DNA of 64,000 nt, from NCBI GenBank assembly GCA_011109175.1, contig RDEW01000001.1:1750360-1814359 (forward strand). The letters are read 5' to 3'. The translations under genes were made by a program, and so were the position numbers. The notes below the pieces were generated by a model. It saw only the letters and a list, made by a program, of their open reading frames with translations, was not told the origin of the DNA and ran no database searches. Origin of the DNA: Dicyema japonicum (taxonomy: Eukaryota; Animalia; Dicyemida). Shown piece after piece: positions 1 through 64,000 of this stretch (position 1 is its first letter; each line of letters opens with the position of its first letter).

Positions 1-739
1 AATATCCACCAATTCGGAAGACTACCTACAATTAGATTACTACCTTGGTATGATTATTCGGATACCACTCTCACAAGTTGGGTTAGTTAGTTAAGTAACC
101 CCAGCCTCACTAACTTGCAGGAGGCCAGCAGCTATTAAGTAGTACGCAGCAGATGTTGGTCGCTCCATAGATCGGTCAGTTCCGGCATTGTAGAGAAATG
201 TTGTGCCACAAGTTGGGTGGAAGGTGAGGTTAACCATTATAGCATGTTGTATAACTGCGGTAACTAATTAGAACGAATTAAAGCCTTTGCAGAATGAAAA
301 TTATTTTGGTCGAGTAAAAAAATATTTATTATAACAAAAAATGTGAAATTTATGGTTATGGAGAGTGTTGATAGTAATCGCCGAGACGGAAGGCACTCAA
401 TATATGATACACTATGAAGATCACTAACAGAATTTTATACAACTTATGTATCACCGAAACACTGTCAATGGAAATCAGAAAAACGAGACTGTTCGGTCAC
501 AATATGAGGATGGAGATGGACGTACCAGCAAATCGTATGATGGAGGAAAATTTCATGGGTTAAGGAAGATTATTCTGAGGAAAACCCAGGACAAATCTAC
601 CTCCGAGTTAAATGAAAAGTTAAAAGGGGTCGGCAGAAAGCTAAAAACGGCCGTCAGTTTCGATTAATTGGGAAAACTTGAGAAAAATGAAGATCTTGTG
701 GAGACTAATAAAAACAGGTGAAAACAGACTGGTGAAAAC

Positions 740-850
740 AGGGAACCTTTACAAAGTCCACATATCAAATTAAAAAAAACTAAGATTTATATTTTTGTTA
801 GTTGAAGAAGCTAAATTTGGCTATTTTATAATCCAATTCGGTTGATCTAC
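740..850 (+). repeat. Diverged fragment of the La-module cassette 3' region
   Basis: AAGATTTATATTTTTGTTAGTTGAAGAAGCTAAATTTGGCTATTT (about 783-827) resembles AAGATTTATATTTTTGGTGATTGAAAAAGCAAGATTTGGTTATTT at about 3935-3980. Confidence 0.45.
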
Positions 851-1144
851 TGCGACAGGTTCAAAATTTGCTTTCCTTTAATTTTCTAAAATAGTAGTTT
901 ATTGAAATTGTGGAAATCTTGCTAACTTGATTTTAGGTTTGATTCGCATTTCACTGCCTACCTGGTCAAGGATATTTTACCGCTCATTGCCTTTTTCAAA
1001 TTCTAAGGGCGGCATGAAATCCGCCTGTCTCAGAAGACGCCAGTGATTATCGGAAATTCAAAAAAGACCTCTCTTCCAATAATTACGAAGCAATTTAATT
1101 TGTAAAAGATTAGAATCCCGAAAAACTTCCTTGATTAAGGATGT

Positions 1145-2340
1145 ACTTGTAAGTAATATAGAGTAGTCATCGGATCTCTAACGTGGGAGGTGGATAATTG
1201 GTTCTTAACTTCTTTATCGGTGTATCCAGGATAATTAAAAATACCAATAGACACTATACCATTTAATATTAATAGAAAATCTAATTTAACTAAAATAATA
1301 TAAAATATATATTAATTTAAATTATGGTAATTCTTTACTAAATTAAAAAATTAATCAAAAAATTGTAAGAAATTAGCATTATATAAATGGATAGTAATTA
1401 ATGTCCGACTATAAAAGACCATAATATTCACAATGTCAGGTTGTTCGACGGCGGGCAATACGGTATTCTCTAGGAATGTCTTATAGAGCGCCGCTGCCGG
1501 AAAGAGAATACCCTGATTTTAGGGACCCGGAGGAAGTGATCAAAAAGATTCTGAAATTAAGCTAAAGAAGGAGGCACGAAAGACAAAAGAGATAGCAAAC
1601 AATCAGTGGGGGTTCCGTAAAAATAGAGGAACTGAAGACTGCATCCGGGAACTTAGGAAGTCAATTCAAGAATCTATAAGTAAGAAAGAATACCTTACTG
1701 CAACGTGTTTGGACATATCCAAGGCTTTTGACTGTGTCTGGCATGAAGGACTTCTCGAGACATTGTCAAAGGCGAACATTGGAAAGTCGGCGCTCTCCAC
1801 AAGGTTCAATTTTGAGTCCCCTCCTCTTCAACTGTATAATGAGCGAGGTGCCAAAACCGGAACACATCAATACCAAAATGATAATTTATGCAGACGACAA
1901 TATAATTTTGGAAACTAGTATGAATAAATCAATATCATGGAAAAGAACAATAGCTCATATGTCGAAAATCGGAGATTGGTGTCGGAATAATGGATTGACA
2001 TTATCAGGAGAAAAAAGTTCTGTAACCTGGATAGCGAGAAATAGGAGGAATCAATATGTTGATACAGGGAATGTTAAATTCTCGGATGTTATCTGTTATC
2101 TATCAATGTCAGGTTACGAAGTCTTCTATAATTTAGATTCAAATCATTCAATTGAAAAATACAATTCATTATTGTAATAAAATTCCAACTGGAGTATTAT
2201 TTTTCCGAGTTGTAATTATTTGTTTACTTTAGGTAAAATTTGATAAGGGACACATATTCAAACAATTAATGGATCTCAAGTATTCGTTGATATACAAGAA
2301 ATGATAAAATTCAAAAAAATGCAATCACTCAATGCAGAAT
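1145..2340 (+). pseudogene. La-module (LARP4-like) cassette copy C1: upstream region plus La motif exons, interrupted by an RT fragment
   Basis: Collinear with 55268-55815. Encodes a degenerate KFQLEYYFSE..NLIRDTY..LMD..FVDIQEMIKFKKMQSLNA with the 24-nt intron GTTGTAATTATTTGTTTACTTTAG retained. Confidence 0.7.
1443..2103 (+). mobile_element. Internal jockey/CR1-like LINE reverse transcriptase fragment flanked by a 12-bp direct repeat
   Basis: QWGFR, CLDISKAFDCVWH, PQGSILSPLLFN and YADD motifs. CAATGTCAGGTT at 1431-1442 and 2104-2115. Empty sites occur at about 2955 and 55580. Confidence 0.85.
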
Positions 2341-2900
2341 TTGGTTGACGAGGACACAATTACGTGCAAGACTATACAATGCCCTTCTTGAAACCGGTCC
2401 TAGTGTACAACGCTGCAACCTGGGGAGCCTCACAAGCGGTAATGGACAAACTAGATGCCTTCCATCTAAACAATTTCGATTGTTGCTTAGCATCAACTGG
2501 CCAAAAAAATTACAAACAAAAATCTATACAATATATGTAGTGCAAAACCATGTCTGGATATCCCTGAATCAAGATAGCGTCTATTTGGTCACATAATTCG
2601 GATGAGGCAGATGACGCCTGCTAAAATAGCAATGGAGAACTATTTCTGCCCAGAAGTGAATATTTCGTTCCGTGGAAGACCTCGCATAACATTGCCAGAG
2701 ATTCTACACAAGGACCTGACCAATGTAAGACGAAAGCTGAAAAAGGAGATGATTTGGATACGCTCAGAATAATTTCCAGTAAGCGTGGAGCATGGTAGTT
2801 AAAAGAATTGTGGGAAAATAATAACCTGAAGAACAACACGGCACAAGTGGACCTTAATTAAATGAATTACTTTTTTGATTCTTCGAGAGTGCTATTAATA
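2341..2900 (+). mobile_element. RTE-like LINE, 5'-truncated 3' portion
   Basis: RLYNAL..PVLVYNAATWG, LFGHIIRM and FRGRPRITLPEILHKDL across frameshifts, ending in a TAA-repeat-like tail. Confidence 0.75.
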
Positions 2901-2902
2901 AT

Positions 2903-4732
2903 AATATGTCTGACTATAAAAGAGGCGGTAAGAGAACGAACCATAATATTCACAATGTCAGGTTGTAAACTCTTCTATAATTTAGATTCAAATCATTCAA
3001 TAGAAAAATTATAATTCATTATTGGAAATAATAAAATTCCAACTGGAGTATTATAGAGTTGTAATTATTTGTTTACTTTAGGGAAAACCTGATTAGAGAC
3101 ACATATTTCACAAATTTAATGGATCTTCATGGGATACGTAGATATCATAAAATTCAACATAATCAAGCACAAAAAAAAATTTGAAAATACACCGTTGGCT
3201 GTTAAAAGCTATTTATTAAATACGTCAACTAAAATTAAATCATGTGAAACTGGCATAAAAAAAACATCCAGATGCCAAATAAGACAACTATAAAAATTCC
3301 TTATAATTTAAGCACAAAGAATTATGAAAGTCGATACTTTTCCCAAGCGGAATAACTGAGCAGCACTGCAAAAAGGCCATCAAAACAGGTTCCGTTAGGA
3401 ATCTACTATAAAGATTCCGTTTAGTTTGAACACAGAGGAGGTAGAGTAAGCATTAATTTTAGGAATTATGGGAGTCAATACTATTCTCATGGGGAATAAC
3501 TGAGCAGCATTGCAAAAAAGCCATCAAAACCGGTTAGTATAATTGGGAGTTATACACCGACGAAATTTTATCCGCGAGGGATTCTGTAAATAAACTCAGG
3601 GAATACAAGGTAATTATTGTAAATATTTTAGTCAAAACTTTTGGAGATACGAAATCCAGCGCAGAAACACACAGAAAATAAGTGTCAGAAAATATAAAAA
3701 CAGGAGAAATAATAATGAAAAAAGATATAAGAATATAGCATAGAAATAATTGACATTGTAGATTGTCTATAATACAAAGACTGGGATACGAATGTATTAA
3801 CAATAAAAAATCGATTGTATTATCGAACAAATACAACAAACTATGATGTAATTAAGAATCCATTGATCAACAACAAAATATGATGTAATTAAAAAATCCT
3901 CACATGACCAAGTACCATAAAATATCTACATATCAAGATTTATATTTTTGGTGATTGAAAAAGCAAGATTTGGTTATTTCCCTCGGTAACTTTATCTGTT
4001 GCAATAATAGCTTATCCAATTGGTCTCCTTAGCGATTATAAGGTAAACTCCCATCAATCAATTCGACTAATATAATAATGAAAATCGGATAAATAGATCC
4101 GAAGAAACATGGATCTCATTATGACAAGAGAAGTAAATTAGTGGAAAACCATGCCTTCATACCCAATGTCTAATATAACTGGTAGGATCAATTCTATTAG
4201 ATAATTCACAAAAGACTCACTTCACTGAAAAACAATAGTTCACAAAAGGATTCATTTATTATTCTGTGTGTAAAATTCAATATTGATTGAAGCTAAAAAA
4301 TCTTCAGTATAAAATTAAATGTTGATTTAAACTAATATATATTTGTTCAATATCATGAATATGTGAAAATACATAATATAGTCTGATTAGTGCAGGAATA
4401 AAGCAAATTCACAAATTGACAGAATGTTCGACAATAACATTCTTCCAATAGCCCTCCAGCACTAATAGAAGATCAGATTTATGATATTGAAGTATATACA
4501 TAAGAAAAAACCAAAAAATAATCTCCTTGAAGATAATCAGCAGTTCATCTAAACAACAAACTAAACCACAAAAATGTGCATAACACATAATCTATTTAGA
4601 ATAGGTTACCACATTATAAATTTTAAATTTAGTAAATTGGTTAAATTTTAATAAATTTTAAATTTAATAATTTGCTAAAATCTTACTGTTAATTTTTAAT
4701 CTGGCTATTATTTTTAATTAAAGTCCTCAATG
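2903..4732 (+). pseudogene. La-module cassette copy C2: La motif, two partial RRM exons and a long degenerate 3' region
   Basis: LLEIIKFQLEYY at about 3020-3055. GITEQHCKKAIKT occurs at about 3350 and 3495. The segment 3500-4732 is a near-identical inverted copy of 20854-22080. Confidence 0.75.
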
Positions 4733-4750
4733 GATTCCATTCCCTTCACT

Positions 4751-4826
4751 GGTTGGTCGAATGCTTCTCTTTCCTCTGTACCCTACTCACTTGGTCGAAT
4801 GCTTCTCTTTCCTCTGTACCATACTC
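4751..4826. repeat. 38-bp tandem duplication
   Basis: TTGGTCGAATGCTTCTCTTTCCTCTGTACC(C/A)TACTC.. twice, immediately upstream of a family A SINE core. Confidence 0.9.
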
Positions 4827-4832
4827 TCCTTT

Positions 4833-4960
4833 ATTCCACTAGAGTGGTGTCCACCGTATCAAGTAACGTCCAGTGTCATGATGGTGTGCAAAAGGATATT
4901 TGTTTTCCCTCATTCATTGGAAAGTTTCCGCAACTGCATGGACTGGACGTTTTCATCTTT
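4833..4960 (+). mobile_element. SINE-like family A, degenerate monomer
   Basis: TAGAGTGGTGTC..CCACC..AAAAGGATATTTG..TTTCCGCAACTGCATG matches 26710-26822. Confidence 0.55.
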
Positions 4961-5079
4961 TTCGTTGGTTCTTAGTACTTGTGTGTGACATTGGAAAGTC
5001 TTCACCTTTCTGGATCGTGAAATTAAATTAATTAAACCAAAGAATACTTAATTTATCCAAAAAAAGAACCATCTGGTTA

Positions 5080-6190
5080 TTTTCCTTCCAGAAGTCCCCG
5101 CAGTTCTCAGCTTGCCGAACAATACACTCTGCCCGACGCAATACCACAAGAGACTGATCTTAGTTCATCAACTGAATGTAACTGAGATCAAAGGGAGGAT
5201 TATTTAAAGACAAATTTGCTGTTTATCAAAGAGTATCCTTCGATGATTAATTTACTGAAAAGCCTGGCATGGCTCTACGAAAGATGAGAATTTGATGATG
5301 TAAGCCATGCTGGTGTTCAAGGTACTTTATAGAAGAAAATACCGAACGAACAGCACTTTTGTGACTGAAGAAGTTTTCCTCTAAGATAGACCCAGTCAAA
5401 TGTGTTGGAAATCGAATATCGAAGAAAGGGGGATATTCAAGGGAAAGTGGAATAATGTTTCTCATTATCATTAATCTTATTCACAACAAAGGGAAAGAAT
5501 AATGTTACTTCTGGAAAAGTCGAGAAGGTGAGCAATAAAGTTAGCCTTAGAGAAAAAGCTGCGTGATGTCATGAGTGCAGAAGAGGACAGGATTCTCGCC
5601 ACAGTAAAATTAATTGTGGAGAAGATGATTAATGGGATCCGACGCTTGGACTAAACTAAATGGAGATGGGGTCCGTAGGAAGTGTCCAGACCGCATAGGT
5701 GGACTCGTTACTGTTTCGAATAAAGTGTTTTCGGTGTGTCCCGTGGTCCATGAGTGACGTCACCAGTTCAGCTTTCTGAGCAAATAACCTGCCTGTCCAG
5801 TAAATGGCTTTCCATGTTCAATAATTTTGTGGATAATAAATGCTTTCCACAAGCCTTTACTCATTCTTGAAGAGGAATCAGATTGGGGAAGGGTACTTTT
5901 GTACCAATCGGTTTTCTTTTGCCTTGTGTATGAACAGGCGAAGCCGGTTTCCATTTTCTCCCAGAAAAGAATCTGGATTCCTCCCGTCTCCAGTATGGGG
6001 CCCACCGTACGAATAGTTGTTCGGAAAAATGAATTATCAGTCTCCGCTTTCTACAATAAGATTACTACTTAGCTTGGTCTGAATATTAGGATACCAGTCT
6101 CACCAGTTGTTGGAAGCCGAGATGAACTCTATTGTACACTCATATACCATGATTGCATACCCGCTGCCCTTTGTGAGACCTGGGTAACTA
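5080..6190 (-). mobile_element. Decayed LINE (APE endonuclease region and linker)
   Basis: Degenerate APE-like SYGGPHTGDGRNPDSFLGENGNRL in a minus frame with many stops. Confidence 0.45.
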
Positions 6191-6339
6191 ACAAGAGACT
6201 AATTAAAGCATTTACAAAGTGAAAATTATTTAGGTAGTTTATTAAGAAAATTTGCTTAGCGAAGCGAAAAGTCTGATTTTTAGTGGAAATTTTTAAGTTC
6301 GCATTCGCCCGGGCAGAAGAAAGCTTTGGGACGCCTCTG

Positions 6340-7075
6340 CTTCTATGTCACCTTCATAAAATTTTCTAAGGTCACGTATCGCTGTCTCCAAGTATATGAC
6401 AAACAGCAAGGAGAGGAGTCCCCACTATGACTTGGTGCCAGATAGTCGTCCACTTGATCCCTGACGTGATTTAATGTAACCAACACCAAGAAGTTCAGTA
6501 GAGTATTGAGCAAGATTATCGGGCGTAGCTTTTTTATTGGGGAACTGTTAGGTTTCTGGATAAAAATTAATAGTCCGAATCGAAGGGATAAGTATTTTAT
6601 CAATTAGCACAACTGGGGGCATATTTTAGACTGAGTTGATGTTGTCTGGTCCATGAGAACGATAAATTGTACATTCTGCAGGGGGTTCTCTTTGTATTCA
6701 TTTCTGCGATTTTGTTTCTAATAACTCTCCTTATCCAAGGTTTATCTTAAATGAAAGTCCAAGTTGCTTCAGAGGGAGTTCTTTATCAATGTTGCCGATA
6801 ATCTCAATTAATTTGATAGTTTTTCTCTTTTGATGGATGCTCATAGCTGTCAAGTCCAGTATCTTCCGGGTTCTATCATGGGCTCTCTTCGCTGCAGATT
6901 TTTCATAAGACTTTATGGTTACTGTCAATCTCTTCTCCTATATACGATCTCAAAGACCGCAGGAGTCATTTTTCGTCTAAGTGGCAAATGAGTTAGTCCA
7001 CATGATTAAAGATATCGATTATTTTCTAAGTGGCAGAGATTCTTCCCCAGTCCTCTTAATGACAGCGGGGTGTTG
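6340..7075 (-). mobile_element. RTE-like LINE RT relic
   Basis: GLLIFIQKPNSSPIKKLRPIILLN, homologous to 12502-12600 and 38940-39060. Confidence 0.65.
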
Positions 7076-7584
7076 AACCAGTGCTACATAGTAAGCGGCA
7101 AAATAAGTTGGTCAGTGTTTAAATTTTTGACAAAAACCCTAAGAAAAATATTAAGAATATTTAAAATTATTGGAATTAACAAATATTATTAATTAAAAAA
7201 GAAAATGTCAATAAAATAAATAATCGTGCTGAAATGCGTCTTGTACAAATAACGAGACCTTTCTAATAATACAAAACTTAAAAAATGAAGGATGAGTTAA
7301 AAGTGTCAAGACGAGAAAGAGATCGATTAATGAACTCAATATGTACTGGTTATGTCTTTTTCGGATATTGAAACATAGAAAGAGCTCAAAATCTTTAAAG
7401 CAGCCCAAAATCCGTGATTTTTTGTATATCTGCGGGTAATATATATTCATAGTGTTGACATTTGTGGTATGTCTGCGAAATGTGAACATATAGTAGACAC
7501 TAAGCAGTTAAAGTGAAATTCAGACTTATCAATCGATTTCGAGAAATGGAGCACACATGAGAAAAAATCCACAAGAGTAAGTTC

Positions 7585-7925
7585 ACTTGACATTAAATAT
7601 TGATTAGAATAAACATAAAAGAAAATTAAAATCCAATATTGATTGAAAATAATATAAAAGGAAAATCATGAAACAAATATGATTTTTCAACATCATATAA
7701 GATCATATAAGAATATGTAATATATAGTCTGATTAGTGAAGAATAAAGCAAATTTCAGAAGTTGGCAGAATGTTCGACAGTAGCCAATAGCCCTACAGCA
7801 CAAACAGAAGATCAGATATATGATATTGAAGTATGTAAGAAAAAACTAATAATGTATTTAAAATAGGTTTACCATAATATAATAATTTTAAATTTAATAA
7901 ATTGTTTAAATTTTAAATTTTAATT
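7585..7925 (+). repeat. La-module cassette copy C3 (3' region only, more diverged)
   Basis: ATATAGTCTGATTAGTG..GAATAAAGCAAATT..CAGAATGTTCGACA..CCAATAGCCCT..AGAAGATCAGAT..ATGATATTGAAGTAT matches 4375-4500. Confidence 0.75.
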
Positions 7926-7929
7926 CCTT

Positions 7930-8220
7930 ATATCAATGTGGGTCCGGGCGTGACTATTCTGAATACAAAGAATTCCAGGATGGAACCATGAACTCTCTAC
8001 GTCAATTAGACTCGGCAAAGACCGCACGTGTCTTCTGCAGTAACTTGGACTCTCGCCTAGAATTCCAAAACAAAAGATAAAGAGGAGCAACGATTCGGGA
8101 GGTCTGCACCCGAACATTTTGCTGTCTCTAAAGTCTGTATGGCACAGGTGCACATGAAGTCTCGAATTTTCACTAGCTTCTGTTTTGGGTGGTGGGAGAT
8201 ATCCCGGAGTAAGGACTCCT
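7930..8220 (-). mobile_element. Possible LINE 3' end relic
   Basis: RREFMVPSWNSL resembles the conserved W-N-S-L C-terminus of CR1/jockey ORF2. Confidence 0.3.
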
Positions 8221-8313
8221 TTCAGTCAACTCGTTCTTGCCGGTAAAATGTTCCGGTTCGTTAATGTTTGTGAATTAAACAATAAACTGCTAAACCAAAA
8301 AGTAACTGTAAAA

Positions 8314-8779
8314 TCAATCTTTCTGATCGTGAGTACGCAAAAATAGTTTCCGCATTTTCATTCTACGATTTTGAAACCATATTTTGATTTGCTTCTCTGA
8401 AAGTCGGAGTTGTCGAGAGATTTCCCACCTTTTTTCGCGGGAGAGGTATCGATTGTTATCAAACTCTGATTCCAGGACCAAAATCTGGGATCTCGAATAT
8501 GGTTTCCGTTTTTTGGATTCCTGCTTCAATTCTAAGTAATTTCCATGAAAAACCGTTTTTAAAACTTTCGGGACATTTCGGTATGTACTGTTTGTCGTAA
8601 TTATGGTCCCCCATGTAGTTTTCCTGGCCATATGACGAGTAGTGGTCGTAATAGTAGTAGCCCTCATTCATGTAAGGGTCAGAGTACAAGTCGAAATAGG
8701 GACAGTAGGGGAACTCGTTGGGGTCTTCAGTTCCTCCGTTCATCCGGTTGACGAAATATGCGAAATTTGGATTGTTCAT
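8314..8779 (-). CDS. Post2: Posterior Hox homeodomain protein, Post2-like (2 exons)
   Basis: Homeodomain [56 protein letters not shown] shares KKRKPY, VLE and KRWEIS with spiralian Post2. A Tyr-rich N-terminal exon joins in frame through an intron at 8532-8553 (22 nt) or 8532-8565 (34 nt). The start codon is uncertain. Confidence 0.85.
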
Positions 8780-9639
8780 GTCCTTAGATGAAATACTAAA
8801 ACCAACCAAACCATGAAACAGGTCGCATAATTATTTCGAGTCGGCAATAAATACATGTTGTTATCAGATCAGTCGACTTCCGTGTGTATGGCGTAAGTTG
8901 ATTCGTGGAATTGATCGGAATAAATCGCAAGGCTTAAACTGCTCTTGTTTGTTGTTCTTATCTCTGCTTCTGTCATTAGTGACACCGAGGTGCGGATGTG
9001 TCAACCATTAAATGAGTCACTTTGAACTTTATACTGAAAATATCTAAACAGCTCGATTAGTGTGACAAACGCGAGTTTTCAGTTCCTGTCGTTAATCACT
9101 GTTTATAATCTCAGCTTACTAGTAGCCTTGTTCTCTTCTAATTGTCTTGGGTCATTCGTGGCTGAGGGAGAAAAACTGCGTCCCCCAAAATCCTCATTCT
9201 ACTAGAAAGTCTTGTCTTTGATTATGGTAGGGCTCCTCTGCTGTTGAGATGGAAGAAAATTCTGCATCTCCCAAAGAAACCATTCTCATTTTCCAAGCAA
9301 GTCTTAAATTGTTTGATTATTCAAGATTTTATCGAAGTTGCCAAGTTTTGAAGCAAATGTTGGGCTAACATTATCTCATGAGAAAATCTAGTAATTATGC
9401 GGAAATGGACTTGGCTAATTTTTAAAGTATAATAAACAAAGATTTATCAAAATAATGAATTTACTACATTATTTTAAATTTGGTGAGAATTCACAGTGAA
9501 ATAGCAGGAACATTCAATATTGCAAATGAGTGTCATCAAACTTTTTCGGCGTTGGCCGGATTTGTCCAGAAAATGCTGGTTATGAGATTTTTTCATGCAA
9601 CTTCAAAGTGTCGAGACCAACAATTTCATGCGAAAACTC

Positions 9640-9705
9640 GACCAGGTTCCTAGGATGTCGTGCTTATAACTCAATGGTCCATGGGTTCGATTCCTCGCTG
9701 ACTAG
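9640..9705 (+). mobile_element. tRNA-like head fragment of SINE family B
   Basis: B-box GGGTTCGATTCC followed by TCGCTG, as at 60570-60585 and on the minus strand at about 56980-56995. Confidence 0.4.
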
Positions 9706-9974
9706 TTCCTTCCCACTGAAGTAATGAGCTATAACAACAATATTGATTTTTCTCGAAATGCCGTAAAAGTTTTTACATGTCAAAATGCTTGCTTTAAAAT
9801 GACGACAGCACTAAATTATATCTCCAATATGAGCTCTGTGATTGTTTGGGAGATAATGATTTCATGATGGAGTAGTGAAATTTTTATTTAATAATCCCAA
9901 TATACCAGAAAGAGGTTAAGGGTTACACTAAAGTATATACAGTTACCACAATCGAAGTAAGGAGCAAGTCCGTC

Positions 9975-10075
9975 CATATCCGCAGTTGTGTGAACCCTGT
10001 TGTATCCCGACTAGAGATTCTGTTTGGATCTTTACTAGGCACTTAACGTGGATCACATGACGCCTATAAGCATGG
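9975..10075 (-). mobile_element. SINE-like family A, degenerate core
   Basis: Minus strand reads GGCGTCATGTGATCCACGTTAAGTG..AAAGATCCA. Confidence 0.55.
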
Positions 10076-10295
10076 ACGGTGGATGACATCAGAAACTCCA
10101 AATTCTGCCCAAAGGAAGTGTCAAATGAATCCTTTCCTAATATAACCCATTAAGTCATTAAGAGCACGAATTACCCTACTACCCCACCTTCCAAACTAAA
10201 TGCACTCCTACAGTCAACGATACCCTCCAATCACCAATATTCACAAAATCAAAAAATGACTTAATATTATTAGAATAATAAAGTACCACGTTAGC

Positions 10296-11964
10296 CTACA
10301 ATGCTTTAAGATTTCTACTAAGATAGTCCCTACAAATAAACAACTCATTGACCAGTTGACCACCATCATCTTCTGCACGGTCGTCAATGCCTGTTGGTAG
10401 AGAGTCTCGTCACTATTCTTCAAATACTCCAAAATTAGTGCCTTCCCTCCCAATTTGTCAACAACTCTACTTTCTCACAAAACCATTACGATTTCCCCAT
10501 CGGATACGACGAAACGTAGTTCCCAATGTCGTGGATAGCCACCGCAGTCGTCACCTGATCCTCATTTGTCCTTATCATCTCAATAAGAGCCCTATCTTCA
10601 ATGTTTCATCTACTTTAGTATGGAATAGTCATTCTCGTTGAATTTCGCTGCATTCTCAGCCCAGAACCTGTCACTTGTGTGCACTGGCGTCCACTCCAAT
10701 CGACGGGACCGTACCTCCGTACAGTACTCGTCGAAAGAGCTGATGTTCTGGATAAACTGCTTCAGAGTCTCAGTCAGGAACTCCTTGTCCTCGTTCAGGT
10801 CTTCGTCATCGTAAGTTTTCTCCTCAATCAGTTCCATTGTTCGAATAACACGTGGCTGAAGATCGTCAACAAAATATCCCGGGATATTTTAGAGTCCACG
10901 TCGATGGTCATCAAATTCTTGCTTTATGGATCAAATTACTCTGAAAAGAGCCAAGGTCACGCGGATCACCTTTTCCTTTACAGCCAGGCCAAGAATACTC
11001 CCAATCGTAGAGATTAGTCCACTCTTGCTAGATTTAAAAGCAAAAGTACTCCAAAGCGATCGCCAATGCTGTCTTCTTGGTGAAAGAGAGCTGCCAAAGG
11101 CAATAGATAAGCTGGTACTGAACCTGGAAGCTGCACTTGGAGGCCAGAGCTTGTCGAGCACTAGTTTAAGAAGAATAATGAATACGTTCTTATAAACTTG
11201 CATTCTACCATCATTAACCGATACTTCTCGACATTTAGGAGATTCTGGATACATTTTATAAGGGGGGATAAAAAGCAGTTCTACAGTGTTAAAGAATCCT
11301 TACTGCATTTCTCAGTCGAAGATTTAAAGAGTCAAAGAATCTTACTTTTTCAGAATTCGTAATAGAATCTTCATCACTAAGAATTATTTTTTGCAAAATT
11401 TTGGCGCTCTATTTATTAAGTTTAGGTTCGCCAACCTGAACATAGATAAACTGATCATCACGGTTAAGCATATCTGAGAAATAGCTAAATGGCGTTTCTT
11501 TGTTCAAAAAACAGAATGAACAGATAAATCCACATCTTTCGGGCTTTTCCTAAAATAAAAGGGAACCATACTTCGAGCAAGTCGTCAAGGACCGTCAAAA
11601 TGTATTTCAAGGTTTCCTGTATTCCAATTTTTTGCAAAATTGTTAAAAATGTAATTGCACACTAAAAATAAAAATTTAAATTAATTAGAGAATAAATACA
11701 ATACTTACCTGACTTGAATTTTGTGTGATGTATAGATCCCTTTCACGTGGGTCTTTGAGCTCATCCAATTCCATCATGAGACAGTAATCGCCTTGGTCAA
11801 TGGAATTTATTCTAGTTGATTAGACGATTTACTCATAGTAGGACTTCCAGTCAATCTCCAACGTTCTGATACGGTCCACGTTCTCCTGGTACATCATAAT
11901 GTCAGAAATATCTTAATTTGACATATTTGTTACTCTCAAACGTTTCAGGGTTTTGGTTAGCCAT
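10296..11964 (-). CDS. ATP6V1H: V-type proton ATPase subunit H (12 clear introns plus one frame anomaly)
   Basis: Spliced product includes IDWKSYY, ETLKYILTVLDDLL, KCSFQVQYQLIYCLWQLSF, AVKEKVIRV, YDDEDL, LEWTPVHTSDRFWAENA, AVAIHDIGNYV and ALTTVQKMMV. Intron lengths are 22, 21, 47, 22, 27, 23, 25, 22, 22, 22, 23 and 23 nt. A 1-nt frame discrepancy near 10850-10862 needs either a missing base or a 44-nt intron. Confidence 0.93.
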
Positions 11965-12199
11965 TCCACCACAAGAAGATACCACAAAATAATCTTCGTT
12001 TATTTAAATTAATTATTTGATTTTTATATTTAATTATTGCTTTAAGCTGAAATTGATTTTTTAATTAATATTCAATTTCCGTTTATAGCTTAAAAATTTA
12101 GCGTTAATATTCATTTCCGTTTATAGCTGATTAAAAAAAATTTGGAAACGCCCAGAGGGCACCTAATACCCACTGAAAAGGGAGCTTTAGATCCTCTTT

Positions 12200-13470
12200 T
12201 CGAAGTCGACTAACCATAAGAGACGAGAACGGTAAGCTGATACTGAACACCGAAGAACAAACTGATGCCATCGCGGCTCACATTGAGAAGCTTTTCAACG
12301 TCAAAACCAATAGAAATCAAACCAATTTGATGGAAAGGCCACCCCCCGGAATCACGCCCGAGGAAATCAAAACGGTCTGTCGAAAACTGAAGAATAACAC
12401 AAGTCAAATAGATTCCGGACTACTAAAAATACGGACCCCACTGCCTGTATGACAAAATTGGAAATGAATGTTTTCTTACCAACAGCACTCTACCTCTGGG
12501 TATGGGACTACTAATCCCCATACAAAAAATCAACAAAACCAGAGGACCGCTCAAAAATTTGCGACCCATTATAAAACTAAATTCATTACGCAAAGTCTTA
12601 GCAAACATTGTGCTTGAACAAATAAAAGGAACTGCTTACAAATACCTACTAGATAGTAAAAGTGGTTTTCGAGAAGGGAGATCCACACTGATGCGGTCTG
12701 GAGTCACAGATAATTTCTGAAGACAAAGAGGTCCTGAAACACCTATTAGAAAAAGCACCAGATGTACTAGGGAAATGGTTTTCTTATGTGAACAGAGAGA
12801 AAACAGAACTCACAGAGATAAAAAATTCCAGTACTTATAAAGTCCTAAAAGAGAATGGCGATAAGTAAAAAAACTCGGTACACTTATGGGAGATAGCGAA
12901 GATATTTTACGTAGGAAAACTCTAGCCAATGCTGCGTTATATAAACTGAAGAATCTATGGCTCAATCATCAAAGAGACATCTACACGAAAATGAGAATCC
13001 TATTGTACGACTCATTCATAAAACCCGTACTTTTATAAAAGCTGAACTTGGGAGAATCATCAGCGGATATGGAAAAATAGACTTGTTCCACAAAAGTCAG
13101 CTGAGAAAAATAACAAGAATTACTTGCTTACGAGAATGTCGAGAAATGCTTTATATAGGAGATGCAGCACTAGACCTATCAGTATAGAAGTACTGGAATC
13201 CCGATGGAAGCTCTTCGGACACGTGCTGACGATGGAATTAACATCCCCACTAAATATATCTATGGAAAAATACTATGTTAGTCAAGAAGGCCGCTATCGT
13301 GAAAGACCTAGAACAAGACTGCCAATAGTTTTACAAAAAAGACCTGGTTAATATAAAAAAATTTTAAAACTGCCGACGACCTGGACAACATGAGAGCCTT
13401 GGCTAGGAACAGGGGGCATGGAAAAGGATGACATCTAACATTGTTTCTTTTGCTGCACACGGGGGGCTAT
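12200..13470 (+). mobile_element. RTE-like LINE, internally deleted and frameshifted
   Basis: GLLIPIQKINKTRGPLKNLRPI, SGFREGRST and LESRWKLFGHVL. The 3' part matches 39808-40369. Confidence 0.8.
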
Positions 13471-14089
13471 AAGTAGTATGGCTCTCGTGAAGAGTTTAAA
13501 TAATAATATTATTCATAAAGAGCTAGTCCATCTATTATGGCTGAAAACCCATTATATGGAATATTTTTTGTATTTTAACTTATTTTTTGTATTCCTCCTA
13601 GAATCTTCATTAATAATAGAGCAGATGCTTAAGAAGAGACTTTTTGTCTTTGAATTTGATAATCTATTGAAAAAAAATTTTCCATAATTTTTGAAATAAT
13701 ATGTCACAGTCCAATGGTGTACATAAGCTCCTCGATCGATTTTTTTCCAATTTTAATATATTATTCAGCATAGTTTGGTCAATAAATATAACATTTTTTC
13801 AAGATCTATCCTGTTTTCAATATCTCAAAAAACATCACCAGAATATAGTGAGTCAACATAATGTTTACATTTTATTTTTAAAAATAAATTAAATTTTTTA
13901 TTTAAAGCAATAAAAACTTTGCGCTAATGGATGTAATGACTAACCGGTCGATCGCAATCGAGTGATTTTTAACGATCGATATCCAAATTGCTAATTTACA
14001 ATGCCAAAAATAGCATCGACATAAGCAAGGTTTTTTACATTGTCTGTCATGAGGCCCTTCTGAAACAAATTCATTGATTTAAAGTATCT

Positions 14090-14520
14090 TATGCCTGTAT
14101 AAATGTATCAGAGATTTCCCAAGCGAACGAGTGTAGTTTGTAAAATATCGACTGTACGCCTCATTGAATTTTTCCCAACAAAAGAAATTTTCCCGCTTGG
14201 GTTGCACGCTACATGGTTCAAAGAATGTGAACCTACTCCGTTATCTGGACGTAATATTCGACCTCAGAGAAGATATTGATGCTAAGAAGAAGAAAGCTTT
14301 TCAAGCAAGGCTATATCTTGGACATATGTGAATTTGGAGGATACTTTATTTTTATTTATATGGTCTATTTTTCATATGGCTGCTAAGGGTGGCATTTTTC
14401 TCAGAGGAAGGAATTTTTTTGCTAGAAAAACGAGGAGATCAGCGATTAAGTTCGCATTAACCATGAAACTCAAAGTGATTGAGATCGAGAGAAACTACAA
14501 GACCAGTGAAAGAGGCAAAG
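14090..14520 (+). mobile_element. LINE C-terminal relic (family of 43670-44600)
   Basis: LRYLDVIFD and KKKAFQ motifs, degenerate. Confidence 0.45.
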
Positions 14521-14719
14521 AAAAAGATACTTGTCTTAGGCGATAGTGAATAAAAGTTATTCGGACATATTAACGACTTGTATTGGTAGTCCTAAGGGTG
14601 ACTCAGTCTTGCCAGTACTCAGAAATTTATATGGAGGCTGCTTTGGAGGGGGTAGTTACCTAAAAGAACATCTATTAGAATTAATATATGCAGATTTTCT
14701 GTCAGCCGATGTGAATAGA

Positions 14720-15050
14720 ACAGATGCCCACGTGGGTTTATGAAAATTGGAAGTTAGTAAAAAGTTCTGCAGGCTTCTTGAAAATAAATTCTGGACAATT
14801 AATAAAATGTGGAACATTTGGACGCGTAAAAAGCACTTCTCTTTATTTTCAAGTGCGTTTATTTATACCACAACCCTACTCTATAACTCTGGAATGTGGA
14901 GAATGCCGAAAACAGATTTTGAGAGACTTGGCGGATGTCACAGAAATCAGCTACGAAAATCGTAGGCGTCTACCAACCGAAGATTATAAAATACGGGACT
15001 CTACAAGGTCATGCAAATGGGGACCGACAATCAATTTTATTATAAGAAAA
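14720..15050 (+). mobile_element. RTE-like LINE C-terminal relic
   Basis: TLLYNSGMW..DFERLGGCHRNQLRK. Confidence 0.6.
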
Positions 15051-16029
15051 TAGAACTAGGGCTTCATGGACGACTCATTTCTATCTGTGTGTATCTCATT
15101 TTGGTCAATAAGTCTCATCCATGGTTGTATCTGTCTATGACAACAATAGGGTGAATCGGTCTATCATATTCATTGTCCTCTTCATAGAACATTAACCAAT
15201 GGTCAGTTAGCCTGTAGGTGGAAATGTCTCAGCTTAGGTTGTATTTGAGCTCTTGTTACGCTTGATGAAATGATGAATTCAGGAGACATTGGGTGCATAA
15301 AGTTTAAAAACAGAGAAGGGTTGGACACATTATGCTCTGAAATTCTCGTCTGGAACAAAATTGTGGAACCTAAACGAATTTCTTTTGAAGGGGATCAAGG
15401 AATTTACAAAGTATTAATTCTCCAATTTTCTTAATAATATGATTTGCCATGATTCTTTTGAACACACATATAAGTATCATATATCTCACTACTCTCCCGT
15501 TGGATTTATCGTAGACAGGTAAAAAGTAAATATCAACTACCATTTCATTTCAATGTACGTATATCTCATTTTTATCGTTAGGTCTCACAAGAACCACAAA
15601 GCGTCAATTGGCCATGTAAGAAAAGGTTCCCTAAGTTATTTGAATACTAATATTTTAGGATCTCTGATATTCTCAACGCCAGGTCTACAATTTCAGAGGG
15701 AGTCTCAGCAATCAAGTCATGTGAAGGTTAAAAAATTTATCATCGGAGACTATGACAGTAAATGTCTTTATTAGCAGTTATATGGTTAGCTCACTACAAT
15801 CATATACCCAAAGTTTCAGGACACACTATCCTTGTCAAAGTTCCCTCAGCACGTGCAGTAAAGATTCAAACGAAGAGAATACTTGTAGCGTACATTAAAC
15901 AATCTTTAACGAGCTCATCAACTCGTGGACCATTAGGAACACTCTGATAAATTTAAATCCACAATGACAAAATACCGTTAGTTTTAAAAAACGTGGGAAA
16001 GATCCTCAATTAGTCCTTACGGTCTTCAC

Positions 16030-16560
16030 GCTTTTTCCTGCCGAAGGAGTGCTGAAAGAAGTCCTAGACACGCCGCAATCAATGGAGGTATTCCTAAGGG
16101 GACTTGAGGCTGCCAGATTTCTTGTCCAATTGGAGCCGCTTGGACTTGCTCAAGCCAACCGAAGACCGGACGGAACCAGTCTCTTCCCATACGAGAATTG
16201 TAAGTACCTTGCCTGGGACGCCACCTGTGTAGACAACCTATCTCCCTCCAACCTTTTAACGGCAACAAGCTCTGCTTCGCAGAAGGCTGAAACCCTAAAG
16301 TAAAAAATACGCATGTCTTTGAGGACAATTCATCTTCGAATCAGTGACAGTCGAAACGACAGAAATCATTGGAAGCAGGTCACTGACCCTGCTAAACAGG
16401 ATCAACTCGCTCATTGCGAAAAAGAAAAAAAATAGGAGAGAAAGGAGCTTGCTGATTGAGCGCATTTCCTTGCAAATCATTAGAGGAAATGCGTTTTCAA
16501 TTATGAGAGCAGCCAGCAGTTGTTAACTGTTAGTTTTTGCATTTAAATAAAATTTGTTGT
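16030..16560 (+). mobile_element. CRE-clade retrotransposon 3' fragment (RLE domain)
   Basis: EPLGL..RRPDGTSLFPY..LAWDATCVD and RISLQIIRGNA. Confidence 0.75.
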
Positions 16561-16699
16561 TTTTTTAAATTATTTATTTAAAAATATATTTATTACATGG
16601 TAAACCTAGTTTCAAATATGGCCCATCAACGCGCTGTTCTTATGTCTTGTCGTTGTTGACCTATTTATAATTTTTTATTATGTATTATTGCTTTAATAT

Positions 16700-17035
16700 T
16701 CCTAGTTAATTTAATCCAAGATATATTTGAATATGTTATATTGTCCAATTAAGTCGTGTCCGACCCTTGGAGATCTCATGAACGAGTTTCCTCCACTCTC
16801 CCCGATCCGTTGCAATTTGAGTAGCCTTGATATAAGCATTCCCGTGACGTCTTCCACCGTGGATAGACACCGAGTCCTCGGTCGGCCAGGTCTTCTCTTC
16901 CCAGTAATATTGCTCAGCATAATGGTTCTTTCCTGTGAATCAGAGCGGACAACATGCCCAAAGAACGCCAATCTGTGTTTTACGATTCTTCCTTCTAGCG
17001 AAATGTCAGTCTCTACCCGTTTGAGTACATCGATG
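16700..17035 (-). mobile_element. RTE (BovB-like) LINE 3' fragment
   Basis: FFGHVVRSD..ERTIMLSNITGKRRPGRPRTR. Confidence 0.7.
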
Positions 17036-18379
17036 TTTTTTTATTTTGGAAGTCCAATATATTTGAATATACATTTATATATCTATATTATTGAGGTAAG
17101 TTAATAGTGACGAAGGCTGTTACCAAAGTGTTTTCGATAAATATTTTGCTAATTCATTGTTTGCTTATCGTATACACTATTCTGACTAATCAATATATTC
17201 AAGATATATCAATGTGTCATTCAATATTGAGTATTTCTATATGGGAATTTATTACATATATTCAATATTTTTTTATTTTGACATCCCAAGACCTCAGTAA
17301 CACCAAACAGTGCTCCAGATGGTTCATCAGAGTCTTTATCTTCATCCTGCCTACTATCCGGACCGATATTCAATACATTCTCAGCACTCGATAAAGCTGA
17401 ACTGCCTCTTCGACATTTCCTCAATCCTTCTCATATTCGTCCAATGAAGTGATATGAAAATTTCAAAAGACCACGATAACTCAAACTTACTTCTCAAGTG
17501 ATCGTGACAAGTTCAATTGAGACCTTTAACTGCTGTCATAAGGTATCAGGCAATTCGACATTATAAAAACATTTAAAATCTAATTTTCACAATTTTGTGC
17601 AATCAATTACCTCAGCTGGATTACGTAATGAATTATTCAATTTTATTAAAAAAATGTTATGATAATTAATTGAAAAGAAAGATCAAAGAATGTTCTCCAT
17701 TTTTTTGGTGTATGTCCTTATTTCTTTTTGTCGTTTCCTCAGTGAAAATTTTTACTAGTTACCCTCATGAAACTCTGAACGAAGTTTTTATAATGAAAAA
17801 TCCCAATAACCTGCTTTTTAAAACAGATGGTAGAAGCCTCCAATGTTCCCCCAAAAGTTCATTAAAATAAATGAAAACAAAATATAATTATTAGATCCGC
17901 TTTTTAGCGAATTTTGGCCTTTCGGGAAGAGTATGAATATGAGGATTTATGGCTGGCAGTTCGTGAGCCTTATACAGTCTAACATCCATTTGAAACACCA
18001 AGTGTTCTAAAAGTAGATGTTGTTTTAAAAATAGAGGTTACTCCAAAAATCGTACAAAAATTGTTATTATTGAGTACATCACTATACTTCGTTGATTAAA
18101 CACCTTAGAATTTAATGGAAAATTAACATTGTTTAAAGTAATCAGTATTTTTTTGTCCATAACCATATTTAAATTTTAAATTCCTCATGAATAGTTTTTT
18201 CTAAAATCATAAAAATCTTTAAGACAATCTGGCAACATACCCTCATCAACCAACTTCTCCAAGATATCGAAAAGTCTCTCCTCGTGTATTGGACATGTCC
18301 ATGCCAAGGATGCCAGTAGCCCCCTTGTACTTTTGATCTGTTGCACAAAGCCATCGATGTCCCCAGACCACATCAGCTG

Positions 18380-18800
18380 TAGATCTCCCTGAATGATCGT
18401 CAGTGAAACATAAAAAATCTATTAAGATGTAGAATAACTCCACAATCCAGTGGCTGAAGTATAGGGGTTGTATTTTTAGGTAGGAAAAATAATTATATGT
18501 TAGAGAATTCCAGATTATTATGAGGCTCTGCATAACCATCCCTTTGAAGCCTTAAAATTTTAAGTAAGATTTTTTTGGATTAAAGGTCCGGAAATGGGAA
18601 CGTTTTGTTTTCTTGGGTGTTGAAATACATCCAACACTTTTGAATCCAAAAGTTTATGCTTTTCAATAGTGACTGACTTTAAAGTCTATGTATTTGGATA
18701 AATCTGTCCATTTTTTTTGTTACTGGAACAATGTTTCTCTTGATTCTAGAGATTGTTCCGATACTTGTGTCAAACATTCTCGCGAGTTTTCGAATTGAAT
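18380..18800 (-). mobile_element. pogo/Tigger transposase relic with internal deletion
   Basis: CENP-B HTH motif QNVPISGPLIQ..FKASKGWL joined almost directly to the DDE_1 motif FLPKNTTPILQPLDCGVI. Confidence 0.75.
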
Positions 18801-19830
18801 GCTCCATTTTGGAAGAAGTTTAGCAATTTCAACTTTTGTATCGTAGTTTAAGCCCACAAAAGGTGTAGATAACTTTAAGACAAGCAAAAAATGAACAAAA
18901 ATCTACAGGTGATTTAAAAATTAATTGTAGTAAAATATAGAAACAGTAAAATGTAATAATTATAAATGCTCCAAAACGAGGTCTTTTTTGTAAGGATTTT
19001 ATTAATTTTCTAATAAAATTTTCGAAGTGTTCCAAATCCCGAGGGTGTATCAAAACAGAGGTGTTCCGAAAAGAGGTTCCAAAAGAGGTTAGACTGTAGT
19101 ACTTGCACGAATTGACTAAAAATTTCCATCTGTTAATATAACAAATCATTCACCTGAATTGGGTTTTCAGCGTTCACTGAAGTTTGAACCAACACATGAC
19201 TAAATAATGAAAACAAAGTCTGATTAAGTGATGACTTTCAAATTCTCTGACTTTGTGAGTTCTTCCAAAAAGTCAAACAACCGAATGCTTTGAAGGTGGA
19301 ATCGATCGGAAATCTGTTCTATTAAATTTGCTTACAAGAAATATGGCGATAATCGTCCGTGATGCGGTAATGACATGTCCGTTAAGAAAGTCATCCTCAA
19401 GAATATCCATTATGAATTCAATACCAGCAAAATTTAACAGACAAGCCACGTTCTCAGGCACCAATTCAGGAGGGAACATTACACATGAAACCATTTTACT
19501 AATCAGCTCTCTTATTACTTGATAGGTTTGGGTGGGACCGCCCGTTGTGAGTGAAAACTGATAACCGTTGATAGTTGGAAGAAGTATACATGACCTCTTC
19601 AAGACTCTCAGGTATCGTGTCATTCGAATGCCACAGAATCTGTCCTACCGTGTCAACCAGGATCACTTCTATAGTGGAATCCAAATATTACGTAGAGCAG
19701 CCTGGCCGTCTCACATTTAGACAAATATGTAGTAGCCATTATAAATTATTCCAGATGGTTTTCCTTAGTAATGAGCAACTTTATGACGAATTCTCGAAGT
19801 CGCAGTTGCTCGGACATTGAGTAGTCCACG
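18780..19830 (-). pseudogene. Possible decayed micro-intron gene of unknown family
   Basis: Long open segments (ORF 19273-19623) can be linked by 23-24 nt GT-AG candidates, but several in-frame stops remain. No family recognised. Confidence 0.25.
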
Positions 19831-19859
19831 CCATCTAGCAATTTTTTTATTAATTACTG

Positions 19860-20515
19860 TTTATTTCTTCGAATGCAGATCGTTCCAAAAAAAAGTGGCA
19901 GCTTTAATAATTCTTTGACATTTAAATCGGAAACCCACTTGTTTGGTGTGTACACAAGAAATTTCAGTGATGCATACAAGCTTTCACCCCATTCTAATGT
20001 TATGGGAGACACAATTGACAGTGGGAAACCCTGAGCATTTTTCTTGTTTAAAAAGTGTAATTTCCACCACATCTAATGTTGACATGAATCGGTATAAAGA
20101 GAAAATTGCAGGATTTCTACGACAGTTTGAGACACGTTTCGATATTTTCCGTGAACTTGAAAATGAATTTACTGTTTTTCGATCGCCATTAACTGCAAAT
20201 ATTACACATCTTGCATCCAAGTTACAATTGGAAATTGTTGATTTGAAATGTGACTCAGATCTGAAGAATAAATTCAACATGGTAGGCTGTGGTAGGCCTA
20301 GGCAGCTTTTATTAATATCTCTTGCCGAAGTATCCCAACTTAACAGCCCTAGCTGCGAAGATTTTGTCCATGTTTGGGAGTACATGTCTATGTAAACAAC
20401 TGTTCTCTTTAATGTTCCCTTTATGACAAAACAAGATTTCGTTCAAGGCTCACACTCTCATCTAAGTGAAATTCTAAGATTGACAGTAACTCAGGATTTT
20501 ACACCAGAAATTACG
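19860..20515 (+). mobile_element. hAT (SPIN/Charlie-like) transposase derivative, left part
   Basis: N-terminal KPTCLVCTQEISV fused to the C-terminal LWETQL..ELENEFTVFRSP..LQLEIVDLKCD..YPNLTALAAKILSMFGST. Confidence 0.8.
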
Positions 20516-20853
20516 CTATTTTTTTATTTTATTTATTTAACCCAGGACCACGGTAAAACAAAACTAATTATCACGTGATCCCGATGCATTTTAACAAAGA
20601 CCTCATCTTTGCCCGTCGTTCTTCCTTCGTGCCCGCGCATGAACGTACAGGACGGCTGCCTGAATAATCAGGGCCAATTTTCCGTGATCTGGAGTCAAGT
20701 CTCATAAGGGCCTCCAGAGGCGTAGGTCCGGGTCGATGATCTTCACAAATCCAACGCTCCGTTACTCTGTAAGCCCTCTTTTGCATTTCCTCAATTTTCC
20801 TCATATTTGTCCAAGATATGGACGGACCCCACGAGGCGCATGCATATGAGAAA
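20516..20853 (-). mobile_element. jockey/CR1-like LINE 3' end with A-rich tail, inserted in the hAT
   Basis: Homologous to 45960-46285 (SWGPSISWTNMRKI). Tail GATCACGTGATAATTAGTTT..AAATAAATAAAATAAAAAA. Confidence 0.75.
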
Positions 20854-22878
20854 CATTGAGGACTTTAATTAAAAATATTTAGCCAGATTAAAAATTAACA
20901 GTAAAATTTTAGCAAATTTCTAAATTTAAAATTTAACCAAATTACTAAATTTAAAATTTATAATATGGTAAACCTATTATAAATAGATTATGTGTTATGC
21001 ACATTTTTGTGGTTTAGTTTGTAGTTTAGATGAACTGCTAATTACCTTCAAGGAGATTATTTTTTGGTTTTTTCTTATGTATATACTTCAATATCATAAA
21101 TCTGATCTTCTATTAGTGCTGGAGGGCTATTGGAAGAATGTTATTGTCGAACATTCTGTCAATTTGTGAATTTGCTTTATTCCTGCACTAATCAGACTAT
21201 ATTATGTATTTTCACATATTCATGATATTGAACAAATATATATTAGTTTAAATCAACATTTAATTTTATACTGAAGATTTTTTAGCTTCAATCAATATTG
21301 AATTTTACACACAGAATAATAAATGAATCCTTTTGTGAACTATTGTTTTTCAGTGAAGTGAGTCTTTTGTGAATTATCTAATAGAATTGATCCTACCAGT
21401 TATATTAGACATTGGTATGAAGGCATGGTTTTCACTAATTTACTTCTCTTGTCATAATTGAGATCCATGTTTCTAAGGATCCATTTATCTGATTTTCATT
21501 ATTATATTAGTCGACTTGATTGATGGGAGTTTACCTTATAATCGCTAAGGAGACCAATTGGATAATCTATTTTTGCAACAGATAAAGTTACCGAGGGAAA
21601 TAACCAAATCTTGCTTTTTCAATCACCAAAAAATATAAATCTTGATATGTAGATATTTTATGGTACTTGGTCATGTGAAGGATTTTTTTAATTACATCAT
21701 ATTTTTGTTGTTGATCAATGGATAAATAAATTACATCATAGTTTGTTGTATTTTGTTCGATAATATAATCGATTTTTTATTGTTAATACATTCGTATCCC
21801 AGTCTTTGTATTATAGACATAATCTACAATATCAATTATTTCTATGCTATATTCTTATATCTTTTTTCATTATTATTCTCCTGTTTTTATATATTTCTGA
21901 CACTTATTTTCTGTGTGTTCTGCGCTGGATTTCGTATCTCCAAAAGTTGTGGCTAAAATATTACAATAATTACCTTGAATTCCCTGAGTTTATTTACAGA
22001 ATCCCTCGCGGATAAAATTTCGCCAGTGTATAACTCCCAGTTATACTTACCGGTTTTGATGGCTTTTTTGCAATGCTGCTCAATATTTAAGTTATATTAA
22101 CTGGAATACACAGAAAACTCTTATCTAATGTTGAGAATGAGCATTAAGTTTTGCTAATTTTTTCAATAAGAAAGTTCAATTAGGATTCAATTTTTATTAT
22201 TAAATAGAAAAATTATGGATAATTAAAAGTTAAGTTTTTTTTGGTTTTTTAATTAATTATTCTTGATTTGGCCGGTTCTATCTTTTTTTACCATTATCTG
22301 TTTTTGGGTCGTATACTGGTCTGGGGCCTTTTATGAACTCCGGTGTTTGATGAATAAGTCGTGACTAAAATATTTACAATAATTACCTGTATTCCCTGAG
22401 TTTATTTACAGAATCCCTTGTCGACGAAATTTCATCGGTGTATAACTCCTAATAATACTTATCGGTTTTTGATGGCTTTTTTTGCAATGCTGCTCAGTTA
22501 TCCCCTTGGAATAGTATTGACTCCATAATTCCTAAAATTAATGCTTACTCTTCCTCCTCTGTGTTCAAAACTAAACGGAATCTTCATAGCAGTCTTATAT
22601 AACAGTCGGCTGGTTTTTAATTTTTCTGGCAGATTGTGTTTGTGCTTGATTATGTTGAATTTTTATAAAAATTTCGTCAGTATAATAACTCCCAGTTATA
22701 CTTATCGGTTTTGATGGCCTTTTTGCAATGCTGCTCAGTTATTCCGCTTGGATAAAAGTATCGACTCCCATAATTTCTTTGTGTTTAAATTATAAGGCTT
22801 CTTTATAGTTGTCTTATATGGCATCTTTATGTTATTTTTATGCCAGTTTCACGTGATTTAATTTTAGTTGACGTATTT
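20854..22878 (-). pseudogene. La-module cassette copy C4: mosaic with three RRM exon copies plus 3' region
   Basis: Inverted matches to 3215-3400, 55900-56465 and 3500-4732 in series. Micro-introns GTAGAGTAAGCATTAATTTTAG-like and GTAATTATTGTAAATATTTTAG are retained. Confidence 0.75.
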
Positions 22879-23062
22879 ACATCTGTGGAAAGGGATGCCG
22901 ACCTTGTATAACTTCAAGGTGACTGTCTTCCTTCCCAATTTTTTTGTCCGAGGTAAATAGTGACGTATACGACTTCTCTGCATTTACCACGAGCCGGTTT
23001 TCCATTATCCAGGCATTAAGCCTGTCCAGGATAATTTGTATTCTTTCTGTGGCCCTCTGGAT
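22879..23062 (-). mobile_element. Upstream half of the LINE whose 3' end is at 20516-20853
   Basis: Homologous to 45760-45930 (LDRLNAWIMEN..NAEKS). Confidence 0.75.
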
Positions 23063-23290
23063 TATGAAGAAAAAAAGATGTCAAGTTTCAGGAACATATT
23101 TTAATTATAAAAATTAATAAATTTGTTTGTTAAATATTTTTAAAATTATAAAAAATTTTAAAAATCAAAATATTATAAAAATCATAGTATGAATCAAATA
23201 TCATGTCAAATCAAAAATTAAAAGTCCGGCCCGCGGGAATCCAAAATTTTTTTTAATCCGCCCCGCGAAGAAATGTGTTTGACACCCCTG
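23063..23290 (+). mobile_element. hAT element right part and terminus
   Basis: KKKRCQVSG continues the transposase C-terminus. The element ends GGCCCGCG..TTTGACACCCCTG followed by ATCTAGAT, a Charlie-type target. Confidence 0.75.
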
Positions 23291-23454
23291 ATCTAGATAA
23301 GCTTATTTTTATAGTCAAATTTAATCAATTCTCCAAGGAAGTGGACTGGATGATAGCGGGTCGTCAGAATAGGCGAAAAATCTTCTCTCCCAAAGATAGG
23401 ATTGGCTCTTTCTAGAACAGAATCATAGAACAGAACTCATGCCATACAAAAACA

Positions 23455-23640
23455 GAAAATTCTTTGAACGTCATCCAAATCAACATAAATGGCTATACAC
23501 ACAATCCACTGAATTTTTTGCCTTTCTTGCCAACCACAAAATTGATATTACCTTCTTACAGGAAACGAAACTATCCAGAAAATCAATTCTTCAAGAAAAT
23601 TCAAGTTTGAAGACAACTCAAATTGTCCGCCTTTACCGTA
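23455..23640 (+). mobile_element. LINE APE endonuclease N-terminal fragment
   Basis: LNVIQININGY..IDITFLQETKL. Confidence 0.6.
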
Positions 23641-26626
23641 TGAATTCAATCATTAACGCTGTATACTCAATTCCGTGTGAAAATCGTTTGTGAAAATTTT
23701 CAACGAGGTTATCCTCAAATCCGACAAAAATCACATCCCAAAAGAACATATTTTAATTATAAAAATTAATAAATGTGTTGTTAAATGTTTTTAAATTATA
23801 AAAAAATTTAGCGCACACGTGCGCTCCGCGCTTGCGACATACTATAAAATTCAAAGTGAAATCACTTATTTGATCGGAAGATGGAACAATTTCATCTTCA
23901 AAATTAACTGTCGTACAAAACCTAAAAATTACTGGGAGATCCTGATTGACATTCAGTCAACACAAAATAGTGTGGACGCAAACTACACCTCTACTAGCTC
24001 CTATAACCTAGTCCATCTACTGCACTTTAAGGATGAGAAAGGACAAGGGAGACGATGGACGCAGCATCATATAAAAATAGTTTCCCCTGCCTGAACGGAA
24101 AAGATTGCAATTCTGTCCTGTTGTTTCCCATCTTCTTTTTCCAGGCAGACCGGTTTCAAGTATGGACGTGTATCCAACAAACTCCCTAGCATGCTTTACA
24201 ATTCCGTTTTATTGCCTTGTCTTGGAAACAGTCGACAGTGCCAAGAGTCTGGCAAATCTCCGATAGAGATTCGATACGGATTGTGTTGTCTTCAACACTT
24301 TTAATCGAAAGAGCGTTGATCAAAGTGGCACTCCCCTTGCATCTTCAAAGTAGTCAGACAGGCGTGTCGGTGGTTGGTTTGATTCCTTCCATAGCATCTC
24401 ATATTTATTTTCATAAATGGATGTGTAAAAATCTCTCTACTCTGGTGGCCTGAATTCCAGATGTTCCATCTCTGTAATCTCTGATGATTCTGTGGGAGTC
24501 TAAGAATCATCGTGATCAAATGATGACTGGGGTTCAAAAATGAATGAATATGCAGAGCGGCGCTAAATCCGGTGGGGGGTGTTTCCTACATCGTTGAAGT
24601 GAAGCGTGTAAGGTTGCTTGGTACCTCATTGGTTGCCAAAATTAACGTTCGTGAAACGTTTGGTAGTGGATCGGTAAAGGGAGAAGACTGTTTGAGCGGT
24701 TGCATTTTCCAAGGAAGTAGTTTAATTTTTGCCTTGAAGCGTTTCTCAGCAAGAAAAGGTATTTTCTTTTATCATCTCCAGAACTGTAAATGTCGTTTTT
24801 TAGTTCTTCTTTCGTATTGAAAAAATCCTGTAAAGGGCGTACACGTATTTCTAGTTGATGTGCTTGGGTTTTTGGGCTTCAAAAATGATTTCTCTGAACG
24901 TGGAAAAATTCGAATTCCATTCAGTCCACGAAAATCCAAAATTGGTGACTTCACGTTTTCTATGTACTAAGAGTTCGGCAGAGGGTCTCTGACGAGGTAT
25001 TAAATTTCTCAGACAATTCGACACATTCTTTGGTTGGCGCCCATAGTGCAACTATCAAGTATAGACCTTCAAAAGTGTAGAAAAATATTCTATGACATGG
25101 ACTATTCCGAGACTAAACAGAGCAGGGCCTAGTGTTGGAGTCTAGAAGACGAGGAAATTAAGTATTAATAGTTTTTCATAGGATCTACGTACAAAAAAGT
25201 TGTATATTAAGGGCATTGTGCAAAGAAATTTTCCAAATTGCATGACGAAGTATGGCTTTGACTAGCGGGAAGGATTTTTTGCAATCTAGTTTTGACGCTA
25301 ACCAGCGGAAAACAAATCCCACAGCAATATTTCCTCCTCCTTTTATCGAATGGGTGTAGCCTGGCAGATAAGATGATGTGACGAATTGTTTCAGGGGTTG
25401 ATTAGCTTTGGGATAGCCGACAAAGCCATACGGCAGAGTTACCCTTGTTCTGAAAAAACGAGGTATTTAAGATACCCAGATGTATACCATCAAGTTATCC
25501 ATTGATGCTTGAGACAAAAAAGAGAATCTCATCTTTATACCTTCTGAAATAAGTAGATTAGATATTTCTCCTGGGAAGAGATATCCGCTGGTCGTTTAGA
25601 GACTAAGGGTTCAACGAGTGTTGTTAAAACCTAAAGATGGTTCAAACATACAAAACTCTTAAGAGTTTTCTTTGATATGACTAATTCAATCAAAACTCTC
25701 AATATTTCTTAATTTGTCTATTCAATCCCTGAAAAGACTGGCTAAGATCGTCAACCATCACCCGATAAAAGCAAGTCAAAGACACACCGCATCTCTATCA
25801 AAACCATCCGAAGACTGATATGGAACGATCTGTTGGGTGGCTAAGTAACATTGGTGTATGAGTGGAGCCGGATAGTCTAGCAGAACTACTTTCTGTACAT
25901 TTCCTCCTTAGAGAAGAGTCGAGCTCTTGGTTTCCACCACCTTACCAATTATAATTGATTCTACAAAAAAACTCTGGTGAACAACGAAGACCTATAGAAG
26001 CGTCAAACACTAGATGTTGGACGCCTGAGGACGGCTGGTTTTCTACAAAATAGCGAAGTCTGCGTTAATAACTTTAGATTAATCAAAAATGGTCCCTGCA
26101 GACTACGCATCTCATGATTAAGATTGAGATCAACAGAAGTCACTGATTCTCACGTGCTTTTAAGAGTAGCCAGACGTTCCAGCTTATAAATTACTTAATT
26201 TAAATAACTATTTATTAATTTAAACACGCGTCTACCACTAAGAAAAATTTGGTTGCGTGGCAAAGTAACGCGCCAAATGTTAGAGTTTAATTTAGAAAAT
26301 ATTTTTAGGACAAATTATCACTTTTTAATTTTCTATTTAATTAATATATTTTAAGTACTTGGCTTAACTAGGAAATTTAAAAATTTAGACGCTAAAAATT
26401 ACCGGCCCAGATAGACAGACTCATAATAAATCTGGTTTCATTTATAATTGATATATTATGTGCTCAAATCCTGCATGACAAAATGGAGACCTTGTCATAG
26501 CAACTAACTTTATTTTTATTTTAATAAATATAATTTTATTTTATTTCAATAAATAATTAATTAACACAGCCATCCGTTTGATAAATTGAAACGTTTGATA
26601 AACGAATATTTAAAAATTTACTACTC

Positions 26627-27078
26627 GGCCGCGTGGCGCCATGTGGTGCTGCGTGGTTAATTGGTTTAATTTTTCTGCTTGCTTGTCTGTTCCTCCTCTC
26701 TCTTCCTAATAGAGTGGCGTCATGTGATCCACCTGTCTAGGTGACGCCCAGTGCCAGACCGGCATGAAAAAAGATCATTTGCTCTTCCCCACTCCACTGG
26801 AGGGGTTTCCACAACTGCATGTAATGGACGTGGTGTTACGGCGATAGTTTGTCATTGGTGCTATGTGGATTGTTTGTCAAAATTATTTTCCTTCCGATGG
26901 CGTCACTGGATCCACCTTACTGAGGAGGCGCCCAATGCCTGGCCGGCATCAAGAGGATCCAACAATTCTTCCCCGGGACAACGTCGTTACCTAGTAACAA
27001 GTTATGGAACGCTAGAACGAGTCAGGATCGAGGAGTTAGTAAGTTTGGTTACTCTTGGTCTTTGGAAATAATTTTAAT
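26627..27078 (+). mobile_element. SINE-like family A, complete dimer with LINE-like tail
   Basis: Two related units (head TGG(C/T)GC(C/T)ATGTGG, pyrimidine tract, core GGCGTCA..GATCCACCT..GCGCCCA/ACGCCCA..TGCC..GGCA..GATC) with cores at 26716 and 26899. The 3' end resembles the LINE tails at 20520-20585 and 46230-46285. Confidence 0.7.
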
Positions 27079-27139
27079 AGATGAAATAAACAAAAAGGTC
27101 ATACAGCGGCGGCCCTGACTGCGTGGCTATTCCCTCTCA

Positions 27140-27250
27140 TGATTTATTAGAACCCCGGGATCACCGAAAAAGAAAGACAGAAAAAAAACTTAAGACAGTT
27201 AAGTAATCCCAGTTCCCGCAATCAATCGAGCCATCTAAGTCTGGTATTTT
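27140..27250 (-). mobile_element. LINE 3' tail fragment
   Basis: Reverse complement matches 33870-33955. Confidence 0.6.
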
Positions 27251-28269
27251 GATAAAGGTATTAAACAACATGCGCTTCACGTGGTGTATGTGGCTCACCT
27301 AAAAATGTGTCACTCATTCGGGAAAGGAACGAAAAGGGTCATCAACTTCTCCCCACTAAATGGGGTTCCCGTAACCTATGTTCCTCTGAGGATGGCAAAC
27401 GAGATAGGTCTTAAATTCAAATTAAAAGTTAGGGAGATTGAATAGCCATGAAGTTTCCTCTGACGATAGCTGTCGAGATACGCTCTCAAAGACATTCAGT
27501 CTCACGTGGATCCTTGGTGACCCTTTGGTTTATTGAACGGATTTCTAAAACCAAACTATAATAGCGATTTTGCGCCTAAAACAAACACTTTTTATGAGTG
27601 CCTTTGAGGACTGAATTATTCGGAATTAACCCCATTTGTCTAAACTTTTTTGCGGTAAGAACTTGCACATATGTTGCCCCTTTAAGACTGGCATGCTTGT
27701 CTGGACCTTAGGTCCCCAGGGACCAGATGATGGTTTTATCAATTTTGATGAAATAACGCCTGTCAAGTTGCGTGACCTTTAAAGATAATTTTCAAAACTT
27801 TCTCTTTAATCATTTCTATGTATCAATACAAGATTCCGGACATGGGGTTCAATGTGGGACAGCCCATGCGAGTAAAAAAATCAAAACTTATTTTTTTAAT
27901 CTAACACAATAAAAAAACAAGGGAAGTGAAGAACATACCTCGGTTCCCCCATCGTCGATTAGTTATGATTACTGTTCTTTGCTTAAACTAAAGTATGCGT
28001 TCTGCCCTAGGGAGCGATATCTATTATGGCTCCTCGGAGAGTGCATTGCTTTTTTGTTATGTCAGCTTCCATAGTTGACAGGCTTAGTCTCAAATCTCCT
28101 CTATTCACAATTTGTAATTTATTTCTTTTTTGTCAAAATATTGGAGACTGCAATATATCGTCTTTCATCTAGATAACTCGACCCTCACAAAATTTCTAAG
28201 AGAAAATCCTATTCTTCTTATAAATTGGCCAATTTTTAATATAAATTGGAAAAAATAAAAATTTATTAA

Positions 28270-28700
28270 CAAATGTCTTCCAATTCTTCTCGTGGACGCT
28301 ATACTCGCCTTACATTTAATGAAAAACTCAAATTGTTAATCATAAAGAAGAAAATGATGCTATTTTTTGCCAGCAATTACCTGATAGATTCTCAAACATG
28401 TTTCGAAAGACAATATCGAGAAAAACAATAAATAATTTTTTACTGACGGAAACTATTTTGAAAGATTCAAAAAATTATCAACCGTCTTTTAAAGCTCCAC
28501 AAAAAATATTTTCATCATAAAATCTTTCAAGAGTAATTTCACCAGACGCAAGATAATCTATTAACGGAATTATTGAAAACTCAAAATATTTCGGTTTACA
28601 ATTCTTAAAAAAATTTGAATTTAAAGGATACGTTCTCTTTTACAAAAATGGCTAGGGAAGACGTATCCAAGAGACGATCAGGAGTTGCTTCAGAGTTTTA
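28270..28700 (+). mobile_element. pogo-like transposase N-terminal (HTH) relic
   Basis: RGRYTRLTFNEKLK..RKTISRKTINNF psq-type HTH followed by a degenerate CENP-B HTH. Confidence 0.4.
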
Positions 28701-28974
28701 GATAAATTCTTGAAATTGATATTAATGAAGATCAGACATCAATCAGAAGATCAGATATTATCGATCCTCTCAAAGTTGAGGATTTTTGAATATTGTGTGA
28801 CATGCTGGACTAGTTACAGTCAACTGTCATATTTAACCTAAAATTTCGTACGAAAAAGAATATTTAAATTATTTTCCCGTAATTTTTTAATTTATTATTG
28901 GACAAGAATGTGTGGTCAAAGATGTTCAGTGCCCTTCATTTAATTAATAGGTTAAACATATTTTGAATACGAGA

Positions 28975-29330
28975 CAATAATGAAGGTTCTAGGTGGGGAT
29001 TCGATTCAACAGGATAAATATAAAATTGTTCAAAAATCCAAGAGTTTTGTAATTGTTAATGATCGTCTTTATCTCAAAAATGAAATCAGTCAAAAGCATA
29101 AACTTGTATGCATGGACAATGAAACCAAAATGCATACAATAGCTTATGCTTTTCATAAAAATAGTCATCCCGGAATCAATAAGTTGTTTTCACAGTCGTA
29201 TTTTGCCATTAAAAGAAATGTTGTTGAAGATTGTTGAGTATGCAGGTTTTTTATTCCTCTTAAAGGAGTGAAATTAAGAGCTTCAGGAAAATCAAAAATA
29301 ATTAAAATGTGTTGTGCAAGAAAACTTAAT
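28975..29330 (+). mobile_element. Gypsy/Ginger-type integrase zinc-binding fragment
   Basis: FVIVNDRLY..FHKNSHPGINKL..C*VC gives an H-x-H..C-x2-C pattern. Confidence 0.45.
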
Positions 29331-32300
29331 AATTTTTTTATTTTTAAACAAAATAATTTTTTTAACAATTAAACAAATGTCAGTTGAGGAAGCCTGCTGC
29401 GTGGATTGCGAACGAGTTCCCTCGGAGTATGGCCATTCCAATTTGTCTTAGCCACCCTTCTCGCTGATCTTTATTCTTTCTGGCAAGCAATCCTCCGAGT
29501 TCTGGCAAGAACTCAGCCGTCATTGGACCAACGGCTCCCGATAACAGGAGTAAATTGGTAGCGATCCCCGAGGCAAAAATATTTCTTGATTTTTAGGTTC
29601 TCCGCAGTCGAAGCAGCTGCTCCAGGTGTCTGAACCGATTTGAAAATATTCGTGCTTGAGAACGTGTCTTCACAAGTTGCGTCCCAGACCAAAGATCTTC
29701 CAGACGTGAAGAGGAAAAGGGTCATCCCGTTAGGTCTCTTCCATCTCCTCGATCAAGACCCACTGGTTCAAGCTGTGCTGGGAAGCCTGTAGCCTTCAGA
29801 GCTCTGACGATCACATCGTTCAGAGCAGCATGACGTGGTCCCCTTCCGGCGCTTCTTCTGCAGGACAGCGGGTGCAATCCCTTCGCATCGACTGTTTTCC
29901 CGCATCGGCATCGGTGCTCCTGGCAAACGTCTAGTCCCAGCCTTTGTCCGATTCCAATCCTCAAAGAATCGTCGTCCAAAAAGGTCCCGAGGTTTGGGCA
30001 AGGTATTGCACCAAGCCATGCTCCACTCCCTCACTTGAAGCTGACACCAAACAAGCCAGACGATGTTGATTTGCTTCTTTTTTAAGGTCTTCCAAAATTT
30101 TGGAGCAGACAATGTTATCCCAATTACTTTGCTTTGTTGTGTCTTCGGGGATTTTGAGTCCGGACCCGTTCCATTTCCGACAAGCTTCGTCAAATGACTC
30201 ATTCCAGCGAAGTCCAATAGTGTTATGAAGGACTTGCCGTGTCAAATGGCTGCAGCTTGAGAGAGACGATAGATATGCCGGGTACGCAACCTCCAGCGCC
30301 GATCTTAGACCGACACCCCCAAATCCAGAGGGAAGCTTACATTGTTTCCAACCAAGTTCGTCGAAGCGGACGTTAATTAGTGACTCAACAGTTTGCTTGA
30401 GAGATTTGTCTATTGAAAGTAGACTGTCGTATTGTTCGTAGCAGGGTGAACATCGGAGTAGATATAAAAGCTTGGGTAGTCCGATGTTGTTTCTCATCAG
30501 GAAGAAGATGTGTGAGAGTCAAGACATGACAATCTTTTCGCAAGGCGTGTTAATTCTTCATTTTTGAAAAGTAGATGGTTCTTGAGTTCTTCTTCGCTGA
30601 GTGGGCATCCGAGGAAATATAATTTATCAACTGGCACAGTCGGGATCCCAGGAAGCAGTTCGTTAAAAGACTCCTTGATAGAGAGGAAGTCGGTGTATGG
30701 ATATGAGACATTTATTAGCTCTGATTTGTTAACATTGATGTCCAAGCCCAAGTGTTTTAAAGCGGGTAACGCTTTACGTAATGAATTGTATGTTTCCTTG
30801 AACGATCCTCCAATTGTGGCATCATCGAGGTACCAGAGATTTAGCTGAGCATCAATTGATCACAACCTCATCAATGGTCAAGGCAAATAATAGAGGTCCG
30901 AGCGGATCTCCTTGTTGTACACCCGTTTTTGATTTAATAATTTCATTTTCAAAAACCAAAGACGTATCTTCCCCATAGGATAGATTGACAAGAGGGAAAA
31001 GCTTTGGAGCCCTCTTCCAACACGTTTTCATAATTTCGTCTCTTTCTGAGAGAATTAAAGGCATTCGTTATGTCCAACTTGATTCCAATGCATTCATTTG
31101 AAATATTTTTCTGTGTGAAGAAACGCCTTGCTGCATGAACCGCAACCTCACATCCGTTCTGGATACTAACACCCATTTGTTTAGAAAAGATCTCCTCTCC
31201 GAGTTGTCGGCTCACCATGGTCGATGTTACCTTTGCTGCAAGTCTTCTAAAATAGTTCCCGACTGCAATGGGGCAGATTCCTCCGTTGGGTTTTTTGAAA
31301 GCAAGTAGCCTTGCGGAGAAGAGCAATTCTCTGGCATATTTTGGGATGTCGCCGTTAACCATTTTTCCGATTAGGTCCGTTATTGATTTGACAAGACAGC
31401 GTCCAGCTTCCGAGGTGTAAGTGGACGTAAGGTCCTTAATATGGCCAGGACGTAACCCTTCCAAGCCTCCACCGCTGCTAGCCGCGAAGGAAGTTATTCC
31501 GTGGCGCACTTCGGATTCAGTAATGATTATCTCCTGGGTTCCTTCAGGATTCAAAAACTTTTCATAGTCAGTCGGTGCATCTGGATGCTTTAGTATTAAG
31601 GTATTTAGGACCTCGGGGGTACAAGGCAATACTGTGTCATCAGAAGTGATAACCCGTAAACTGCCCGCACGTCGCCTTCAGAAGTTTCCGATTTATTCTC
31701 CTTTAGTTTGTTGGGGGCATCTTTTGTTATGCTCCTCTGTTTCGACCTCATTGACATTAAGTGGCTGTTCAATTATTGCGTGTATGTTATGACAGCTAAA
31801 ATTCATTATGTTTCGTTTCAGTTTCCCGGATAAATTGAGTCGGGAGTTTGCTTCTTTATTATGGTCCTCAGATTCCTTTGTAGGTATTCCGAGTGCGACA
31901 GGTGCAAAGCATATAAGTTTTAGCCAGGATTCCCAACTGTCAGAGGATAGTGCGTGATCAATGGCATCTGAAAGACACGTTGCTGCGGCAATTCGTACTC
32001 CTTTAAGGATTTTTACTGGGATCTTATGGCTTTCCGGAGGTTCGAGATCTTCAAGAGAGTGTGGTCCGTATGTGGCAGTGTAAAGTTTGGCTGAGCTATT
32101 TTTTCCCGCCTGGGGGCCTCCATTCCAATACAAGAGGGTCACAGTGTCTCGGCGTAAGCTTTACTCATTTTTATGCAGCCCAAATGGACGAATGATTCAC
32201 ATTGCGTGCAGTTAATTCCAAATTTCCTGATATTCGATTGTCCACATAAGAGACATACCTGATTTGTCATTACTGGCTTTGATCCTAGTACTTCGTCTTC

Positions 32301-32345
32301 TTTTCGTTCTTTATTTTCCATCTGAGATTTTCGTTGATCACAGCA
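29330..32345 (-). mobile_element. Near full-length CRE-clade non-LTR retrotransposon (PHD, RT, CCHC, RLE), frameshifted
   Basis: PHD-like CLLC..CTQC..H..C. RT motifs LDITNAFNS, GVQQGDPLGPLLF and WYLDD. Zinc finger [17 protein letters not shown], then RHAALND, RPDG..WDAT and ILRGNS. The ORF stop is at 29380. Confidence 0.9.
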
Positions 32346-33589
32346 CACTACTAATAATTAAATATAATAAAATTATTAATTTCATTAAAACAAAAAGTCA
32401 GAATTAAACTATTTAAAATTGATTGGATGTTTTAATTTATTTTCTTTCGTTCTGAGCAATTCCTTAGCTCTCTAACTGCAATCTCTTGGTCACCATCAAT
32501 CTGATCTCCACTCGAGCATTGTTGTTCTACGGGCACAATTCCGTCATCTTCAACTTGTACTAGAGACTTTCGTTGTAGGAAATGAATGACCTCACTAACA
32601 TCACTCTTTTGAAAGTTCATCCCATGTCGGTACTCCACTAACAAGCTTTCGTTTATTTATGATAAATTTCATCACTAATGACAGGCAAAATGATTTAATG
32701 ACAATTGATGGTAACCAGTCCAGCATGTCACATTTTGAATGCACGGAAAATGAAACATTTGTTGCAAATGAAAATTCTAAAAGTAGTACCTGTAGACAAA
32801 TGGATATTTTAGTTAGATCATCTGCAATACAGAGGGAACTTTTCGCTAATTTTAAGGATAAACATCAAGTTTCTCTAAAGTACAAAGCAAGTTTTATTGA
32901 AAGAAAACAGTTATGAATTACATTTTATCTTAGTAAAACTTAAATACGTTTTTTTGTTCATTGTTATTCAAAATTATTGATTTTATTTTTTCAAATTGGC
33001 CACAAAATTCTAAGGAACCAAAAATGGCCAATCTGCGAGGGCCGAGTGTATGTTGAAGGACACACAATAAAAGTAGAATTAATTAGAATTGCACTTGATA
33101 AATGATTTATAAAACCTAATGAAAAATAACAACAAAAAAAATCAAAAGACGAAAAGATCATTCTAATTCACAACAAGCACTACCATTCGATTTTTCCGGC
33201 TTATCCTGCTCTTTCAAACCATTTCAGTCTTAGGATCAGATTCCTCGACTTGTGGATCTTCAGGCTTTCTGTCATTATTGGCCCTATATTTTGCTGGCAA
33301 TTCCTCCGCCTTGTCATTTTCCTCAATATTTTTAAAGTATTTCCTCCATACAATAATGTAGTCAACCTTCCCAATGACCGGGTCGACCTCTAAGAGTTCC
33401 AAAGATCATAAACGTGTAGTCTGTTTGGCCATCGTAACCTGATTTTGCATCTCAATGGCCAGATTCTTCTGATACTTATTCACAGCCCCATAATAAGCCA
33501 TCATTTCTGCTTCAATCAGTAAACTAACCATGATATACAGTCGACGAATCTGGCGCCGAAATCCCCGGGATCGTCATATACTTGTAAAG

Positions 33590-33960
33590 CCCTCTAGGAA
33601 TTCATATTAACACGGAAAACAATCAGTATGCTTTGCCCACGTAATGGATCAACAGTCGACCCACTACTCATGGAAGCTAAGATCCGTAGTCGTGGCTCCG
33701 GATTTCTTCGCGTCTGTGAGGAAGATGGAAATCCGCTTCGCCTGATCCTTCCCATGGCAGAGAAAACCGATTGGATAACCCCGATCGGATTCCTCTGCAA
33801 GACCGAGAGAAGGCTCTTCCGGAAAGTAGTGGGGACAATGGAAGATCACAGACGTTGAATAACACAAGTGATTGCGAGGACTGGGATCACCTAACTGTTT
33901 GACTCTTTTGTCTTTCTTTCTCGGTACTCCCGGGGTTATTAAAATAAAATAAATAAAAAA
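33590..33960 (+). mobile_element. LINE 3' end with A-rich tail
   Basis: GGGATCAC..CCCGGGGTTATTAAAATAAAATAAATAAAAAA, shared with 27140-27250. Confidence 0.5.
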
Positions 33961-34169
33961 TATTAAGAGTACATATCAGCCGTGTGATACTTCATCTTGT
34001 TAATCTGGTCGACCGTGTCAGCCACGGAAGGTTGAAGAGGCTAAAATTAGCAACTACGTGTACAGTTTTTAATCAAAATTCACAATTACGTGTACAAACA
34101 TCTTAAATAAAGTGTTTTCCTGCCTGGGAGGAGTTATAGCTAATATGGCTATTAGAATTAACGATCTAT

Positions 34170-35800
34170 TAACGAAAGAGTTAAGGATTTTTTCTGGAGG
34201 GTATTACATCTGAGTCCTACCATAAGGCTTGGACTCCACACCTGGACCCTTCCTCCTTTTTTTATTAATTTTTTTCAGGACGTTTCTCCCAGCTTCAAAT
34301 ACATGTCCTGGATATTTGATCTCCTCCTAAAACCATTGATCCGATCCTTCACAATCCTGCTAATCGGTTCTCGCTTAGACAGTCTTTCAGTTTTTTGGTT
34401 AAGGAGAGCTTAATTGCAGCTCTCCTAGTCTTCTCTATGAGGGTTAAGATCTTCTCCCTCTTTGGAGAGAAGAACAACCCCTCGCACCTATAAAGTAGGC
34501 TAGGATAATAACTCCCTTGAAGATGATCAGGTAAGTGTCACGGCTAACGCATAACTTCCGTGTACATAGGAGCGACTGAAAGGCTCTCTTTCTTCTCCCC
34601 TTTATGTCGTCCATGTAATCTCATGCGTGTCCATAATCGACCCCCAGGTAGCGCAGACTGTGTGCATTGTTTACTCCCAGTGTGTATTCTTGTTTCAGGT
34701 GCTTTTTCACATTGCTTATTCGGAGTGCGCAAGATTTTTCAGCAAAGAGCTTTAACCCTCTCATCAATGCTCAATCTGGTCAACATAATCCCGGATTCTT
34801 CCTTCAAATATAAAAGATTTTAGGTATGTGTCCTCCACGATTACGTCATCCGCATAAATAAGAAGACTAGTATTAATATTTCTCGGACGATAAAAACTCG
34901 CCATAAATATATTATACAAAATAGGGCTCAATATTTAACCTTGAGATACTCCTCTTTTGAATGATATTACATCAGATATATTTCCACTTCGCAAAAAATT
35001 GTCTTTCCTGAAGATAATTTCTTAGCCAAACAAATAGGTATCTTGGAACACATGCTGATACAAGCTGATTAACAACGCTTCATGGCATACACTGTCGAAT
35101 GCTTTCGAGATATCAAGACATAATAAGTTGATTTGTCTCTTGGAATCCTTTGCTTTCATGATTTCAGAATTCAGTAGAAAGAAACAGTCTGCACAGCCTC
35201 TTCCGGGATGAAAACCCCACTGCTCCGGAATCAGATAGTCGTTTTCTTCTATATGTTTGCTTAGCCTTTTGAAAATGATACGTTCAATCACTTTCGCGAA
35301 AGAACATATTAAGCTAATTGGTCTGTAGCTAGCCGGATCTCTCTTTGGCTTTCCTGGTTTTGGAATCATCCTCAAAACAGCTTTCTTCCATATTAAAGCA
35401 AGCAGCCAAGTCGCAAACACCCATCATTTAGACATCGCAGATAGTCAAACAAAATATCCGGACCCTCTTTGATAAGTTTCATTGATATGTGGTCATATCC
35501 TGGAGCATTGACCTTGCATTCCCTGATAGCACTGTCATCACTTCAAAGATGCTGACAGTGCTATCAGCAATAGGTAGTTCCTCGTCGGAGTGTTCAAATA
35601 TATCGGCAGACACCTTCTTTTTGTCATCAGGGATCAAACTCCACGGATCCACACCCTGAATTTTTTGGAGCTGATCCCTGACAGAATAATACAACAGGCC
35701 AGGTGGTCGGTCAGTCGTGGTTACTCACGAGTTGTACTGCAGTTCAAATCCAGAATCAGCAAAACTTTTATAAGGCAGAACGGTCATTTATGACGCCAAG
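34170..35800 (-). mobile_element. jockey/CR1-like LINE ORF2 relic
   Basis: IPKPGKP..SYRPISL, QWGFHPGRG, CLDISKAFDSV and YADD. The 3' part is near-identical to 43700-44600. Confidence 0.88.
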
Positions 35801-36069
35801 CATATTCTAAGCATCGATTAAATATTATGACTCCTCTAATCATTTTGACACCTTTGTGATCAGGAATACGTTAATAATACGGAATATTATTCTACAATTT
35901 AGTTTACAGCACTAGACTGTCAAAATATGATCAACCAAATCAATCGACATTTGGATTATATTTTTATTAATTCCTAAATCTTCATCGAATCTCTCCAAAA
36001 TCTGCTCCAGCGATGAATGTTTGACAGACCCATCCACAGTCGATCGAATTAACGCCTTAAAGGGGAGGG

Positions 36070-36330
36070 GAAGTTATTTGGACATATTCTAAGAATGGAC
36101 CAAGCAGTTCCAGTAAACAATGCTACTAAAGTTTACTTCCAGAGTCGTTGTGTAAACCTTGGACATCTTCGCTAATCTCTCCCTATTGCATTAACCAAGA
36201 TCTGGGACTGCAGGGAAAGAATTGAAAATGCAGACGACCTAGATGTCCTTGAAAAATCGCCTTCTCAGGGAGAACGTGGTGGAATCTAATATGGAAAATT
36301 GTCCGCAGTGCTCCATAAGCAATGAGGAGA
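36070..36330 (+). mobile_element. RTE-like LINE C-terminal relic
   Basis: KLFGHILRMD..LPIALTKDL. Confidence 0.55.
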
Positions 36331-36654
36331 TAACTATATTATAGTTCGTTTAGAAATATCGATCTTCTACACAAAGCCCATATGGTCCCGTCTATTTGCG
36401 AAAGAGTAAGTCAGGTTAACTTGCAAAGAATCGAAAGTTGACGAAATTCTTTGATTGTACTCCATGGTACCTGTTAGACATCAAAGGTATCTCCCACTTA
36501 GTGGTTACCAAAAGACCTCAACGGTATGGAGTTTGTTTCTCCTGATTCCCCTCATTCTTAACACAATATGTGGTATCCTCTGAATAAAAAGACCAAGTGA
36601 TGTCATTATTAATTTAATAACTCCGAAAAGAGAACACCAAGAAAGAAGTTTTTA

Positions 36655-36760
36655 TGAAGTGTGGCGTCATGTGCTTCAGCTTTTGTGGTTGCGCTCAGTG
36701 TAATAATACACCAAAAAAATCATTTGCTCTTCCCCATCCAGACTCCTTATGCCTGGATAG
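36655..36760 (+). mobile_element. SINE-like family A, degenerate core
   Basis: GTGGCGTCATGTG..CAAAAAAATCATTTGCTCTTCCCCA. Confidence 0.55.
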
Positions 36761-36835
36761 TATATCTCAAGTGATGTCATAGAATAGTGACGATGACGTA
36801 TAAGAGGATTATTGGAAGAAAAAGACATAATACTA

Positions 36836-37655
36836 CACTCAATTCCATAAATGTTGACCCAATTCCCATAAATGATGACCCAATTCCAATAAATGATGAC
36901 CCAATTCCAATTAATGTTGACCCAATTCCCATAAATGTTGACCCAATTTCCGTAAATGATGTCCAAATTATATATATAAATAATACACGAGTAAATCTAT
37001 ATTTTAATTTCCTATTATGGTATCAACTATTACAGATATGAGAAGTCGCAAGGTTTTTATGAACGAAAGTCTATTTAATCAAATTAAAAGACTTTATAAA
37101 GTTAAAACAAAAGAAGAGTTGATTGAGATCACCTCGATCAGCAAAAAGAGTTTGAACAGGTGTATACAAAAGATCGAAAGCTGTGAACTCGAGGATCCTA
37201 CTTTCGGTGATCTTTACAAAACAGTAGGCCGAAAAAAGAAAGATAAAGAAATGTTGAATGTCGAAATGAGATCTATTTTTGGAAATGACAACTCGCTGAC
37301 ACAAGTTGGTCTTCAAGAAAAACTTTCAGTGAATCTTTCTAAGTCTCAAATTTCAAGAGATTTAAAGGAGGCCTGCATCACAAGAAAAAGACTCAAGAAA
37401 AGGTCCGAAGTTAGATTGAGTACAGAAAATTTGGCAGAAAGGGGAGTATTTTCATCAAGAATGTTAGGAGAATTGCTAACAAATATCGGATTTGTTATGA
37501 GTGGTCTCGAATCCGAGAATTTGTCCTCATATTACAACAGTTTTTAGGAAAGGGTAAATGGAATTAATAACAGATTAATTGAATAAAATACTTTTTTCCT
37601 AAATTATTTATTAGTATGATATATATAACTTGGACATCATTTATGGGATTGAGTG
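36836..37655 (+). mobile_element. Tc1/IS630-type TIR element, internally deleted (no DDE domain)
   Basis: TA flanks at both ends and TIR CACTCAATCCCATAAATGATGTCCAAGTTATATATAT. ORF 37017-37547 has an HTH region (SLTQVGLQEKLSVNLSKSQISRDLKEACITRKRL) fused to the C-terminal ENLSSYYN. Confidence 0.85.
36841..36964. repeat. 21-bp tandem array (about 6 units) inside the left TIR
   Basis: Unit AATTCCCATAAATG(A/T)TGACCC is part of the TIR sequence. Confidence 0.9.
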
Positions 37656-38199
37656 TAACCTAAGACTACTCCCAGATCTGATAATGAGTGTTTTCTCTAA
37701 TATTAGGCTCAACGATGAGTTAGAAAAAAAACAAAAACTTTTTGATCTCATCGCAATAGTAGATTGGCCATGTTGTATTTTTACAGTCAAAAAATCGAAT
37801 TTTAATTTTACTTGGAAGTACAGAGATCAAAATAGATTCAAGAATTTAAAGCATAAAAAGTGAACAGAAAGCCAGTTTATTAAAATAAAAATAACAAAAC
37901 CCAGAAAATTGATTTTTTTAATAAATTAACTAAATCCCTCAATATAATTGACACTGTTTGTGGATCGTCAATCGATCACGTTACGTCTGAAGAAATTCCA
38001 CTTCTTGCGTCGAGGTTAAGAGTACAGAATCGTATTTCCTTAAGGGTCCCAAGATTCGTGATAATAGTGGCAGGTGAGGCTTTTGCCTCCGATATTGACA
38101 GGACTGCCTCTTCTTCGTTCCGAGACCATGGATTGGATTTCCTTAATTCTTTTTCCCTTAATTGCATTTGGATTGGACTGTAATCGTCGAGGAGTTTCA

Positions 38200-41100
38200 A
38201 AGCCTTAGGAAATCTATTCAGTCATTTGAGGATGAGAATCTTTTTTTTTATTTCCTCTCGAAAGCGACATTAGTTAGTGTATTCATTTTGTTGAAAGCGA
38301 CATTAGTTAGTGTCTTCCTTCGTGTTATATCTTCGGTGTCACCGAGAAGGGATCCTAGTTTTTTGATCTACGCCAGTCCTCCTCAGTCCTTTCCTCACTT
38401 CTTTTTAGCTCAGTGATTTCGGTTTTGTTTGTGTTTACTTTTAATGACCATTCAGCTACTTTCTCCAAAAGTGCAATTAACTCTTCTTTGTTGTTCGAAA
38501 TAAAGTCCACGTCATCCGCATATGCTATTATGCTCGATATGAGGCAAGTCTCGTAGAGCTGCCTCCAGATAAATAATAAACAAAATCGGGGAATGGATCT
38601 CTTGAGGGGTACCAATTTCGTTTCAAATGTCCTCGATAAAGCTTTCCCAGTCCTGACCATCAAGCTTGAGTCTGTCAAGAGTGTCCTGACCATCCTAATC
38701 GTTGAGCCTTCCAAGAAGTACTCCAGTATTTGCAGCAGCTTGTTTTTGTTGATGGAATCAAGGCCTTTGACACATCAATCCCAGAATGGTTGTCGTTATT
38801 TTAAATTTTTTGAACAGTCGCACTTCTCCATTTGTGGCTCCATATAACATCTTACGTTGATCTCCCTTTCGGAAGCCACTTTGATAAGCCGACAGGTACG
38901 AGTCTAGGCGTCCCTCCATTCTTTGAAGCGTAATATTGGCTAGTATCTTCCGTAATGTGTTAATAAGACCACTGGTCTTAGGTTCCCAACTTTCCCCGCT
39001 TTTTTGCTTGGCTTCTGTACTGGTGTCAATAGTCCTTCTCCAAGTGGCAAGGTGGCTCCTTTACTGTACGTTTTGTTTAGAATCCAGGCAATTATCTTGT
39101 ATAGCTTTTGAGTTCCATATTTGAAAAATTCACCATTTAAGCCATCTGGGCCGGGACTTTTGTTGTCTTTGAGTTTGAAACTCGCTGTCATCACTTCTTC
39201 CAAAGTTATTTCTTCGTCTAATTTTCCCTGATTCGTGTTAATGTGAGTTTTTTGCTATTTTTTGATACGAATTGTGGTTCAAAATAGTCCGCTATAAGTT
39301 CTGCAATTTCTTGTTGGTTAGAATATTTTTCCTTCTACATCTCGTAAAGTCAGTGTTTTCCTTGGTAGTTTTCTGATTTGTCCGACAGCTTCATAAAACT
39401 TCGCATTGTCTTTAAGGCCTTCGATTTTCTCTATTTTTGTTATTGTTTCGTTCTTTAATGTTCGACGTGCAGCTTTTCTTATTTTCTTTTTGATGACTGT
39501 TCTTTCCTCTTGTAGCCGCTGTTTCGTATTTTTGTCATCTGTAGACATTGTGTCCATATCGCCTTTTGATTAGCAAGGAGTTTCAAAGCGGTTATTTTTT
39601 CAGTGGGTGCATTAGTTACGTAGTCCTCTTAGATATGTATCCGCAGCAATCATAATCTTCTGTTTGACCAAGGTCCACGCAGTTTGCGGTGCCTCATCCA
39701 GGTATTTTCTAAACTCCTCTCTCTGGATAGTATTGTTCTTTAGAAGTCTATGACGTATCTCTTCCCCTGCAGTTCCGTGTGTCCATTGCACTTTCCTTTC
39801 ATCCCTTATTTATTATTATTTAAGCACTTCACAAGAGCCATACTAATTATAGCCCGCATATGCAGCAAAAGAAACAAGGTTAGATGTCATCCTTTTCCAT
39901 GCTCCCCTGTTCCTAGCCAAGGCTCTCATGCTGTCCAGGTCGTCGGCATTTGTTAGATTTTTTTATACTGACCAGGTCTTTTTGTAAGACTATTGGCAGT
40001 GTTGTTCTTGGTCTTCCCCGATAGCGGCCTTCTTTACTAACATAGTATGTTTCCATAGATATGTTCGGTGGGGAAGTTAATTCCATCCTCAGCACGTGTC
40101 CGAAGAGCCTCCATCGGGATTCCAGTACTTCTAAGCTGATAGGTCTAGTGCTGCATCTCTTATATAAAGCATTCCTAGATATTCTCGTAGGCCAAGTAGT
40201 TCCTGTTATTTTTCTCAGCTGACCTCTGTGGAACGAGTCTAGTTTTTTTCATATCCGCTGATGAGGTCGCCCAAGTTCCAGCGTTATATAAAAGTACGGG
40301 TTTTATGAATGAGTCGTATAGTAGGATTCTCATTTTCGTGTCGATGCCTTTTTGATTGAGCCATAAACTCTTTCATCCCTTGCAAACCCATAAGTTTCTT
40401 AAGGACATTTTGGCAATAACCATCTTGTGATCGCTGTCAATTATAGACCCTCCATAAGCACGGGCATCAGTTACAATACTGCGGTCTTTTTGTCTGCAAA
40501 TAATGTAGTCTATTTGATTGTAGATTTTCGCAATGCTTCCCTCAGACTTAGTTCTATTGCCTGACCGAGTTGTCCTGTATCTTGCCGAGTGCATAAAGGC
40601 CGTGTTACAAAGGAATAGGTTATTTGCTTGACAAAAGCTGGCTAACAAGGTTCCAGCAATGTTCCTTTTCCCCTTCCATGTCTTCCAATGAATGATTCTT
40701 CTATAGTGATTCGATTTCCAACTTTTGCATTGAGATCACCGGCAATCAATATTAATGTGGAATTTTCATAATTGGAATAAATATCAACAGATTCGCATCT
40801 CCTTGAATTTCTTATTGATCCATCCACTATGTGGAGCATATGCGTTAATAATAGTAAGATAACTCTTGGGAGAGTTATGATCGTCCAATGTTATTTGTAA
40901 AATCCCAATCCTTTCATTGATAGTCCAGTAACGGTATATGCGCCGGAGTAGGTCCTTTCTTACAGCAAATCCAAGTCCGTAATGTTTTGATCCCCCAAAG
41001 TGAAAGATTAACTGAAACTTTCCGTGTTGTTCTTCAAACTCCTTCGATATTTTTGTCTCTTGGAGACATCTGATTAATATCTTAAATTTTGAAAGGTCTT

Positions 41101-41200
41101 TAAAAAGTTCTTTTCTTTTCCATGCACTAGAGAGTCCTTTGACATTGAACGTTAAAAAGAGAAGTCATTTAGGTTGCAATTTTCGTGTTTTTCAGACATA
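38200..41200 (-). mobile_element. Long RTE-like LINE (APE plus RT), decayed
   Basis: TFNVKGL, CLQETK, IINAYAPH, AGDLNAKVG, KSPGPDG, NLRPVVLL and IAYADDVDF. Confidence 0.88.
39808..40369 (-). mobile_element. Young 5'-truncated RTE copy inserted into the older RTE copy
   Basis: 12-bp TSD CTTTCATCCCTT at 39796-39807 and 40370-40381, with an (AAT)n tail. Confidence 0.9.
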
Positions 41201-41406
41201 CTTTTCAAGAGGGACGTCACCACCTCAACCAAAAAAAATTTCAACGTGGTAGATTCAATGTGAGTTTTATTAAAATAATAATTATTTAAAATGTAATTAT
41301 TTAATTTAATTTGATCATGGGCAACCAAATTTCAAAAGTAATATATTTAAGTTTTTAAATTAACACGTAAGTAACTTAGTTTTATATAGACTAGTTTAAC
41401 CTTAAA

Positions 41407-42013
41407 ATGGATGATGAGAAAATAAATGTAAAATGTGTCATTGTGGGAGATGATGGAGTTGGAAAGACTTGTTTAATGAAAAATTACATGAATAATGAAT
41501 TTCCTGCTGGTTACACTCCAACAGTATTTCTGATTTAATTTATGTAGACTTTGAATTTTTACAATGCGACAGTCCCCGTTGTACTTGGAGAATTTAGACA
41601 GGAAATAAACCTCTCTATATTCGACACGGATGAACAGGAGGACTACTCTAGTGCTTACACAAATACGGACATTTTTATTATAGCATTTTCTGTGATGGAA
41701 AAACATTCATTCGATAATGTGGAGAATAAAGTATCATTTCTTATAATTTAAGTGGTACAAAGAAATCGAGAGTCAAATTGGTCCCAATACTATTTTACTG
41801 CTGGTGGGGACTCAAAATGACCAGAGGTATACTAATCCCCATTTAGACTCTATTTCTGTGGATACTGGTGAGAAACTGGCGGAACGATTGAAAATGCATT
41901 ATTACGATACTTCCGCGACGATGAACGTCAATGTCCTGGAAATGATGAATTTTGCATTTACACAAGTCATAATTAATAAGTTCACAAAAAAGAAAACATG
42001 TCACATTTTATAA
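41407..42013 (+). CDS. Atypical Rho-family small GTPase (3 exons, 186 aa, CaaX CHIL)
   Basis: [58 protein letters not shown] and YYDTSA. Introns at 41524-41547 (24 nt) and 41731-41752 (22 nt). Confidence 0.88.
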
Positions 42014-42139
42014 TGAAAATTGTTTGTTAACGTAAAATATTAGTTTTTGGCAACTACAGTGTTAAAACTTAACTAGTGAGACTTTTTTCTAGTGTGGAGT
42101 GGCTAAATCACGCAAAAGTCAAAATTGCCTCGATAGCAC

Positions 42140-42340
42140 TCACTCGAGATGGTCTTCTGACTTTACATTAGTAAATGTAAACCAGGTCGTTAAATATTTG
42201 TGAACGAGCTTATTGGTATTATGTGAACAGCTCTGGAAGGTATTTGGACAAAAAGTTCTTTCAGATCCCTTTGACTTAGACAGTGTGACTCTAAGTTGAA
42301 ATGTTGTAAATCGACATACTCCATCAAATGACAAGCGATC
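42140..42340 (-). mobile_element. CR1/jockey-like LINE C-terminal relic
   Basis: FQLRVTLSKSKGSERTFCPNT resembles the LINE ORF2 terminus. Confidence 0.35.
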
Positions 42341-43669
42341 AGTTTGTTTCCATCCTTTAAACGTGACCTAAGGTATCACACAATATGGTTAGGAAACAAG
42401 AGGCGCGTGTTAGACTGTAGTTACCTGTTATCTTAGTGGTTAATTGGTCGGAATGGTTGAGTCAGTGACGTGGTGCAACATGGTAAAAAAGGAATAAAAA
42501 AATTGTGTAAAAACGACGCTTGTAAACCATAATAGATATAGTTTTATACATGAACAATCGAAATTAATGGTTCCACCTTCCAAAGTCGTGCATAACCTCT
42601 CACAAGTCCCTTGGTGTTTCCACAGAATATCTGCATTTTTATTTTTTGCTTTTTTACATTAAAATTTTTTGTAGATCAATTTGACCTAAAATCAAAAAAG
42701 GTTAAAATTTTGAATTATAACTAAAAAATCGTGATAATTACCAATTTGTGGTCACTTTTTAAGACAATAAGAGTAATTCTCACACAGATTGTTTGTTTTT
42801 TAACACAAAATAAAATTACTAGTTATTTTCCTTCCTTGAACCAAGTAGTTGGCCTTCCTGGAAGGTAAATAGCAGTATTCGCAGTAAATAAGTCGTAGGT
42901 TTGGCAGAATTAAACTTACGGAAATTCGTCGGTTTTTGCGATTCAAAGCAGAGTTGTAGTTAGACATTAGATAAAGTGAATACCAAGAAAATCGAGGGCG
43001 GATCCCTAGGCCTATTAGTCTAATAAAGATTATGTGGAGATTGCTTTTTCATCTTGACCTCAGAGATTGAGAAGGCCAGGAATTTCAAATATCAGCTGAG
43101 TGTTTTCATAAAAGGGGTGAGGAACCACTAGATGAGAAGGAAACCCTGATCAAGTCAGTAAGAAGCGTGGTAGTGGAACGGATTGAGGGTTTTCTTCTGA
43201 GGACCAAAGTGGATGACACGTTCATTCAGAAAATACTGTGAAGCTAAAGGGGGGAGGGGTAAAATTTTGAAAGAATCCAGGCCTCATTTTAAATAACGTA
43301 ATCTCCCATAACTATCGCTATGTCTTGGTTTTTAATAAAAATGTTATGTTATGTTGCTTGAAAGCGGAAGGGAGACCTGACCAGAACATGAGCTCTGGAT
43401 CATGAGGTGTAACACCGGTAACGTGCTCAATACCTGCAGGTCTTAATGGAGACTTTGTCATAATAACAGACTTTATTGTAAAAAAATGCTGTTGAGGAGA
43501 ATATACAGATAGTGTTTTTGATCGGTTATCCTGCGACTAATTAAAGAAATGTTGTTAACCCGGTATTCCCACCTATGATTTTCTCAATCTAGCCGAAATG
43601 TCAACTATTGGGGATCTATCTACGAAAATGTCATGATCTTGGTGGACCGGTCCATAAATGATTTTTCAG

Positions 43670-44600
43670 AATCAGCAACAACAACAGCAACAACGATTAA
43701 TTGACAAAAGAGTTAAGGAGATTTCTGGAGGGTATTACATCTGAGTCCTACCATAAGGCTTGGACTCCAAACCTGGACCCTTCCTCCTTTTTTTTATTAT
43801 TAATTTTATTCGGAACGTTTCTCCCAGCATTTTAATCTTTATTCTCTCAGCTTTATGTATGTGTCCTAGACCTTTGATCTCCTCTTGAAACCATTGATCC
43901 GATCCTCCCACAATCTTGCTAATCGGTTCCAGGAGCTTGTTTAGACAGTCTTTCAGTTTCTTGTTAAAGAAGAGTTTAATTGCAGCTCTTCTAGTTTTCT
44001 CTATGAGGGATAAGATCTTCTCCCTCTTTGGAGAGAAGAACAACCCCTCGCACCTATAAAGTAGGCTAGGAATAATAACTCCTTTGAAAATGAACAGGTA
44101 AGTGTCACGGCTAACGTATAACTTCCGTGTACATAGGAGCGACTGAAAGGCTCTCTTTCTCCTCCCCTTTATGTCGTCCGTGTAATCTACTGCGTGTCCA
44201 TGGTCGACCCCCAGGTACCGCAGACTGTGTGCATTGTTTACTCCCAATGTGTATTCTTGTTTCAGGTGCTTTTTCACATTGCTTATTCGGAGTGCGCAAG
44301 ATTTTTCAGCAGAGAGCTTTAGCCCTCTCAAGTTGCATCTATGCTCAACCTGGTCAACATAATCCCGGATTCTTCCTTCAAATATAGAAGATTTCGTCAT
44401 CCGCATAAATAAGAAGACTAGTATTAATATTTCTCGGACGTGGAAAACTCGCCATGAATATATTAAACAAAATAGGGCTCAATACCGAACCTTGTGGTAC
44501 TCCCCTCTTGAATGATATTGTATCAGATATATATCCACACACCTTCACAAAAGATTGTCTTTCCTGAAGATAATTCTTAGCCAAACAAATAGGTATCTTG
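43670..44600 (-). mobile_element. jockey/CR1-like LINE 3' part with (GTT)n-like tail
   Basis: GVPQGSVLSPILFNIF, YADD, LRYLGV and VIIPSLLYRCE. Near-identical to 34180-35030. Confidence 0.88.
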
Positions 44601-45599
44601 TTCACTTTTTTCATAAAATATATAATTTTTAAATTTTATTAATAGATTTTTATCGAGTTCACTTTTTTCATACAAAATTATATTTCATCAAAATGACTTT
44701 ATAATAATTAATTCAACCTTGCTGATACAACTCAGTGTGTATTCCTGTTGAAAAAAACTTTCTAAAGTGTGAAATTCGCATGGGTTTCGATTTTTTATAG
44801 AGACAAGCCATGTGATTTACATTACCAGAGAATTTCTTCTGAAAATTTGCGTAATCTTCCTCAGATATTACCGAAGTTTTCAATAAGTCCGATATAACAT
44901 TGAATTAGTGCTAGGATTCCTAAGAGCCGAAGAATCCGTCATAAATATACTAAGAGCAGAGGACTCAAGACTAAGCCTGTGAAACTCCCCTCTTCATTAC
45001 AATGGTTTCAGAAGTAGATACGAGAAGTCGAGAATAAAATCCATACTTCCCAAATCAATGAACAAAGTGGCATTTTTTCGATTGCATATAACAAATAAGC
45101 TAAAACGAATCACACAGAAGATACCGCGAAATTCTACTAGTTCCTCGTACTTTTCAAAATGATTCACAATTGACTAAAACAGCAGCCTCCTAAACCGTTT
45201 CCATGTAAAGAAATACAGCAGCCTCCTAAACTGTTTCCATGTACAGCCAGTGGTCGTCGAGACGAGCTGAGTCTTTGGCCCCAAGACGGTCTCTTTCCTT
45301 AGAGCACTTGGGTGTCTATTGACCAAAGCCTCGAGGGAGCGTCGGGAAACCGAGTGGCTTTTCCAAAGGATATCCCTGGCAGTAGTCAGAGGTAACAGCC
45401 ACTCGATCATATCCGCTGGACTCAGTAGTTAACTACTCATGTTTCCTAATAATAAATTTTGATTTAAAAAAAAATTGACTAAAATTTAAATAAACCTATC
45501 ATCTCAATTGTTCAGTACAAACGAAATAAGACAAAATTTTTTATACTTTGACTCTTCATTATGGAATATATGACATCATCATAATCCATGTATTCATCA

Positions 45600-46285
45600 A
45601 TCTATGTGTAAACATCTTTCATAAATGTTTGAGTCAAACGTGAGATCTCCTTTATCCCCTGCTTTGTTTAACCATTTTCTGGTCGATCTCCCGACTCTGG
45701 AATCTGATAATAATGTTCTACTCTCTTATGCGGACGATATTGTCTTGACTTTGCGAGATCAGGGTATCCAAGAGCCATGGATAGAATGCAAATTAACCTC
45801 GACCGGCTTAACGCCTGGATATTGGAAAACCAGAATGCAGAGAAGTCGTCCATGTCCATTTTTATTTCGGACAAAAGATTGGGAAGGAAGACAGTCTCCT
45901 TCATTAAACAAGGTCGGCATCCCTTTCAACAGTTGTCAAAGGATTTAGTACATCGAGCCATGCTTCTCATATGCATAAGCTTCGTGGGGACCGTCCATAT
46001 CTTGGACAAATATGAGGAAGATCTAGGAAAAGCAAAAGAGGGCTTTCAGAGTGATAGATCGTTGCATTTGTGGAGATCACAGAACCGGATCAACGCCTCT
46101 GGACACCATTATGAAATGAGACTCCAGAATGCGGAAATGCGGCCCCGTAATTTTAATCAGCCGTCCTGTGCAATCATGCGTGGATATGAGGGAGGAACAT
46201 CGAGCAAAGATGAGGTCACTGTTGGAATCTAGATCACGTGATAATTAGTTTGGTTTTTACCGCGGTCTTGGGTTGTTAAATAAAT
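45600..46285 (+). mobile_element. LINE RT/3' relic with internal deletion
   Basis: SPLSPALFNHFL, SYADDI and a tail shared with 20520-20585. Confidence 0.8.
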
Positions 46286-46302
46286 TAGCAATCTTGGTTA
46301 AA

Positions 46303-46560
46303 GCCGCGTGGTGCTATGTTTCTCTTCCTTCCCTCTGATGCCGTCATTGGTTCTACCTTACTCAGCAGACGCCTAATTCCTGGTCGGAGGATCCATCTAG
46401 CCGGGAGACAATTTCGCTTCCTGGCGACGAGTTCTTGAATCGATCTCAGCTTTCAGACAACGCTCTCTGATTACTGTTCTTGGGTGAAGGTCCTGCTGGA
46501 ACGCGTCAGGATCAAGGAATTAGTTAATTTGGTTTTACCCTTGGTCTTTGGAACAATTTT
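46303..46560 (+). mobile_element. SINE-like family A monomer (unit-2 type) with LINE-like tail
   Basis: GCCGCGTGGTGCTATGT head, a degenerate core, and GTCAGGATC(A/G)AGGA..TTGGTCTTTGGAA matching 27020-27070. Confidence 0.6.
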
Positions 46561-46579
46561 ATTTATTACAGCAAACCAG

Positions 46580-47640
46580 TCAATAACACATATCTTCCTC
46601 TCGAAAAAAATTGAATTTTGTAAAGTCTCTTCTGGGTCACTATGGAAGTTGCTTCAACTCATAAATAAACTCACTCTACACCCGATGCATACAACCAACG
46701 ATCAGCTATGGATTCGCTGCATGGAGTACGGTCCTATCTAAAACAAAACCTAAAGAAAGATTTACAAAAACTCTCCAAGGTTTTTGACTACCTGTTACGG
46801 CCGACACCATTCGAGATCCTTCTGAAGAGAATAGATGTTCAAATTATACCCCTTAAGCACTGTTATGTTCCCCAGCTTATAGATAGTAGGTTGGATCGCG
46901 GGAGGGACATCGAACAAAATGAGAAGGCTACATAGAGAAGCTGGAATCACCTAAGGGCTTGTTTCCTTCCTAACTCATCGATGATTTTTGGTTTTTAACA
47001 AATCTTATTTCCTAGGGATAGTTCTTCCCTCGGTGGTTGTCGCAGTGGTCCAGTCACACCTTAACCGGTTGTACTACTTGCTATCCACCACCGTCATTTG
47101 TATCGCCATACAAATCCCAATTAACGTTTTTACTACTGACAGGAGGTGTTGAGATTAACCTGAATTATTCCTCGAAGATGATCTCATTCCATTCACGAAA
47201 TCCCAGACAATCCTTGGTGTCACTTTTGACACATTAATGACGTTTTCCAATCATAATGATGACGGCATTACCAGGGAGCCTCGAAGGTCGAGTTTCTTAA
47301 CGACTATTGCGCAAAAACCCCTTCTCTTTTGTGATCTGTATCACCAGATTTTATTGTCAAATAATTCCTCCGACCATCGAGTACGCAGAGGAGTCGACCA
47401 GAAAAAATGTCCGAGGTTTTCTGCGTTTCTGCAAAGAACCAGGAAACTCACATGGAGGAAAAATTATCCAAGAAAGACATCATGATCAAATTCTTATGCA
47501 GAAATTCGATTAGACACTTCCGGGAGACGGTGGGAGACCACTTAAGGAGAGTGCGATAAGTATTAGAAGCTACACTCAATTAGTTGGTTTTGACACGATC
47601 TTTTCTGGTGATCTTGGGGTTTCTTAAAAAGCCACTTGAA
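46580..47640 (+). mobile_element. Decayed LINE C-terminal fragments
   Basis: YGFAAWSTVLSKT and IPFTKSQTILGVTFD motifs, followed by a tail-like ATTAGTTGGTTTT. Confidence 0.45.
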
Positions 47641-48701
47641 AGAAAAGTTATCCATGCGGAAGAATCCCGATCAGTTTTGAGGGAAAAGACAATTCAAGAA
47701 GACGATGTGATCGCTGGTGGACACTAGAGGAGACTCCGGAAATTACTAGAAGCTGGTGTCGCTTAATTAGATGACTTTGACATCTCTCTGGTGGTTTTGA
47801 GTTTCTTAAATAATCAATCAATATTGAATATTGATTACATTTTATCAATGAAATTTGTGGCATCTTCAAAGAATATAGCAATGACTCGGTCGGCAAATTA
47901 ATGACTCGGTCTAATCTGCTATCGAGGATGTGAAGCAATTCCTCACAAGTAGGTAAGGGTCTTCTAGTTCGCTAAAAAATCAGACGCTGCCACCATAAAA
48001 ATGGGAAAAGTATAAAGGCATATGTCAAGTTTCCATCAATAGTCTGCTTGGAGAATATCTGCTTGTGTCGACCAGATCCATCCTCCAATAGTACATTACA
48101 GGTTTCCGCTACCGAAGATAGTTGGAGAAGTAGGTACGCTCTCTTCCATTTTCGTCGCAAGTCCTACCGTCGCGGACATCACTTCATTCTTTAGCGGGAG
48201 AGTTATCATAATGGAAAGTTTTCACCAGTGGATTTGGCCAGATAGAAGACAAGAAGATCCCTTTCAACAACTGCGTCGTGCCAGAGGGACTCGTCGCCTT
48301 AAGGGTGGGGTCTGTTTGACGAGAATTATGCCCCATATAGAGTGAAAATATTTACCGGGAATTCTGTTTGCATTCAAAATGGGGACAACATTCTGCCAGC
48401 TTTACAAATTCCAAGAAAATGAATGTGGCGAGCAACTTGGAATATTGGAGCTCTGGTCTACTCCTGAACATCTCCATAAATAACAGTATGTGTATCCTTC
48501 CCCATTGTTATCCTACAAACACCCCCCGATCTCCATTAAAGTGACATTTTCTGCCATAAAACCGATGACAGCATTTAAACCACAAGACAACAGGACCAAC
48601 CCACGTGCACATAAAGAAAAATCAATAGAAATCGATATAATTAAGACAGAATGATTACTAATGTCCGTTGGGGTGGCTAACTCCAAAGTTCTCACTGTCC
48701 T

Positions 48702-49591
48702 TTATTTTGGGTAAGAAACGTCCTTGTTGTCCAAACTACCCTGACAATAAAGCAGCTTTGACAAAATGTTGATGAGCCTGCAGTTATTATTCATGCAATA
48801 AGATTCCAGAATTTCGCTAATCACCAGTTCCGCCAACTAAAACTACTGCAATCCCCCAAACCTCAAATCTCTTCTGAATATTCATCAATTCCGCGAGTTC
48901 GGGGTGGGCGCTAATGTCCGGGACAAAGACAGTCATCAGTACGGACTTGGTCTCATTCATCTTGTCCTCGTCTTCATCGCAAAACCTAGTCATGCGGGTG
49001 TGGATGTACTCAATGGCTCGGTTTAAATCACCAACCCGCAATATTTCGACGAGCTCTTGGATCTTTAAAACTGACAGGCAAAAAATACCATAATCTTCCA
49101 CAAAATGTCCTTTCTTTGGTGGAAGAAGCTGGGAAAAGTCTTCATTATTTTCATAATCGCTTCATGCATGTCCCCGTTTTTTATGAATTTTTTAATCTTT
49201 TTTATAGAAATGTCGATGAGGTCATCCTCAGTGTCATTAATCAAGTTATTTAAGTTATCCTCAGAATTTGCACGAATATCGTTTAATTCATCTAAAAACG
49301 ATTCCTATGAAAAAGGGATCTATAAGCAACTTCGAGAGCCTCATAATTTTTGGGTTTCTCCTCATACTCGTAGATTTCCTTCTCCCATTTCTCCCAGTCA
49401 ACGGTCATTGGCTCTTTGGCGACAGGTCTGGCTGATTCAGTTGGTATTTGAGACTAAGGTCATGACTTTAAGTCTCATACCTGGGATGTTGGCACTCTAC
49501 CCCTCGGTCTGTGTCTTTGCTGAATTCTTAGAACCTGAGGATAAATTGGGGTACTCACTTCGAACGGGTATGAGGAATAGGAGAAATCCAT
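48702..49591 (-). CDS. GID8: GID8/Twa1-like CTLH-CRA domain protein
   Basis: KIKKFIKNGDMHEAI..FPSFF..ILWKIMIQELVEILR..RAIEY and RLINILSKLLYCQGSLDNKDVSYPK match the GID8 CTLH and CRA regions. Introns of 24 (uncertain), 27, 26, 26 and 25 nt. The N-terminus is less certain. Confidence 0.75.
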
Positions 49592-49819
49592 TGAACAATA
49601 ACCACTAGCGAATAAATTGTATTTTATATATGCAATGTGTATAATCAATCGTCTCACATCGGATTAAAATGTCGATTTAATTAATTGTGTTTTTAAGCTG
49701 GAAATGTCATTAATTTGATTTAAATATTAAAATTGTATCTATTTGTTTAAAAAATGATAAATAGTCGTGGATATTATTAAAAACAGAAACCAAGGCATTA
49801 GTGCCAGGTAGAATTAATC

Positions 49820-50015
49820 GCCGCGTGGCGCCATGTGCTGCTGCGTGGCTAATTAGTTGAAGTTTTCTGTTTGTTTGTCTGTTCCTCCTCTTTCTTCCTA
49901 CTAGAGTAGCTTCATGTGATCCACCTGTATAGGTGGCGCCCAGTTCCTGGCTGGCACAAAAAAGGATCATTTGCTCTCTCCCACTTCACTGGAAGGGTTT
50001 CCACAACTGCAAGTA
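49820..50015 (+). mobile_element. SINE-like family A monomer (unit-1 type)
   Basis: Closely matches 26627-26820. Confidence 0.75.
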
Positions 50016-50224
50016 TGGAAGTCTTTTACCTTTTATGTTGATTCCGGTGGAAACTGGATATACCTAATTAGTTGTTTACTTTAACTTCTTTCTCAGTTTA
50101 TCCGGGCTTAATAAATAAATTAATTAGTGCATGGTAGCGTTAGCTAGGTAGCGTTATGTCTGGTTATATTCCCACATTTCCATCTACCTGGACGAAGGAT
50201 TTTTTTCTGCTTTTTGCCTTCTTC

Positions 50225-50340
50225 AATTCTTAAGAGGCGTCATGTGATTCACCCAACAATGAGTCACCAATTTCCTGGTAAGAATACAAAATTGATCCTG
50301 TAGCTGGGATCACTTAGTTAGTTTAGGACTCTGTCTAACT
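50225..50340 (+). mobile_element. SINE-like family A, degenerate core
   Basis: GAGGCGTCATGTGATTCACC..ACAAAATTGATCC. Confidence 0.4.
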
Positions 50341-50899
50341 TAACTCAGCCATCCTGGGAAATAAAGTTAAGAAATCCACTTCCATCTAAGCAGAGGTTTT
50401 CATAATTGTTTATTGCACCCTTCTTAGACACCTAGTCTAACACGTGGGTTGTATTCACATTTATTGACCTTGTGGAAGTGTTGACTTTAATGGAGAATTT
50501 ATGGAATCAAAGTTATCTTTTCTGGTTGATGACAATCTTCCAGTCGTACGGAAGGTTAAACCTGTGACGTAACTCTGATGTACTAGGAATATCTCAGTAT
50601 ACTTTATATCTTCATCCCCTCAAGGTGATATAGTCCCCCTTCTTAATGGACTCAGAAGACATCGAATACTCCAAATTTGGGAAATTCGAATCCCGACTGT
50701 CCCAAAGTGAGTCCTTGAACAATACTAGCAAATGAACATTTAAAAACAATTTCAATGATGCAGCAATTATGAGGAGATTGATGATATTTAAAAGAAAGGA
50801 GTCTTGGAACCACAAGAGGGTAAGAGTTATCGTCTAATTAAGTGATCCAGATGTCCGCGTCTACCTTTCCCCCTATGATTTGTCTTGTAAACTTGGATT

Positions 50900-51400
50900 A
50901 AAAAAAAGGTTTCATACAGAGACAGAAGATTCACTCTACATGACGTTGTGGTGAAGATGGAAGTGTATGACTTTCAATGCTTATCAATCTGCTACCATTC
51001 ATCTAACTGCAATCCCCCTATCACGTATGAAAGGACAAATGGGTGGTATCTTACATGGCGAATCGACAATCTTCTCAGTAGTAATCGAACTAGCATGAGG
51101 ATTCGATTCATTAATTTCCGGTAGAACCGAGAAGGAAGATTATCTGATTGTTGACATGATCCCGATTTTCCGTGCTCACCCCTCATGCTTTCTCAACGTC
51201 TTTACAGGGGCCTGTAGATAAAGTGAATCGAGGTTGCCCTTTAATCTTGAGCGGCCTATTTCTGTAAAATAGATCGAAGGGGTTTTAGGTACAAGAAACC
51301 GTAATCTGCATACAACCACATGCTGGAACTGATAACTCGAGGACATGATAAAAGAGAACAGTGTCAATCCCTTTAGGAGTAGAAAGGATTATGAGGATGG
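50900..51400 (-). mobile_element. Decayed LINE RT region
   Basis: Degenerate P.K.GK..S..NYRPISL-like segment. Confidence 0.35.
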
Positions 51401-51526
51401 TTATAAATAGTCCAATAAATAATAGTCTAAACATCTTCAACCCTTGAAAGACCCAACTGCTAATTCACCGTATCCCTTCCTCAAATCAGAGACAGTAAAA
51501 CACTAGATAAAACCACGTTCTATTAT

Positions 51527-52076
51527 TATTATTTAAGCACTTCACAAGAGCCATACTAATTATAGCCCGCATGTGCAGCAAAAGAAACAAGGTTAGATGT
51601 CATCCTTTCCATGCTCCCTGTTCCTAGCCAAGGCTCTCATGCTGTCCAGGTCGTCGGCATTTGTTAGATTTTTTTTATACTGACCAGGTCTTTTTGTAAG
51701 ACTATTGGCAGTGTTGTTCTTGGTCTTCCCCGATAGCGGCCTTCTTGGCTAACATAGTATGTTTCCATAGATATGTTCGGTGGGGAAGTTAATTCCATCC
51801 TCAGCACGTGTCCGAAGAGCTTCCATCGGGATTCCAGTACTTCTAAGCTGATAGGTCTAGTGCTGCATCTCTTATATAAAGCATTCCTAGATATTCTCGT
51901 AGGCCAAGTAGTTCCTGTTATTTTTCTCAGCTGACCTCTGTGGAACGAGTCTAGTTTTTTCATATCCGCTGATGAGGTCGCCCAAGTTCCAGCGTTATAT
52001 AAAAGTACGGGTTTTATGAATGAGTCGTATAGTAGGATTCTCATTTTCGTGTCGATGCCTTTTTGATTGAGCCATA
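51527..52076 (-). mobile_element. Young 5'-truncated RTE copy
   Basis: Near-identical to 39808-40369. 12-bp TSD ACGTTCTATTAT at 51515-51526 and 52077-52088. Confidence 0.9.
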
Positions 52077-52535
52077 ACGTTCTATTATAAATTCAAATTT
52101 TTTAATATCCTAACAAATTTAGAAATTATTCACATTTATTATTCGAAGCAAGAAATCACCGATATTTATCAGGGAAAAGACATTAGATGAGCCATCTCTC
52201 AGTAGCCTCTTCATCTTTGCTCAGTGTTCTATAAAACCCACGATACTCTCATCACTAGCGGATTTACTAACCACCGAGACACAGACAAAAAGTTGAGGTT
52301 GACACTACTATAGTATTACGAAAAAAGATAAAGAACAAAGGAAAGGAGGAAAACCTTCGACCAAATACCCTGTAGGAAACGAATCCAGGACCAATGTCTA
52401 TAGTAAGACATCCTAACAACTCACAGATAGGAGATTAAAACCACGGTTGTTTTCCTAATTAAAATTATAAATTAAAAATTAAATCTACAAATAATTTAAT
52501 TATTAAATTTAAATCACAACACGTGCTAGTTATTC

Positions 52536-52965
52536 ATGGTTTGTTGAAATTATTGAATTTCGTAGGGAAGAGTCAGAAATTTCACAATAAAATCTGCATC
52601 TAAAAGGTTAATCGAGATGCACTATACTCGATTGTCCACGGATTTCCAAGAAAACAAAATGGTAGTCAACAACGTAGCAATCACCCCCAGCAAGAAGATG
52701 AGGAATAAAATAGCAGGATTCACGACTCATCTAATGAAACGAATAGCTAAGGGACGTGTTCGAGGAATATCCTTAAAACTCCAGGAAGAAGAGCGAGAAA
52801 GGAGAGATAACTATGTCCCTACTGTACTTGTCTGGATTCACTCTTTAGATTTCTGAACTTGACATTGACGTGACCCTCGACGACCGAACCAGGGCAATGC
52901 TCGAAAATTATGTTAGGATTTTGCTTATTTGTTAGGGACTGGCTCTCCCGGTTAGGGGAATTTGA
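52536..52965 (+). CDS. RPS17: 40S ribosomal protein S17 (4 exons; first exon is ATG only)
   Basis: [43 protein letters not shown]. Introns of 27, 25 and 24 nt. Confidence 0.96.
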
Positions 52966-53062
52966 TTGACTTCTTTTTTACTTATTGGTTTAATTTCTCT
53001 GTTATTTGAATTTATTCTAATTTTTACTTGACTTTCTTAGCTCTCTATAATTCCCGTAATTT

Positions 53063-53345
53063 TAGGATATGTAGTACAATGGTCCCAGGTTGATTCCCCT
53101 TCTGGATATTTTAGGATCTGTAGTACAATGGTCCCAGGTTGATCCCCCTTCTGGATATTTTCGGATCTGTAGTACAATGGTCCCAGGTTGATCCCCCTTC
53201 TGGATATTTTAGGATCTGTAGTACAATGGTCTCAGGTTGATCCCCCTTCTGGATATTTTCGGATCTGTAGTACAATGGTCCCAGGTTGATCCCCCTTCTA
53301 GATATTTTAGGATATGTAGTACAATTGTCCCAGGTTGATCCCCCC
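53063..53345. repeat. 49-bp minisatellite, about 5.8 units
   Basis: Unit T(A/C)GGAT(A/C)TGTAGTACAATGGTCCCAGGTTGATCCCCCTTCTGGATATTT starts at 53063, 53112, 53161, 53210, 53259 and 53308. Confidence 0.95.
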
Positions 53346-53349
53346 TCGG

Positions 53350-53480
53350 AGGTTTCTCTTCCTATTCTCTGTTTCCTATTTTTTCCTTCTATAGAGTGGT
53401 GTCACGTGATCCACCTATCTCAGGTGCCTGGATGACATACAATGATCATTTGCCCTCACCCAATCCATTGGAGGTCTTTT
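53350..53480 (+). mobile_element. SINE-like family A core
   Basis: TAGAGTGGTGTCACGTGATCCACCT..CAGGTG..ACAATGATCATTTG. Confidence 0.6.
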
Positions 53481-53679
53481 CTGCTTTCTCATTTTGATCG
53501 TAGACTCTACGTGGAAATATAATTATGTCGTGCCTCAAGAAAGCTAATCCTGCCTGTTTTGGATTTCTGTTCAGAGCACACATCACTCTAATGAGCATTT
53601 TTATTTGTTATCTTTAATATCTCATTTTGATCGGTATATTCGCCTTAAGTTTTTTTCAACAAGACGACAAAAATTTGGC

Positions 53680-53920
53680 CGCTTCAGTCTCGGACCCAGG
53701 TAACGCTTCTAAGCAAGCAGAGGAAGAGAAGGAATTACCAGGAATGAAGGAGGATCACTTGTTTGTCCCATTTGCTGTTGAGACGTCAGGAATCCTTGAT
53801 TCATAAGCCGACGATCTAGTCCGTCGGATTGGCTCAATGATCCAAAGGGTCACCACGGGTCCACGTGAGCATACCTCGATAGTTATTGTCAGAGGAAACA
53901 GCATGACCATTCAATAGAGG
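53680..53920 (+). mobile_element. CRE-clade RLE C-terminal fragment
   Basis: HLFVPFAVETSGILD..LVRRIGSMI..IVIVRGNS. Confidence 0.6.
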
Positions 53921-53999
53921 TATCGTATTTCAGTCCTGCCACTAGGCTTGGACACTTTACCAGTTTCTCTCTCCTTAATTAGACCTCCTATCAACACAC

Positions 54000-54400
54000 T
54001 TGATTGATTTCAAGAGTTTATTTTCTTCCTCGGATATTTCATCTCTTAATCTACTTCCCAACACCAATTTAATGTCCAGTAATAATATGATCCTATCCTT
54101 TTTCGTAGAGAAAAATCATCCTCACATCCGTAGAGTAATTTTGGGAGAATTATTCCGTGAAGATAAATAGAAGCGTCCCTCTGTTGACGCGTAGCTTACG
54201 TATACATAAAAGTGTTTGCCTTCTCTCTCAAACTGATATCTTCCATATAAACTCCACTAATATCCACACCCCCCCCCAAATAACGTAAATAATGCACATT
54301 TTTCGCTTGAAACGTGTATTCTTTTAGTAAGAAACTATCAAACTAAGCAATTCCACCTTACGCGGTCAAGCGCAACCTTTCTCAAGTCGTCCAGATGTTC
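54000..54400 (-). mobile_element. LINE C-terminal relic
   Basis: GIILPKLLYGCE, homologous to 44040-44090. Confidence 0.5.
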
Positions 54401-54419
54401 TCCACGTTTCATCTTCCTT

Positions 54420-54950
54420 TTGGCAAACTTGGAATCAGTATCCCAGGAAGTGTGATTTGTAGACATCCACAGAAACCTGATTCAGTGTCAATGAGGAACT
54501 CCTCCATTGCTATATTAGATGGGGGTGTCCATTTTCAATCTCAGTATATGCCCGAAGAGCCTCCATCTCAAATCAGTGATCTCGAGACTTAAAAAACCAG
54601 TGGAGCAAACATTATATAAAGCTTCTTGTTTATTTTCCTTGGCTAAATCAATCCGAGCATTGTCCTCATCTGCCTTCGATGAAAGGTATCTATCCCCCCG
54701 TTCCTCAGCATTGGATACTGCCCACGTTGATGAATTATATAATAGGACTGGTTTAACAAGGGCATTGTATAGCCTTCGCCGGAATGATGTACTTGATCGT
54801 CTTCCGTCAATCCAGTTCTTTTTAACTTTGGTCTCACATGAGATTTTTAACCCTCTCATGCTACGCCAATCTTCAATGGTGCACATATTCAGCCTCCTTT
54901 CAGAGAGAACTGAATTCTTGGACGCGTCCACTAAAATGATCATTATAACT
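54420..54950 (-). mobile_element. RTE-like LINE C-terminal fragment
   Basis: RRLYNALVKPVLLYNSSTW and RWRLFGHILRL. Confidence 0.75.
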
Positions 54951-54969
54951 TGGTGGTTTAGGTGAACTC

Positions 54970-55265
54970 ACCTGGGACCTCCTTGATAAGTGAGATCCCA
55001 CTGGAGACATTTCCTTAGATATCCTTTCGGTTAAGAAATGTTTTTATCCAACTAAACAGATACTTCAGAACATCCGCCGACACAAGCTTGAAGAGCTTCG
55101 TGGCAAACACTGTCCTGGAATATCCAGGCATAACAGGTTCATTTCGACTATCAATGGCCTTCTGGGCTTAAGAATTTAGCAGGAAGAAACAGTCTTCACA
55201 CGACCTTGCTTGACGAAAGCCCTATTGGTGCGGCAAAAAATTAGTTTGAAGATAATCCCCTCTAT
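54970..55265 (-). mobile_element. jockey/CR1-like RT relic
   Basis: GFRQARSCEDCFFLLNS..CLDI..DSVCHEAL, homologous to 35022-35420. Confidence 0.6.
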
Positions 55266-55580
55266 TATCTTGTAAATGTTATCGGATAGTCTCTTGGCTT
55301 TTGTAACATGGGAGGAGGAGGTTGTTAACTTCTTCACCGGTGTATCCAGGATAATTAAAAATACCAATAGGGACTTATACCATTAAGTATTAATAGAAAT
55401 TATAATTTAACTAAAAGAATATAAAATATATATTAATTTAAATTATGGTAATTTTTTACTAAATTAAAAAATTAATCAAAAAATTGTAAGAAATTAGCAT
55501 TATATAAATGGATAGTAATTAAAAGTTCCTTATGTCCGACTATAAAAGAGGCGGTAAGAGAACAAACCATAATATTCACA

Positions 55581-56275
55581 ATGTCAGGTTCTGAAGTCTT
55601 CTATAATTTAGATTCAAATCATTCAATTGAAAAATACAATTCGTTGTTAGAAATATAAAATTCCAACTGGAGTATTATTTTTCCGAGTTGTAATTATTTG
55701 TTTACTTTAGGGAAAATTTGATAAGAGACACATAATTAAAAAATTTAATAGATCATAAAGGTTTTGTGGAAATACAAGAAATATTAAAATTCAAAAAATT
55801 GTATCGCTCAATGCATCTGATAACGACGTTGTTTTGGGTGTTAAAAGTTGTCTATCAAATAAGTCTTAGGGTCTATTAAAATTAAATTAAGTGAATCTGC
55901 CAGAAAAATAAAAACCAGCCGACTGTTATATAAGACTACTATAAAGATTCCGTTTAGTTTGAACACAGAGGAGGTAGAGTAAGCATTAATTTTAGGAATT
56001 ATAGGAGTCAATACTATTCCCAAGGGGAATAACTGAGCAGCATTGCAAAAAAGCTATCAAAACCGGTGAGTATAACTGGGAGTTATATACTGACGAAATT
56101 TCGTCCGCAAGGGATTCTGTAAATAAACTCAGGGAATACAAGGTAATTATTGTAAATATTTTAGTCACGACTTATTCATCAATCACCGGAGTTTATAAAA
56201 GGCCCCAGACCAGTATACGACCCAAAAACAGATAATGGTAAAATACGACAGAACCGGCCAAATAAGAAAAATTAA
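55581..56275 (+). pseudogene. La-module (La motif plus RRM, LARP4-like) pseudogene, most complete copy C5 (cassette about 55268-56465)
   Basis: Five micro-introns (24, 24, 23, 22 and 22 nt) give LLEI.KFQLEYYFSEENLIRDT*LKNLIDHKGFVEIQEILKFKK..VVLGVKRSIKIKLSESARKIK..IPFSLNTEEELxESILFPRG..EYNWELYTDEISSARDSVNKLREYK. Lesions include a frameshift at about 55655, TAA at 55733-55735 and a frameshift at about 55802. Confidence 0.8.
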
Positions 56276-56844
56276 TTAAATAACCAAAGAAACTTAACTT
56301 TTAATTATCTATAATTTTTCTATTTAATAATTAAATTAAATTTCTAAATGTTTTTTTCACTACAATTCTGTTCGCTTGTATTTTCTTATTGAAGAAATGA
56401 GCAAAACTTAATGCTCATTCTCAACATTAGATAAGAGTTCTCTGTGTATTGCAGTTAACATAACTCCAATGTCATTTCCGTTTACAGGTTTGTGTTTTCT
56501 TGTTTACTGTTTTCCGAATCTTCTAACGAATTTTCATTAATTGTTTCACATGTACTGTATTCGATATTCAACAAACCTCAACTTAAGGATCGAAAATGTT
56601 TGTTCTTCCGATTGCTTGACGTTAATATCCTGATTTCCGTTGTTGGGATTATTACAAATTCTGCAACAATTATCTCGTCGGATAAGTCTTCCCATGTAAT
56701 TGGAGTCAATCCTTGCAGTCAATTTCTTGCAAGAATTGTATAGAGTAGAATACATCCCTGCCACCAGGGAATAGTAATGTAAACCTCAGCTTAGGCAGAA
56801 CTCACACTTTATTTAAAAAGTAAAAACAGTCATGCTAACTAATC

Positions 56845-57020
56845 CAAATGTTCTTGTTTTTTCTTGTGTGTGAGTCCTAGAAGACAATCGGGTTCTGCAG
56901 TGATATACACTGATGACGGCGTTACTCGTCAACTCAGAAGCATCGCAGATGCATGGAATCTTCAAACGAATGGACATCAGCGAGATTCGAACTCGAGACC
57001 TCCTGGTTTTGCAGGCTTGC
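56845..57020 (-). mobile_element. tRNA-derived SINE family B
   Basis: B-box GAGTTCGAATC, a body matching 60585-60715, and an A-rich tail. Confidence 0.7.
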
Positions 57021-57699
57021 AGGAATGTGGTAACATTTGTTTTTTTAATTCTTGAGTTGTACATCAAAATGAATCTGCCTATCCATAAATATCCAGTCAT
57101 CCAACTATAGTAGGAGGAATTCTTGGTCTCATACTTTTTAAAACATCTACGAATTCTTGGTCTTGCAATCCTCACTGGTTTCAACGTAAGTCTTTCGGTC
57201 ATGTTGAATCATAACAGGGACATGGTCTTAAAATTTTGTAGGATTGTAATTTTTTTTGACCCCACAAGCAAGGAAGCACAAGTAAATTCGAGAGAGGAAC
57301 TGATGATGATTAAGTGCTCATCAACTATAGAAAGAGGATCTAATATTACAAAGAAAGGGCGGAATCCTGGGGGATCTAAAAGCAAGGACACATATGACCT
57401 GCAATCGCTGGGTTTTTAACTTTAAAAAATCACGCAACTACGATGTGCTTGCTGACGAGCTAAAGCTATTTCGTGGCTCCAGTGATATTGATTATCTTAG
57501 CAGTGATGGTGTGATCTCTAAGCGATACAAAAATTATGGATGTGTTATCGATTGATGATGTGACATGCGTCCAAGTTATGCTTAAGAAGACACTCAAGAG
57601 CATGCTTATCGAGCACTTTGGAAGAGGAATTAACATCAATATCTAATCAGTTGTTGGATATGACAACTCACTATGGTGAGGACATGGATTTTAATCTTA

Positions 57700-58030
57700 A
57701 CATGGAGAAGGTGAAATGGCGATCGTCCGTCCGATATTGAGGAGAAAGGCGTCCGTCATCTCTCCCAAGACCCCAGAACTCTCCATAGCAATAGGAACGA
57801 AATGATAGTTTTCCCTGAGTCATTCGTACGGATTTACCCGAACTACCCCTTGTCGACGCGTTTGCATGAGAGTGTGTCGCCGTCAGCGATCTGACCTCAG
57901 AAGAATAATAATCCACGTGGCTCGTTTACATATCAGCGGGAACTCCCGAGTCATTACCAACCGCCTTCAATTTCTGCGCCATACCGAATACATCTGACTG
58001 GCCTCTGGGAGCGTCCCGTTTGGTTGTTAC
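57700..58030 (-). mobile_element. CRE-clade RLE fragment
   Basis: NYHFVPIAMESSGVLGEMTDAFLLNIGRTIA. Confidence 0.55.
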
Positions 58031-58593
58031 TTTTCTGTTACGTACCGGTTTCCTTCAAGGACTGGGAATAAATAAATTAACATACCAAGGTCAGTAACGA
58101 GTTTATTCAAGAGATTTCCAATAATCAGTAGTAATTACAAGTTTATCCTATTGAGACATGTCTTTAAATTAAGCTAATAAATAATATGCCAATTGATAGT
58201 CGATACAATCGATTGAGTTGATGTGTATTATCATGTAATAAGCACGATTTAATAAATCATCGCTTGGTTCCTACACGGGGTCACTATTCTCTTCACAAAC
58301 TCAGTTCGGAAATGGCATTCTCTGATAAGAAATGATTTGTGTGAGAATCCGCTGGTTTATGATTGCTAAATACTCGTTAAGCCGAGATTTGTAGAATGGG
58401 CATAAATAATAACTGCCAATAATGCGAAGGTGCTTGACGATTAATCATAAAATAATTGTATTACGTGCAAACTACTTATTTCAAAGTTATAATAGCAATA
58501 TCTCAATTTCAATATCTCGGCATTGATTAATGTCACTGACCATGTCGCCGTAAAACAACACAATAAATAGCATCTTAAGAATACGACAAGAAA

Positions 58594-60278
58594 ATGTTAA
58601 GCCTTACTCTGCGATCATATAAAGTTCAGAAGACGGCAATGGTTGTTCTGGTCTTATTTTCCATGGTCTTCTGGGTCTCCTATTGGCGCAGAAGATCTTG
58701 CCCTGTTTTAAGTTCTCCGATCAAGACTGTCCATCTTCTGTCATCCACTAATGATTCCTGTGCAGAAACTCTTATGGGAGATTACCCTGTTGATATTTTT
58801 GATTTGTGTGCCAGAAGAAAGGGAGCCGTGATTCTCCACATATTCGGGGTTGTTTACATGTTCACAGCCCTGGCAATTGTCTGCGACACCTATTTTGTTC
58901 CCTCCCTCGAAGTCCTAATAGAAAAGATGAAGATCAGTGAGGACGTCGCTGGAGCCACATTCATGGCTGCCGGAGGAAGTGCTCCTGAACTGTTTACATC
59001 GATAATTGGAGTATTCCTGGCCAAAAGCAATGTAGGTATTGGAACCATTATTGGGTCGGCAGTATTCAACATTTTGTTTGTGATCAGTGTGTGTGCTCTG
59101 TCAAGTCTTACGGTCCTCACATTGACTTGGTGGCCTTTATTCAGGGACATGGGATTCTACATTATCTCCCTCATCATGCTGATCATCTTTTTCTTGGACA
59201 GTCAGATTTACTGGTGGGAGGCTCTGATCCTCTTTTTGTGGTACTTTACCTACGTGGTGTTCATGAAGTTCAACGTTCAGATAGAACAGTGGGTCAAGAC
59301 TAATATTCTAAGACAAAAATCATCAGAAATTAAAAAACAGCCCAGAGTAGTGTCCATTTAACTAACTAGAACTCAATCTGCTTCATGAGGGAGAGCTTCA
59401 GCCACTATAGACTCTCAAACGTGCTTCCCATCCACGGTAAACATGTCTATAACTGTAGCCAAAAAATCTTCCATCAATATGATCCGCAGGAAGAGCAGTG
59501 TAGCCCCCCAGAATGTAAGATGATTGATTTATGATATTAGGATGATAAATGTGATGAATCAGAACAAGTAAGCTCATTAATCACGATAGGATGAATATAT
59601 TGAGTGGTACAAATGGCCTGACACAACCATGGGGAAGATTTATTACGTCCTCCTGTTCCCCATCAACCTGGTCCTTAGTCTAACAATCCCCAACGTTATG
59701 AACGAGGTTATTGGGTCGTTTAAGGGCTTAGAAAATGAAGAAGCTGTATGTATTGACGTTTACGAACAGTATATTATGGATTGGAATGTTCTCCTACCTG
59801 ATGGTGTGGTGGGCCAACCAAATTGGGAGCACTTTTGGAATACCAAACGAGGTACTTTGCTCTGAGATCGCAGGTTATGGGACTCACGTTTCTTGCGGCA
59901 GGGACCAGCATCCCGGATTTGATAACAAGCTATATTGTGGCCAAAAAGGGCTTTGGGGACATGGCTGTGTCAAGTTCTATTGGGAGCAATCTCTTCGACG
60001 TCTGTGTGGGGTATGTGATTTAGTTACCGCCAAGTCTTCCGTTTCCGTGGTTGATATCCTGGATGGTGTTCCGAGTCCCCATAAACACGAGCAGTAAGGG
60101 ACTATTCTGTTCAGTATTAATGCTCTTCTCCATGCTTACCAGCGTCATAATAATCATCGGCATCTCCAAATGGAAGATGACGAAGGCTCTGGGCATCTCA
60201 ATGCTGGTGGCTTACGGATTCTTCATAGCTCTGTCCCTTATGCTGGAATACGGAGTGATTGGATGTATAATCACGTAA
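58594..60278 (+). CDS. K+-dependent Na+/Ca2+ exchanger (SLC24/NCKX family), 8 exons
   Basis: alpha-1 repeat [33 protein letters not shown], alpha-2 repeat [14 protein letters not shown] (Asp linked to K+ dependence retained) and [12 protein letters not shown]. Introns of 23, 22, 26, 22, 25, 22 and 24 nt. Confidence 0.94.
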
Positions 60279-60524
60279 AGTGTGTAAATTCTAAAACTGC
60301 TAACTGTTAAACTCATTAATATTAAAAAATTAATATAAAGTTTATTATTTATTAAAATAATTTCTCAATACAGTCCGACCCAGAAATGGCGCGAAAATTT
60401 CCCCAAAAATGTGGGTCTTCTTAAAAAGCTTAATTAAAATGTGGAAATTTACTTCTACAATAATTAATTTCTATAATATGTATTAAAACAAGATAAATCA
60501 TTAGATTTTGTCTACTGAAAAAAG

Positions 60525-60735
60525 AAATGGCATAGTGGTTAGGTGTCGGGCTAAAGTGGCTTAGGTTACGGGTTCGATTCTCGCTGCTGTTCACCTAATG
60601 GAAGGTTCCACGCATCTACGATGCCAAAAGAACTATGCCAAAAGAATTTGACGAGTGACGCCGTCATCAGTGGATACTCACTGCGGAACTGGATTGTCTA
60701 GAAAGGACCCACACATAAGAAAAAGAAAAAAAAAG
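60525..60735 (+). mobile_element. tRNA-derived SINE family B
   Basis: A-box TGGCATAGTGG at 60528, B-box GGTTCGATTC at 60571, a body shared with 56845-57000, and an A-rich tail. Confidence 0.72.
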
Positions 60736-60854
60736 AAGTGAAGATCATTTCTTGGTTCTACGAAAATTGACTGTTCTTTACTTAAATAAAGTGTGTCCTG
60801 CCTATGCGGAGCTATAAATATTTTGGCTCTCGTAAAAAGGCTATTAACAAAATA

Positions 60855-61594
60855 CAGTAAAATCTCTCGAATCCGCCGCATTTTTTCAAAAATACAAAAT
60901 TCCCTATGAGAAATTCTCGAATCTGCCAATTTCTGGAATCCGCCGCATTTTTAAAAATAATTTTTTTCATTTTTTTATTATTTTATTTTTTTATTAAAAA
61001 ACTGAAAAAATTGAACTCGGAAAATCATAAACCGAGGCATGTAAAGAAATAAGCCTTAAGGATGCTATAATTTATACCTATCAAGCATGGAAAAAGCTAA
61101 ATAGTACAACAATAATAAACTGTTTTCGACATGCTAAATGGACCGGAGATTTTATTGAAGAAATTAATGACGAGTTTTCGCCTGAAACTAATCAAGAATT
61201 CGTGTCTAGACTGCAAATAAATGATCCAATTCCAGAAGATGAGTTTCTTCTCTATGAGTATACAGAGAATGAAGAGATCCTGGAAAATTTGATGAAAATG
61301 ATGAAGACAAAGAATGTATTAATTATGAAGAACAAAATAATGAACAAGTCGTTTTAGTCTATGATGCAACAAATGCTGTCTATACATTGAGGAAGTACTT
61401 TAAGCAGAAGGATGAAGTTAAAAATGTCTTTAATGTATAACTGATTATTTTAAAGGAAATTAATGCTTTCATTTTTCAATTACTCTTTAAAATTAAAAAA
61501 TGCATTTTATTAATTTATAAAAAATTAAATTTGCCTCTCGAATCCGCCGTAATTTCCCAGGCCCCAAATTTGGTGGATTCGAGAGGTTTTACTA
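60855..61594 (+). mobile_element. pogo/Tigger non-autonomous deletion derivative
   Basis: TA-CAGTAAAATCTCTCGAATCCGCC left TIR and GGTGGATTCGAGAGGTTTTACTA right TIR. Internal ISLKDAIIYTYQAWKKLNSTTIINCFRHA is the pogo C-terminus. Confidence 0.85.
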
Positions 61595-62751
61595 TTAAAT
61601 GATTCCGGCGTCCATACCAGCTCTTTTCCTGCTGTTAGTTTTGGAGTCCTGGATTAATCAACGGGGAAGGTTTTTTCTCAAATATCGGGCTCATGCATTT
61701 TGTTCTTTTTTCGTAGTGAATGACAATATCTGCTGTAAATCTTTTTAACAACATTTTCAGGAGTTTCTTGTTTGACTACATTGAGGTGCATTGTGAAAGC
61801 ACGTTCCGTATTTTTCATTACTTCATAATTCAATATCTCGCTGTTATCTTCAGATCACCATAAAGGTCTTTAAATTTTCATTTTCCTATTATATCCTGAT
61901 TATTGGGCTGTTTTCGTTTTCATGTTGGAAACCTTTGAATCCCCGAGAACAAAAAACTTCTTTAACTTCCGTATTTAATCTGTACCCATTTACAAAAATT
62001 GACGTATAACAGCCTTCACATAAGATTTTTTACCTCTTCGGTCGGACTCCCTATAGAGATGCCATACTTCTGCCAAATAAATGCATATTTATATAGATCT
62101 GGGTTTCCCCAAAACGAGGTCGGACTTTATTATATTCCGAATAACTCCTTTATGTGTGTCCTTAACGTATAAGCTATCTGTCTACCATTCCAAAGTTTAC
62201 CGATCCATGAGAGTGGCTAGCATTTGCCACGTCTAACTTAATAGCAACAGGTCTCCTACATGTTAGTGAGGCTGGGGTTACGTAGCTAACTAATATTATA
62301 TTCCATTTTGGTGGCTCACTATCTTACTACGTTTGGCTCTCTCAAACACTGTAATACTGCACGTGCTACATTCTAGGCCAATCAATTCCTGTATCTCGTT
62401 GGCGATCATTGAATCAGTTAATTTGTATCTTGTTTAGTAAATTCGTGATGTCTGGGCTTTTATGTGTTTAAAGAGGCATCATGGAATCTACGTGACTCAG
62501 AAGACACATTCAGCAGGATCCCTCCCTTCCCTGCGCAATTGTGGAGATTCCGACAGGGGATGTGATACTTGGACAAGATGTGTCCCACTCCGATGGAACC
62601 TCTTTCAAGTAAATCCGGGCATATAGGAATACCCTAATCACATATGTAGAGGACATTACTGCAACAATTACAGTAACTGAAATCCCGGGAGACAGGTCGT
62701 CCCTGTTCTCATTTCGTTTAATCCACCATCCCTTAAAGTTTTGAACTATAC

Positions 62752-62845
62752 CCCGTTCACCCCAATTCACATGACCTCAATCTAAGTAAGCAAGATCTTC
62801 CGTTCACACCAATTCACATGAAATGACCTCAAATCTAAGTAAATA
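62752..62845. repeat. Imperfect direct duplication of about 45-50 bp
   Basis: CCGTTCAC..CCAATTCACATGA..CCTCAA..TCTAAGTAA twice. Confidence 0.7.
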
Positions 62846-64000
62846 CATCCAAATAAGAGCTTCGACATTCTTTAAGGTAGACACGTGACAAAAAAGCCAG
62901 CCTCAACATAAGGGAGTGGTAAATCACCAAAATATAATATTTAAAAGGTATATGTCAATTTGGAGTGAATGCTCTGTTACGCGGAAACATCCTTATAATG
63001 ATTACGACCACCATAAAGCTAATAAAAGCAATAGTAAGGGCCACAAACATCCCCCAGTTAGACCCCGTCTTCTTGCCACGAGCCACTGTGTCCTTTAATG
63101 ACTCATAGTTTCTCTGAGCGAGATCAGCCGCCTTGTCAAGTTTCTACCAGTCACATGGAATCCCCACTTTATAGTCTGCCTGAACAATCTCTCTGCTCAG
63201 CTGGGCATTCCCTCGCAGAATAATAGACAGGTTGCTGAGCTCCTCAAATTGCACATGTTTGCCGCCATTTATAAAATTTGAGCTTTCTGAGTTCTTTATT
63301 TTTCCAGAATTTAAAATTTGTCTGAATTTTCTAATCCTGTGGTTAATGCTCTCACATTCCTTTGTATTTTTGCCAGATTTGGAGATAATGTCGTCAACAG
63401 ACTCAATATACTAGCATGAGAAATTGATTTACCTTTTTCAGTGAATCGTAGGGCAACTCGTCCATTAAAACTAATTTGTCGCATATATCAAGAATATTTG
63501 ATACTGAACTAGTAGCTGAATTCATTACACCACAAACTCAATTCTACTATTATTTAAATTTTATTTATTTTTTATTTTTTTAAAAACAAAGAATTAATTT
63601 GAACCAAATAAATAACTAAAAAATCATTAAATTTTGAAATAATATATATTGACAAAAAACATGTTAGTCAGAGGGCTGAAGCCCTAACTGCGTCGCCATT
63701 AGTTTTGGATTGCAAGCGAAAAACACTCGAATAGTCAATCGAGCGGGCTGAGATTTGGTTTCTAAGTTTTTTTAAGAATTCATAGAATGAAAGCTTAAGG
63801 GCACCAAAGTTACTATAGCAAAAAGAATAACGAAATTTATTTTCTGCTCTTATTTTAAAAATTATTTTTTATTCCCACCAGACGAACAATAATTTTAAAT
63901 TAAAGCGCGCAAAAATGTTAGAAAAAGCCCGCAAAATTAAAAAAAGAGTCTTAAGAGATATCAAACAACCAAGAAAAAAACAATTTTATTAATCCAGGAA

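What the first reader, a model, noticed from the sequence alone, without database searches (positions are those of the whole stretch)
55268..56465. Hidden amplified family of a stand-alone La-module (LaM plus RRM) gene
What looks like AT-rich junk splices through 22-24 nt introns into a protein of roughly 195 aa. The hand-built consensus across copies is MSDSNHSIEKYNSLLEIIKFQLEYYFSEENLIRDTYLKNLMDHKGFVEIQEILKFKKMQSLNASDNDVVLGVKRSIKIKLSESARKIKTSRLLYKTTIKIPFSLNTEEELWESILFPRGITEQHCKKAIKTGEYNWELYTDEISSARDSVNKLREYK plus a basic tail. The La motif is clear, and NWxL..A..LRE resembles the LARP4 RRM. Pieces recur at 1145-2340, 2903-4732, 7585-7925, 20854-22878 (minus), 55268-56465 and probably 740-850. 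At least two paralog types exist, with different exons after the same last intron. All copies here are broken. LARPs are usually low-copy RNA-binding genes, so this many dispersed intron-retaining copies in 64 kb suggests either a lineage-specific birth-and-death family or a host RNA-binding gene carried by an unrecognised DNA-level mobile unit (inference).
Basis: partly seen in the sequence, partly recalled or inferred. Interest (0 to 1): 0.78.

Follow-up and report, generated by a model that had tools for sequence, protein, structure and literature searches.

The report
Dicyemid mini La-protein gene family
The window holds decayed copies of a real gene for a small La-type RNA-binding protein. 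The gene belongs to a family that I found only in the tiny octopus parasite Dicyema japonicum. The copies look like ordinary duplication and decay of DNA segments, not a new jumping element.

Summary
Window 55581-56275 is a five-exon gene copy with GT-AG introns of 24, 23, 22 and 22 nt. It is broken by two stop codons and two 1-nt deletions. An intact 193-aa copy lies on scaffold C311.

Exon 2 alone passes Pfam's La threshold. The genome is the published Dicyema japonicum assembly, where tiny introns are normal.

Six loci on six scaffolds have open five-exon models with conserved exon lengths. One of them, 20 kb beyond the window, is already in GenBank as a 277-aa spliced "hypothetical protein" (BAH29741.1).

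An AlphaFold model of that protein shows a confident La motif followed by an RRM-like beta-alpha-beta-beta-alpha domain. Its sequence has no other true relative among 1.84 billion representative proteins.

The window's "amplified" type has only three near-full copies genome-wide, plus local fragments. Their ends are ragged. They have no terminal repeats or target duplications, and each has its own lesions. LINEs have inserted into two of them.

The best reading is a lineage-specific birth-and-death family of mini La-related proteins. The window copies are pseudogenes made by segmental duplication in repeat-rich DNA. A mobile carrier is not supported.

The parts
55581..56275 (+). Near-full-length pseudogene copy of the mini La-module gene. 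It has five exons and introns at 55687-55710, 55847-55869, 55974-55995 and 56143-56164.
   Evidence: Aligned with intact copy L003 and with L002. Lesions: -1 nt at ~55649, TAA at 55733, -1 nt at ~55794, TAG at 56002. The usual stop is lost, so the reading runs on to TAA at 56273-56275.
55340..55580 (+). AT-rich upstream region duplicated with the gene. TATAAAAG lies at 55541-55548, 33-40 nt before the ATG.
   Evidence: Conserved in all three near-full copies. A promoter role is inferred, not tested.
54915..56728 (.). Largest extent of the block shared with the two other near-full copies (C1:1.573 Mb and C311:0.24 Mb).
   Evidence: Window versus C1:1573k matches 54915-56522. Window versus C311 matches 55023-56728, interrupted in C311 by a 3.45-kb insertion at ~55406-55426. 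The ends are ragged and no target duplication was seen.
56324..57237 (.). Truncated copy of a high-copy dispersed repeat that abuts the 3' end of the gene. The junction is shared by all three young copies.
   Evidence: Dozens of matches at 70-80% identity begin at ~56324. Other copies of the repeat run ~140 bp further, so the repeat is truncated here.
1179..1442 (+). Upstream region and start codon of a second young copy. A retroelement fragment separates it from the rest of that copy.
   Evidence: 84% identical to 55304-55590.
1443..2103 (+). Reverse-transcriptase-bearing LINE fragment inserted at the start codon of that copy.
   Evidence: ORF 1728-2177 hits RVT_1 at 53.8 bits. The La sequence on either side overlaps by ~12 bp (55579-55590), as a target duplication would.
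2104..2336 (+). Exon 1, intron 1 and part of exon 2 of that copy. It is broken by a 4-nt deletion in exon 1.
   Evidence: 88% identical to 55579-55815. Exon peptides found; lesion seen.
2905..3390 (+). Older, more decayed copy (second type) covering exons 1 to 4.
   Evidence: 74% identical to 55531-56067. Frameshifts in exon 1. Exon peptides found.
3403..3640 (+). Fragment with the end of exon 3, intron 3, exon 4 (one stop) and intron 4.
   Evidence: 94.5% identical to 55936-56173.
3641..4732 (+). Different sequence after the same last intron, with a short alternative last exon followed by non-coding DNA. A 96% identical inverted copy lies at 20854-21944.
   Evidence: (I1, I5, I15). There are only two near-complete copies genome-wide, both in this window.
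20857..22875 (-). Inverted mosaic of La fragments: the alternative 3' region; exon 4 at 21944-22082; exons 3 to 5 plus flank at 22090-22635; second-type exons 3 and 4 at 22669-22872. The mosaic replaces 167 bp inside a young ~0.7-kb high-copy repeat.
   Evidence: The flanks 20507-20856 and 22876-23062 lie 167-168 bp apart in other copies of the repeat.
7626..7851 (+). Weak copy of part of the non-coding alternative 3' region. It holds no La coding sequence.
   Evidence: 74% identical to 4271-4517 (D17, 88). No exon-peptide hit.

Best explanation
The window holds dead copies of one young branch of a gene family known only from Dicyema japonicum. The genes encode small La-related proteins of about 190-300 aa. 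Each has a La motif followed directly by a divergent RRM-like domain (a minimal La module) and a short, variable, probably disordered tail.

The family arose by repeated DNA-level gene duplication, which kept the introns and the promoter-like upstream region. Older members on other scaffolds stay open, and at least one exists as a spliced product in GenBank. They most likely bind RNA 3' ends or single-stranded U/A stretches through the conserved La pocket; this is inferred.

The young branch was copied as ragged genomic segments within repeat-rich DNA of scaffolds C1 and C311. Each copy then decayed on its own or was hit by LINE insertions. Only the C311 copy still has an open frame.
For: Shown here:
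- The genome is the published D. japonicum assembly: 67.5 Mb, 377 scaffolds, 49% repeats, tiny introns.
- The La motif passes Pfam's threshold on exon 2 alone (41.6 bits) and on the GenBank member P0001 (60.6 bits). Structural alignment of the model gives Z 12-13 and rmsd ~1.5 A to the La motifs of LARP7, LARP1 and La.
- The AlphaFold model of P0001 has pLDDT 80-96 over residues 1-150, with strand 85-92, helix 100-111, strands 118-122 and 127-132 and helix 135-156 after the La motif.
- Foldseek's best hits are La modules of La, LARP7 and LARP4A, aligned over 150-175 columns.
- The model aligns with the LARP4A La module over 151 residues at Z 10.1. The second domain alone matches RRM-like folds (DbpA RNA-binding domain, PARN RRM, GUCT) at Z 7-8.
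- Six loci have open five-exon models with exon 2 = 137 nt in all, exon 3 = 101-113 nt, exon 4 = 141-147 nt and introns of 20-32 nt.
- P0001 maps to locus L035 as seven exons with 22-24-nt gaps.
- Genome-wide there are 10 La-HMM loci, of which one is canonical, and 17 exon-4-like pieces.
- The exon-4 profile finds only P0001 plus one spurious pentaxin among 1.84 billion representatives. Word searches find nothing else.
- In the young branch, pN/pS is ~0.5, the lesions are independent, the block ends are ragged and LINE insertions with short flanking duplications have hit two copies.

Inferred: RNA-binding function, a promoter within the duplicated unit, and segmental duplication as the copying process.
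Against: - No RNA-seq could be consulted, so expression and splicing of the C311 copy and of most paralogues are unproven.
- The origin of the GenBank record (cDNA or modelled coding sequence) could not be checked.
- The RRM call rests on one model built from a shallow alignment. Its fold matches are middling (Z 7-8), the fourth strand is of low confidence, and no RRM profile matches.
- One paralogue (L032) has no open path through exon 3.
- The La mosaic at 20857-22875 sits inside a repeat copy in place of 167 bp. Simple segmental duplication does not explain this neatly.
- "Dicyema only" depends on how few dicyemid and orthonectid proteins the databases hold.
Confidence: 0.8

Rival explanations
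1. The young La unit is cargo of a mobile element. It could be a gene captured by a Helitron- or Pack-type DNA transposon. It could also be an antisense passenger of LINE 3' transduction, which would keep its introns.
For: - The unit is always flanked by repeat DNA, and all three copies share a junction with a truncated high-copy repeat at ~56324.
- The C1:1573k copy has a run of 7 T at its far end.
- One mosaic lies inside a young repeat.
- The C311 copy is bracketed by 100-bp direct repeats that are 93% identical.
Against: - There are only three near-full copies, on two scaffolds.
- The ends differ between copies on both sides.
- No target duplications or inverted termini were seen.
- The C311 copy has no T or A run at its junctions.
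- Its 100-bp flanking repeats belong to an unrelated high-copy element.
- No transposase or reverse transcriptase lies inside the unit.
- The flanking repeat is itself truncated by ~140 bp.
Confidence: 0.1
2. Part of the local repetition is an assembly artefact, such as collapsed or misjoined haplotypes or repeats. In that case the real number of fragments in the window would be smaller.
For: - The two arms 4163-4607 and 20971-21415 are 99% identical and inverted.
- The published assembly has a 4.1% gap rate and is built from 1,965 contigs joined into scaffolds.
Against: - Most copies differ by 5-26% and carry their own indels and insertions. An artefact would not produce that.
- The diverged paralogues lie on separate scaffolds.
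Confidence: 0.05
3. The window copies are still functional genes, read through recoding (stop read-through or frameshifting) or through splice sites not considered here.
For: - pN/pS among the young copies is below 1.
- Their introns are better conserved than their exons: 0-2 changes in 91 nt versus 5-9%.
Against: - The 55.6-kb copy has four independent lesions of different kinds.
- The other copies are truncated, rearranged or split by a LINE.
- The intact C311 copy and the GenBank member use the standard code with no internal stops.
Confidence: 0.03

Closest known systems
BAH29741.1 / UniRef100_B9ZYX8, 'hypothetical protein [Dicyema japonicum]', annotated as HTH La-type RNA-binding domain-containing
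   Same: It is a member of this same family and the spliced product of the paralogue at C1:~1.8346 Mb, 20 kb past the window. It shares the exon structure, the La motif and the exon-4 domain: 77 bits to the family profile, with exons 2 and 3 identical to the L035 genomic reading.
   Different: It is only 33-48% identical to the window's type in exons 2 and 4. It is longer (277 aa, seven exons) and has a different proline/glutamine-rich tail.
Genuine La and LARP7 (La module = La motif + RRM1)
   Same: These are the best sequence matches of the La motif: LARP7 37.5 bits and La 29-34 bits. Structural Z is 12-13. Foldseek aligns both domains in order, over 166-175 columns. The pocket residues seen in the alignments are kept: Q/Y, Y, Y, D, F/Y/H and F.
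   Different: There is no second RRM (xRRM), and nothing but La is found by Pfam. The second domain matches no RRM profile. The proteins are half the size or less. A separate canonical La/LARP7-like gene exists on scaffold C334.
LARP4 / LARP4A La module (PDB 6I9B)
   Same: It is the only solved La module that superposes on both domains of the model at once: 151 residues, Z 10.1, rmsd 5.2 A. The protein-atlas search by features puts an 'RRM_LARP4' cluster first for residues 84-160, but at 0.78, which is below the trust level.
   Different: The La-motif sequence match is weaker than for LARP7 and La (25.9 bits). The Pfam model RRM_LARP4 (PF26088) is not in the local library, so membership could not be tested. 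A PAM2w motif was not looked for.
Gene fragments captured and spread by DNA transposons (Pack-MULEs, Helitrons), or carried by LINE 3' transduction
   Same: The copies are dispersed, retain their introns and are partly truncated. They are host-gene copies embedded in repeat DNA.
   Different: There are no shared termini, target duplications or element-encoded proteins, and the copy number is very low.

Membership tests
La-related protein (LARP) superfamily | A La motif (winged helix) recognised by Pfam PF05383 above its gathering score | tested here: met
   Exon 2 of the intact copy scores 41.6 bits against a cut-off of 37.1. P0001 scores 60.6 bits. Structural Z is 12-13 to solved La motifs.
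La-related protein (LARP) superfamily | An RRM1 directly after the La motif, which together form a La module | tested here: inconclusive
   The model of P0001 shows beta-alpha-beta-beta-alpha at residues 85-156 with pLDDT 83-94. Both domains align with La modules. The domain alone matches RRM-like folds only at Z 7-8. Exons 3 to 5 have no RRM profile or PDB sequence hit. The model of exon 4 alone gives helix-strand-strand-helix, and its fold search found nothing.
La-related protein (LARP) superfamily | Conserved RNA 3'-end pocket residues of the La motif (Q20, Y23, Y24, D33, F35, F55 of human La; numbering from general knowledge) | tested here: met
   The alignments show Q (Y in two paralogues), Y, Y, invariant D, F/Y/H and invariant F. 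RNA binding itself was not tested.
LARP4 | A LARP4-type RRM (Pfam RRM_LARP4, PF26088) and a PAM2w motif | not testable with these tools
   PF26088 is absent from the local Pfam copy. There are only weak leads: an atlas score of 0.78 and the two-domain superposition on 6I9B.
Genuine La / LARP7 | A C-terminal second RRM (xRRM, Pfam RRM_3) | tested here: not met
   Pfam finds only La in P0001, even at E <= 10. Residues 184-272 are predicted to be disordered.
LARP1 | The DM15 / LARP1_HEAT region (PF21071) | tested here: not met
   It is not found in P0001. It was also not found anywhere in the genome by exon-wise search, but that search had no positive control.
Transposable element or transposon-carried cargo | Copies that share exact termini, with target-site duplications and/or terminal repeats | tested here: not met
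   The block ends at 54915 or 55023 on the left and at 56522 or 56728 on the right. The junction sequences show no duplication. No inverted termini were found.
Transposable element or transposon-carried cargo | Many dispersed copies | tested here: not met
   There are three near-full copies plus fragments, all on scaffolds C1 and C311. The many other hits belong to the flanking repeat only.
Processed retrocopy | Loss of introns and a poly(A) tail | tested here: not met
   All four introns and the upstream region are retained in every near-full copy.

The most novel reading that the evidence does not exclude
These proteins form an orphan clade of La-related proteins outside the recognised families. 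It has grown to at least six open genes in an animal with only about 5,000 genes. Exon-wise profile searches in the same genome detect one canonical La/LARP7-like gene and no LARP1 DM15 region. If so, a set of minimal La modules with fast-evolving RRM-like domains may have taken over the mRNA-binding roles of LARP1, LARP4 and LARP6 in a radically reduced parasite.
Probability: 0.25. Interest if true: 0.55.

Novelty: new member of a known kind. Interest (0 to 1): 0.36.

Why it matters
La-related proteins are usually few and conserved, and each is tied to a defined RNA class. This is a family of stripped-down La modules, apparently multiplied in one of the most reduced animal genomes. Its second domain is too diverged for sequence searches to recognise.

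- For people who study La-related proteins, it offers natural "minimal La modules" on which to test what sets RNA specificity.
- For dicyemid biology, it points to lineage-specific post-transcriptional control.
- For annotation, it is a practical warning: in this genome real genes with 20-30-nt introns look like AT-rich junk, and their dead copies can be taken for transposons.

It does not reveal a new kind of mobile element.

Tried and rejected
- **Ciliate origin.** I first took the tiny introns for a ciliate genome. The assembly statistics and the taxon of P0001 point to Dicyema japonicum instead.
- **Shared inactivating deletion.** A pairwise alignment suggested a deletion in exon 1 shared by the window copy and L002, which would mean dead copies went on duplicating. 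A five-copy alignment shows different indels in each copy, so I dropped this.
- **LINE 3' transduction.** I tested it on the junctions. There are no target duplications, the C311 copy has no A/T run, and the flanking repeat is itself truncated.
- **Reverse-transcriptase remnant on the left flank.** The left flank (54900-55300, minus strand) looked like one by eye, but Pfam finds nothing. It is only a low-identity dispersed repeat.
- **Searches that found nothing useful.**
  - Exon-4 profile against PDB sequences: nothing.
  - Protein atlas on exon 4: nothing.
  - Foldseek on the 49-residue exon-4 model: nothing useful.
  - Word searches with the L035 open frame and with P0001: only P0001 itself.
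  - P0002, a pentaxin repeat protein, is a spurious sum of short W-x-V-Y-T-D matches.
- **CACGTG counts.** As a marker of host DNA they were uninformative here.
- **Mixed alignment.** An alignment of P0001 with all exon pieces misplaced exons 1 and 3. Only the exon 2 and exon 4 rows were used for folding.
- **Literature.** I found no paper that links La-related proteins and dicyemids. The two Lu et al. 2019 papers and their held supplements do not mention La.
- The joined spliced proteins of L003 and of the other paralogues were not sent to any search or folding tool. They were searched exon by exon, by reference. Joined translations were made only inside scripts to check that the reading frames stay open.

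Full report
**What the region is.** Window 55268-56465 holds an AT-rich stretch of about 31% G+C. It reads as a five-exon gene with GT-AG introns of 24, 23, 22 and 22 nt. The window copy is dead. It has a 1-nt deletion in exon 1 (~55649), TAA in place of TAT at 55733, a 1-nt deletion in exon 2 (~55794) and TAG in place of TGG at 56002.

Two other near-full copies exist in the assembly. One is at C1:1.573 Mb (L002, 92% identical, two 1-nt deletions in exon 1). The other is at C311:0.24 Mb (L003, 91% identical). In L003 the same exon structure gives an uninterrupted 193-codon reading that ends in TAG.

**Which genome.** The assembly has 67,542,437 bases in 377 pieces. These are the figures of the Dicyema japonicum genome of Lu et al. 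2019, which report 67.5 Mb, 377 scaffolds, 36.7% G+C, 49% repeats and 5,012 genes (PMC6736024). Earlier notes of this scan named the same animal. The one database protein that matches the family is from D. japonicum. Tiny introns are therefore the rule in this genome, not a peculiarity of this gene. The neighbouring Na/Ca-exchanger gene shows them too.

**La motif.** I searched the spliced model exon by exon, by reference. Exon 2 of L003 (45 aa) alone scores 41.6 bits on Pfam La PF05383, above the cut-off of 37.1. Exons 1, 3, 4 and 5 match nothing. A profile of exon 2 from eight family members finds the La motifs of S. pombe Slr1, LARP7, La and LARP1 among solved structures.

**The family is wider and older than the window suggests.**
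- The La profile run over the whole genome gives ten loci. One, on scaffold C334, is a canonical La/LARP7-like gene. The other nine belong to this family.
- Exon peptides of L003 find all the homologous exons, in the same order, at C279, C1:1.8346 Mb, C343, C212, C363 and C13. Identity is 29-56%.
- Six loci (L003, L035, L036, L037, L039, L040) have fully open five-exon models that start at an ATG. Exon 2 is exactly 137 nt in all six. Exon 3 is 101-113 nt, exon 4 is 141-147 nt and the introns are 20-32 nt.
- L032 is open in exons 1, 2, 4 and 5, but I found no open path through exon 3.
- A profile of exon 4 finds 17 pieces genome-wide, including three further partial loci on C348, C140 and C331.

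**Relatives outside this genome.** I ran the exon-4 profile with HMMER against 1.84 billion representative proteins. This was justified because the family scans left that half of the protein open and the "lineage-specific" claim rests on absence of relatives. It found two proteins.
- P0002 is a five-fold pentaxin repeat protein, a spurious sum of short matches.
- P0001 (77 bits) is BAH29741.1 / UniRef100_B9ZYX8, "hypothetical protein [Dicyema japonicum]", 277 aa. UniProt annotates it as containing an HTH La-type RNA-binding domain.

P0001 is the spliced product of the paralogue L035, which lies 20 kb beyond the end of the window. It maps as seven exons separated by gaps of 22-24 nt. In exons 2 and 3 it is identical to the genomic reading, and it lacks the 24-nt intron 2. 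So one member was already public, although I found no paper that discusses it. Two word-index searches found nothing else.

**Second domain.** Because P0001 is a database protein, it could be folded whole. I used an alignment of P0001 with the exon 2 and exon 4 pieces of the paralogues (A5).
- AlphaFold gives pLDDT 80-96 for residues 1-150. It shows a La-motif fold, then strand 85-92, helix 100-111, strands 118-122 and 127-132, and helix 135-156. The tail is disordered.
- Foldseek's best hits are La modules of human La, LARP7 and LARP4A, aligned over 150-175 columns, that is, both domains in order.
- VIA-align gives Z 12-13 (rmsd ~1.5 A, 80-85 residues) for the La motif. It gives Z 10.1 (151 residues, rmsd 5.2 A) for the whole LARP4A La module. 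For residues 85-200 alone it gives Z 7-8 to RRM-like or ferredoxin-like domains: the DbpA RNA-binding domain, the PARN RRM, GUCT and ACT. That level is common for this fold class.
- Exon 4 folded alone gives helix-strand-strand-helix.

I therefore read the protein as a minimal La module. The RRM call is supported by predicted structure and by position, not by sequence.

**Which LARP family.** By sequence the La motif is closest to LARP7 (37.5 bits) and La. LARP4 is lower, at 25.9 bits. A protein-atlas lead to "RRM_LARP4" scored 0.78, below the level that can be trusted. That Pfam model is not in the local library. Assignment to one of the recognised LARP families stays open.

**Is the young type mobile?** The evidence says no.
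- *Copy number.* The 1.2-kb unit has three near-full copies and a handful of fragments, all on C1 and C311. The dozens of other hits belong only to positions 1057-1198 of the query, which is a separate high-copy repeat.
- *Ends.* The block shared with C1:1573k runs from 54915 to 56522. The block shared with C311 runs from 55023 to 56728. The junctions show no target duplication and no inverted termini.
- *Content.* The block is a piece of ordinary repeat-rich genome: a low-identity dispersed repeat on the left, then the gene with its upstream region and TATA-like box, then a truncated high-copy repeat on the right. That repeat lacks its terminal ~140 bp, and the junction is shared by all three copies.
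- *Retroelement insertions into the copies.* A 660-bp reverse-transcriptase fragment sits at the start codon of the copy at 1179-2336, with a ~12-bp overlap of the flanks. A 3.45-kb element with reverse transcriptase sits about 175-185 bp upstream of the ATG of the intact C311 copy, with a ~15-20-bp overlap of the flanks.
- *Lesions.* The lesions in exon 1 differ in every copy, so each copy was inactivated on its own.
- *Selection.* pN/pS among the three near-full copies is about 0.5. The four introns show 0-2 changes in 91 nt, against 5-9% in the exons. This is weak evidence that the copies were under some constraint for part of their history.

All this fits gene birth and death by segmental duplication.

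**What stays untidy.** The minus-strand mosaic at 20857-22875 is a rearranged copy of 3217-4732 with an extra 550-bp La piece. Another first-stage note calls this a nesting inside a LINE inside a hAT element. I confirmed only that it lies inside a repeat, and that it has neither a clean insertion signature nor a target duplication. Filler DNA copied in during break repair would fit, but that is inference.

**Limits.**
- The joined spliced proteins of L003 and the other paralogues were not sent to any search or fold tool. They were searched exon by exon. Joined readings were made only inside scripts to check that the frames stay open.
- No RNA-seq was available.

**Verdict.** The gene is a real, lineage-restricted member of the La-related protein superfamily, and one paralogue is already deposited. 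The window's copies are pseudogenes of a small, recently duplicated branch. The exciting alternative, a new DNA-level mobile unit, is not supported. The remaining interest lies in an apparently orphan, expanded set of minimal La modules in a very reduced animal genome.

Noticed in passing
window 20507-20856 and 22876-23062: A young repeat of about 0.7 kb, with about 970 first-look candidates genome-wide at 91-98% identity. It has no Pfam-recognisable ORF nearby. Its class (SINE, MITE or LINE tail) was not determined.
   Followed up: partly
L046:628-3829 (C311:240627-243828): A 3.45-kb retroelement upstream of the intact La copy, with two long open frames (581 aa with an RVT_1 hit, and 453 aa with no hit). 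A ~15-20-bp overlap of the flanking sequence looks like a target duplication.
   Followed up: partly
window 55687-56164 (the four introns) compared with L002 and L003: The tiny introns of the three young copies are more conserved than the exons around them: 0-2 changes in 91 nt against 5-9%. Either ultra-short introns are under strong sequence constraint, or AT-rich sequence mutates less here.
   Followed up: partly
window 13008-13046 (+), 40287-40316 (-), 51998-52027 (-): A short peptide resembling the start of exon 5 (R-L-I-H-K-T-R-T-F-I) occurs in three copies of another repeat family in the window (39810-40366, 51523-52077, 12968-13424). It is weak (E 0.02-0.5) and possibly chance.
   Followed up: no
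window 53010-53396 and 36826-36990: Tandem arrays with periods of 49 bp (six or more copies) and 21 bp (six copies).
   Followed up: no
window 8314-8667 (-), 52617-52856 (+), 58594-60270 (+): Host genes in the window: a homeodomain exon (78.8 bits), a ribosomal protein S17e exon (117 bits) and a Na/Ca exchanger gene with tiny introns.
   Followed up: partly
L031 (C334:1087829-1088023): The only canonical-looking La motif in the genome (69.7 bits). It is split by a tiny in-frame-stop intron and resembles genuine La or LARP7. No LARP1 DM15 region was detectable by exon-wise search.
   Followed up: partly
L042:9151-9250 and L046:4495-4594 (C311): Direct repeats of 100 bp, 93% identical, bracket the C311 La copy together with its LINE insertion. 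They belong to another dispersed repeat with 125 or more candidates.
   Followed up: partly
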